DNA of 64,000 bases from Eledone cirrhosa (Eukaryota). Positions 1 to 64,000 of the stretch are shown here, piece by piece. Position 1 is the first letter of the stretch; every line of letters starts with the position of its first letter. The notes under the pieces are model-generated. The model made no database searches and was not told where the DNA came from. It saw only the letters and a program-made list of their open reading frames with translations. Location: NCBI GenBank assembly GCA_964016885.1, contig OZ024743.1:92256001-92320000 (forward strand), written 5' to 3'. Made by a program: the position numbers and the translations under genes.

Positions 1-105
1 CTCCAAACCACACTCCACCACACCACACTTCACTACATTGCACCACACTACACTCTACCACACCACACTACACTCTACCACACCACACTACACTCCACCA
101 CGCCA
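1..105. repeat. Degenerate (CCACA/CTACA)n pentanucleotide low-complexity repeat
   Basis: Reiterated ccacac/ctacac/ctccac units. Confidence 0.7.
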
Positions 106-505
106 TATCTCCACCTCCATGTTTTTTTTCTTTCTGGTAATGAGATTAATCTCTTTAAGTATGGTGATTCCCAGGCTTCTGATGAAAAGAAAATATATAA
201 AAATAAACAAATAAAAGAATGAAAGAGAAAGAAAGAAAGGATGAAAGAGAAATGGAACATCTAATATAAAATTTATCATTTTACTTTAACCTTTTTGTAA
301 GGAGCCCAGCTGAAATCTCCCTGATTTTATGATACAAATTTGCCCATTTATGAAAATTTGTACTTATATTGAAACCTTCTATCGTAATTTTATTAAAGAA
401 CCTTTAAGTTATGTTCCAAACATCTGCATACTAATGAAAAAGTTAAATTCATCCAGATTTAAAAAAATATATATTTAAAAAATCATTTGAAACACTTAAG
501 CAGTC

Positions 506-1820
506 TTTCATTGGAAATATGGTAAAGAAAGGGTTGATGACATAGGCAGTGTTTTCATTGGAAATATGGTAAAGAAAGGGTTGATGACATAAACAGTGTT
601 GTTCATTGGAAATATGGTAAAGAAAGGGTTGATGACATAGGCAGTGTTGTTCATTAGAAATATGGTAAAGAAAGGGTTGATGACATAGACAGTGTTGTTC
701 ATTAGAAATATGGTAAAGAAAGGGTTGATGACATAGACAGTGTTGTTCATTAGAAATATGGTAAAGAAAGGGTTAATGACATAAACAGTGTTTTTCATTG
801 GAAATATGGTAAAGAAAGGGTTGATGACATAGACAGTGTTTTTCATTGGAAATATGGTAAAGAAAGGGTTGATGACATAAACAGTGTTTTTCATTGGAAA
901 TATGGTAAAGAAAGGGTTGATGACATAGGCAGTGTTGTTCATTAGAAATATGGTAAAGAAAGGGTTGATGACATAGGCAGTGTTGTTCATTGGAAATATG
1001 GTAAAGAAAGGGTTGATGACATAGACAGTGTTGTTCATTGGAAATATGGTAAAGAAAGGGTTGATGACATAGGCAGTGTTTTTCATTGGAAATATGGTAA
1101 AGAAAGGGTTGATGACATAGGCAGTGTTGTTCATTGGAAATATGGTAAAGAAAGGGTTGATGACATAGGCAGTGTTGTTCATTGGAAATATGGTAAAGAA
1201 AGGGTTGATGACATAGACAGTGTTGTTCATTAGAAATATGGCAAAGAAAGGGTTGATGACATAGGCAGTGTTGTTCATTGGAAATATGGTAAAGAAAGGG
1301 TTGATGACATAAACAGTGTCTTTCATTAGAAATATGGTAAAGAAAGGGTTGATGACATAGACAGTGTTGTTCATTAGAAATATGGTAAAGAAAGGGTTGA
1401 TGACATAAACAGTGTTGTTCATTAGAAATATGGTAAAGAAAGGGTTGATGACATTGACAGTGTTGTTCATTAGAAATATGGTAAAGAAAGGGTTGATGAC
1501 ATAGGCAGTGTTGTTCATTAGAAATATGGTAAAGAAAGGGTTGATGACATAGGCAGTGTTGTTCATTGGAAATATGGTAAAGAAAGGGTTGATGACATAG
1601 GCAGTGTTGTTCATTGGAAATATGGTAAAGAAAGGGTTGATGACATAGGCAGTGTTTTTCATTAAAAATATAGTAACGGAAGTGTTAAAGTTATAAGCAG
1701 TGTTTTTCATTAAAAATATAATTAAAAGGTTAGACATAAGCAGTATGTTTCATTGGAAATATGGTAATGAAAGGGTTAAAGACATAGACAGTGTCTTTCA
1801 TTAGAAATATGGTAACATTT
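506..1820. repeat. 48-bp minisatellite, about 27 units, degenerate at the right end
   Basis: Unit GTTCATTGGAAATATGGTAAAGAAAGGGTTGATGACATAGGCAGTGTT; it accounts for the 16-aa periodic ORF 508..1737(-). Confidence 0.95.
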
Positions 1821-2425
1821 AGATACCTGTTGTGTTGTTTTATTTTGTTGTTTTTTTTTGCCTACTGTAGTACAGTGGAAGAAATAAAAAAAAGTCAATA
1901 TCTAAATATTATATTAGTCATTATACTGACTAATATACTATTGGGTCTGGTTTATATGATTGAGATGGGAAATTGAATTAACCGCTATAATATTCAGTGA
2001 GACAGGTGTGGGATTATCTGTCTCCTGTCTCCCCCAGCCATGATGTACACTCCCCTCCCCCCATATATACCCACTCCCCTATATTGCCATCTTCTATCTT
2101 CAGTGTCTTTCTCTGCCTTCCCACCTGTATACATAGACATACTACTGCAGGTAATTAAAGAGGGGTTTATATCTCCAAGGTGTTTTGTAAGAACAAAAGA
2201 GAAATCCACCTTCTTGATCAGCTGGAGTATTATACTACTACTACCATCACCACTACTGCTACTATTACTACCACCGCTACTACTACAACTTCTACTACTA
2301 AACATAACTGAGCAATAGCGTTCACGTGATACAGAAATGTTCATAATCATCTATTCAGTCAACGAACATATGTGTGTATTTGTCATGTTAAGTAATTGCC
2401 GGATTTTATGACGTTTGTGTGTGTG

Positions 2426-2457
<32 letters not shown>

Positions 2458-2526
2458 AAATTATAAAATGATATATATATATATATATATTTTTAATTTA
2501 TATATATATATATATATATATATGTA

Positions 2527-2843
2527 TAGTTGCCCCCCCCCCCCCTCCGGTATTCGCAGGCGTTACGTTCCTAGAGAACTAGCGAAGAGTGAAAAACCGC
2601 GAATATATGACGTGGCCCATAAAAATGCCTATAAACGTCAAAACAACGTAAAATGTAGGCCGACAAATACGATATATTGTTATTAATAATTTAGCGTTAA
2701 AAAGGGAAATATATATTGCCACGTAAAAAAGCGTTAAAAAATTGCGGATGATATTTACGATTTTGCGAATATGCGGTGATTTCCACGAATAATTATTAGA
2801 CAGGTTCTAAGGAAAATTTCCTCGAATGCCGAGGGTACACTGT
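2527..2843 (-). mobile_element. pogo/Tigger-like non-autonomous DNA element (MITE)
   Basis: Right end reads CAGTGTACCCTCGGCATTCG on the - strand; degenerate left end (TAGTTGCCCC...CGGTATTCG); TA-repeat flanks. Confidence 0.6.
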
Positions 2844-2915
2844 ATATATTTATATATATGAGATTACACACCTACACTATACATATAAAAATATATATGC
2901 TCTATATACCTGTTT

Positions 2916-3112
2916 AGAACAAAAAAACACTACCTAAGGTTTCAAGATCCATTTCTAACCATATTGTGCACGATGGTGTAGAGTGGAAGAGCGATCAAAT
3001 GCCTGAAGACTAAGTCGCAAATTTGATTGATTTGCACTCTGCACTATTTTGCACAATCTGGGGAGATGGTCATAATTGGACCTTGAAACCTTAGGTAGGG
3101 TTTTTTTGTTCT
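2916..3112. repeat. Imperfect palindrome, probable inverted pair of Penelope-like terminal-repeat fragments
   Basis: AGAACAAAAAAACACTACCTAAGGTTTCAAGATCCA is reverse-complementary to TGGACCTTGAAACCTTAGGTAGGGTTTTTTTGTTCT; the right arm has a degenerate hammerhead-like GGTC..GACC-TT-GAAACCTTAGGTA. Confidence 0.6.
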
Positions 3113-3230
3113 GTGTATGAACATAAATAAATATATTTATATATATATGTGTGTGTGTGGATCCCGAGTTAAATCAGGGATAACTACAGTAAATAAGGTA
3201 CTCAATACATTAGTAGAGTGTAGACATCAT

Positions 3231-3415
3231 TGGATTGGCAGTATCGGTAAGGGTCGGATGCCATGCTTTGAATCATAGAGTTACCTCCCTTTATGATCTG
3301 AGTTCAAATCCCGCCGAGGTTAACTTTGCCTTTCATCCTTACGGGGTCGATAAAATAAAGTGCCAGTAATGCACTGGAATATTTACTGGCCTTGTGCCAA
3401 AAGTAGAAACAATTA
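3231..3415 (+). mobile_element. tRNA-derived SINE, family A
   Basis: A box TGGCAGTATCGG, B box GAGTTCAAATCC, body CTTTGCCTTTCATCCTTACGGGGTCGATAAAATAAAG, tail GTAGAAACAATTATT; more than 12 copies in the window. Confidence 0.85.
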
Positions 3416-3707
3416 TTTAATATATATATATATATATGTCATTAAATAATATATAAATGACACAGGGGTCATTAACCCTTATAAAATACACAGTACTTAG
3501 CTGGTGTCCTTACCCCTTATAAAATACATAGTATTTAGTAGGGGTCATTGACCCTTTTAAAAGACAGTATTTAGAAGGAGTCACTGACCCTTATATAAAA
3601 AAACAAAGTTATTAAGGAACATGAAAGACAAAAACCGTAGAAACATATTAGCCCCAGGATATATTATAACAGAACTTCACTGTAGTAAAAGGTCTCTATG
3701 TGGTTAC

Positions 3708-4022
3708 TGAACATACCTGAAATAGCAGCACAGTTACCCTCATATCACATTGAACATGTTTGAAGCAATAGCTAAATAACCCTCATATCACAGTGAACAT
3801 GCTTTAAATAGCAGCTAAATTACCCTCATATCACACTGAACATGCTTGAAATAGCAGATAAATTACCCTCATGTCACACTGAACATATTTGAAATAGCAG
3901 CTAAATCACCCTTGTATCAGAGTGAACATGCTGGAAATAGCAGCGCATAGAAGCTAAATCACCCTCATATCACTCTGAACATGCTTGAAATAGCAGCTAA
4001 ATTAACCTCATATCACACTGAA
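3708..4022. repeat. About 43-bp tandem repeat, about 7 diverged units
   Basis: Unit GAACATGCTTGAAATAGCAGCTAAATTACCCTCATATCACACT. Confidence 0.85.
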
Positions 4023-5172
4023 TTATCTTCAAAGGAAAGAACATGCTAGATATACTCTGCCTGGAAATGAAAGTAAAAAAAATGGATGGAATGGTCACAA
4101 ATGGAGTGATTTTCATTACAGATCCCTGTAGCTTCTTCTTTTTCTTCTTTTTGGAGGACTATGTCTTGCTTACACGTTCCATATTTGGCATGGTTTCTAT
4201 TGCTGGCTGCTTTTCTTAATGCCAATGACTTTACATTTTGTTGTCACACCAGCCACATTACTGCTTTACAGAGTGTACTGGGTGCAGTATATCGTGGCAA
4301 CAGCATTAAAGAAGTTGTTGTGTACTCAGCAAGCCTGAAGAGTCCTCTCTACTCTGTTGTCTCTGTCCAATCGCCAACCACAGAGTGAATTGAGTGCTTT
4401 TATCATGGTGCCCACAATAGAGACGTTGTCAGATCAAATGCATATTATTATTTGTTTTACAGTGTCTTTTATTTAACAAGAAGTTGTTACAACTTATATA
4501 CAAGAAATATGGAGACCTAATGGAGCTCTCCAATACACTCTGAAGTTCCTAATATCTCCTTTGAGAATAATTAGATTATTTGAAATATATTGGGAATAAT
4601 GAATATCATCATGGTAACATCTAGATTCTCTCATTTCTCGTTTTTCCTGCCCTTCCTTCCATCCATTCTTACTTTTCTCATTCTTTGTTAGCCATCATTT
4701 CAATGTTTACAGTTCCATTTACATTGCAATAACTTCTCAAACCTACCCACCTTTCATATTCCACAATTAGTCCAGTTCCTTGTGTATTTTCGTTCAAATT
4801 TTTTGGAGATTTACTAAACTATACATTTTTGGAAACGTTAGGATGTATTGAACACAAAAATCAATGTTGCCATTTTTTTAGGGTTCCGAACATGGCCGTC
4901 TTAGGGCTTCAAAATGGCGACCGTTTGAAATCTAAATTTACCAATATATCCACTTCCAAGCCATGTAGCCTTTTACTTTCAGTGGCTAAACTTACATTTT
5001 AAGGGGCCAGAAGTCTAGAGAAATTGACTACAATCACTTACGTTTAACATGAAGAAAGATTTTTTAAATAAAAATACCAATTTTAATGACAAAACTGCAA
5101 ACACCACATGCAAATATGATATTTCTTCCCTGGATCCACTCATAATCAGGATATCGAAGCACGAGTCAAACA

Positions 5173-7372
5173 TAATAAAAATAAATTTGTCTTCACGTAC
5201 ACTTTATTTTAATACATAAAACAAATAAAAATAAATTTGTCTTCATGTACACTTTATTTTAATACATAAAACAAATAAAAATAAATTTGTCTTCATGTAC
5301 ACTTTATTTTAATACATAAAACAAATAAAAATAAATTTGTCTTCATGTACACTTTATTTTAATACATAAAACAAATAAAAATAAATTTGTCTTCACGTAC
5401 ACTTTATTTTAATACATAAAACAAATAAAAATAAATTTGTCTTCACGTACACTTTATTTTAATACATAAAACAAATAAAACTAAATTTGTCTTCACGTAC
5501 ACTTTATTTTAATACATAAAACAAATAAAAATAAATTTGTCTTCACGTACACTTTATTTTAATACATAAAACAAATAAAAATAAATTTGTCTTCACGTAC
5601 ACTTTATTTTAATACATAAAACAAATAAAAATAAATTTGTCTTCACGTACACTTTATTTTAATACATAAAACAAATAAAAATAAATTTGTCTTCACGTAC
5701 ACTTTATTTTAATACATAAAACAAATAAAAATAAATTTGTCTTCACGTACACTTTATTTTAATACATAAAACAAATAAAAATAAATTTGTCTTCATGTAC
5801 ACTTTATTTTAATACATAAAACAAATAAAAATAAATTTGTCTTCATGTACACTTTATTTTAATACATAAAACAAATAAAAATAAATTTGTCTTCACGTAC
5901 ACTTTATTTTAATACATAAAACAAATAAAAATAAATTTGTCTTCACGTACACTTTATTTTAATACATAAAACAAATAAAACTAAATTTGTCTTCACGTAC
6001 ACTTTATTTTAATACATAAAACAAATAAAACTAAATTTGTCTTCACGTACACTTTATTTTAATACATAAAACAAATAAAACTAAATTTGTCTTCACGTAC
6101 ACTTTATTTTAATACATAAAACAAATAAAACTAAATTTGTCTTCACGTACACTTTATTTTAATACATAAAACAAATAAAACTAAATTTGTCTTCACGTAC
6201 ACTTTATTTTAATACATAAAACAAATAAAACTAAATTTGTCTTCACGTACACTTTATTTTAATACATAAAACAAATAAAACTAAATTTGTCTTCACGTAC
6301 ACTTTATTTTAATACATAAAACAAATAAAACTAAATTTGTCTTCACGTACACTTTATTTTAATACATAAAACAAATAAAACTAAATTTGTCTTCACGTAC
6401 ACTTTATTTTAATACATAAAACAAATAAAACTAAATTTGTCTTCACGTACACTTTATTTTAATACATAAAACAAATAAAACTAAATTTGTCTTCACGTAC
6501 ACTTTATTTTAATACATAAAACAAATAAAACTAAATTTGTCTTCACGTACACTTTATTTTAATACATAAAACAAATAAAACTAAATTTGTCTTCACGTAC
6601 ACTTTATTTTAATACATAAAACAAATAAAACTAAATTTGTCTTCACGTACACTTTATTTTAATACATAAAACAAATAAAACTAAATTTGTCTTCACGTAC
6701 ACTTTATTTTAATACATAAAACAAATAAAACTAAATTTGTCTTCACGTACACTTTATTTTAATACATAAAACAAATAAAACTAAATTTGTCTTCACGTAC
6801 ACTTTATTTTAATACATAAAACAAATAAAACTAAATTTGTCTTCACGTACACTTTATTTTAATACATAAAACAAATAAAACTAAATTTGTCTTCACGTAC
6901 ACTTTATTTTAATACATAAAACAAATAAAACTAAATTTGTCTTCACGTACACTTTATTTTAATACATAAAACAAATAAAACTAAATTTGTCTTCACGTAC
7001 ACTTTATTTTAATACATAAAACAAATAAAACTAAATTTGTCTTCACGTACACTTTATTTTAATACATAAAACAAATAAAACTAAATTTGTCTTCACGTAC
7101 ACTTTATTTTAATACATAAAACAAATAAAACTAAATTTGTCTTCACGTACACTTTATTTTAATACATAAAACAAATAAAACTAAATTTGTCTTCACGTAC
7201 ACTTTATTTTAATACATAAAACAAATAAAACTAAATTTGTCTTCATGTACACTTTATTTTAATACATAAAACAAATAAAAATAAATGTGTCTTCACGTAC
7301 ACTTTATTTTAATACATAAAACAAATAAAAATAAATGTGTCTTCACGTACACTTTATTTTAATACATAAAAT
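5173..7372. repeat. 50-bp minisatellite, about 44 near-identical units, inside the Academ element
   Basis: Unit ACAAATAAAA(A/C)TAAATTTGTCTTCA(C/T)GTACACTTTATTTTAATACATAAA. Confidence 0.97.
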
Positions 7373-7499
7373 AATTAATTCGTGGACACTTTGCTTTTGT
7401 CCATTTCACGATAAAATCAGTCATGACTTTTAACAGGCAGGAATACAAATTTGTGCACACTTTGTTATTGCCACTTTTAGAACGGAATCAGTCATAACC

Positions 7500-9180
7500 A
7501 TGATATCAGTCATCACTCTCACTATCAGTATTACCTGAGTCAAGGTTTTCATAAACTCTTTCCACGTCATTTTCACACTGTATGGTGCACAGGCAAAGGT
7601 CGGTGCACTGCAGATTCTTTGACCTTCAGGAACATCTTTGTGAGGAACAATCTCCCTTGCACTGGCATCTCACCATCTCAATGATGGCTTTAGGTGCTGG
7701 AGGATCATCAGTAGTGGTGGGCTTTAGTTGGCCATCATCTCCCTTGTAGTAGCCGTTCTGCATTGGATCCAGTGGAACTTGCTGGAGAGTGCTTGCCTGG
7801 CCCCAAACTCGTGCTTGCACATGTACCCTTAAGATGTGCTACTTGAGGGCACCAACTGTAGGTGTTAACTTGTCACTCTCTGACATGTATTTACAGAACA
7901 GGTACCATCGCAACTCTGGAATACTTTTGATTTGGATTCCCTTTGGACTGTAGGCAGGACACACAAAACTTTGCAAGCTGGTCAGAAGTTCTTCATTCAC
8001 TTCAGTATCATCAGACAGCTTTTTCAGAGCGTCAATGGTGTTATCGTCAGCTTCAAGGAAGATTTTGAACCATGTGGCCTTTCCTACTCTAGCAAACCTT
8101 CCCGTATTATTGGCGCCAGAGAAGGCATGGAATGCAGGTAAAGCCTTCACCTTTGCTGGGCCTAGGACGTCCCAGAATGGCTGGATCTTTAGAACACTTG
8201 ATGCCATGGAGATGGAGGTGTGCCTAGGTAACAAATCATAGTTGGCAATTACCAGAACCAGGACATCTGTGTCAGGTGAGAAAAAAGTTAGTTGCAGGTT
8301 TCGCCTTGTTGAAGATACTGCAAGGCATATCATCAGTGTGTCAGCTTCCTCGTGGTTGTTTTCACTGAAAGGTTCCAAATCCTTGTTGCTCCTGGTTTGG
8401 CCAGATGCTGAAGTGATGACAAGCTTGGAGGAATATTTGCTGTAGTCTTTTCTACCAAGTACTTGGTCAAATCAGCCTTCATCTTTTCATGTGACAGGAA
8501 TCTGCTCATGGTTATGTGCTTGATGCTCATCTCATCTCTGACTTGATACTCGACTGGCATCTCTTCTGCCTGGTTGCATTCTTCAAGGAATCGGTCTTAT
8601 ATGTGTCAAACACGAGAATTATTTCGTCAAAGTTCTGCGTGAGGTTCATTAGTCTTTCATAGAAACGTTGGCTTAGATCTCTCATTGTAACCATGGTAGC
8701 TGGTTTCTTAGTCAGCTTCTGAATAAGCACCATTCCATCTACCACCGCAACCCTCCTGTTGTGATTGAGATTGTCCTTTTCAGTGGCTTGCAGTGAATCG
8801 CCTTGTGCTGTTTTCTCTGATGCTATCTGCTCAAGGAGATGAATGAGTTTGGACTTGTGAGTGCATGGCAACACTGACACATTTGGGGCAAAGAGTGCTC
8901 TTGGTGTCAAGGTGAACTCGTAATTGCTAATTGCTTCTTTCTGGTTCACGTCTCGGTCTGACCTGGCAAGAACCATAAGTCTGCCATACAAATCTTTGAT
9001 TTCCTTCATGTCAATAGTTTTGTCACGAACCTTTACAGCATGTCTCTTGTTGCCAGATGTGAACATCTCGTTGTGTTGTCTCTTCACTGGTGCCCAAAGG
9101 CTGACGTCCCCATTGATCCGTTCAGCAACATATTCCTCATACAGCTTTTGTCCAGTGTCATCCAGTGTCATGCATGAGTT
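7500..9180 (-). pseudogene. Academ transposase C-terminal half: XPG-like nuclease plus CXC Cys cluster, frameshifted
   Basis: VAVVDGMVLIQ...ILVFDTY...K; NHEEADT; SPDTDVLVL; FHAFSGANNTG...GK; CQCKGDCSSQRCS*RSKNLQCTDLCLCTIQCEN; split over four ORFs. Confidence 0.85.
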
Positions 9181-10164
9181 ATCAAGTTGTAGTTGGAATT
9201 TGAGATACTGTTGAAAAAGTTTATCAGTAGTCATCATTTTGAAATTCCAAGATGGCCACCACAGACACCTTGAAAAAAATGACAACATTGGTTTTTGGAT
9301 TCAGTATGTCCTAAGGTTTTCGAAAATGTATAGTTTTGCTAATCTCCAAGAAATCTGAACGAAAGTACCAATCGTTACATTATGAACTTGACTAAATGCC
9401 CCAAGTAAACTATAACACTCCCATGTATATATATATATATATACATGCACATATACATGCATACATACATTCGCGTGAATGTATGTATGCATGTATATGT
9501 GCATGTATATATATATACATGCATATATACATGCATACATACATATACACATACATACATGTATGCATATATACAAATGCATACATGGATGCATACAATT
9601 ACATACACACACACATACAACGATAGATATTTTGAAAATAATTAAGAATATAGAGGGATTTAATGATATAACTAACTTACTCATCATTAGGCTTGTGCTT
9701 AGAATACAGATTAAATGGAATTATGATGGAAGATTTTTTTTTATAAATACAAACACTTTAAAACAAACCGTTTTGTGCTGGAGAGCCAGCAGGTGGATTT
9801 CACAGATTTACAGCTTGACATCCAAACATCATTTCAGACAAGGAATATAATTGTTTCCAACAAGCTATGCAAGGTATTTGTTCCAATTCAAATCTTGCTG
9901 AGGTGAACTCTGCCATTCATCCTTTTCGGGGTTCTCTAAAATAAAGTACCTGTCGAGGGCAGCAGATTGGTAGAATTATTATTAGGGGGTCATTAAACTA
10001 AAGTACCAGTTGAGGATGGGGGATTGATAGGGTTGTTATTAGGGTTCACTAACCTATTTGTACAGATGGGAGCAGTGATCTCTCAACGTGGAGAAATATC
10101 AGCTCTACTTGGAGTAGATATGTACCCTTTACAGTAATGTTACTCCCTAAACCCTTCAAAACAG

Positions 10165-10392
10165 TATCTTTTTTCATGAATGATGGAAGGCAGGAGGCTG
10201 AATTAAATGCAAGATAGCTTCTGCTGGTGTAGTAATGTGCTAGCTTCAGCATTCTGTCATCAGATGGAAGGAGATTGGTGTAAAACCCAAATACACTATC
10301 TTTGATTTGGTGTCATATCTCTCTTACCTATGGTCATGAAACTTGGGTAATGACCAAAAGAATACAATTGTGAATACAAGTGGCCTCCAGGT
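10165..10392 (+). mobile_element. Old RTE-clade LINE fragment (Rex3/Expander-like)
   Basis: Translates to DGRQEAELNAR...LTYGHETWVMTKRIQ with stops. Confidence 0.55.
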
Positions 10393-10471
10393 ATAACTTT
10401 ATCATATGTGTGTGGAGGGGGGACATGTGTATCATCATCATCATCATCACTGTTTGTATATATGTATATAT

Positions 10472-11082
10472 ATCATCATCATCATTTTATATCTGTTGTT
10501 CTACAAGTGCATGGGTTGGACAGGTCCTTCTCAGTACAGCATCTCTCCACTTGTCACGTTCCTTTGTCATCTTTTACATGAGCTTTAGCTATCTGAGATC
10601 AGGTTTCACCACTTCCATCCAGGTTTTCCTTGGTCTTCCTCTACTGCAGCTTCCTTCCACTGGGATTATTTTGCACTACTTCACCCAGTGATCATCATCC
10701 ATGTGGATCACATGTCCATACCAACCCAGTCTGCTCTCCTGCATTCTACTACTGATTGTTCTTATAACCAGTTTCCCCTCAGTTCATCCATGCTTAATCA
10801 TTCTTGCACTTTAACATTGCACATTCATTGAAGCATGCTTGCCTCATTTCTCTCCAGCTTCTGCAGTCACCACCCATGTCTTACTACCATGCAGCATAGT
10901 ATTTTGCACACAGGTGCCATACAGCCTACTTTTCATTTGCAAAGAGAAACCTTTAGTTTTTAGCGGGGGTAGCAGTTCCCTAAATTTCTTCCATCATGTC
11001 CTTATTCTAGCTTCTTATGCTCTCCAAGTAACCTCCTATACTCTTAAATATATCACCTAGGTAGCAGAAACTATCAACCATT
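10472..11082 (-). mobile_element. Decayed RTE LINE 3' fragment
   Basis: Antisense similarity to the RTE ORF at 39253-40176; (GAT)n tail at the left end. Confidence 0.75.
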
Positions 11083-11096
11083 TGGAAAAATATTAT

Positions 11097-11995
11097 ATTA
11101 TTTATTTTTATCTTTATTCTTGGAGTCTCAGTCTTTGATGTTATTTAACTGGAAAGTTTGATGAAATGAATATCAAGCCGCTACCTGCAGCCTCAGATAT
11201 TCAGGACGTATCGGAGGATGCTTGCTGTTCCCAGCATGCCTTTTGAAGTGTTTCAAAAAGGGGGCTGGACTAATCTTCTTTAACCATCCTTAAAAACTCT
11301 TCGAGATAGTACCTAGTGCTCCTATGACAATCGGGATGACCTTGATTTCATGACAGTCCCAAATCCTTTTTACCTCCCACTTTAAATCCTGGTATCAGTT
11401 AATTTTCTCCTTCTCCTTTTCTTGCATTCATGTGTCAAAGAGGCAGGCTACATCTACAATCAGGCATGATCTTTTTTCCTTATCAAAAACCACCTGGTCA
11501 GGCCTTTTGTGTTCTAATTTCTTGTCCGTCTGTATCCTGAAATCCCATAGCACCTTCACCTGATCGTTTTCTATCACCGACTCTGGCTTATGCTCATACC
11601 ACTTCTCCGAATGTGGTAAATTATTTACTTTGCATTGATGCCAGTGAATCACTCTGCCTATCACATCATGTCTCCAGCCTTTATAGTGAGTCTGGGCTAG
11701 GTGTTTACACTCGGATACAATGTGAGCCATAGTCTCCTCTCTCTCTCCACAGACCCTACAGAGTGAGCTAGCCTCCTCCTTGTCAATATGGTGTTTCACC
11801 CACTTTGTTCTGAGGGCTTGCTCTTGTGCAGTCATTAGCATTCCTTCTGTAGCTTTTTTAAGGTCTCCTCTTTTTAACCAGCTCCATGTCTGTGGATCTC
11901 TGAATTCCATTTTCTTAAAGAAGGTGCTATGAAGGGATTTTCCATCAAGGTTGCTCTTCCTCTTTGTTTGTTGTTACTTCCTCCTTGGACATCCC
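11097..11995 (-). mobile_element. R4/Dong-type RLE non-LTR retrotransposon, 3' fragment
   Basis: ORF 11428..11910: LKKATEGMLMTAQEQAL, CRVC...ETMAHIVSEC (CCHC), RHD, KRPD..D restriction-like endonuclease motifs. Confidence 0.85.
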
Positions 11996-12290
11996 CTGGT
12001 CTATTGTCGTTTTCAGTACAACTTTATTGGAAAACTGGGAGAGGACACTTGCCCTGGTGGTCAGGGTCACCGAGGTTTTTGGGGTTTCTCCGCGAGTGAC
12101 CGCGGAGGTCTCCGCCCTATTGGGAAATTTCTTGTTTTTATATTTTTTATTACTTTCTTTGTTCTTGTTTTTTTTTCTTTACACACAGAAATGCCCATTT
12201 GTACCGTCCTGTAAAGTCCTGTGCTATCCTTAATGTTATACTTTATTTCAACCCTTGTGGTTAATAAAGAAAGCATTATTATTATTATTT
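11995..12290 (+). mobile_element. Short LINE-like 3' end with AATAAA and (ATT)n tail
   Basis: Ends CCCTTGTGGTTAATAAAGAAAGCATTATTATT; related copies on the - strand at about 34370, 34820 and 35415, all next to (TAA)n. Confidence 0.55.
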
Positions 12291-15180
12291 TTTTTTATTT
12301 ATTTATCTTGCTTTATATTCATACGAGTTATCACCAAGTCACAACCAGTGACCTCAAGAGACAACTAGATCCGCCATGTTCAAGAAAGAACATACACACA
12401 CACACACATGTATCTTTAGGTGTTTAGACTTGTGATGTACTTATATTAACAGAATCTTCCTTAGTATATGGCCAGTTCCCATTAGTACTACTATCTTTTG
12501 TATTTCTTCTATACGTGGGTTTCCTGGGATTTGGGATAAGTAATCATTAGACCCCTTAGGTATCATTCCTAGAGCGCCTACAACCACTGGTATTATTTTA
12601 GTTCTCAATTTCCACATTTTTCCAATTTCTATCTCCAGGTCTTTTATACTTGCTCAATTTTTCAAATGTTTTTATAGATACATTCTTGTCTATAGGAATG
12701 GACATATAAATTAGCAGGCATACCCTCTTTTTAAAGTCCTTCAGTATTATATCAGGTCTGTTTGCATCTATTTTTCGGTCTCTTTGGATGCTAAAGTTCC
12801 ACAAAATTGAGATGTAACCTTTTTCAAGTACAAGAGGAGGTTGATGCTCCCACCAATTCTTTCTTTCGATGGGGCAGGTCAAAATGCTTACACATTACCC
12901 AGTATATGTATTTTGTAGCTCTGTCGAGCCTGTTTAGGTATTTGGTTGGAGCTATAGGACTGCACATTAAAATGATCAATAGTCTCTGGTTGTTTTTTAC
13001 ATACACGGCATAATGGGTTGCATCCATTTTTTATGATTTTGGCTTGATCATTTTTTGTTGGCAGACAATGATCTTGTGCTGATATAATCAGTCCTTCAGT
13101 CTCTGATTTCAGTCCAGAGGATGCCAACCACTGATGGGTTAAAGTTTTGTCAACATCAGGATTGTTAGCTCTTTTTAGGTATTTTCCATACAGAGGCTTT
13201 TCTTGCCATTTCGTAGCCAGTTTCTGTAGCAGTTCTTTCTTTGCAGTTACTTTTACCTGCTTTGTTTTTTCTGTGTTTTTCATTTCAGCAGTAAAGGGAA
13301 CTTGTGAAATTTGTAGTCCATTACTGTATCTTTGTGCATCTTTTGTAATGGAGTATGATCTTTTGATGCTTTCATGTTTCAAAACGAGTTTGATCATCCA
13401 ATCAGGTGCCTTTCTTAGATATGTAGATAATCCAATTGTTGCAGTTTTCAAAGAAATATCTAACTGGATTAATCCACGTCTTCCTTTCCTAGGGAGATAT
13501 ATTCTATCTGTATCTGCCTTAGGGTGATGCATTCTGTGCATGGTTAAGAATTTTCTAATTTTTGTATCGAACCTACGGATCTCTGTGCTTGACCAGTTGA
13601 TGACATTGAAACTGTAGGTTACTACTGGTATGGCAAGCGCGTTTATGGCATCAATCCTATTCCTTGCATTCAATTCCGTTCTTAAGATTGCTCTTACTCT
13701 GCGGTAACATTCCTTTCTTATCCTTGCCCTCATTGTCGAGTGCTTGATTCCGTCTCCTTCATAAACACCTAGATATTTGTAAGTTTCTTCTTGATCAAGT
13801 TCTCTTATCACATTCCCCCGATCAAGATTAATGCCTGAACTTCTCAACAGCTTTCCTCTGGTGAACGTGGCTTTGGCACATTTATCTAGTCCAAACTCCA
13901 TTTTAATGTCATCACTGAACTGTTTCACAGTGGATAATAGCCCTTGCAATTGTTCATCATTTTTTGCAAATAGTTTCAGGTCATTCATGTAGAACAAGTG
14001 ATTTAGGGTTTTGGCATAGACTTTATATCCATGTTTTGATACATTGAGCATTTTACTTAATGGTATAAGTGCAATGCTGAAAAAAAGCGGTGATAAAAAG
14101 TCACCTTGAACAATTCCACAATTAATATTAACTTCTTCAGCTTCCAGTGATTTTTTTTCACTATTCAAAAGGAGTGTCGTTTTCCATGTCTTCATACTGA
14201 ATGACAGGAACCTCCTGACAACGGGAGATATTTTGAAAATCTCTAAATATTTTTCAATCCAACTGTGTGGCAAACTATCGAATGCTTTTTTGTAATCTAT
14301 CCAAGCAATTGATAGATTTTTGTGTCTATTATGACAATCTTCCAGTATCATTTTGTTAACCAAAAGCTGATCCTTACAGCCATATGAGCCTCGTTTACAC
14401 CCTTTCTGCTCATTGGGAAATAGGTCATTTGTTATCAGGTGGTCATATGTATATTCAGTTAGGATTGATGTTAACATTTTATACATTGTGGTCAAGCAAG
14501 TTTTCGGTCTGTAATTTTTTGGATTATTTGTCTCATCATTCTTCGGAAGTAGGAATGTAATGCCGTTAACTAGCCATGATGGTATCTTTTCTGGCTCCTT
14601 AACCATGTTATTGTAAAGTTGGGCTAATAGCTCATGATACTCTGTGAAGGCATTTATCCAGAAATTTGGTATTTTGTCTTTCCCTGGGAATTTCTATTTG
14701 CTGGATTTCTAAGAGCTAAACGCATGTTCAACTGTTATATTTTCCCATGTTTGTTCCTCAAGGTGAGCTGTATCTTTCATTTGTCTGTCTATCCATGGGG
14801 CATGAATATTATGAACTTTTTCTTTGGCCCAGATCTTTTTGTAGAATTCTTGTACTTCCTCCTTGGGTGGTATTGATTTAGCAGTTATTGTTGACTTGCC
14901 AATTTTTCTGTAGAAGTTTTTTTTGGTTGTTTTTGAGCATATTATTGTCCTTATAGAATCTGGAGCGTTTTTCAAAACGCCTTATACGAGCAGCTTTGGC
15001 CGACACTTTTTGCTTGATTATTTCTATCTTCATGTCTATGTCGCTTGTTGATTTTATATTGTATTTTCTTTTCAATATTCTGAGTTTAGTTTGTTTAACA
15101 TGTTCACCTACTTTGTAGTTTGTTAAAATTTTGTTAAAAGTTTGTTAAATTTGGGTCCGGCTACTGATGTGGGATTCTAC
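12277..15180 (-). mobile_element. R4/Dong-type RLE non-LTR retrotransposon, 5'-truncated and inactive
   Basis: ORFs 14878..15075, 14709..14975, 12888..14606, 12598..12882 form one broken ORF ending in DANRPDIIL...KY; the 3' end abuts a (TAA)n tract. Confidence 0.9.
12888..14606 (-). pseudogene. Reverse transcriptase (572 aa) of the R4/Dong-like element
   Basis: NYRP, EQKGC, AWIDYKKAFDS, GIVQGDFLSPL, HLFYMNDLKLF (catalytic YxDD changed to YMND), FGLDKC, YKYLG, GRRGL. Confidence 0.9.
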
Positions 15181-15348
15181 ATTTGGTACTTCACCATAGT
15201 TGGTATCCTTAAGAAGCAGTGTTAATAATAATAATTATCATTTCTGGTTTAGTCACAAGGCCAACAATTTTGGGGAAGGGGAAAGTCAACTTCATCAACC
15301 CCAGTGTGTTACTGGTAGTTTATTTTATGAAATGAAGTATCAGTATAA

Positions 15349-15600
15349 TATCATCATCATCATCATCTTCGTTTACCGTCCACTTTCCACGCTAGCATGG
15401 GTTAGACGGGAGTTGTCCCACTTGAGGCAAGGTTGGTCGGGTGACCGTGTTTCGCTCATATAGGACTATCTGGCAGGTTTTCTACGGCTGGATGCCCTTC
15501 CTAACACCAACCACATTTACAGTGTGGAACTGGGAACTTTTTACTGTGTTACCTACACGGCCACATTACAGCGTAGACTGTGTGTTTTTTCTCATGGTGA
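15349..15600 (-). mobile_element. RTE 3'-UTR/tail fragment
   Basis: (CAT)n followed by GCTAGCATGGGTTAGACG...GGATGCCCTTCCTAACACCAACC. Confidence 0.8.
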
Positions 15601-15857
15601 CAGTATAATTGGTTGTGATCAGGCCTGACTCTGGAATCAATAGGCCATCAGCCTTGTGGATTTTTGAATATATTGTACGCCCATTTCATGACATACACAG
15701 ACACACACGTCAAAGCTGATTTGACTTGTATTGAAATTCAAAACTTACATGTTGAGTTTCTTTTTGATTTTTTTCTTCTTATGCATGAAGTGGGTATGGT
15801 TTTCACTTTGTGGTGAAGATTACAAGTAACCAGATTATATATATATATCATCATTAT

Positions 15858-15888
<31 letters not shown>

Positions 15889-16289
15889 CATTATGGATTA
15901 ATACAGGCGACTCGCTTTCCCATGAGTACAGGCTGAAGCATACATCTGGTATGTACGACCTTCGCCTTCATCCCCCCCCTTCCACACACCTCCACATCCT
16001 AACATTCCGCCCCTCACACGCCCAAATACCCACCTCCCTTCCCCAAAATCTCTCAGCTCACACTGTAAAGTGGTTGTGTAGGTGTCATGACAAAAAGAAC
16101 CCAGAACTTACTGTAAATGTGGTTGGCGTTAGGAAGGACATCCAGTCGTAGAAACCAAGCCAAATTCGGTTCTGTATGAGCAAGACAGGGGCATCTGACC
16201 TCGACTTGCCTTAAATCAGACAACCCCTCTAACCTATGCTAGCCTGGAAAATTGACATTAAACAGTGCTGATGATAACATATATATATA

Positions 16290-16685
16290 TTGCCTAAGTA
16301 CAAAGCGAAACCTACAGTCAGTAGGCACCTCTTAATCAAATATACACCCCATCCCACAATCCCAAGTCCCCCACCCCCATCAACACCACCCCTTTCTCTG
16401 TAAAGTTATGTTGGTACCACAACATCCAGTCCTTAATAAATGAGGTCATGTAGGTGTCACAACAAAAAAACACACAGTCCACGCTGTAATGTGGCCGTGT
16501 AGGTAACACGGTAAAAATCTCCCAGTCCATACTGTAAACGTGGTTGGTGTTAGGAAGGGCATCCAGCCGTAGAAAACCTACCAGACAGTCCTATACGAGC
16601 GAGATGACCAATCTTGCCTCAAGTGGGACAATTCCCGTCTAACTCATGCTAGCGTGGAAGAACGGACGTAAAACGATGATGATGA
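16290..16685 (+). mobile_element. RTE 3'-UTR/tail fragment
   Basis: Matches 40170-40800; ends in (GAT)n; followed directly by a short antisense tail (16688-16762). Confidence 0.8.
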
Positions 16686-16938
16686 TATCATCATCATCAT
16701 CACCGTTTTACGTCCGTTCTTCCACGCTAGCATGAGTTAGACGGGTTGTCCTGTTGTGGGCAGTTATATATATATATATATATATATTTAAATATATACA
16801 CATGTACAATAACAACAAACACATATAAACACACAAGTAAACAAAGATAGAATACAAAAACCAAAACACATACACTCAAACGCGAACACACATACCAAAC
16901 ATTATATACACACACAAACGCATGCACAGAGACAAAAA

Positions 16939-16969
<31 letters not shown>

Positions 16970-18202
16970 AATAAAAATGGCGTAAACATTACAATACAAT
17001 AAGAGGGAATATGATAATAGTACCACTGATGATGTTGCAGATGTGCAACGAAAGAACTTTGTTAGACTATATATATTTATATCTTTATTTTTAACCGTTG
17101 GTCAGTCAATGATAAACGTTGATTGCCAACTAAATTAACTATGGAGATATAAAAGATACAGAAGCGAAAACCAACCAAACAGTGAGTGTGTTCTGTTATT
17201 ATTTCTGGCAATATTATTACAACAATATGACCTTTCCCTCTATATAGAGAGAGGGAAAGCAGCCGTTAAAATAACAATGATGATATATATGATGGCTGCA
17301 ACTCAATTTCGAGTAATGCCATCATTGATACTTAAGCATGCATCACGGACATGGTTTTTTAGTCCTGCAAAAAATGTCATATATACGCAATGCCTGTAGT
17401 TTAAGCTTTTTTAAGTTAGGAAAGGCTTTGCACGGGGCCAATCCCACTCTCTGAACATTGAATGCATTTGCCCCAAAAGAAGAACTGGTCTACATCATTG
17501 GATGCAAACAAAGTCGCAGTTTTATATCAGAGTGACCTCCTAGAGAGATGTCTTAATGAAGACAAAGGAATCTTTCACTCCACAGAAAAAAAAAAAAATT
17601 ATTGGATGGCCGTTGACTCTGCTGCGTTCCTCTGGCTTTTGACGGGTTTTGCTTTTCATCCCACAAGGTGTCCAAATTCACCCTCGTAACCAAGCAAGCT
17701 TGGTGGGGTTGCTGGTTTAGTCGCCAACAACCCAACCATGCACAGGTTGTACTGGGTTACATGTTACCAGTAACGCTGAAGAGCGACCTGACACACACGC
17801 ACACATATATATATATATGTGGGATAACAAGTTATCGCTATAGGTAATCCAGTGCTTGGCTATTCCATCTTAGCCTCACTATCACCTGTGGCACTGACTT
17901 ACTTCAAATATTATTAGAGGGAAACTGCAGTACCCCTTGTTGTGATTGAGTGTATGTGTGATGTGTGATTGAGTGAGTGTGTGTGGGATGTGTTTGAGTG
18001 TGTGTCTGTGTGTTTGAATGTATGTTTATGTGTTTGAGTGTGTGTGTGTGTTTGAATGTGTGTGTCTTCTGCCTTTTCATAAATTATGTTTATATGTCAG
18101 TATTCTATTGAAATAACTATTTCTATTATTCCTCCAACAACAAAAGTTTAACTATGAAACATGTTGTCATATTTTTCACATGTGTGTGAATATATATATA
18201 TA

Positions 18203-18390
18203 ATTGTTTCTACTTTTGGCACAAGGCCAGCAATTACCCAGTGTATTACTGGTACTTTATTTTATCGACCCCGTTAGGATGAAAGGCAAAGTTAACCTCG
18301 GCGGGATTTGAACTCAGAATGGCAAGGGACGTAACTCTATGCGTCAAAGCATGGCGTCCGACCCTCTACCGATACTGCCAATCTACCCCC
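18203..18390 (-). mobile_element. tRNA-derived SINE, family A
   Basis: Reverse complement of the 63690-63872 copy. Confidence 0.85.
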
Positions 18391-18493
18391 CCCTAATAAT
18401 ATTATATATTATATAATATTATTAGATGGTTCAGTAGACTTGAGGTTTACTGAGGTGGGTATCGAAAGCAGCACTCTATGTTAAGGCAGTGTG

Positions 18494-18793
18494 TATATAT
18501 TGAATACAAAGTGAGATTTCACATGATGGTCTTTATTGATTATACATAGTTATGACAGTTTTAGAGATGGGTGGCTCAGGATCTATATAAATGCTATAGT
18601 CCAGACTCCAGCCTGGTCTGCTCTTCTGACTTAATTTTGGCTTTGCATGATGAACAAGTCTGATGAGCAGATTCGGCTGAAGTTGAGTCTATAGCATTTA
18701 TATAGATCCTAGCCACCCATCTGTGAAACGGTCGTAACTGTGTACAATCAATAAAGACCTTAATGTGAAACTTTGCTTTGTTTTCAATATATA
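18494..18793. repeat. 300-bp palindrome (arms about 140 bp, 23-nt loop): inverted Penelope-like terminal repeats
   Basis: GGTCTTTATTGA/TCAATAAAGACC, AGATGGGTGGCT/AGCCACCCATCT and GGATCTATATAAATGCTATAG/CTATAGCATTTATATAGATCC pair in order. Confidence 0.9.
18657..18739 (+). ncRNA. Minimal type-I hammerhead ribozyme motif
   Basis: AGU-CUGAUGA-[GCAGAU...AUCUGU long stem II]-GAAAC-GGUC-GUA-ACU, then AATAAA. Confidence 0.65.
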
Positions 18794-18842
18794 TATATAT
18801 ATATATATAATATATATGTTAGTGTGTGTAGATATCTGTGTG

Positions 18843-18937
<95 letters not shown>

Positions 18938-19505
18938 ATGATAGCTATGTACACATAATCTGTTTATAGCTATATACACATACAATATGTATATATCTAT
19001 ATACACATACAATATGTATACAGCTATATACAAACATAATCTGTTTATACATGATAGCTGTATACACATATATTCTATACAAATTTAGGTTTAATCAATG
19101 CATATAAAAGATATATTGATTCATGATCATTAGTTCAGAGCATGAGTTATATAAGTTTAAACAATATCAAACATGAAATATATCAATTGAGAAACTGTTA
19201 GTATTTTGTACATATATACAGAACAATTACTATGAAAGTACTACTTTTGGCACAAGGCCAGCAATTATCTCAGTACATTACTGGTGCTTTATATATAATA
19301 TATTATATATAATATATTATATGTGTATACATTACTGGTACTTTATATATAATATCATATAATATAAGCAAGTGTAATACCATGAAAATATTTTTCATGG
19401 TATTACACTTGCTCATATTATATACTCCATGATTTCCTCTCGACAAATATACCATATTCCATTGCCTGGATACTATGATATATATATATATATATATATA
19501 GGCAC

Positions 19506-19870
19506 AAGGCACATCGTTTAGTGGTTAGAGCATTGGGCTTGCAATTGAAAGGTTGTGAGTTCAATTCTTGGACTAGGTGATGTGTTGTTTCCTTGAGCGA
19601 GACACTTTGCTCCAGTTTACTCAACTGTAGAAATGATAGGACTGGGGTCCCTATCATTCTACTGTAAAGTGGACATGTAGGCGCCACAAAAATAATACAC
19701 CCAGCACATGAGGTTGGTGTTAGGAAGGGCATTCAGCTGTAGAAATCAAGCCAGAATCAGTTCCCTTATGAGCAAGACAAGGTCAGCCGACCGGACACTG
19801 CCCACAACAGGATAACCCGTCTAACCCATGCTAGCGTGTAATAACGGACGTAAAACGGATGATGATGATA
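19506..19870 (+). mobile_element. tRNA/CORE-like SINE (family B) with RTE-derived 3' tail
   Basis: TAGTGGTTAGAGC...GAGTTCAATTC head, CCTTGAGC(G/A)AGACACTT core, then the RTE 3' UTR (GGTTGGTGTTAGGAAGGGCAT...CCCATGCTAGC) and (GAT)n. Confidence 0.8.
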
Positions 19871-19961
19871 TATATATATATATAACGAAGGAAGTGTGGT
19901 AAGGAACCAGAGGGACCATAATGCACCAGAGTACTCAATACTTAGGGTAGTAGAGTGGGTA

Positions 19962-20647
19962 ATAGGAAAAAGTTCAAGACCCCGACGGCAGAGCTCAAGC
20001 CGTTTCAACGGCTATTTCTGGACTAAATTAGAATTTTTAGCATGGTAATAAATAGCCGAACTTTTCAAGGGGTAATTCCTTATATGGGAAGATTGTAGTT
20101 CTCAAAAGGATTGGTCAAAATTTCTTGTAAACACAACAAATCTTTCATGGCGGTGGGTGGGATGTGCGGTTGGCTGAACTTGCCTGTAGAACAATGAGGG
20201 AGTGTGTGGAGCTGGTCAAGCTTTGAAAATGAATTCTATACAGCAAATCCTATGGAGTTTGTATGAGATTAGGCTAGCTAGAAAGCAGGCGAAAAAGGAA
20301 TTCAGGAGGAATCTGAGAGTGGGAAGTTATAAAATTGAAAAGTTAATAAATTAAGATTAAAAAATTAAAAAATAATAAATAAAAATAATATAAATATAAA
20401 AAAATTAAATAAAACGTAATAAAAAAAGCAGCTGCTATATTTTTAGCTGGTATTGCGTTTTTGGCCAATTAATTGTGTTTACAAGAAATTTTGACCAATC
20501 TTTTTAACAACTACAATCTTCCCATATAAGGAATTACCCCTTGAAAAGTTCAGCTATTTATTACCACGCTAAAAATTCTAATTTAATCCAGAAATAGCCG
20601 TCAAAACGGCTTGAGCTCTGCCATCAGAGTCTTGAATTTTTTCCTAT
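19962..20647. repeat. Inverted repeat (arms 19962-20136 and 20473-20647), Penelope-like terminal repeats
   Basis: Arms of about 175 bp, e.g. CTTTTCAAGGGGTAATTCCTTATATGGGAAGATTGTAGTT and its reverse complement; related solo fragment at about 41230-41330. Confidence 0.85.
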
Positions 20648-21703
20648 ATCTCTCCACTTGTCATGGTCCTTTGTCATCTCCTCGGTGAGTTTCAGCGATC
20701 TGAGGTCTGCTCGCACCACTTCTGCCCATGTTTTTCGTGGTCAACCTCTACTGCATCTTTCCTCCACTGGAACTTCCTGGACCTTCTTCACCCATCGGTC
20801 ATCCTCCATGCGCATCACATGTCCATACCATCTCAGCCTTCTCTCCTGCACACCACAACTTATCCCGCTTATACCCAGTTTCTTTCTCAACTCGTCTATG
20901 CTTGGTTGTTCACGCACATTGACATTGCACATCCAATGGAGCATACTTGCTTCATTTCTCTCCAACTGTTGCATATCTTCTGCAGTTGCTGCCCATGTCT
21001 CACTACCATGCAGTATCGCGCATCTCACACAGGCATCATATAACCATCCTTTCGTAGGCAGGGAGAAACCCTTCTTTGTCAACAGAGGAAGCAGCTCCCT
21101 AAACTTCTTCCAACCCATCCTTATTCTAGATACTATGGCCTCGGAACACCCTCCTCCCGTGCTAATCTGATCACCTAGGTACCAGAAGCTATCAACCACT
21201 TCTATAGAACCCACCTGCATTGGAAAAATGAGTCTATCACAGCGATTACTACTGCCAACTTTCCCCGTACATCTACTGCATACGTAGTTTTCCCTACCTG
21301 TTAGTTTGCCTGCTATCCCGCTACATCTCTTGTGTACCCAAGATCTGCATTGCGTACATTTTATGGAATTTATGCCAGTTTTCCTTTCCGACATATCAAA
21401 CATGGCCATTTCCCTGATGGAATCAGAGTATTGTCCTCTCTTCTACTTATCAATGCCATTATTTTAGCTGTGTTCACTCTCAGGCCTCTGGATTCCAACT
21501 GCTGTTTCCATAGCCAGAATTTATTCTCTAGCTCCTCTACTGATTCTGCTATAAGAACCAGATCATCAGCATAGAGAAGTTCCCATGGGCATCCAGTCTT
21601 AAACTCCTTTGTTATGACTTGGAGGACTATAATGAATAAGAGTGGTCTGAGGACCGAACCCTGATGAACTCCTACTTGTTTCTGCAATTCCTCACTAAAC
21701 TCC
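20648..21703 (-). mobile_element. RTE LINE RT fragment
   Basis: ORFs 21370..21705 and 20741..21409: GVHQGSVL.PLLF, LLYADDL, YLG, LHGSETW, RLRWYGHV. Confidence 0.92.
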
Positions 21704-21734
<31 letters not shown>

Positions 21735-22314
21735 ATAGCTGTACACTCGTATCTACATATACATGTTAGCTATATACATATATAATCTAGTCCACACAGT
21801 AAAGTGTCGTTTTGGTGCCTTGATAAAAGGCACCCAGTACTATATATATGAAGGGCATCCAGCCATAGAAACCAAACCAACATTGGTCCAGTGTGAGCAA
21901 AACATGGTCATCTGCTCTGGCTTGGCTCACATAGAGACGTTCAACGTTGGTAATGATGATATATGGTAGCTATATACATATATAATCTTTATATACATGA
22001 TTGCTGGTCTACTTTTCTCAAAGATACTTGCTATAACCAGGTCATAGTTAAGTCTTTTCAGGGTTATATTTGATTGACAAAAGTATTGCATATAATTTGA
22101 AAAATGAATAATTAGGATGTGTTTTGACTTATTACTATCATTTGAGATGTTGTTTTAAGCCAACATTTAAACAAACTGCCAGCCATAGCTGTAATTAGAA
22201 CTAATTAACTACTCAATGTTTCATTGTGGAATGAGTTCTTAGTAATTTTGAGGTTTTATCATGGTGTTTAACTGAATAAAATAGATACACAAAAATGTCA
22301 AAAATGTGTGTACA

Positions 22315-22905
22315 TCGTCACCATCTTCATCATCATCATTTAACATCCATTTTCCATGCTAGCATGGGTTAGACGGGTTGTCCCATTTGATGCAAGTTGG
22401 TTCAGGTGACCATGTCTTACTCATATAGAACTGTTTCTGGCTAGGTTTCTATGGCTGGATGCCCTTCCTAATGCCAACCACATTTACAGTGTAGGCTGGG
22501 TGCTTTTTGTCGTGGCTCCTACATGGCTGGATATGTTTTGTTCACAGTGTAATGGTTGTGTGGGCAGGAGTGGGTGGGTGGGGGTATAGTGGTTAAGAGG
22601 TGCCTAAGCACTTGGCTTAATGGTTAGAGTGTTGAGCTTGCAATCGAAAGGTTGTAAGTTTGATTCCTGAACTGGGTTATGCATTGTGTCCTTGAGCAAG
22701 ACACTATATTTCATGTTGCTCCAGTTTACTCAGCTAAAGAAATGAGTTGCAGCATCACTGGTGCGAAGCTCTATCAGCCATTGCCTTTCCCTTGGTCAAC
22801 ATCAGTGGTGTGGAGAGGTGTGATAGGTATGCATGGGTGACTGCTGATCTTTCACAAACACACCTTGCCCAGACTTGTGTCCCAGAGGGTTTCTAGGTAC
22901 AAATC
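22315..22905. mobile_element. Antisense RTE tail followed by a sense family-B-like SINE
   Basis: RTE tail 22315-22600(-); TGGCTTAATGGTTAGAG...CCTTGAGCAAGACACT from about 22612(+). Confidence 0.7.
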
Positions 22906-23169
22906 CCATGACTTAGTGGCTTAGTGGTAAGATAATTGGATTTACAATTGTGAGGTTGCAAGTTCAATTCCTGGCCAGGTGATGTTTTATGCCCTTGAAC
23001 AAGACTCTTTATTTCATGTTACTCTTTCTGGTAAGAGTTGTGATTGGTAGATAGTTTCAATAATGGAAAGACCAATGGAAACATTGTTTCCTCGGTCCAA
23101 TTTGATGAGTACCACTCCACTTGGCAAGCGAATGAGGTCTGGGATTTTGTCGATCGATATATATATATA

Positions 23170-23348
23170 TGAGGGGATGCTGAAAAGTTCCTGGCTTTGG
23201 GAAAAAGAAAATACAGGAGGATCAGTTAATTAGGATTTTATTCAACACATTCCCCTCTCAGATTGCAATGGCCTATCTCCCCTGTAAAGGTAACAGCTCT
23301 ACCTTTTCGCGATACCTTTAAAGTCAGGAACTTTTCAGCACCCCCTCA
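23170..23348. mobile_element. Tc1/mariner-like MITE
   Basis: 29-bp TIRs TGAGGGGATGCTGAAAAGTTCCTGGCTTT / AAAGTCAGGAACTTTTCAGCACCCCCTCA, TA on both sides. Confidence 0.85.
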
Positions 23349-23659
23349 TATATATGTATGAGTGCATGTGTGCACACATATATATATATGGGTGTGTGTG
23401 TGTGAAGATAAAATTCATCCAGTACACACACAAACATACACACACACACGCAAACATAAACACTAAAGCTATTTATTATCAAAAGAAGAGACTTTGAACT
23501 CCTATATCAATACATTCTATATTTCTTTGAAAAAAAAAAAGAATTGTGTTTAGTGTGTGGAAAATATTTTTAATGGGAAATCTATAAATATATTCCTTGT
23601 GTCTCCTTGTGTGAGATTTAACCATGTCTTTAGGCTTCTGGAATTACTGCTGTTTAATT

Positions 23660-24026
23660 TGGTGGTGGTGGTGGTGATGTTGACAGTGGTAGTGGTGGTA
23701 GTCAGTAGTGATAGTGGTAGTGGTGGTGATAGTGGTAATGGTGATGGTTGGTGGTTGTTGTGGTGGTGGTAATGGTGGTGATGGTGATAGTGGTAGTGGT
23801 AGTGGTGATGGTGATGGTGATAGTGGTGGTGGTGATGGTGGTGGTGGTTAGGAGTTGTGGTGATGGTTAGGAGTTGTGGTGATGGTTGGGAGTTGTTGTT
23901 GTGGTGGTGGTGGTGGTGCTGTTGGTGGTGGTAGTTGTGGTGGTTGTGGTGGTGGTGATAGTGGTTGTGGTGGTGGTAGTGTGTGAGGGGCGGTAGTTGT
24001 TGTTGTGGTGGTGGTGGTGGTGATGG
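23660..24026. repeat. (GGT)n/(GTT)n degenerate trinucleotide tract
   Basis: Direct inspection. Confidence 0.9.
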
Positions 24027-24249
24027 GCATTTTCTTCACATACACACACGTGTGTGTGGTTTTTATGCATATATATATACCTGAATTTATCTACAATCTA
24101 GTACATAGATTTATTTATTTTCAAGGATACATACACACTATGTTGGATGTGTATTTAGATATATATATATATATTTCAAGATGGCTGACTAATACATGCA
24201 CTTTCTCTATTTTTTACCTTTTCCCTATTTTCTTTCTTTTCTTATCCTC

Positions 24250-24545
24250 AAGGAAACAACTCAGACCGGGTGATGTGTTGTTTCCTTGAGCAAGACACTT
24301 TATTTCACATTGCTCCAGTTTACTCAGCTGTAGAAATGAGATGATAGGGACCCCAGTCCCTATCATTCCACTGCAAAGTGGCCGTGGAGGTGCCACGGCA
24401 AAAAAGCACCCAGCACTCACTGTAAATGAGGTTGGTGTTAGGAAGGGCATCCAGCTGTAGAAATCAAGCCAGAATCAGTTCCCGTCCCACCCTTGCAAGC
24501 AGGGAAAAAGTGGACGTAAAATGAAATGATGATGATGATGATGAA
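24250..24545 (+). mobile_element. Family-B SINE (5'-truncated) with RTE tail
   Basis: Near reverse complement of 26848-27190. Confidence 0.8.
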
Positions 24546-24821
24546 AATGATTTATCTTCCTTTTCCTTTTCCCATCTGTCACTCTATCTTCTGATAAACG
24601 ACTAAGGTTTGAAACATTAAGGTTCTTTCCTGACTATATCAAGCATTAAACTAATATACCATTATTGTATGCTGTTCTACTCCTGTGTTATGTTTCCTTG
24701 CTGTCTTATTAAATATACATACATACATACATACATACATACATACATACATACATCATCATCATAATCATTTTACGTCTGCTTTTCCCTGCTTGCAATA
24801 TATCATATATATATATATTAT

Positions 24822-25215
24822 ATACCTAAATACATAGTAAAACCTACTACAGCCAGTAGGCATCTCTAACAAAATACACCCCCGTCCCACCACCCACACC
24901 CCATCCACACAACCCCCTCCTATGTAAAGTTATGTTGGTGCCACAACATCCAGGCCGAAACAAATGAGATCGTGTAGGTGTCACGACAAAAAAACACACA
25001 GTCCACGCTGTAATGTGGCCGTGTCGGCAACACGGTAAAAACCTCCCAGTCCCACACTGTAAATGTGGTTGGTGTTAGGAAGGGCATCCAACTGTGGAAA
25101 ACCTGCCAGACAGTCCTATGCGAGCAAGACAATCACTCTTGCCTCAAGTGGGAATACCCCGTCCAAACCCATGCAAGCGTGGAACACGGACGTTAAACGT
25201 TGATGATGATGATGA
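24822..25215 (+). mobile_element. RTE 3'-UTR/tail fragment
   Basis: Near-identical to 40170-40800 without the triplication. Confidence 0.85.
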
Positions 25216-25348
25216 TCATCATCATCATATTGTTCTATATATATATATGATGATGATGATCATCATCATATATATATAGAACAATATATATATCATCATC
25301 ATCATCTTCGTTTAACGTCCATTTTCCAGGCTAGCATGGGTTAGACGG

Positions 25349-25380
<32 letters not shown>

Positions 25381-25386
25381 GAAATA

Positions 25387-26835
25387 TCATCATCATCACC
25401 GTTTTACGTCAGTTCTTCCATGCTAGCATGGGTTAGACGAGTTGTCCTGTTGTGGGCAGTGTCTGGTCGGCTGACCTTGCCTTGCTCATACAGGAACTGA
25501 TTCTGGCTTGATTTCTACAGCTGGATGCCCTTCCTAACACCAACCTCATTTACAGTGAGTACTGGGTGCTTTTTGTCGTGTCATCTACACAACCACCTTG
25601 CAGTGGGGGGTGTGGGGGCATATTGTCTATATGCTTCAGCTTCGGCTTGTACCTGTGGGGGGGTCAAGTCTTCTGTATTACTGCGTGACGCCAGAGGTCA
25701 CGGTCGTGTGTCATCGCCTTTGAGAGGTGTAATTGGGTAAGGTCGGCTTTTATCTCCTCATCGCAGGTCTTCTTGGGTCTCCCCACTCCGCGGTTTCCAT
25801 CGACTTCTAGTGCTCTGCACCTTTTTATGCAGCTGTCATCCTTCATATGCATCACGTGTCCATACCAACGCAACCGCCTCTCCTGCACACAGCATTTGAT
25901 TCCTCTTATGCTCAGTCTCTCTCTCAATTCATTTATGCTTTGTCGTTCGCGTATATTACTATTACACATTCATCGGAGCATGCAGGCTTCGTTTCTTTCT
26001 AATCTACGCTAGTCTTCCACAGTCAGTGCCCAGGGAAAAGCCTTTTGCAGCTAGCAGTGGCAGTAGTTCCCTAAACTTCTTCTATCCCGTTCTTACCCTA
26101 GTTATTGTACTTTCCGAACACCCACCTCCGCTGCTAATTCCGTCACCTAGGTAGCAGAAGCTGTCTACTGTTTTTACAGAGCCCTCCCAGAGTTTGGTGG
26201 TACTTGTTTCCTGTGGCTGTTTGCTGCTTGCTGTCCTAGCACAGCTGCTACATGTGAAGCCTACATTCTTAGTTAAGCTTCCTGAGATCCCGCTACATCT
26301 CTTGTGTACCCATTGTTTGCATTTGAGGCAGAGAATGGAGTTCCTACCTACACCTTTCCTACATACTGAGCAAGGCCATTTCCCTGAGGGGATCTGGGTT
26401 CTGTTTTCTCGTCTACTTACAAGGACCTTAGTCTTTGTCAGGTTGACTTTGAGACCCTTTCTGCAGGACTATGATGAACAGGAGAGGGCTAAGAACAGAG
26501 CCCTGGTGGACACCGACCTGTACGCTAAATTCCTCGCTATACTCATTGCTAATCCTAACTTTGCTGACTGCTCCCCTGCTTGTACAGCTTTCACAAGCCA
26601 TTCATCTACTTCTAGTTTTCTAAGAGCCCACCAGCATGGGGAACTCTGTCAAAGGGTTTCTTGAGATCGACTATGCCACGTAGAGTGGCTTACTTTTAGC
26701 TAGGTACTTTTTCTGTAACTGCCTTACAAGGAAGAGGGCTTCAGTGGTGCCTCTTCCTGGCACAAACCCAAATTGCATCTCATTTAGTTTCACCCAGTCC
26801 CCAATCAACTGTGCTATAACTCTTTCTGTTACTTT
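25387..26835 (-). mobile_element. RTE LINE 3' portion with internal deletions
   Basis: ORF 25664..25969 RLRWYGHVM...GVGRPKKT; QFGFVPGRGTTE-like RT motif near 26740-26780; (GAT)n tail. Confidence 0.9.
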
Positions 26836-26847
26836 CTATATATATAT

Positions 26848-27192
26848 ATCATCATTCATCATCATTTCATTTTACGTCCGCTTTTTCCCTGCTTGCAAGG
26901 GTGGGACGGGAACTGATTCTGGGTTGATTTCTACAGCTGGATGCCCTTCCTAACACCAACCTCATTTACAGTGAGTGCTGGGTGCTTTTTTGCCGTGGCA
27001 TCTGCACGACCACTTTGCAGTGGCATGATATGGACCCCAGTCCCTATCATCTCATTTCTACAGCTGAGTAAACTGGAGCAATGTGAAATAAAGTGTCTTG
27101 CTCAAGGAAACAACACATCACCCAGTCTGAGAATTGAACTCACAACCTTTCGATTGCAAGGCCAATGCTCTAACCACTAAGCCATGTGCCTC
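26848..27192 (-). mobile_element. Full-length family-B SINE with RTE tail
   Basis: Head GGCACATGGCTTAGTGGTTAGAGCATTGG (its first ~35 bp are duplicated at 27194-27228), core, RTE tail. Confidence 0.85.
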
Positions 27193-27227
27193 CATGCCAA
27201 TGCTCTAACCACTAAGCCATGTGCCTC

Positions 27228-27259
<32 letters not shown>

Positions 27260-27410
27260 CATCATCATCATCATCATCGTTTAAAGTCCATCTTCCACGC
27301 TTGCATGGGTTTGGAGGGGAGTTTTCCCACTTGAGGCAAGAGTGGTTGTCTTGCTTGCATAGGACTGTCTGGCGGGTTTTCTACGGCTGGATATATATAT
27401 ATATATATAT

Positions 27411-28539
27411 TAGATGAGAAAACAGAACCCAGATCCCCTCAGGGAAATGGCCTTGCTCAGTATGTAGGAAAGGTGTAGGTAGGAACTCCATTCTCTGCCC
27501 CAAATGCAAATGATGGGTACACAAGAGATGTAGCAGGATCTCTGGAAGCTTAATTCAGAATGTAGGCCTCACATGCAGCAGCTGTTCTGAGACAGCAAGC
27601 AGCAAACAGCCACAGGAAACAAGTACCACCAATCACTGGGAGGGCTCTGTAGAAACAGTAGACAACTTCTGCTACCTAGGTGACGGAATTAACAGCGGAG
27701 GTGGGTGTTCAGAAAGTACAATAACTAGGGTAAGAACGGGATCGAAGAAGTTTAGGGAACTACTACCACTGCTAGCTGCAAAAGGCTTCTCCCTCAGAAT
27801 AAAAGGCAGACTGTATGATGCGTGTATCCGAACATCAATGTTGCATGGTAGTGAGACCTGGGCGCTGAAGGTGGAAGAATTACGTAGATTAGAGAGAAAC
27901 GAAGCCTGCATGCTCCGATGGATGTGTATCAGTAATATACGTGAACGACAAAGCATAAATGAATTGAGAGAGAGACTGAGCATAAGAGGAATCAAATGCT
28001 GTGTGCAGGAGAGGCAGTTGCGCTGGTATGGACATGTGATGCGTATGAAGGATGACAGCTGTATAAAAAGATGCAGTGCACTAGAACTTGATGGAAACTG
28101 CGGAGTGGGGAGACCCAAGATGACCTGGGATGATGTGATAAAAGCCGACCTTACCCAATTACACCTCTCAAAGGCAATGACACACGACCGTGACTTCTGG
28201 CGTCACGCAGTAATACAGAGTACCCGACCTCCCATGGGTACAAGCTGAAGCATATAGACAATATGCCCCCAATCCCCCACCGCAAGGTGGTCGTGGAGGT
28301 GCCACGGCAAAAAAGCACCCAGCCCACACTGTAAAGTGGATGTGTAGGCGCCACGAAAAAGCACCCAGCACTCACTGTAAATGAGGTTGGTGTTAGGAAG
28401 GGCATCCAGCTGTAGAAATCAAGCCAAATCAGTTCCTGTATGAGCAAGGCATGGTCAGCCGACCAGACACTGCCCACAACAGGACAACCCGTCTAACCCA
28501 TGCTAGCGTGGAAGAACGGACGTAAAACGGTGATGATGA

Positions 28540-28541
<2 letters not shown>
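27411..28541 (+). mobile_element. RTE LINE 3' portion
   Basis: ORF 27838..28248 LHGSETW...LRWYGHVM; (GAT)n tail; bounded by (TA)n on both sides. Confidence 0.92.
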
Positions 28542-28583
<42 letters not shown>

Positions 28584-28740
28584 TTTGAGTATATGTTGGT
28601 TGTATACCAACACCTCAGTATGCAGATTGGAGCACTCGATGAAGTGCACAGGTTGGTTTGGTTACTCCGGAGTAATGTAAAATAAAATAAAATAAAATAA
28701 AATAAATAAGTCAATTGTTTAAAATTTGGCTTCGTTTATT

Positions 28741-28795
28741 ACTGCTATATATATTTCGGTGACAGCCATCTTTGGCTGTGACCTCTTCAGGCAGT
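28741..28795 (-). ncRNA. Minimal type-I hammerhead ribozyme
   Basis: ACUGC-CUGAAGA-GGUCACAGCCA(AAGA)UGGCUGUCACC-GAAA-UAUAUA-UA-GCAGU: 5-bp stem I, intact core, palindromic stem III. Confidence 0.8.
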
Positions 28796-30144
28796 CCGAA
28801 TTAGTGGTATAGTAGAGACGAGTACACATGTCGTTGAGGTGTATAACTTTGTCAATACTCTGATATGCCCTGTTCCTGGTTGGGTTGTTATTTCACTGAG
28901 GAACTGGAATCATATGAATTTAAACAAACAAATTTCAGCGTCAAAGGGCCTCTTCTCCTCTCATTGGTCAGTTGTTAGAACATTCCTCAGTCAAAAGTCT
29001 ATAGAAATTTGTTCTGAGACAAGCCAATCTGTAGTTGTTGTTCTTGTTATTGTTAGGTACATCTGACCTCTATTCTTATATTGGTAGTGGTGTTGTTGTT
29101 GGAGTCACTAAAAAAAAATGATAAAGTGGTAGAAGGAATAAGATGGTAGAGAAACAAAATAAAATAAAATAATCAAATAAAATGTGTGTGTGTGTTATAC
29201 CCATTTCAATGTTATAAAGATTTGTAAGGTCACTCTTCCCATTGGTCAGTTTTGAGAGCATTCCTCTGTCCACAGTCTATAGAAATTCTTTCTGGGGTGA
29301 GGCTCCCTGTAGTGTTTGTGTTTGCTATTGTTAAGTACATCTTACCTCTACCCTTATTTTGGTAGTGTTGTTGGTGTTGTGGTCAGCTTATGTCTTGCTG
29401 CTGCTGACAATTTAGAAGTATCTGTGTGTGTGTTTCTTCATCCCTCCTGCCATCATCTCCCGTGGTGGTGGTGGTGGTGGTGGGGAGGGGAGGGAGGTTT
29501 CTGCCATGTATATGAAGAAATAGAAGGCAATAAAATGAAGAAAACAGAAAATAAATAATAAATAGAGAATAAATGAAAAATTAATGAAAAAGTAATGAAA
29601 AAGTAATGAAAAATGAATATGGAAAATGAAAAACGAAAATGAAAAGTGAAAAATAAAAATGAAGATTCAAATAAAATAAGATAAAATGTGTGTGTGCTAT
29701 AACCAATCTCAAGGTCAGAAATATGTTGGATAAAGTGGTAGGAGGAACAAGATGGTAAAAGAATAAAACGAAATAGGATAATCAAATAAAATGTGTGTGT
29801 GTTATAACCAATCTCAACTTAAATATAAATATAAGGTGATAAAGTGAAGAAAAGAGAAAACAAATAACAAATGAATAATGAGAAATCAAAAATCAAAAAT
29901 CAAGTAAAATAAAATGTGTGTGTGTTATAAAGATGTTGGCCAAATTATAAAGGCTGTGTCAGAATCAATCTCTAGGCTATCATGGTGTCTGCTCAGCCTG
30001 GGTTGGTCTCTATGGCTTGAGGGGAGTTCCCAACCTATGGTGTTGTTACTGCTCATATAGCTTGAGGGAGGTCTGGCCGAGAGGTGTCTACATGTTCTGG
30101 AGAAGTCCCTATAGCTTGAGGGGAGTTCACATCTTATTGTGTTG

Positions 30145-30395
30145 CTACTGTCCATATATCTTGAGGAAGGTCCCAGCCCTGAGGTGTCTGCATGTCCCGA
30201 AGAAGTCGGTTCTGAGGTTTATCACGCCGCTTCCACCTCTTAGTATCTCGAGGGTCTCGTTCAGACATAGTTTGCATATGCAGGATCCACCTTTATCGGG
30301 TGGTACTTTCCTGATTATGGACCAGGCCAGAGAGTATGGGGTCCTGTCCAGCTTAAGCTTCCAGATCAGGTCGGAGAGAACCGTACTTTTCCATG
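30145..30395 (-). pseudogene. Penelope-like GIY-YIG endonuclease C-terminal fragment
   Basis: STVLSDLIWKLK...YSLAWSIIRK...CKLCLNETLEIL...INLRTDFFGTCRH matches the PLE pattern LS..IW.LK...W.I...C.LC..E...I....N.R.E....CRH. Confidence 0.8.
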
Positions 30396-30512
30396 GTATA
30401 ACCATTGCCATTCCTTCAATAAGGAGACCAAAAGGAAAAGTACGGCTCTCTCCGACCTGATCTGGAAGCTTAAGCTGGACAGGACCCCGTACTCTCTGGC
30501 ACACTAATTTGG

Positions 30513-30567
30513 ACTGCCTGAAGAGGTCACAGCCAAAGATGGCTATCACCGAAATATATAGAGCAGT
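30513..30567 (+). ncRNA. Second copy of the hammerhead, probably inactivated
   Basis: Same as 28741-28795 but U16.1 is replaced by G (GAAAUAUAUAGA) and there is one extra stem-II mismatch. Confidence 0.65.
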
Positions 30568-30819
30568 AATAAACGAAGCCAAATTTTAAACATTGGACTT
30601 ATTTATTTTATTTTATTATATATATATAGTGGAAGTTAACTTGTGTCCAAGTATGAAACTATTTCATAGAAAAAAATTGTATTTGATTGGCATGGCATGA
30701 TTTGTAGTGGTGTATTAGCCAACTGGCAAAGTGACACACTTTGGTGCAGATTCCACACTGGCATATCTGAAGGTGCTTCCACTATCTGCTACCTATGTAA
30801 TTACAGATGTATTTTCGCC

Positions 30820-31135
30820 TCACATAACTAGGACCCTAACATGTACTACCATTGTGAGTACATAGCTAGGACCTAGCATGTGCTACTACATTGGATCAAA
30901 AGGACCTGGAAGAAATGGCAATGAAGGGGGTGACTCCACACTTATATTTGAACCACACATAGTTAGAACCCTAGCATGTACTACCACTGTGAGTCGGGGA
31001 CCAGAAAGAAATGGCAATGAAGGTGTGACTCCACGCTTATATTTGAGTCACACATAGCTAAGACCCTAGCATGTGCTACTACATTGAATCAGAGGTACCT
31101 GGAAGAAATGACAATGAAGGTGTGACTCCATACTC
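30820..31135. repeat. Complex tandem duplications (about 105-120-bp modules)
   Basis: Recurrent CCTAGCATGT(A/G)CTAC and GAAATG(G/A)CAATGAAGG..TGACTCCA, three times. Confidence 0.7.
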
Positions 31136-31912
31136 ACCAAATATCAAGAAGTCTTCTTGTGAACGTGACCTGGGCATTATGGTCAGCAGCGATTTGTGTT
31201 GGACGAAGCACGTCTCTAAAATTGTCAAGAGGGCTGAGGGTGTCTTAGCATCACTCAGCAAGACCTTTGTCAGCCGCTCTCCAGCTATCTATTTAAGGCT
31301 GTACATGGCTATGGTGCGGCCACACTTAGAATTTGCATCACCAGTCTGGAACCCCTATCTTGCTCAGAACATTGACCTCCTGGAAACTGTTCAGAGACGT
31401 GGAACCAAGCGAATACCCTCCATCAGGCATCTACCATACTCTGAATGCCTTGCTTCCCTGGGCATGGATACATTGAAGCTCCGACGCCTGGCAACTGACT
31501 TGGTAAACACCCACAAAATTGTTAACCATCTTGCCAACAGCAACCCTGAGTACCTTTTTGATTTCCATGTGTCTAACACACGTGGACATGCCTACAAAGT
31601 CAGAAAACAGCACAGTTCCCATGATTTTCAGAAACATTTTTTCACGCTCACAGTTGCTGAAGCATGGAACAAACTACCTGCATCAGTTGTTAGCTGTTGA
31701 GACACTGCATCCTTTAAAACCTCCATACTTTCTGAGATTTGCCAACACTACACCTAATATTCCCCCTCAATACACATATACACATGTATATCATGACTCA
31801 TACACTATTCACTTCCCTGACATTTGTATATTATTCTATGTACAATACATACACCTTTGACGAGTTGTAGTGCACCTGAGCACGTTACACAATAATTTCA
31901 TTATTATTATTA
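31135..31912 (+). mobile_element. CR1-clade LINE 3' fragment
   Basis: ERDLGIMVSSDL.W..H, LY.AMVRPHLEFASPVWNP, TRGH; (ATT)n tail; a second 3' end at 35095-35210. Confidence 0.9.
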
Positions 31913-32476
31913 TAACATATGATACATTTAATCAGTGATTCATATTACAACAATATATTTCAGAGAAAACAAAACGATGTTGCAGTAATTATTTCTCTAT
32001 CAACAACACCTCTTATTAATTATATAAGCAGTATCGGTGGCCGGTCAACATTCTTTGTGGGATATAATTACGACCCGTTATGTTTTGAATCAACTTTGCC
32101 TTTCATCCTTACGGGGACAATAAAATAGAGTACCAGTAACACACTTGGGTCAATTTAATCAACTTTCCTCTTCCCTAAAATTATTGGCCTTGTGCCTAAA
32201 TAAGAAACCATTAATTATATAAGCAGTATCAGCAGAGCCTTGGACAACATGCTTTGTGGCACATAGTTATGGCCCATTATGTTCTGTATTCAAATCCTGT
32301 CGAAGTTAGCTTTGCCTTTCATCCTTACGGGAGTCGATAAAATACAGTACCAGTAATGCACGGGGGTCGATTTAATTGACTTTTCCCTCCAAAAATTGTT
32401 AGCCTTTTACCATTATTAATATAAGAGAGAGAAATCATACTAATGTTATTTTTGACGTTCAACATTCCTTCTACAG

Positions 32477-32539
32477 TTGTCCAACTCATAACAAACCTTG
32501 CTATCCTCTGTGGTACCATCTTTGCAATTCTGTTAGCTG
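32477..32539 (+). CDS. Candidate 63-nt symmetric (phase 1-1) exon encoding a hydrophobic helix
   Basis: Acceptor ttccttctacag, donor CTG|gtcagg; encodes VQLITNLAILCGTIFAILLA and joins in frame to the exon at 34096. Confidence 0.35.
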
Positions 32540-34095
32540 GTCAGGTGTATGAGGCAACATCCACATGAGGTTCTACATACATATATGCATACATACATAC
32601 CTGTGATTATTGGGGCACTGCCTCAGTACAAATCTTGAGAAGCTGGGCTTCACAGAACCAGAAAGAATATGAGTAGTTAGGAATTACAAGTACAATCCAT
32701 TAATGGAACAGTAAAAATATGTAAAACATTCTAAAAATTCTGCATATAATAACTGCATGTATACACATGTACAGATACAAAGCATATTCACATACACACA
32801 TATAACTGAAAACATCCACACATACAATAACATCAATACATGCGCACACATACACACACATGCATGCAAACATGCATACACATCTACCTAGTTGATGTTG
32901 TTTAAATTCCAATGAAAAAGTATTGTGTCTATGTTACAATCTGACTTTCTCTCTATTGGTAAACATTTATAAAATTATAAAACCAGAAGAACATACACAC
33001 ATACATATATACACACGTGCATACATATTCTATTACTGGTGAACATTTCTATAGAATTTTTTATTTACTGATTAGAATAACAAAAACCAAATTTTAATGA
33101 GTTGTACAGTATGTTTAATTTAACTGAAGAGGGGCTATAATGCAAAAGATAACATTTAACGCCACAAGTAGGTTTACATATAAATTAGCAAACTGGAGAA
33201 GGTGCCTACCAGCAGAAAAATGTGTCCACCACTCCACCATCACTATACCTCCCACTCTACCCAGGATCACATCTGCTCCTCTCAGCACCCTGTCATACTC
33301 CACCACTCCTATGTTATGCACATAACATATTTTCTTTACCCCTTCTCTCCCCCCACATCTCCACTTGTCACTCTCCCCCCTCTACCTTGTCACTTGCCCA
33401 TGATATGCTGCTTATCCTTCTTACATGCCACATCCTATTCGCAGCTTACACCTCCCACAGAGGGTAGAAAGAGCCCTACAGTTGAGTCTATGACTAACAA
33501 CCTTCCTAGTGGTGGTGCTGTGATAAAATGCACCCAGCACAAACTGTAAAGCGATTGGCCTTAGAAAGGCTTTCCAACCACAGAGACCACTACAGAAAGG
33601 ATTGAGAGAACCCTGCCTAGTACTCACCATGCTTAGCTGCAGGTTAGTGAGGCTATTTAACCCATAGTTGGAGTGGATAGTCATTGACTCTCAGGAGTTC
33701 ATCTGGCCTTTTAACAGCTGTTGTTTTTTGTGCTGCTGTGGTTCCACTTACCTCCCTTACCTGACTAGGGTCTGGTAGGGGAGCCAGTTTAATCACTTGA
33801 CCATGAAGCAGGTTGCACTGGGTTACATGATACCAGTAGTTGGCAGAAGCCTGGCCTGACATATAACAAAACGCACGTCTTAACGTTATGTAATTGTGGT
33901 AGTGATTTAATTTAATTGTACATCACAACTCACCCTATGGACTGAATGCTCTGTTAACTCTGCTACTATATATATGTGTGTGTGTAAATTTTAAAAATTT
34001 ACAGACAGAGATACATATAAATAAATATACAAAAACACATAACATTTTATTATGATTGATTTATTTTCAAAATTTTTTTTTTTATCTTATTTCAG

Positions 34096-34295
34096 AGACT
34101 GAAATGAAAGATGAAAGGAAGGCTTCCATCGATGATCTCTCCAACAACTTCATGCAACAGTCGATTGATATGAGAAAATCCATAGCTGAAATCCCTGATA
34201 TCGATTCAGATTCTTCAGACATAAAAGTAGGCAAGAATTCATCCGAGCAAAGTTTGATATCGCAGCCTGTCGACACTGATGATTGTACTGATGAT
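34096..34295 (+). CDS. Exon of BCR/ABR-like RhoGEF gene: acidic, Ser-rich linker
   Basis: Acceptor tttttatcttatttcag, donor GAT|gtaatg; ETEMKDERKASIDDL...DTDDCTDD; phase-0 end fits the exon at 52374. Confidence 0.7.
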
Positions 34296-34315
34296 GTAAT
34301 GTTGATGTCTTTATA

Positions 34316-34316
34316 C

Positions 34317-34370
<54 letters not shown>
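34316..34370. repeat. (TAA)n microsatellite
   Basis: About 18 perfect units. Confidence 0.95.
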
Positions 34371-34371
<1 letters not shown>

Positions 34372-34492
34372 CTTTCTTTATTAACCACAAGGGTTTACAC
34401 AAAGTAAAACATTAAGGACAGTACAGGACAGTACAAATGGGCATTTCTGCATGTAAAAAAGAAATGCCCATTTGTACTGTCCTGTATTGTCC

Positions 34493-34526
<34 letters not shown>

Positions 34527-34609
34527 TAATAATGATAATAATAACAAATAATAACATAGCAATGTTAACAAAAATTAACATAACAACAACAACAACAACA
34601 ATAATAATA

Positions 34610-34797
34610 ATTGTTTCTACTATTGGCACAAGGCCAGAAAATTACCCAGTACATTACTGGTACTTTATTTTATCGACCCCGTAAGGATGAAAGGCAAAGT
34701 TAACCTCGGCGGGATTTGAACTCAGAATGGCAAGGGCCGTAACTCTATGCGTCAAAGCATGGCGTCCGAACCTCTACCGATGCTGCCAATCCACCGC
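34610..34797 (-). mobile_element. tRNA-derived SINE, family A
   Basis: Full-length antisense copy. Confidence 0.85.
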
Positions 34798-36077
34798 CAT
34801 CAACAATAATAATAATAATGATTTCTTTATTAACCACAATGCGTTTACAAAAAATACATTAAGGACAGTACAGGAAGGTAGAAATATGGGTTTCTGTATG
34901 TAAAAAAAAGGGGAAACAAAAAGAAAAGATGTAACAAAAAAATGGAAACAAAGGAATAATCCCCAATAGGGGGAGGAGACCACCCAGGGTTAATAATAAT
35001 AATAATGATTTCTACTATAGGCACAAGGTCAGAATTTCTGCCCTTTAATAATAATAATAATTATTATTATTATAACAACATTAGTAATAACAGTACACTG
35101 TTCATTTTCCTGACATTTGTACATTATTCTATGTACTATACATGGACCTTTGATGAGTTGTAGTGCACCTGAGCACTGTACACAATAATTTCATTATTAT
35201 TATTATTATAACAGCATAAATAATAATGCAACAACAATAATAACAACAACAACAATAATAATAAACAACAATGATAAAATTGATAATAATGGTTTCTGAT
35301 TTAGGCACAAAGTAAACAGTTTTGGGGGGAATAGAATGTAGATTAAATCAACCCCAGTGCGTTACTGGTACTTTATGTAATTGACCCCATAATAATATTG
35401 ATAATAATAAGGATGATTTATTTTATTGACCACAAGGGCTGTAAACATTAAGGGCAATACAGGGAAAATATAAGGACAAAAAACAACTCTAACTGGGGTT
35501 TACATTGAGTAAAGGAAAGGGGTCATCACAAAAGGGAAAACAGTAGATATAACAATAACAGTAAATGAAATGAGTAGTGATGATGATGATGATGATGATG
35601 ATCATGATGATGATGATGATGATGATCATCATCATCATCATTTAACTTGTTTTCCCTGCCAGCAAAGGGTGGATGGATTGTTACATACTGAGTCAGTACT
35701 TAATTGGAGTTACTGTCTTCTCAGACAGTCCAGGGGCCTGCAGCTCACTTACATATATTCCTACACTCTACCAAGTACATTTTATTGTGGTGCCAATGCA
35801 AGAGAAGCTGTCATGTCTTTGACACAGCTGAAGAGCCCCCTTAACCCTTTGGTGGGTTTTCTAGGGCTGTATGCTCTTCCTATTACCAACTACCTTACAG
35901 AGTGTCCTGGGTCTGTTTATCATAGATCACCAACACTAAAGAAGTTGTTGTGCCCTTCGCCCAGCTGGAGAATCTTCTTGACACTTGTTTGATATAGTTT
36001 CTATTGTTGGAAGCACTTCCCAACAAAAACCACTTTACAGAGTGTACAGGGTGCATTTTATTGTGTTGTTCGATATT

Positions 36078-36111
<34 letters not shown>

Positions 36112-36570
36112 CAGTTTAACGTTCATGGCATGGGTTAGACGAGTTATGTGCAGTGCTAGGTCAGGTGACCATATCATGCTCAAACAGAACTGATTTTGGC
36201 TTGGTTTCTACTGTTGGATTCCCTTCCTAGCACCTACCTCATTTACAGTGAGTAGTGGGTGCTTTTTGTTGTGACTCCTACACAACCACTTTACAGTGAG
36301 GACTGGGTGCTTTTTGTTGTGACTCCTACACAACCACTTTACAGTGTGGACTGGCTGCTTTTTGCTGTACATCACCACCTTACAGTGTGTACTGGGTGCT
36401 TTTTGCCGTGACACCTACACGACCACTTTACAGTGTCAGCTGGAGGCTTCACTGGATGTATACTTTAGCTTGTCCTCATGGAAGATGTATGGGAGTGGGT
36501 TGGGTGGGGTGGTGCATATTATACATATGATTCATCTTCGGCCTGTGCCCATGGGAAGTCGGGTCTTCTG
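36078..36570 (-). mobile_element. RTE tail fragment with internally repeated module
   Basis: (CAT)n, then repeated ACCACTTTACAGTG..CTGGGTGCTTTTTG modules. Confidence 0.75.
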
Positions 36571-37236
36571 TATAACCCCACAAATCAGCAACCCAGAATC
36601 AGTGGACAAGGGTAGTGTATGCCGGTTGCTAGCAGCTCCATCATGGCCCTGATTTACATACATAGGAAATCTTGCTTAATTGGAACAGTCACAACTCGAA
36701 TAATCTAGGTTATCATCTCTTTCTAAGTTGTGACTTGGTTACCCTAATTATGATGTTGACATAAAATATACATTCATACATACTACTACTATTACTACTA
36801 CCACCGCTGCCGCCACCACCTAATATTACTACTTATAATAATAGCAATAATAATCAACATGCAATAACAATATTAACATAAATAACAATAAGAACAACAA
36901 TAATGATAATAAGAATAAAAAATAATTCTATCATTAGGTACATAGTAAAAAGAGAAATAAAGAAATATGGGTGTGGTGAGAACACACACACACACTGGTA
37001 AATGTAAAAGTTTATAAAATACGCAATACCTATTTTGGAGTGATAGTTGTTTGGTAAGTGACTTGTGATGCAATGATATTATGTTAATCAGTTACTCATA
37101 GAAGTGCGACAAAACCTGTTGACACATCATATTAGACACTACAGTGTAGAAATAATAAAAAAATAGTGAAGTAATAATGACTCTTCTGATATATAATATA
37201 TATATATATAATATAAAATAATATATATATATATAT

Positions 37237-37937
37237 ATACGTGAACGGCAAAGCATAAACGAACTAAGGGAAAAATTAGAAATAAGAGTGATCAGATGTT
37301 GTTTACTCGAGAGAAGGCTACGTTGGTATGGTCACGTGATGCGCATGAAAGACGACAGCTGTATAAAAAAGTACAGGGCAATAAAAATAGACGGTAGCCA
37401 CGGAGTAGGCAGACCCAGAAAAACCTGGCACGACTTGATAAATTCCAACCTCACACACTTACACCTCTCCAAGACAAATTTCACTGGACCGAGATCTTTG
37501 GCGCTACACAGTAATACAGAAAACCCGCCTTACCTAAGTACAAAGCGAAACCTACCGTCAGTAGGCACCTCTAACAAAACACCCACCCACCCACCCCCCA
37601 TCCCACTACCCGCACCCCATCCGCATCACCCCTTTCAATGTAAAGTTATGTTGGTACCACAACATCCAGTTCGAAACAAATGAGGTCATGTAGGTGTCAC
37701 GACAAAAAAACACACAGTCCACGCTGTAATGTGGCCGTGTAGGTAATACGGTAAAAACCTCCCAGTCCACACTGTAAACGTGGTTGGTGTTAGGAAGGGC
37801 ATCCAGCCGTAGAAAACCCACCAGACAGTCCTATGCGAGCAAGACAATCATTCTTGCCTCAAGTGGGAAAACTCCCGTCCAAACCTATGCAAGCAAGGAA
37901 GATGGACGTTAAACGATGATGATGATGACGATGATGA

Positions 37938-37940
<3 letters not shown>
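37237..37940 (+). mobile_element. RTE LINE 3' fragment
   Basis: ORF 37288..37683 RRLRWYGHVMRM...GVGRPRKTW; (GAT)n tail. Confidence 0.9.
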
Positions 37941-37967
<27 letters not shown>

Positions 37968-37971
<4 letters not shown>

Positions 37972-38450
37972 TCATCATCATCATCGTTTAACGTCTATCT
38001 TCCACGCTACCATGGGTTTAGATTGGAATTGTCCCACTTGAGGCAAGATTGGTCATCTCGCTCGTATGAGACTGTCTGGCAGGTTTTCTACGGCTGGATG
38101 CCCTTCCTAACGCCAACCACGTTTACAGTGTGGACTGGGAGGTTTTTACCGTGTTACCTACACGGCCACATTACAGAGTGGACTGTGTGTTTTTTTGTTG
38201 TGACACCTACACGACCTCATATATTTAGGACTGGATGTTGTGGCACCAACATAACTTTACAGAGAAAGGGGTGGTGTTGATGGGGTAGTGGGAAGGGGGG
38301 TGTATATTTGATTAAGAGGTGCCTACTGACTGTAGGTTTCGCTTTGTACTTAGGCAAGGCGGGTTTTCTGTATAACTGCGTGGCGCCAAAGATCTCGGTC
38401 CAGTGACATTGTCTTAGAGAGGTGTAAGTGTGTAAGGTCGGAATTTATCA
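37968..38450 (-). mobile_element. RTE LINE 3' fragment, tail-to-tail with the previous copy
   Basis: Reverse-complement match to about 37435-37920. Confidence 0.88.
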
Positions 38451-38471
38451 ATATATATATATATATATATA

Positions 38472-39075
38472 CTAGCCAAACTACCCGTTCTTTGGACGGT
38501 TCAAGTAGCTTTCGATGTAGCTCATTAAACTAAACAAAGTAAATTTGAATACATAGAAGAAAAACGTACTTTATGTAAACATGAAATCCTTAGGCACTAT
38601 TCCAGCGAAAAGCATAATATTGTAGAAGTTATGACATCACTTAATGTATGAACATCAAGCTTGAAACGATAAATTATACAATGTCAAATCTATAAATTAA
38701 CTTAGTAATCTGTTAGAAATTGCTGGTTGTGAAATATACAAAATGATATTGTTAGTCTCATTGTTTCAAGTAAGAAGAGTAAATTAAAATCCGAATGGGC
38801 CGAATTACGCAAGATAATTCTTGTCCTATTTAAAGATAACTCTTGTCTTACTTAATCACGAAAATTAACACAAATAACCGAAACTTTTTTAATGTCTCCA
38901 AAGGCCCCAATATCGATTTTTGAAAGCCTTTGTAGATCATGTACAGGTGTTGTGCAAGGAGAAGCTCTGTAAAAAATTTCAAAGAAATCGCATGAATGGT
39001 TTAGAATATATGAACCCTCATTAAAAATTGTCCACACACACACACATACAGAAAACTACAGCTTTATATATATAC
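38472..39075 (-). mobile_element. Non-autonomous Helitron-like element
   Basis: On the - strand it ends in hairpin CCGTCC-AAA-GAACGG, about 10 nt, then CTAG|T; it starts with TATATATATAAAGCTG. Confidence 0.6.
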
Positions 39076-39109
39076 TCATATATATATATATATATATATG
39101 AGTATATAT

Positions 39110-40772
39110 GAGTAAAAGTTGGTGTCCATCAGGGCTCTGTACTTAGCCCCCTACTATTTATTATTGCCCTTCAGGCTATAACAGAGGAGTTCAAGACCGG
39201 CTGCCCATGGGAACTCCTATACGCAGATGATCTAACGCTCATAGCTGAATCAATGACCGAACTAGAGAAGAAATTCCAAACGTGGAAGCACGGCCTAGAA
39301 TCAAAAGGCCTTAAAATTAACCTGGCTAAGACTAAAGTTCTAGTTTGTAGGAAAGAAAATAAGGCGGCGGTCCCATCGGGGAAATGGCCATGCTCAGTGT
39401 GTAGGAAAGGCGTAGGTAGAAACTCCATTTTATGTCCCAAATGCAAAGTATGGGTGCATAAAAGATGTAGTGGGATCACAGGTAAGCTAACTAAGAACAT
39501 AGATTTTACATGTGGCCGGTGCTCTGGTGCAATAAGTAGCAGCAAGTGCCCACAAAATACTAGCTCCTTCAACTGCGCAGAGGGTTCTATAGAAATAGTG
39601 GACAGCTTCCGTTATCTGGGTGACAAAATCAGCAGTGGGGGAGGGTGCTCTGAAAGTACAGTAGCTAGAGTCAGAACTGGATGGAAAAAGTTCAGAGAGC
39701 TTATACCACTATTAGCCGCTAGAGGGTTCTCCCTAAAAATGAAAGGCAGGTTATACGATGCCTGCATACGAACAGCAATGCTGCATGGCAGTGAGACCTG
39801 GGCATTGTGTGCAGAGGATATACGCAGACTAGAGAGGAACGAAGCTTGCATGCTCCGCTGGATGTGCAATAGTAATATACGTGAACGGCAAAGCATAAAC
39901 GAACTAAGGAAAAAATTAGAAATAAGAGGGATCAGATGTTGTTTACTCGAGAGAAGGCTACGTTGGTACGGTCACGTGATGCGCATGAAAGACGACAGCT
40001 GTATAATAAAGTGCAGGGCAATAAAGATAGACGGTAGCCACGGAGTAGGCAGACCCAGAAAAACATGGGACGAGCTGATAAATTCCGACCTCACACGCTT
40101 ACACCTCTCCAAGACAATGTCACTGGACCGAGACTTTTGGCGGTACTCAGTAATAGAGAAGACCCACCTTACCTAAATACAAAGTAAAAACCTACTACAG
40201 TCAGTAGGCATCTCTATCAAAACACACCCCCGTCCCACCACCTCCACCCCACCCACACCGCCCCTTTCAATGTAAAGTTATGTTGGTCCCACAACATCCA
40301 GGCCGAAACAAATGAGATCGTGTAGGTGTCACGACAAAAAACACACAGTCCACGCTGTAAATGTGGCCGTGTAGGCAACACGGTAAAAACCTCCCAGCCC
40401 CACACTGTAAATGTGGTTGGTGTTAGGAAGGGCATCCAGCTGTAGAAAACCCGCCAGACAGTCCACGCTGTAATGTGGCCGTGTAGGCAACACGGTAAAA
40501 ACCTCCCAGCCCCACACTGTAAATGTGGTTGGTGTTAGGAAGGGCATCCAACTGTAGAAAACCCGCCAGACAGTCCACGCTGTAATGTGGCCGTGTAGGC
40601 AACACGGTAAAAACCTCCCAGCCCCACACTGTAAATGTGGTTGGTGTTAGGAAGGGCATCCAACTGTAGAAAGCCCGCCAGACAGTCCTATGCGAGCAAG
40701 ACAACCACTCTTGCCTCAAGTGGGAAAACCCCCGTCCAAACCCATGCAAGCGTGGAACACGGACGCTAAACC

Positions 40773-40803
<31 letters not shown>
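39110..40803 (+). mobile_element. RTE LINE, 5'-truncated, the best-preserved copy
   Basis: Open frame from GVHQGSVLSPLLF and LLYADDL through ORF 39253..40176; 3' UTR; (GAT)n tail; inside a (TA)n tract. Confidence 0.95.
39116..40176 (+). pseudogene. RTE reverse-transcriptase C-terminal half with inserted PHD-like finger
   Basis: YADD...KTKVLV-[CSVC..CPKC..HKRC..CGRC]-VDSFRYLG...LHGSETW...RLRWYGHV...GRPRKTW. Confidence 0.9.
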
Positions 40804-40844
<41 letters not shown>

Positions 40845-42554
40845 TATTCGGACTCTTGCTATTTTAGTTACATCCACTGATGACGCAATGCAGAACTGCC
40901 TATCTATCTATAGTATGATCAAAACAATCCCATACTTCATTCACTGGTAGAACTCATCAAATTGAACCAAGGAAGCAATGTTTCCATTGGTCTTTCCATT
41001 GCTGATTCTATCAGCTGGTTGCAATTCCTGGCAGAAAGAGCAACATGAAATAAAGTGTCTTGCGCAAGGACACAATGCATTGCCCAGTCCAGGAATCAAA
41101 TTCACAACCTCATGATTGTGAATCCAATTCTCAAACCACTAAGCCACATGCCTGTATATATCTAGCTAGCTATCTCTCTATATATATATGGATTGAACCA
41201 GTTTTAAACTAGTTAGACCATTATTCAACAGAGTACTCAATACTTGGGATAGTAGAGTATGACTATATTAGAAAGAGTCTGGGCCTGATGGCTGAGCTCT
41301 TGCTGTTTCAACAGCTAGTCTAGAATTAATATTGGAATATAACCTGTAAAGGGAGAAAAGAGAAAAAGACGTTCCATCGAACCAACACCTAGGACACCAC
41401 TTGTTAAGCACAGATATTTCTGGCTCCCTAGAACACACAATGTTGAAACTGATAAGAAATCCATTCTGTTAATTCAAATTCTGTCACGGCCAGCTTTGCC
41501 TTTCATCCTCCTGGGGTCAATGAAATAAAGTGCTAGTCAAGTACTGTCTATGTCTAAGTCTCAGTCTAAAGTCTGTCTCAAGCCAGTGCTTATCCCAGTT
41601 TTGTGGTGTGAAGCGGCTGAGAGTACAAGATGGGATGCCAGTCCGTCACAGGGTTAAACTCCCAGCTGTTGTTGGTAGTCATTTTCAGCTGAGTATATTG
41701 GAGCAACGTGAAATGAAGTGTTTGGCTCAAGAACACAACACACAACCCATCCCAGAAATCAAACCCATGGCATTATGATCATAAGTCGAACACCCTTACC
41801 ACTAGGCCACACACCTCCACACCAAGTACAGGGGTCAATGAAATTGACTTTCTGGCCTTATACCTAAATTAGTAATCATTATTAGACCAGCCACGTACAC
41901 ATTAAGTTCATAAGCAGGCCTCTCCATTGATCAAACAACTTGAACACTCATTGTTGAAACTGATGGAGGCCCATTCTATTATTAAATAAATATTTATAAA
42001 CTCAAATATATAAACCACTTAGTCATTGCAGTTTTTATGTCCAGCTTATAAAGCAATTTTTTTAACCCTTGACTGTTTATATTTCAAAATAAAATAAATA
42101 TATAAAGTTTAAAATATAAAGTAGGTCAATAGTGCAATAAAAAAGCTGGGAACCATATGATTTTAACTGAAATTATCTAACAAGATACTTTGTTTAGAGT
42201 TACTAATTCTCACATATTATGTGTTGTACATGAAAGGTAATTAATATATGGACTGCAGTTGGTTTAAAATTACTGTTTATATTTATAGATAAGTCACTAC
42301 CAATAGAAAGAAAACAAATGAAAGTAGATGTGAAAAATCGTGTGTAAGTTATCTACGAAATACTGTCCAGGAGTTGAAATTCACAGCACACACAGACACA
42401 CTTATGCATGCACACACTCACACATATACTCACACACACTCACAGGCACACACATTCACGCATGCACACGTTCATACATGCACATATTCAAATATGCACA
42501 CATATACACACTCAAACACATATTTGCATACATTTGCATATCACACATACATAC

Positions 42555-44040
42555 CATGGGTTTCTATACAGTTTCTGCCTACCAAATTTCACTAACATTG
42601 GTCAACCTGAGGTTATAGTAGAAGACTCAATGCATTGGTCAACCTGAGGTTATAGAAGACACAAAGCATTGGTCAACCTGAGGTTATAGTAGAAGATACA
42701 AGGCATTGGTCAACCTGAGGTTATAGTAGAAGACTCAAGGCATTGGTCAACCTGAGGTTATAATAGAAGACTCAAGGCATTGGTCAACCTGAGGTTATAG
42801 TAGAAGATACAAGGCATTGGTCAACCTGAGGTTATAATAGAAGACACAAGGCATTGGTCAACCTGAGGTTATAATAGAAGACTCAAGGCATTGGTCAATC
42901 TGAGGTTATAAAAGAAGACTCAAGGCATTGGTCAACCTGCGGTTATAGAAGACTCAAGGCATTGGTCAACCTGAGGTTATAATAGAAGACTCAAGGCATT
43001 AGTCAACCTGAGGTTATAATAGAAGACTCAAGGCATTAGTCAACCTGAGGTTATAATAGAAGACTCAAGGTATTGGTCAACCTGAGGTTATAGTAGAAGA
43101 CACAAGGCATTGGTCAACCTGAGGTTATAGTAGAAGACTCAAGGCATTGGTCAACCTGTGATTATAGAAGACTCAAGGCATTGGTCAACCTGAGGTTATA
43201 GTAGAAGATACAAGGCATTGGTCAACCTGAGGTTATAATAGAAGACACAAGGCATTGGTCAACCTGCGGTTATAATAGAAGACACAAGGCATTGGTCAAC
43301 CTGAGGTTATAATAGAAGACTCAAGGCATTGGTCAACCTGAGGTTATAATAGAAGACACAAGGCATTGGTCAACTTGAGGTTATAGTAGAAGACTCAAGG
43401 CATTGGTCAACCTGTGATTATAGAAGACTCAAGGCATTGGTCAACCTGAGGTTATAGTAGAAGACACAAGGCATTGGTCAACCTGAGGTTATAGAAGACT
43501 CAAGGCATTGGTCAACTTGAGGTTATAGTAGAAGACTCAAGGCATTGGTCAACCTGAGGTTATAGTAGAAGACTCAAGGCATTGGTCAACCTGTGATTAT
43601 AGAAGACTCAAGGCAGTAGTCAACCTGAGGTTATAATAGAAGACACAAGGCATTGGTCAACTTGAGGTTATAGTAGAAGACTCAAGGCATTGGTCAACCT
43701 GTGATTATAGAAGACTCAAGGCATTGGTCAACCTGAGGTTATAATAAAAGACTCAAGGCATTGGTCAACCTGCGGTTATAGAAGACTCAAGGCATTGGTC
43801 AACCTGAGGTTATAGTAGAAGACTCAAGGCATTGGTCAACCTGTGATTAAAGTAGAAGACACAAGGCATTGGTCAACCTGAGGTTATAGTAGAAGACTCA
43901 AGGCATTGGTCAACCTGAGGTTATACTAGAAGACACAAGGCATTGGTCAACCTGTGATTATAGTGGACACTTCCTCCAGTTGCCAAGCATTAGGATTGAA
44001 CCCCAAATCCATTGTTGCAAAGTGAACCTCTTGGTGATAC
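42555..44040 (-). mobile_element. CORE-like SINE (family C) split by an amplified internal segment
   Basis: Left flank GGTTTCTATACAGTTTCTGCCTACCAAATTTCAC and right flank GACACTT..TGCCAAGCATTAGGATTGAACCC resemble the antisense of the decayed SINE at 61505-61670. Confidence 0.6.
42595..43965. repeat. 37-bp (and 34-bp variant) minisatellite, about 38 units
   Basis: Unit GGCATTGGTCAACCTGAGGTTATAGTAGAAGACTCAA. Confidence 0.97.
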
Positions 44041-45053
44041 AGCTGAACCTAATTGTCTATCAACTGACCCTAATAGTAATACCTATTAGATTCTATATAA
44101 AATGAAAGATACTGCTTATGTCATTAGAACTTTCATTTACATATTTCTAATGAAAGACATTGCTTATGATGTCCAATGGGAGGTGTTTAGTGATATTTTC
44201 TCATTAGTAACTTAGGGTTTGGAACATAACGTAACAAAGGTTCTTACATAAAATTATGATTGAAAGGTTTTATTTACATATATATATTTATATAAACATT
44301 TTAACAGTGTCATTATCAAATTCCCAGTGAAAGATTCTGCCTATGATTTTAAAATCCTTTTGAAATAAATTAATATTATACTGGTTACATATTCAACATG
44401 AAATTCATTTTTGATTTGTTTTGAATGTGTCAGAAATAGATAAAAACAGTCGGAAACAGTTGGAAATAGGTAAAAAATCATTATGTAATGGAGTTCTTCT
44501 GAAACTAAAATTATACTCTAAATGATTCTTAAAACATTTTAAATACCAAAATATGAAAACTTTATAAACATATTCTCCACTCATGAGAATTTCAAAACCT
44601 TGCCATCTGAACATTATCTGTTGATTAGCTTCCTCAGCTTATAAACAGGATTTGGATTTTTGCCTCTTTCTCAGACATAAAATAGGGGATCGGCTTATAT
44701 TTGAGTATATATGGTACATTATATATATATCATCATCATCATCATAAAATAGGAGATCGGCTTATATTTTGAGTTCAAATCCCGCCAAGGTTAACTTTCC
44801 CTTTCATCCTTACTGGGTTGATAAAATAAAGTACCAGTAATACACTGGGTAATTGCTGGCCTTGTGCCAAAAGTAGAAACAATTATATATATATATATAA
44901 AATGAATAAAATAACCAAGATTTAATTACATTATTTAATAGATTTACGAACATTTCTTTCAAATACAGTAAAAAAATACCATTTTATTTCTCTGTACTGA
45001 ATTCCTCAAAATAATTAAATATTTATAAAAAAAAAACAGTTATTTACCAACTG

Positions 45054-45190
45054 CATTACCGAACATCTCACTATGAAAATCATTACTGAACATCTCACTA
45101 TGAAAAATCATTACCGAACATCTCACTATGAAAATCATTACCGAACATCTCACTATGAAAATCATTACTGAACATCTTACTATGAAAATG
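45054..45190. repeat. 27-bp tandem repeat, 5 units
   Basis: CATTACCGAACATCTCACTATGAAAAT. Confidence 0.9.
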
Positions 45191-46821
45191 TAAACAACTT
45201 TAAATCTAGATGGGAAAATGTTAAAAGTTATACAAATAAAAATTTATTAGTAATAAATATACCATGAAGTATATATATATATATAATGTTCCACACTGTA
45301 AATGTGGTTGGTGTTAGGAAGGGCATCCAAATGTAAAATACCCTGCCAAATTTACAGTCCTCGCCAGAGCAAGGTGCAGCATGGTCAACTCTGGCCAGAC
45401 CTGCCTCACAGCGTGGACGACTCTTCTAACCCTTGCAAGCATGGAAAAATGGACGCTAAACAGTGATGGTGATGAATGTGTGTGTGTGTGGAGTTAACCA
45501 AAAAGAATCAAAATTGCCAATTAATAATATATTTAAGCTCAATGTGTTTATGTCATTATAGATAGAAATATAGAAGGGATGTTATTTAAGAAAAGAAGAA
45601 TAAGGTGACACATAATAATCCAGAGCATATACAACAAATTAAGATAATAGAGTAGATTTATTAAATCATTTAACACCTTACAAATAATTTAACTAATACT
45701 TATACTATAAAAATATAGTTAAAAAAAGAGAAAATATATATTGAACGTAGTTAAGTATCATCAAATATTTTATACCATTAGAGGTAATAAAAATGATAAA
45801 AAAACAATGACCTGTGAAAAGCAAGTCAAAAAGGAAAAAAGTATGCATCAATAACGAGGGATACATCTTTAATGATAAATATATAAACAATAAATGGTTA
45901 TTCATGTCATGCAAGAACACTATTGGTTATTTAAAATAATGAAAATAATAAAATATTTGATATAGAAGCACACCAAGGAATTGCTCAAGATTGATTATTG
46001 TATTAAGGTAAAAAAATTAATTAAAAATTACAATAGGGCAGAAAACTAAGATAAAGTAAAAATTTAAAATATTTTTATAGGTTCCGCAAATAATGCAAAT
46101 AATTGAAATATTTAAAGGGCATCATCCCTATATAATCTCCATTATATTATGAAAAGTTAAGAAATTAGATTTATTCTATAAAAATATACATATTAGGTCT
46201 GTAAATTGTGCAGTGTCACTAGACCCCATTGTTATGTCGAAATTATTGGGGTGGTTTGTTCTAGTCTGAATGGTCCCGTAACTCCTGATGGGGTTCTATG
46301 GGCACCGTAGTGACAGACAGCATTTCAAAGGCATTTAAAGCCTGGTAGAGCCGATCCCTCTCCAGTCACCAGGTCTGAAGACAGCAGATTTGTTCCAGAA
46401 AAGGATAGAGATTGAGAGAGAGGAAGTGAGAAAGTGACATAGAGGAAGAATCGATTGCAGTACTAGACTGGTATTTTTTTTTATCAATCTTGAAAGGATG
46501 AAAGGCAAAGTTGGCTTCAGCAGGATTTGAACTCAGAGATCAAAGAGCCAAAATGAATACTGCAAAGCATTCTATCTGATGTTCTAATGACTCTGCCAAT
46601 TTTCTGCCTTCTAATCTGAAAAGAACCCTCAAATTCTGTAATAGTACACCTAGCTCCAATAACAATATTGATTTCATATCTATTAATATCAGTAAGATTC
46701 ATAGCAAAGATAAGAGCCTTATTTAAAACAATCGGAGATATAAAAGGGTTGTAGCTATCAATGGGAAACTGCAAGAATTTAAAACTATTTTTGTGCTTAA
46801 TACTAGTGAACCAATTAATAA

Positions 46822-47497
46822 CTGTTTCTACTTTAGGCACAAGGCCAGCAATCACCCAGTGCATTACTGGTACTTTATTTTATCGACCCCGTAAGGATGA
46901 AAGGCAAAGTCAACCTCGGCGGGATTTGAACTCAGATCATAAAGGGACGTAACTATGCTGGAAAGCATGGCGTCCGACCCTCTACCGATACTCCCAATCC
47001 ACCGCCAGTGAACCTTTAGGTCTTGTGCCTAAAGTAGAAACAATTATTAGCTGTAGAAGTGTAGAAGGGTCATGGATTGGCAGAATCGGTAGAGAATCAG
47101 ACAACATGCTTTGTGGCATATAGTTATGGCCCTTTACATTCTAAGTTCAAATCACGCCGAGGTTAACTTTGCGTTTCATCCTTACAGAATTGATGAAATA
47201 AAGTACCAGTAATGCACCGGAGTCAATTTAATCAATTTTCCCCTTCCCCCAAAAATATTGTTGGCCTTGTGTCTAAATCAGAAAGCATTATTAGCTATAG
47301 AAGAGTGATGGATTAGCAGAATTGGTAGAGTGTCAGACAACATACTTTGTGGCATATAGTTACAACCCTTTACATTCTAAGTTCAAATCCCACCGAGGTT
47401 AACTTTGTCTTTCATCCTTACGGGATTGATGAAATAAAGTACCAGTAATGCACTGGGATAATTGCTAGCCTTGTGCCAAAAGTAGAAACAATTATTA
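46822..47497. mobile_element. Cluster of family-A SINEs: 46822-47007(-), 47073-47290(+), 47308-47497(+)
   Basis: Three copies with A/B boxes and the shared body. Confidence 0.85.
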
Positions 47498-47822
47498 GCT
47501 GTAGACGACAATTAATAAAGCAAGATTTCATTTACTTTACACTTTACATTCACTTTTCCGAGGTTTGTGTGTGTAGTGGTGGTGGTGGTTGTGGTGGTAG
47601 GTGACTGTGTGTGTGTTGGGGAGGATGTCTGTGTGTTGGGGAGGATGACTCTGTGTTTGTGTGAGTGTGTGTGTTTGTATTTGTCTGTAAGTCTGTGTGT
47701 GTATGTGTGTGCATTTATGTGTATCACTTTGTGTGTGTATATATGTATCTCCCTGTGTGTGTTGGCATGTATGTGTGTGTGGGAGAGCCTGTGTATGTGT
47801 TAACTTTTATAAACTTAATTAT

Positions 47823-48040
47823 TTAACCCTTTAATATTCAAACTGACCAAAATTCTCTACCTTTTTCTGTTGAAACTGGCTGTAACTGGTCACTCAAACT
47901 GATGTTAAGGTATTGTTCTCAAAATAAATACTTTCAAAATCTCATAGATTCGATATTATGTGAGATAATTATGCGAGATAAAGCCTTTACCATGAAAATA
48001 TAATAGTATATATAGAGTAATGTGAATGCTAAAGAGTTAA
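47823..48040 (+). mobile_element. piggyBac-like MITE
   Basis: TTAA|CCCTTTA...TAAAGAG|TTAA; other copies at about 50806-50910 (partial), 57870-58098(-) and 63339-63565. Confidence 0.75.
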
Positions 48041-48257
48041 TGAAGATAGATAGCTTAGTGGTTAAGGTGTTGGTTCCATAATTGTAAGGTTGCGGTTTCA
48101 TTAGGTGTATATGTAATCATACCGGCGTCTATTACTATAATTTATCTAATCATAAGTATACATCTAATTTCACAAGTGTGTATGTAATTGTATAAATATG
48201 TATTACCTTCACTTATCGTAGGTGTCTATCTAATTATAGGTGTATACATGCTATATA

Positions 48258-48681
48258 CAGTAGACCCTCGCAGTACAAGTGCCCCATGGTATGAGTAATT
48301 TGCTGTACAAGCCGAGGCACATGTGAATTTTTGTCTGGAAATCCGCAGTACGATCGAGTTTCATACAATCGACTGCTAGTCACTGCTGAGCTCACATACG
48401 CTCTTCCAACAAGTGCAGCTTCCGCTTGCACAGTTCTCGAGTTTATCTCATTGTGGCAGCATCCCTATTGTGTTTTCCCAATGTTTTTTTTTAGTTTTGT
48501 GCATTTTCTGCTATCATTTTATAATAATTAGTGGCAGAAAACCCATAAAAAATTATTTTTGGCTGGTTTTGTGGGGCTAGAACGCATTATTTATATTTTA
48601 ATTAATTTCAATGGGGAAAATTGGTTTGTAAAATGAGCTTGGTCATGGAATGAATTAAAATCATGCTACAAGGTATCACTA
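48258..48681 (+). mobile_element. pogo/Tigger-like non-autonomous element
   Basis: TA|CAGTAGACCCTCGCAGTAC...TGCTACAAGGTATCACTA|TA degenerate TIRs. Confidence 0.65.
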
Positions 48682-48754
48682 TATATATATGTATATATAA
48701 TTGAAAAAGAGGAGAATAACATGGTCAACAGTACAAAAAAAGGGGATTTATTTG

Positions 48755-48864
48755 CAGTCTAACAATTGTTTCACTGATAGACTTGTCTAAAAATTGCTGA
48801 ACACTAAAAACAGTGCCACTCAATTTTAAATACAATGTTAGCTCTACTAGATCATCGGAAACTG
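48755..48864 (-). ncRNA. Hammerhead-like motif with extended stem II
   Basis: CAGUUU-CCGAUGA-[about 80-nt hairpin]-GAAAC-AAUU-GUU-AGACUG, then AATAAA; U4 is C. Confidence 0.55.
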
Positions 48865-49852
48865 TTAAAAAAATATATATGTAACCGGAAAATTTACAGA
48901 TTCAAATTACATCATCAATAATAATATTAATAATAAAGATATAGAGAGAAAAGGAGGAAGAAAGGGAGATAGATATAGTAAAGAAAGAAAGGAATACAAG
49001 TGAAATCATAAACTCGTCATCTACGTAAACTCGTCATCTACGTAAACCTCTTGTTGAGTCAAGCAAAGCTGTACGCTAAAACTATCCATAATAAGAAGTA
49101 TTCACAACCTCTAATTGGATTACCTATAACGATATTTTGTTATCCTTTATATATGTATATACATATATATAAGGAACACTTGTGATTATTTATGCCCTTG
49201 AGAAGCCCAACTGAGCGAAACGTACGTAGGTGATATTTTAAATAAACATGTTTTAATGGTCTATTCTCCGATGTTTTACTTTCCCACGTGCTTATGCTCT
49301 GCTAACTCTCTAGCCCACTAAATATTAATACTTCGAATATTTAATACTGCCGGCACTAGTATCGAGCACCTTTGGCATACGCTACTTGGCAAATAACTAT
49401 ATGTATCACCTATCCCCCCTTTTTTTCTCTTTCTCGATACGTAAATACTATAGGAAGACGATCGACTTTCGTCAAATCGGACTGAGGGAACAATGTTTCC
49501 GTTGGTCTTTCCAATTGCTAATACTATCTATCGGTCGCAACTCCAGGTAGAAGGAGCAACGTGAAATAAAGTGTCTTGCTCAAGGACATAACGCATCGCC
49601 TGGTCCAGGAATCGAACTCACAACCTTACGATTGCGAATCTAATTCTCTAACCACTCAGCCACACGCCTTCACTATAAATACTATATTACATATACATAT
49701 ATATATATATATATACATATATAAGATTGTTTATCTTAGTTGTTACATAGTAACTTCTTGATGATAAGCAGATCCTAGTGATCCGAAGCACTACACGTCA
49801 GTAATTTATCCCAGGTGGGTGATATTAAGAGACGGAGTATTCATTTATCAAA

Positions 49853-50018
49853 TAATTGTTTCTACTTTTGGCACAAGGCCAGCAATTACCCAGTGTATTA
49901 CTGGTACTTTATTTTATCGACCCCATAAGGATGAAAGGCAAAGTTAACCTCGGCAGGATTTGAACTCAGAATGGCAAGGGCCATAACTCTATGCGTCAAA
50001 GCATGTCGTCCGACCCCC
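49853..50018 (-). mobile_element. tRNA-derived SINE, family A
   Basis: Antisense copy, 5'-clipped. Confidence 0.8.
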
Positions 50019-50249
50019 TATATCAAATAACTGTAGTTAAGACGGGATTAAATCACTGATTGTTTATTGCATTATATATATTTATTCCGTCTAACCCATG
50101 CTAGCATGGAAGAACGGACGTAAAATGGTGATGATGATGATATTTCAGTTACATGGTTATTCATTTGACTTTGTCAGATGATTGCGTAAGCATCTGATGA
50201 AGTTACATGAATAACCATTAAGATCCCATTAAGTGTGAAAGCAGTGATT

Positions 50250-50266
50250 CTTTATGTGTGTGTATG

Positions 50267-50299
<33 letters not shown>

Positions 50300-50417
50300 A
50301 TATATGTATGTGTCATCATCATCATCATCATTTTACGTCCGCTCTTCCCTGCTTGTGTGTGTGTATATATATATGTATGTGTGTGTGTGTGTATATATAT
50401 ATATGTGTGTGTGTGTG

Positions 50418-50448
<31 letters not shown>

Positions 50449-50585
50449 ATGTATGTGTGTGTGTATATATGTGTGTGTGTGTGTATATATATCTATGTTT
50501 GTGTGTATATGTATATGTGTGTGTGTGTGTGTATATATATCTATGTTTGTGTGTATATGTATATGTATGTGTGTATATATATATA

Positions 50586-50628
<43 letters not shown>

Positions 50629-50747
50629 ACACTCGTTCAGCGCATCGGTAGGGGTTCTCCTACATGGATATAAAGTAGTGGCCGTACTCGAAAACGAGTT
50701 GGCAGCCACCATGTGTGTGTGTATATATATATATATATGTGTGTGTG

Positions 50748-50778
<31 letters not shown>

Positions 50779-50782
50779 ATAT
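50250..50782. repeat. Compound (TG)n/(TA)n microsatellite field
   Basis: Direct inspection; source of several spurious ORFs. Confidence 0.95.
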
Positions 50783-51074
50783 TTTATTCACTAAACAATA
50801 CGTGTTAACCCTTTAATGTTCAAACCGGCCAGAATTCTCTACCTTTTTCTGTTGAAACTGGCCATAACTGGTCGCTCAAACTGATGTTAAGGTATTGTTC
50901 TCAAAATAAATGTAATGGGTAAACTAGGAAATATAAACTCTTCTTAAGCATCAACATCATCAACATCATCATCATTGTAAACATTGCTGTTATCATCATT
51001 ATCATCAACATTGTCATTGTTAACATTGGTCATCACTGCTGTCACCATCATCATCATTGCTGTCATTTTGTTGA

Positions 51075-52185
51075 CATCATTACTATTCTCATTATTGCTG
51101 TAATCATTACTGTTGTCATTATTGCTGTAATCATTACTATGGTCATTATTGCTGTAATCATTACTATTGTCATTATTGCTGTAATCATTATTACTGTTAT
51201 TATTGTTGTAATCATTACTGTTGTCATTATTGCTGTAATCATTATTACTGTTGTTATTCATCATCATCATCATCATCACCGTTTTACGTCCGTTCTTCCA
51301 CGCTAGCATGGGTTAGACGGGTTGTCCTGTTGTGGGCAGTGTCTGGTCGGCTGACCATGCCTTGCTCATACAGGAACTGATCTGGCTTGATTTCTACAGC
51401 TGGATGCCCTTCCTAACACCAACCTCATTTACAGTGAGTGCTGGGTGCTTTTTCGTGGTGCCTACACGTCCACTTTACAGTGTGGGCTGGGTGCTTTTTT
51501 GCCGTGGCACCTCCACGACCACCTTGCGGTGGGGGCATATTGTTTATATGCTTCAGCATGTACCCATGGGAGGTCGGGTACCCATTGTTGTAATCATTAC
51601 TGTTGTCATTATTGCTGTAATCATTACTACTGTCATTATTGCTGTAATCATTACTGTTGTCATTATTGCTGTAATCATTACTGTTATTATTGCTGTAATC
51701 ATTATTATTGTCATTATTGCTGTAATCATTACTATTGTCATTATTGCTGTAATCATTACTGTTGTCATTATTGCTGTAATCATTACTGTTGTCATTATTG
51801 CTGTAATCATTATTACTGTTATTATTGCTGTAATCATTACTATTGTCATTGGTGGATTGGCAGTATCGGTAGAGGGTCGGACGCCATGCTTTGAAGCATA
51901 GAGTTACCTCCCTTTATGATCTGAGTTCAAATCCCACCAAGGTTAACTTTGCCTTTCATCCTTACGGGGATCGATAAAATAAAGTACCAGTAATGCACTG
52001 GTTATTTGCTGGCCTTGTGCCAAAAGTAGAAACAATTATTGCTGTAATCATTACTATTGTCATTATTGCTATAATCATTACTACTGTCAATATTATTTTA
52101 ATTGTTACTGTTGTCATTATTGCTATAATGACAACAGTAATGATTATTGCTATAATCATTACTGTTGTAATTATTGTTGTAATTA
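51075..52185. repeat. 27-bp trinucleotide-derived minisatellite interrupted by an RTE tail (51258-51582,-) and a family-A SINE (51850-52038,+)
   Basis: Unit TTACTGTTGTCATTATTGCTGTAATCA resumes on both sides of each insertion. Confidence 0.85.
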
Positions 52186-52373
52186 TATACATACATATAT
52201 GGTTTTCATAAATTGGTACACCTTACACTCTATATATTTGAACTGTAGTCATCCCTCATGTAAATGACTATAAAAATAGTCATTTACATGATGGATAACT
52301 ACTTCTATCCATGTTTGTTTTCAAATTCTTTCTTTTTATTAATGTTTTTCTCTTTCCCTCTATTCTGATTCAG

Positions 52374-52520
52374 GAAAATTTCTTACCTGAGGAAGATACT
52401 CTTACAGAGTATGAAGAATCTATAGGTGTTGCAAATCTATTGAAGATGAGGGAGAGAGCCATTCGAGGATTCCTCGCCCAAGAAGAAACTTTTATTGGTC
52501 ATTTAGAGAATTTAACAAAG
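52374..52520 (+). CDS. ABR: BCR/ABR-like RhoGEF exon: start of DH domain
   Basis: Long polypyrimidine acceptor ...ctgattcag; ENFLPEED...LKMRERAIRGFLAQEETFIGHLENLTK resembles BCR/ABR MRKWVLSGILASEETYLSHLEAL; donor AAG|gttact. Symbol is family-level only. Confidence 0.88.
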
Positions 52521-52564
52521 GTTACTCTCTTGCTTTTTTTATTAGTTTCCATCACAACAATAGG

Positions 52565-52919
52565 CCTCTTTCCTTTAGAAGGAGATAAATCCCTCATCTG
52601 GGACGCAACATGCTGTGACATATTCTCCGCCTTGAACTTACTCGACTCAGCCACAAACCCCGGTACTGTGGCTTGCAATGCAGAGGACAGGAAGACAAGT
52701 AAATACTGGAGCTTGTCCAGCAATTTCCTCTTTGCACCAGTCACTGTCGAGACGTCAGGCATCCTTGGACCCTGGACTGCTGACCCTCTCTGTAAAATTA
52801 AATCAATAGCAGCCCATCTGAGGAAAGAGCCCTGCGAGGGGGGATGGCTGGTGCAGCGTGTGGTGCTGGCCATTGTCTGCGGAAATGCCTTTGCTGTTTT
52901 GTCCACGGGGCACAGCTGA
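52565..52919 (+). mobile_element. CRE-clade non-LTR retrotransposon RLE C-terminal fragment
   Basis: LIWDATCCD...AEDRKTSKY..L...F.PV.VETSG..G...WLVQRVVLAIVCGNA matches the CRE pattern WDAT..D / K..KY / ET.G / QR...AI..GNA. Confidence 0.75.
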
Positions 52920-53189
52920 AATACCGCTCTGACCCAGGTGTAGAGTTTGTCACCCTCTCCCCTTCCCCCTTTCTTTCTTCCTTTAAGTAGTAGTCCTTGC
53001 TCTTCCCTTCCCTTCTCATTTATGACATTTATAGTCCTTTCCAATACTGCTTTCTTTTTCATTATTTAACTATGCCCATGCCATGGCACCACTGTGATTT
53101 AATCAACCACATTGATCAACATCATTATTTTTATGTTCATTCTCTGATGCATGTGCTGAACAGGACCTTTTCAGCACAGCACCTCTCTG

Positions 53190-53460
53190 CATTTGTCTTG
53201 ATCTTTCATCATCTCCACTGTCAGTTTCAGTGATTTGAGATAAGCTATCACTAGCTCTTCCAGATCTTCCTTGGTTTCCCTCTACTGCAACTTCCCTCCA
53301 CTCACCACATTCCTTCATCATCTCCACTGTGAGTTTCAGTGATTTGAGATCAGCCCAAGTCTTCCTTAACTTTCCTCTACTGCGGCATCCTTCCACTAGA
53401 ATTTCTTGGCACTTCTTCCCCCAGCGGTCACCATCCATGCACATAACATCTCCATACCAA
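53190..53460 (-). mobile_element. Old RTE fragment
   Basis: ORF 53103..53444 MDGDRWGKKC...GCRSRGKLRKTW. Confidence 0.65.
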
Positions 53461-53918
53461 CATGGTCTTCTCTAAACAGATTTTCCATGCCAAATGGATA
53501 ATCATCATCATTATTCAATGTCCATTTTTACAAGTTGGTATGGGTTGGACAAGTTGTCATAGACCAAGTCAATACTTAATCAGAAATACTCTCCCCATGC
53601 CACCCCATGATGGGCAGTGGGATCACATCTCACTTACATGTGTTCTAGTTTGGGTGTGGTTTCTACAGTTGGGTGCCCTTCCTATCACCAACCACAGATA
53701 AAATATGAGACTGTATGTAAGCAAGATAACAGACCCCTAGCCTGTCTAGGAGGTTAGTAGCCCTGCTTCAGTACTGACTCTACAGAGCACTCTAACTGCC
53801 AACTCACTGGGGAGATGTAGAGTGGGTATAGAGACACAAGCTGAGTTGGATAGTTATAATTTCATTGAAACTGTGTATATTTGAAACAAATTAATGTATT
53901 GTTGTTATAATTTTACAG

Positions 53919-54086
53919 TTAAAGGATCAATTCAGTAAGGATGGCTTAACTTCACAAGAAATATTAAGTATTTTTTCAAATATTTCCACAATTTTGATGG
54001 TACATGAGAAATGTGTACAGAACTTAACTCCCAAAGTTCTCAATTGGAATGATTTAGAAACTGTTGGAGCTCCTCTCAAAGAACTT
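53919..54086 (+). CDS. ABR: BCR/ABR-like RhoGEF exon: DH domain
   Basis: Acceptor ttttacag, donor CTT|gtaagt, 168 nt, phase 0-0; LKDQFSKDGLTSQEILSIFSNISTILMVHEKCVQNLTPKVLNWNDLETVGAPLKEL (cf. BCR LTSQQIETIF...H...L.P.V..W....VG). Confidence 0.9.
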
Positions 54087-54649
54087 GTAAGTCTACAGCT
54101 TTACTTATCTATTTCTTTCACTGTATTCAGTCATTAGACTGTGGCCATGCTGGGGCACCATCTTAATTTTTGATTGTCTTGTAATCTTATAATAAAGTAG
54201 ATCCCTCTACATATTTAACTTATATATATATATCATCATCATGACCGTTTTACGTCCGTTCTTCCACGCTAGCATGGGTTAGACAGGTTGTCCTGTTGTG
54301 GGCAGTGTCTGGTCGGCTGAACAAGCTGTAGAAATCAAGCTAAATCAGTTCCTGTATGAACATATTTAGAAGGATTTCAATGGTCAAATATCCTTCCATC
54401 TCGGAAAACTCTTCTCTTTTCCACTTCAATCCATCCATTATTGTGGATCTAGACTCCATAGAATTCTTCTCCAATTCCTTCCTATAAATCATATATATAT
54501 GAATATATTAATATATACACGAATCACCACCAATTCTGATGGCACAGTTTGTATATATATATATGTATCAAATATTAAGCAAGCAAACCAATCAAATAGG
54601 AGAGGAAAGTGATTAGTTAAGAAAATTACAAGCCAGTAGAGAGAGGGTT

Positions 54650-56761
54650 AGTGTGTTCGATGTGTATAGTTTGCAAGACAGGTAAAAAAGTGGGCTTTTA
54701 ATGAGGCAAACTGGTTGATAATTTCCTCAAAATCAGTTCGTTCAAACTCTTCGATTTCTACACTCAAAAAGGCGAGGCCAGTCAGCTGTTGTTGGCCCAT
54801 TGAGGTTCGCAAATACAAATGTATTAACTTCAGCTTCTTGTAACTGGCAATTGAAATAGAAATCGTCAACATTATTTGAATGCTGATTCGCGAATTGGGA
54901 AAAACACATTCATCACCGTATTGTATGATGAATTGGAGAAGTGCCTCCGGCTTTAAAATTGGGTCAGCTGTCCTAGTAGACAGCAAAGATCGGCAGTCCA
55001 AGATTTCTTCATACAATTGCTCTCCGTCAAGACTGTTGCACCTTTGTTTAAGGACAAGGTTATCAGGAGCAGCCAAATAAAGCAGATAGTTGACATCAAG
55101 AATAAAGCCAAAACTTGAGTCGGTTTCCTTAAGTCGAATAAACCGTTCTTCCATTTCTGTTTGACGATGATTGAGTGAACTTTGCATTGCTCTCTCTATC
55201 TCTTTTCTGGCAGCCACCTCAACGTCCTCAGTAATTTTGGTATTGGTTTGTCGTCTTCCTCGCCTCCTCGGAAAATCGACATTCCATTTCTGGCAGAGGT
55301 TGAAGCCCATTTCAAGAGACTCGTGGATTAAGGATGTTCCTTCTTCTTTAAAATAAGTTGAAGGGCTCCTATATCAGCTGCAGCATCGTGAAAATTCAAT
55401 CTTGGATCTTGAAGTCTCTTTTGAACCCGGTCAATTCGTGAGAGAATCGTGTTCCAGAATCCAATCAAGTTCAGGAATTCATAACTCAGTATCCGATTAT
55501 GGAGATTACTGGCATCACTTCTACTCTCGCATGTCTCTGTTTCATCATCACTAATTTTTTTGAGAACTTGAACAATCAGCGTCAAATAATTCGCCACCGG
55601 TCTGACTGCGGTACATCTAGCACCCCACTGCGTGTCGGAAGGATATTTAACAACCACTGGAGCAACTTCTTTAAGGGCTTCCCATCGTCATGTTGAACGA
55701 GAAAAAAAGTTGTATAACAAGTCAATGCAACTGAAAAAGTTCATCATAGCTGAATCGTTTTTCGCTGCATGAAGACCAGCCAGATTAAGTGAATGGTTAT
55801 CGCAATTAACGAAGTGAATCAAATTCTTCTTCTCTCTCATTCTCTGCTGAACCCCATTGCGGTGCCCAGCCATTATGGCAGCATTGTCGTAGCACTGCGA
55901 TCGACAGTTCTGCAGTGGTGGGTCATCTTTTTCTAGCTCTTTCACGATTGTTTCAACAAGGCTTGTGGCATCTTTTTTGATTACTTGAATGAATCCAAGA
56001 AAAGATTCCCTCCCAACGACCGTCTTCATATTGAAATCAACATCGACATATCACACAACTTTTGACAGTTGTTCTCGGTGCGCCTGGTCAGGGGTCGAAT
56101 CAATCAACAGACCATAGTATCTTGCTTTTTGGATACGGTTTAGTAAATTCTGATGAACTGTATTATAGAAGAAAACATTGAACCATCTAAACTGGAGTTA
56201 AATTGAATTCCTAATAGAAGCTATCCGATCCTATCTGGCCATTTGGATTATGATACCTTTTCTTATGTACCAGTTGTAAAAGACAAACTACTCTGTTTTG
56301 TAAACCAGCTTCATAATTATAATTATCTTGTATTGGTCATTGCAATGCATTGCTAAAAATAGCGCCTGCGTGTCCACCAGTTGCACGGCCAAAGCTACGT
56401 CCCTTCAGTCAGTGTGTGTGTGGGGGGGGGGGGGGCGGTTTTGTGAGGTCAAGTGAGGTATCCGCTGTTTTGCAATGTATAGCTAAAAATAGCGCCCACA
56501 TAAAATTACAACCCATCCTGCTGTCAGTGTGGAGAAGGAGGGGGCGTTTTTGTGAAGTCAAATCAGACATCTGCTCTGTCTAGTGCACTAGACATGGCGT
56601 GGAAGTCGGCTATCAAGAAATCACATGCTTCATTTTTGGGTTATATTTTTAAAAATTATAAAAACGACATGGATGTAAATCGATGTAAGTCCAAATTGCA
56701 CCCCCCTAAATATGGCGCCCGTGGCATGTGCCCTGCTTGCCACACCCTAGCTACGCCACTG
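54650..56761 (-). mobile_element. hAT-superfamily transposon remnant (ZMYM1-like transposase)
   Basis: Terminus CAGTGGCGTAGCTAGGG at 56761(-); broken ORFs with DSTPD..H.EQ, QCYDNAAIMAG, CDNHSLNL, TQW, FPN..I...LT...S...KLKLI..YLRTSM; other end not found. Confidence 0.88.
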
Positions 56762-56987
56762 TATGTTGGTATATAATTGCCATGTCTTTTCAGAATTAGC
56801 TCAATGTGTTTATATAGTTTATTGATTTGAGGAGAAAGATTTTTTAGGGAGTGTTGGAAAGGCAGACATAAATATAGAGCAAATATAATTTCGGACACAT
56901 TCTGCTTCTATTTAATTTTTTTTTTCCTCCGTTGATGGGAAAGTGCAAAAATATACCTGTATGCCATTGTCAATGTATAGATATTGA

Positions 56988-57122
56988 TTACATCTCTTGT
57001 GTACCCAAGATCTGCACTGTGTACATTTTATAGAATTTGTGCCAACTCCTTTTCTACATATTGAACATGGCCATTTCCCTGATGGAATCAGAGTTTTGTC
57101 CTCTTTCCTATTTATGACTTTA
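56988..57122 (-). mobile_element. Short internal RTE fragment just upstream of an acceptor
   Basis: Matches 21322-21460 (ACATCTCTTGTGTACCCAAGATCTGCA...CATGGCCATTTCCCTGATGGAATCAGAG). Confidence 0.8.
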
Positions 57123-57140
57123 TTTTTTATTTTTTCATAG

Positions 57141-57236
57141 TTGGTACATTTTCCAGCCTTTGATGATTACTCAAAAAATTACCCGAATGCATGTGAAACA
57201 GTTAATAAATGTATACAGAATAAAAAGATTTCAGAG
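57141..57236 (+). CDS. ABR: BCR/ABR-like RhoGEF exon: DH domain
   Basis: Acceptor tttttcatag, donor GAG|gtaagg, 96 nt; LVHFPAFDDYSKNYPNACETVNKCIQNKKISE (cf. BCR ...FVDNY..A.E...KC......ISE). Confidence 0.88.
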
Positions 57237-57505
57237 GTAAGGTATTTTAAAGTTTTACTTATTCTTTCACAAAATTAAGAATAAACTAAGAATTAATAAT
57301 AATTTGAGTCACTTGGGCCAGGAATAGAAATTAAGTGTGACTGTTTTGTTTAAGGAGCATATAAGGCTTCAAGGAGCATAGGGGTGAAGATAATTGATTC
57401 CATAATATAAACACTGATGAAGAAAAGTTATTAATGCTTACAATTCATCCTTTTCCTATTGCTAGATGTCTATTAATATATCCCTTTTTTTGTCTTCTAT
57501 TCCAG

Positions 57506-57539
57506 GATGTCCCTGAAATGGAGACAATGAGCCTTATAA
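57506..57539 (+). CDS. ABR: BCR/ABR-like RhoGEF micro-exon (34 nt)
   Basis: Acceptor cttctattccag, donor A|gtaagt; DVPEMETMSLI+A; the phase-1 end is what the next exon needs. Confidence 0.8.
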
Positions 57540-57869
57540 GTAAGTATAACATCTATATATTTAACACTGAACATGGTGAATATAGTTCAGGACCCATTAT
57601 TTGAAACGTGAGAGTAAATTGGGTCCTGAAGGTTCATAGCATTTCACAAAACAATTCTCAGGCTCAACAACAAAGGGGCCTTTTAAATAAAATTTGGAAA
57701 TACAGTCACCACAATGCAGATAACTATAATATTAGATGAATAAGAATGAGAGCTGTGGGGATCTGAATCCATGCCAGCACCTCTGTCCACTTTTTTCCAC
57801 CTCTTGGGATATTTTACTTGAGTTATTAAACTATTATTTATAGTTATTTGCATTATAACAACAAGTGTT

Positions 57870-58098
57870 TTAACCCTATAGCATTTACATTACTCTTCAT
57901 TTACTATTGTATTTCCATGGTAAACACTTTATTTCACATAATTATCTCACATAATATCGAATCTACGAGATTTTGATATTATTTATTTTGAGAAAAATGC
58001 CTTAACATAAATATGAGCAACCGGTTATGGCCTGTTTCAACAGAAAGTGGTGAGAGAATTCTGGCCAGATATGGCCAGTTTAAATGCTAAAGAGTTAA
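57870..58098 (-). mobile_element. piggyBac-like MITE
   Basis: TTAA|CCCTATAGCATTT...AAATGCTAAAGAG|TTAA. Confidence 0.75.
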
Positions 58099-58139
58099 GG
58101 CCATCATAAGTGCAGGAGTTACTGATGCAAACCCCAAGA

Positions 58140-58420
58140 CAAACTTTTCCAATTTTTCATATAGTCTGCATCCCTTCTCACCAAACTCATGCATTTCATT
58201 TCCTCCTTCATAATTTTTATCCATGTCTGTCTTGGTCTTCCCCTTTCTCTACTTCCTACCCTCACTCCTGTCACCCAGTCTCTTTCATCCTTCCTCAACA
58301 CATGTCCCAGCCATCTCATTCCATTTCTCTTCACAACATTCATCACTAGCTCTATTCCTTTCAACCAGTCTCTTTCATCCTTCCTCCTCAACACATGTCC
58401 CAACCATCTCATTCCATTCA
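58140..58420 (-). mobile_element. Old RTE fragment with internal duplication
   Basis: MRWLGHVLR(R)KDERDW occurs twice, then RGRPRQTW. Confidence 0.7.
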
Positions 58421-59822
58421 TTCATTACTGTTTCTATTCCCATCATCCTCTGTAATTCATTATTTGTCTATCTTTCTCTCGGTAATATTCTACTCATCAT
58501 CACCCATTTCTCATTCCCATAAACCATGGCACTTCTCACACATGTACCATACACCTTACCCTTCCATTCTTTTCAGTCTTCTCTGTTGCTACCTGATCAT
58601 CACCCATGTTTCATGCCCATAAACCATGGCACTTCTCACACATGTAGCATATTTTTTTCCCTTCCATTATTTCCAGCTTTCACTGTTGCTCCAATTTCAT
58701 TACTCATGTCTCACTCCATAGGCATCCAGCATACACCTTTCCCTTCAGTTTCAATAACCTCCCTCCCCCCTTCATTAGCATGCTACTCAGTTCCTGAAAC
58801 TTCTTCCTTGCACATCTCACTCATATTCATTGTGACAACTATATATTTAAAATCAATATTTCCCAATGCTTCATAAGTTAACCAAAAATGTTATAATTTT
58901 TGTTTCATTTACCATCATCATCATCGTTTTTACACCTGTTTTTCCATACATGCATGGGTTGGAATGAATTATAAGCTGGGTGGTGGGGATTTCCATAGAA
59001 TATAGGTACAGACTGAATTTTCTTGAAAATTTTATAAAGGTTCTGTGACAAAATACCATATATTTCCTATAAGTTACACCTGTTGATAAATTAACCTCCA
59101 TTTTTCATACAACATTTACAGTGTACCACATGTTTTGAATTTGGGTTTTGGTTTTCTAGTAGATAAGTTGCATGTGAGTTTTTCACATATTTTTATGAAA
59201 AAAGGTTCAAATTCTAATGTTTATAGTAGGTTTACAAGTGGAAATGTAATGGAAATTTGTAGTAAACTAAAATAAAGGCAATAATTTTTTTATGTGATGT
59301 TATCAAGTGCAGTTCCCTACTTCTCTGGAATGTCTAGTTAATGTAGTTTCATGTGCTTTGTTAATTCAAATATTTATAGCATCATTACTACTGAACAGAT
59401 CATTGGGGAAATTTTAGATATTAGATTAAACACTTTGATATTTAGTGCTGGGCAGTCATAGTGCAGTTTTGTACTTTTCAAAAATGTCTTGCTTATGTGG
59501 TTTCGTGTAATAAAGGCAAAGGCAAACTAGGGAAAATAGTGCCTTTGGCAAGCAGTGAAATTGCATCCCTGCCCAGCACTGTATTTTTACCTATAGACCT
59601 AATAATTTATATAAATGGTTTAATGATCCAGCCACCATAGTGTTCTCGCCCATGATAGAGACAGATCATACATCTGAAGGAGTTTCTTTTTTCATTCTAC
59701 AACAAGGCTTTTTTTTACTTTAATAGAATGTGCGACTCCTTCATGTAGCACCCATAGCACGTGCCGTGCTTGCCATGCCTTAGTTACATCTCTTGATACA
59801 GGACATTATGAGTTTAATATAT

Positions 59823-60010
59823 GGGCGGTGGATTGGCAGTATCGGTAGAGGGTCGGACGCCATGCTTTCCAGCATAGTTACGTCCCTTTACGATCTGAGT
59901 TCAAATCCCGCCGAGGTTGACTTTGCCTTTCATCCTTACGGGGTCGATAAAATAAAGTACCAGTAATGCACTGGATAATTGCTGGCCTTGTGCCTAAAGT
60001 AGAAACAATT
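59823..60010 (+). mobile_element. Young family-A SINE with target-site duplication
   Basis: ATTATGAGTTTAATATAT at 59805-59822 and 60008-60025. Confidence 0.9.
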
Positions 60011-60080
60011 ATGAGTTTAATATATATTTTTAGTATGAGATTGTTTTCAATTTATCCAATATCTCTTGATCTTATTTCAG

Positions 60081-60133
60081 CTCTTCTCCAGAAACCTATT
60101 GGTCAACTTCAACAAAATGCTATATTTATACAG
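60081..60133 (+). CDS. ABR: BCR/ABR-like RhoGEF exon: DH conserved region 3
   Basis: Acceptor cttatttcag, donor CAG|gtaaac; (T)LLQKPIGQLQQNAIFIQ (cf. BCR TLLYKPVDRVTRSTLVLH); the next exon was not found in the window. Confidence 0.88.
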
Positions 60134-60811
60134 GTAAACAATTTTATTCCTTATACTTTTTAGTTAATATCAACAAAGAGATTCTCTCTCCAAGCAAAAG
60201 ATAAATTATATGATGCCTACATATGAAGTGTACTTTACTGGGTTTTAAGACACACAGCTGTATGTGGCACATCCTTTGAAAGAAAATGTTTTAGAAGAAA
60301 TTGTTATTGCAATATGAGTGTTTATAATTTTTAAATAATTTTGAAAATAATCCAAGATTTCTTGAGATTTAGTAATATAATAACTTTCACATTATTAAAT
60401 TGGTGTTTGGAGCATGACCTAAAAGTTCTTACATAAAATTATGATGGGAGGTATTTATCTACATTATAAAAGCATCCTGTTCGTGCTGTAATGTAGTTGG
60501 TGATAGGAAGGGCATCTAGCCTTCGAAAGCTTGCCAAAAAAGGGGGTTAGAGGTAGCCTTCAGTTTGTGTCAGAAGATATGACAACTTCTGTTCCCTGGA
60601 TAGAATGTATGAATGTACATAAGCAAGATGCAGACACCCTCTTCCCTAACCTGCCTGGGAGGTCAGTAGCTCTGCTTCAGTACTGATTTGATCTATGTGG
60701 ACCTGTCGACCCCTTGCTAGAAAGGAACGCAGACATTAAAAGATGATGATGGACATTTTAAAGTAAACAGCTTAATATCATATAACCTGGGGTAGATTAA
60801 GGTGATTTGGT

Positions 60812-61155
60812 ATCATCATCATCATCATCATCATCATGGCAACCACAGTCAAACATTCCTAACAAAGTCTCTCCTCAATTCACGATGTCCCATTGCTCCT
60901 GGCAACTGCTCCTTACTGAGGTTTATATTGTCTAAGAGTTGATCAATGAAAGTTCGAGCAGGTCTTCCTCTACTGTGTCTCCTGTGAGTTGGTTCCCACT
61001 ATAGTTGTGTATAACTTCCTGCTTACTTCTCTAGCAATGTCCTACAAATCATAACTGCCTTTGAGTAATTGTAGTTGTTATCTTGGGCAAGTTACCATAT
61101 AAACTTTCATTTGTAATACATTGACCCTAGTTTATGTTTTGTACAACCCTTAGCA
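60812..61155 (-). mobile_element. Old RTE-like LINE 3' fragment of a different lineage
   Basis: Antisense LYGNLPKIT...RQL.FVGHC...RGRPARTFIDQL; (GAT)n tail. Confidence 0.6.
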
Positions 61156-61698
61156 TTTTAGTATCAAAAGAGTTAAAAGATTTTTATTCAACCTGATATT
61201 AAATTAAAAAAAAATGTATTGTTCCAGACACAAAAGACTTATTTAGTGCTGCATTGAACAGTAATTACCATAGATTTACAAATAACAATAGAGAAAACAG
61301 ATGTTAAATGATGATGATGACAATGATGATTATGATCATGATAGTGATAACAACTTTCACTCACGTCTATTATTGATTTGTATTTTTTTTATTTTCAAAT
61401 TAGAAGAAAAATATCAATATTGATATTAATTAGATCAATTAATCATTAAAATGCACTAAACTATACTACCTATTTAAATGTACAGCTATACTTTTCTGTG
61501 AACACAACATGGTCAGATGGTTAAGAAGTATGCTTTGCAATCATTAAGGTCCCAGGTTCAATCTCACTTTGTAGCTTCTTGACTGCATGTCATTTACCAT
61601 AGTCTTGAATTGATCCATGTTTTGTGAATAAAATTGGGTAGACAGAAACTGCTTGGAAGTCCTTCAGATTGGACTGAATTTGTAATTCAAAGAGCCAG

Positions 61699-61701
<3 letters not shown>

Positions 61702-61768
<67 letters not shown>
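61702..61768. repeat. (CT)n microsatellite
   Basis: About 33 units. Confidence 0.95.
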
Positions 61769-61771
<3 letters not shown>

Positions 61772-62593
61772 CTTTTCATGTGATAGGGATATTAACTATG
61801 TATTTGCCTAATTACTACGTTTCATACTGTAATTTACCCTCCGTTCTACTGTATGGTACTATCGTTCAATATATAGATAATATATCTGTAACATTGATCC
61901 ACCTTTCAAAACTTCTTACTTAAACATCTCCCTATTTATTAGTTATTATATGTACACATTGTTTTACTTACTTCAATCAAGATTTTAACTTGTAATTTTT
62001 TTAATTTCTAATTTTCAATCATAATTTCCACTGTGAAACCATAATACCTAGAAATAAGTATATATCTCTTAGCAGGTGATGGTCCAAGATGGTTATATTG
62101 TCCAAGCGTAATTTAGGGGTAGTATTGAGACCTATTGAAACTCATACTCTCCCACCCCCACTAGGTTTCGGCCAACTGCCACTGGCAGGGCGACTAGCAG
62201 TAAACTATAACCGTGTCATATTACAGACCTGGATGGGGTGATTGTTTGGTTGAGAGGGGGGGGGGGGGGCTGCCTAGGCGGGTTTCGTAGAACTTTGGGG
62301 TAGTTGATGGTCAACTTCCTTCGGATTTGTACCTGCGCAGACCGGTGGGGGGTGAATTGGGACTCACAAGGGAATGGGCGAAGGATTCAAGAACACACGC
62401 TTTGTCCGTTCCCATGTCGATTCAATTTGGATTGCCTCGGAAATATAACCTTATTATGTAAGAAGCTGTCTGATGATGTCACGGCACTGGGTACACCAAA
62501 GAGTGTGGCCACTGTCGTCATTGAAATGTGTATCACAGCATTATCATCTGAAACTACTTCGCTTTTCTTATTCTATATATATATATATATATA

Positions 62594-63122
62594 TCATCAT
62601 CATCATCACCGTTTAACATCCCTCTTCCCCACTAGCATGGGTTGGACGGTTTTGTCCCACTTGAGGCAAGATTGGTTGGGAAACCGTGTCTTGCTCGTAC
62701 AGAACTGTTTCTGGCAGGTTTTCTACAACTGGATGCCCTTCCTAACACCAACCACATTCACGGTGTGGACTGGGAGCCTTTTTACCGTGTCTCCTACACA
62801 ACCACTTTACAGTGTGGACTGGGTGCTTTTTGTCATGTCACCTACGTGTCCACTTTACAGTGGACGGAAATGGGTGGATGGAGTAGGGTGGGTGGAGTGG
62901 TGTGTATATTGGGTTAAGAGGTGCCTACTGACTGTAGGTTTAAGTTTGTATGCAAGGGAAGACAGGTTTTCTGTATAACTGCATAGCGCCAAAGATCTCG
63001 ATCCAGTGACATTGTCTTAGAGAGGTGCAAGTGAGCAAGGTCAGTTTTTATCACCTCATCCCAGGTTTTTCTTGGTCTACCTACTCCATAGCTTCCATAA
63101 ATTTTGATCGCTCTGCACTTTT
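62594..63122 (-). mobile_element. RTE LINE 3' fragment
   Basis: Antisense match to about 40010-40790; bounded by TA repeats. Confidence 0.88.
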
Positions 63123-63194
63123 TTATATATATAAAGTGTTTGAGATAAAGTGTTTATCCACCCTTGCAAGCAAGGAAAATTAGGCGTAAAATGA

Positions 63195-63330
63195 TTGCTA
63201 GAACACCAGAATTACTAGATCATTAGTATTGCTAAGCCACCTGAATTGCTAGAACATCAAAATTGCTAGAATACCAGAATTACTAGAATATGAGTATTGC
63301 TAGAATGCCAGAATTGCTAGAATATCAGAA
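63195..63330. repeat. About 17-bp tandem repeat
   Basis: GAATTGCTAGAA(C/T)A(C/T)CA-like units, about 8 copies. Confidence 0.75.
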
Positions 63331-63689
63331 AAAATGCCTTAATCCTTTAGCATGTAAACCGGCTGTACCTGGCCAGAATTCTCTCACCTCTTTCTGCTCA
63401 AACTGGCCATAACCAGCCACTCATACTTATGTTAAGGTATTGTTCTCAAAATAAATAATATTAAAATCTTGTAGATTCGATATTATGCAAAATAATTATA
63501 TGAGATAAAGTGTTTACCATGAAAATAAAATAGTAAATATTAAGTAATGTAAAGCTAAAAGAGCTTTATATTCAGCCATGGTCAACTTTGTTCTTCATCC
63601 TTCTGTGATTGATAAAATAAGGTACCAGTTAACTACTGGTGTTGATATAATCAACTTCTTGCTCCTAAATTGTTCACCTTCTCCCTTTA

Positions 63690-63872
63690 TTGGCAGTATC
63701 GGTAGAGGGTCGGACGCCATGCTTTGACGCATAGAGTTACGGCCCTTGCCATTCTGAGTTCAAATCCCGCCGAGGTTAACTTTGCCTTTCATCCTTACGG
63801 GGTCGATAAAATAAAGTACCAGTAATGCACTGGAATAATTGCTGGCCTTGTGCCAAACGTAGAAACAATTAT
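63690..63872 (+). mobile_element. tRNA-derived SINE, family A
   Basis: Intact A and B boxes, body and (ATT)n tail. Confidence 0.88.
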
Positions 63873-63959
63873 TATTATCAACATCATCATCATCATTGTC
63901 TCACCATCATCATCATTACCACCACCATTACAATTATCATCATTATCACAATCATCAAA

Positions 63960-63990
<31 letters not shown>

Positions 63991-64000
63991 TCACTGTCAC

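What the first reader, a model, noticed from the sequence alone, without database searches (positions are those of the whole stretch)
28680..30620. Penelope-like remnant bracketed by two oppositely oriented hammerhead ribozymes
Seen: a canonical minimal type-I hammerhead at 28741-28795(-) (5-bp stem I, CUGAAGA, long stem II, GAAA, self-complementary AUAUAUAU stem III) and a U16.1-mutant twin at 30513-30567(+). Between them are a GIY-YIG C-terminal fragment and a ~68-bp fold-back (30326-30393/30435-30500) that jumps straight into the second ribozyme. Known: Penelope-like elements carry minimal hammerheads with palindromic stem III thought to cleave as dimers, and often leave inverted terminal repeats. 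Inference: the copy in the host-gene sense is the disabled one and the antisense copy is intact, as expected if selection disfavours cleavage of the host pre-mRNA.
Basis: partly seen in the sequence, partly recalled or inferred. Interest (0 to 1): 0.75.

Follow-up and report, generated by a model that had tools for sequence, protein, structure and literature searches.

The report
Ordinary inverted Penelope insertion, one decayed ribozyme
This is the truncated, back-to-back end of a very common Penelope-like jumping gene in the first intron of an octopod gene; one of its two self-cutting RNA motifs has a core mutation, which is likely ordinary decay rather than the host switching it off.

Summary
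An intact minimal hammerhead lies at 28741-28795(-), and a twin with U16.1→G and a stem-II mismatch at 30513-30567(+). The twin is sense to an ABR/BCR-like gene, inside its ~79-kb first intron. The insert (28580-30616, in (TA)n) is a 5'-truncated Hydra-clade Penelope-like element: intact 892-aa copies carry the clade motifs, and a 27-nt hammerhead word occurs 6,238 times. Head-to-head arms, one tailed and one tail-less, are the family norm (76 of 84 pair entries) and are published. The 'fold-back' is the junction of the two arms plus a 1.5-kb skip. The selection inference is not supported: genome-wide, three core sites carry 98 variants and four free sites 117 (p=0.45). Chance alone gives this one-sided hit about 17% of the time. 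The sense ribozyme is also predicted to be buried by its antisense twin. Two points stay unexplained: U16.1 alone is mutated 2.2-fold more than control U's, and copy 5' ends pile up 117-119 nt upstream of the ribozyme. Orientation in genes could not be counted genome-wide. The scan found this layout before on other octopod DNA.

The parts
28541..28579 (.). Host (TA)n microsatellite, left target flank (at the 3' end of an RTE-like LINE remnant)
   Evidence: LINE-like ORF 27514-28248 (family name from recall)
28580..28686 (-). ~105-nt 'tail' (start of the element's 5' UTR), present on this arm only
   Evidence: same sequence lies upstream of the ORF in tandem copy L087; tailed copies end at the same motif before (TA)n
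28687..28740 (-). AAUAAA and (TTTTA)n linker 3' of the left ribozyme
28741..28795 (-). Intact minimal type-I hammerhead, antisense to the host gene; predicted cut between 28746 and 28745
   Evidence: the active swapped dimer is the predicted MFE of two copies
28796..30144 (-). ~1.35-kb 3' UTR with internal repeats; holds the CATATG site where copy 5' ends pile up and a CCAAT box ~50 nt upstream of it
30145..30393 (-). Last 81 codons of the ORF (endonuclease C-terminus, CxxC..E..N..CxH); 5' truncation point of the long arm
   Evidence: 78/81 identical to residues 812-892 of the intact ORF in L081
30394..30500 (+). 107-nt sense piece of the endonuclease region belonging to the inverted arm; makes the 67-bp fold-back and the 41-nt spacer
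30501..30512 (+). Landing point of a ~1.5-kb skip, 13 nt upstream of stem I, with 1-nt microhomology
30513..30567 (+). Second hammerhead, host-sense, U16.1 to G (30561) and stem-II G to A (30545); predicted inactive
30568..30616 (+). AAUAAA and (TTTTA)n; tail-less end of the inverted arm
30617..30628 (.). Host (TA)n, right target flank
34096..34295 (+). Exon 2 of the ABR/BCR-like host gene (RhoGEF, C2, RhoGAP); exon 1 ends ~45 kb before the window

Best explanation
This is a 5'-truncated, head-to-head insertion of a high-copy Hydra-clade Penelope-like retrotransposon into a (TA)n repeat in intron 1 of an ABR/BCR-like gene, and the U16.1 change in its host-sense ribozyme is likely neutral decay after insertion. 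The element's endonuclease likely cut both strands of the (TA)n. Two cDNAs were likely primed from the family's two fixed start sites: the tail end (left arm, 1.8 kb) and the (TTTTA)n end (right arm). The right arm lacks 1.5 kb, likely through a template jump or a later deletion. The two 3' ends were then likely joined near the same template position. The ribozyme is predicted to act only as a dimer in tandem element transcripts, so a lone sense copy would not cut the host pre-mRNA. It would also pair with the antisense arm transcribed 1.7 kb earlier.
For: Shown: intact 892-aa ORFs with RWK, DKT, YRDD, CxCx5C, a GIY-YIG-type motif and CxxC/CxH, matching the Hydra description. 6,238 and 6,479 exact hammerhead words. 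One tailed plus one tail-less arm in 76 of 84 pair entries. (TA)n at both ends. Similar internal skips in at least 6 other pairs, with scattered landing sites. No general core excess. U16.1 mutants are 29 tail-less vs 22 tailed, against 159:138 overall (p=0.68). Predicted: monomer A15.1-U16.1 pairing probability 0.006 and an arm-to-arm duplex of -180 kcal/mol vs -21 for the arm alone; intact dimer -42.4 vs -35.2 for two monomers. Published: two internal RT start sites explain the tail, and ribozyme cleavage is not needed for insertion in vitro (PMC11167929); single minimal PLE hammerheads showed no cleavage (PMC4209133).
Against: U16.1 is changed 2.2-fold more often than two control U's (62 vs 28, 27), and I have no tested mutational explanation. 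Within the 120-nt arms the sense copy carries about 4 derived changes and the antisense about 1, although the fold-back adds 2 to the left arm. No cleavage or expression data exist. The insertion steps are inferred from structure and from an in vitro study of another clade.
Confidence: 0.85

Rival explanations
1. One reading: selection favoured the U16.1 mutation because the host-sense ribozyme cut the ABR/BCR-like pre-mRNA.
For: The mutated copy is host-sense and has two ribozyme changes. U16.1 variants are in 2.2-fold excess genome-wide. Xenopus retrozymes are depleted from introns (bioRxiv 10.64898/2026.07.22.740005, passages).
Against: A6 and A13, equally essential (recalled), show no excess (15 vs 41; 21 vs 21). 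The chance of this pattern is ~17%. The monomer is predicted not to fold, no second sense copy was found in 264 kb around the window, and the antisense arm would sequester it.
Confidence: 0.07
2. The dead allele was already in the template (a mutated source copy or an RT error), and cleavage-dead RNA is favoured because RT must read across the cut site.
For: A few pairs share the same core variant in both arms (A6: 2 pairs among 15 hits; U16.1: 1 pair among 62 hits), so dead templates or arm-to-arm conversion occur. U16.1 lies next to the cut site.
Against: Here only one arm has the change, whereas arms usually share template variants. The 62 variants are split among three letters and both subfamily backgrounds, with no expanded dead lineage. 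A6 and A13 are not enriched.
Confidence: 0.06
3. The two ribozymes and the hairpin form a host-adopted RNA device (for example a dsRNA or small-RNA source).
For: The host transcript would form 67-bp and 120-bp duplexes; the hairpin scores weakly on miRNA models.
Against: The miRNA scores are far below gathering thresholds and reflect any long hairpin. The layout is the family default. The arms have diverged like other old copies.
Confidence: 0.02

Closest known systems
Hydra clade of EN+ Penelope-like elements, incl. Hydra-1_Obim of Octopus bimaculoides (PMC8557442, section 11 and Files S1, S2)
   Same: Single RT + C-terminal EN ORF, RWK, DKT, CxCx5C linker, CxxC and CxH around E and N, a hammerhead near the 3' end, (TA)n targets.
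   Different: A different family: ~4.1 kb vs 2,507 bp, 892 aa with low-complexity inserts, a 1.2-1.5-kb 3' UTR, and a different ribozyme (long stem II, AU-palindrome stem III vs a 4-bp stem III in Hydra-1_Obim). Compared by eye with the supplement text, not aligned.
Poseidon PAc of Anolis carolinensis (PMC11167929)
   Same: Two fixed 3' ends (tail and no tail), AT-rich target, hammerhead upstream of the tail.
   Different: Other clade; its tail is 30-40 nt and inside the ORF, whereas here it is ~105 nt of 5' UTR and the ribozyme does not overlap the start codon.
Adineta vaga Penelope insertions (PMC3846280)
   Same: Head-to-head inverted pLTRs, a tail on one end only, palindromes at inverted junctions, internal deletions.
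   Different: Low copy number and target-site duplications there; thousands of copies in (TA)n here.
Minimal PLE hammerheads (PMC4209133)
   Same: Type I, weak palindromic helix III, predicted dimeric activity.
   Different: This sequence is untested; the youngest subfamily has G10.1-U11.1 instead of G-C.

Membership tests
Hydra-clade PLE | Single ORF with RT and C-terminal GIY-YIG-type endonuclease | tested here: met
   892-aa ORF with YRDD (351) and NIVY..YIG (770) in L081. Pfam gives no significant hit on it and only 1 of 28 aligned members hits RVT_1, so this rests on motifs.
Hydra-clade PLE | RWK present and DKG modified to DKT | tested here: met
   RWK at 37, DKT at 120; the only DKG is in the EN region.
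Hydra-clade PLE | CxCx5C linker instead of Cx2-5CxxC | tested here: met
   CNCRNPESC at 752; no Cx2-5CxxC.
Hydra-clade PLE | [quoted passage not shown] | tested here: met
   CKLC 850 and CRH 878, both also in the window fragment.
Hydra-clade PLE | Insertion into (TA)n | tested here: met
   Both flanks in the window and most copy ends.
Hydra-clade PLE | Short (<3 kb) element | tested here: not met
   Unit is ~4.1 kb; the paper says 'generally short', a tendency and not a rule.
Hydra-clade PLE | Groups with Hydra RTs in a tree | not tested
   Reference sequences were seen only as paper text; no tree built.
EN+ PLE insertion structure | Inverted 5'-truncated copy, with a tail at one end only | tested here: met
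   Window, and 76 of 84 pair entries; described in PMC8557442.
Type-I hammerhead ribozyme | CUGANGA, GAAA, UH core with stems I-III | tested here: met
   Left copy complete; right copy lacks U16.1. Core numbering and the NUH rule are recalled.
Type-I hammerhead ribozyme | Match to an Rfam hammerhead model | tested here: not met
   No hit at gathering or E<=10.
Type-I hammerhead ribozyme | Self-cleavage | not testable with these tools
   Only folding: the active dimer is the MFE for two left copies, not for two right copies.

The most novel reading that the evidence does not exclude
The U16.1-specific 2.2-fold excess of cleavage-dead copies is a footprint of selection on host-sense intronic ribozymes, this locus being one case, so thousands of PLE hammerheads would be cutting octopod pre-mRNAs in vivo.
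Probability: 0.07. Interest if true: 0.6.

Novelty: new member of a known kind. Interest (0 to 1): 0.2.

Why it matters
The locus itself matters little: it is one of thousands of copies with a published layout. The family is more useful. It has intact ORFs and over 6,000 near-identical ribozyme copies, so with an annotation it allows a well-powered test of whether PLE hammerheads cut host transcripts. Its sharp 5'-end pile-up may mark the element's RNA start, which bears on how PLE inverted ends form.

Tried and rejected
Rfam hammerhead models: no hit. Pfam on the window fragments and the full ORF: no significant hit. PDB sequence search with a 28-member profile: 0 hits. RNA runs: no RNA holder listed, so no reads were laid. 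A special 'jump to the ribozyme': rejected, because skips in other pairs land at about -12, -23, -107, -141, -244 and -668, and 5' ends just upstream of stem I are not enriched. A second 5'-end peak at -197 was a reference indel artefact. A dead subfamily with U16.1G: rejected, because variants are sporadic and of three letters. Tail-less arms being preferentially dead: rejected (p=0.68). Other family copies in the host gene: none besides these two in 264 kb. Arm-versus-arm differences, core vs non-core: 9 over 10 sites vs 102 over 72 sites in 70 pairs (4 misaligned or truncated pairs dropped), p=0.24, biased low by the exact search patterns. One paper search for hammerhead + intron + antisense orientation + selection + retrotransposon gave 3 listings whose titles and abstract openings do not address this test; that is a single search.

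Full report
Observation. A both-strand scan of the window for type-I hammerhead cores found exactly two, at 28741-28795(-) and 30513-30567(+). The left one is complete: 5-bp stem I, CUGAAGA, a 10-bp stem II with one mismatch, GAAA, and UAUAUAUA, giving the palindrome AUAUAUAU from A15.1 to U16.1. The right one has G for U16.1 (30561) and a stem-II G to A change (30545). They sit in 120-nt arms that are 95% complementary, and a 67-nt, 97% fold-back lies at 30326-30392/30434-30500. Rfam does not score either ribozyme and Pfam does not hit the peptide. Core numbering and the need for U16.1 are recalled knowledge.

Host gene. A + strand exon at 52371-52523 matches octopod ABR/BCR-like proteins at 69-75% identity. 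tblastn on the window plus 150 kb upstream and 50 kb downstream puts exon 1 at -47088 to about -45064 and exon 2 at 34096-34295, all on +.

Family. A 27-nt ribozyme word occurs 6,238 times in the 3.0-Gb genome (reversed control 0). The peptide at 30145-30393(-) is 78 of 81 identical to the C-terminus of an intact 892-aa ORF. That ORF has RWK, DKT, YRDD, CNCRNPESC, NIVY..YIG, CKLC and CRH, the marks of the Hydra clade (PMC8557442, section 11 read). It differs from Hydra-1_Obim in length and ribozyme (supplement rows and passages; compared by eye, no tree). The unit reads 5' UTR, ORF, 1.2-1.5-kb 3' UTR, ribozyme, AAUAAA, (TTTTA)n; the 'tail' is the first ~100 nt of the next unit.

Anatomy of this copy. 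The insert runs from about 28580 to 30616 between (TA)n runs. The left arm has the tail and reaches 1.8 kb into the element. The right arm starts at about 30394 with 107 nt of sense endonuclease sequence, skips ~1.5 kb, and resumes 13 nt before stem I, ending without a tail. So the 41-nt 'loop' is simply where the right arm reaches further 5' than the left. In 297 distinct ribozyme copies from the fetched loci (159 tail-less, 138 tailed), 84 divergent pair entries were found (two insertions entered twice), of which 76 join one tailed and one tail-less arm. At least six other pairs have internal skips, with scattered landing points. The layout is in print (PMC8557442 passages; PMC3846280 passages), and the two fixed ends match the two internal RT start sites shown for Anolis Poseidon (PMC11167929, parts 1-2 of 4 read). 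Two primed cDNAs joined head to head is my inference; jump versus later deletion for the skip is not resolved.

Would the sense copy threaten the host RNA? The monomer's A15.1-U16.1 pair has a predicted probability of 0.006. Two intact copies fold best as the active swapped dimer (-42.4 vs -35.2 kcal/mol for two monomers), two mutant copies do not. A single minimal PLE hammerhead showed no cleavage in vitro (PMC4209133 passages). No other copy was found in the 264 kb scanned, and in the pre-mRNA the antisense arm is made first and would pair with the sense arm (-180 vs -21 kcal/mol). These are predictions, not assays.

Test of the selection inference. Exact-pattern counts over the whole genome gave 6,479 intact copies. 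Single-site variants at core sites: U16.1 62, A6 15, A13 21. At free sites: N7 41, loop-III U 28, AAUAAA U 27, AAUAAA A 21. Core 98 over three sites vs free 117 over four gives p=0.45. The intact denominator was measured only for the pattern; I assumed similar denominators for the others. Against my reading, U16.1 alone is 2.2-fold above its two control U's (p about 4e-4), through G (19 vs 5, 3) and A (23 vs 9, 9) changes. The edge of a TA run is a likely but untested cause. Of the 62 variants, 51 were examined: 29 tail-less and 22 tailed by automatic typing, no bias. The arms here differ at 8 of 187 sites, so a given arm has a 21% chance of a core hit and 'sense only' has 17%. Among 51 pairs not chosen for a core mutation, 7 have one core-changed arm and 2 have both (a lower bound). 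Orientation in genes could not be counted without annotation. Retrozymes are reported as depleted from Xenopus introns (bioRxiv 10.64898/2026.07.22.740005, passages only; supplements not seen), so selection against genic ribozyme inserts is not absurd, but nothing singles out this copy.

Side result. Among 284 copies, 74 have their 5' end 110-124 nt upstream of stem I, with peaks at 117 (20) and 119 (21); that is 2.5 ends per 100 copies per nt, against 0.2-0.3 in the bins at 50-94 and 125-199 and 0.8 at 95-109. The site is a CATATG palindrome with a CCAAT box 52 nt upstream. A second CATATG at -32 gives only a small bump. An RNA start site with run-off copying, or joining through the palindrome and TA microhomology, could each explain it; neither was tested. 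The sample is weighted to the start of one chromosome and to variant-bearing copies.

Verdict. A real, correctly described but ordinary insertion of a new Hydra-clade family. The orientation is as claimed; the selective reading is unsupported. Earlier notes of this scan reached the same class on other octopod DNA; I consulted them only after my own tests. Interest 0.2.

Noticed in passing
family-wide; window about 28912-28917(-): 5' ends of copies pile up 117-119 nt upstream of the ribozyme at a CATATG palindrome with a CCAAT box ~50 nt upstream (74 of 284 copies within 15 nt): possible RNA start site or joining hotspot.
   Followed up: partly
family-wide, position U16.1: U16.1 is substituted in 62 copies vs 28 and 27 at control U's; the excess is in G and A. 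The TA palindrome of stem III also resembles the element's (TA)n target.
   Followed up: partly
L227, L232, L239, L247: Rare variants, including core A6 changes, shared by both arms of one insertion: both arms come from one template, or convert each other.
   Followed up: partly
L080, L081: Intact 892-aa ORFs with arms over 98% identical; this youngest subfamily has a G10.1-U11.1 wobble in the ribozyme.
   Followed up: partly
window 26032-26415 / 27411-27794 and 26920-27023 / 28277-28426: Neighbouring inverted pair of RTE-like LINE fragments (384 nt, 94% complementary).
   Followed up: no
window 27123-27230: tRNA-like head (Rfam 29.9 bits) with a 35-nt exact duplication, likely a SINE.
   Followed up: no
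window 508-1749: Tandem array of a ~42-nt unit giving 413-aa and 303-aa open frames on the + strand, in the host intron.
   Followed up: no
window 29984-30207: The end of the ORF is repeated three times as ~100-nt units running into the 3' UTR.
   Followed up: no
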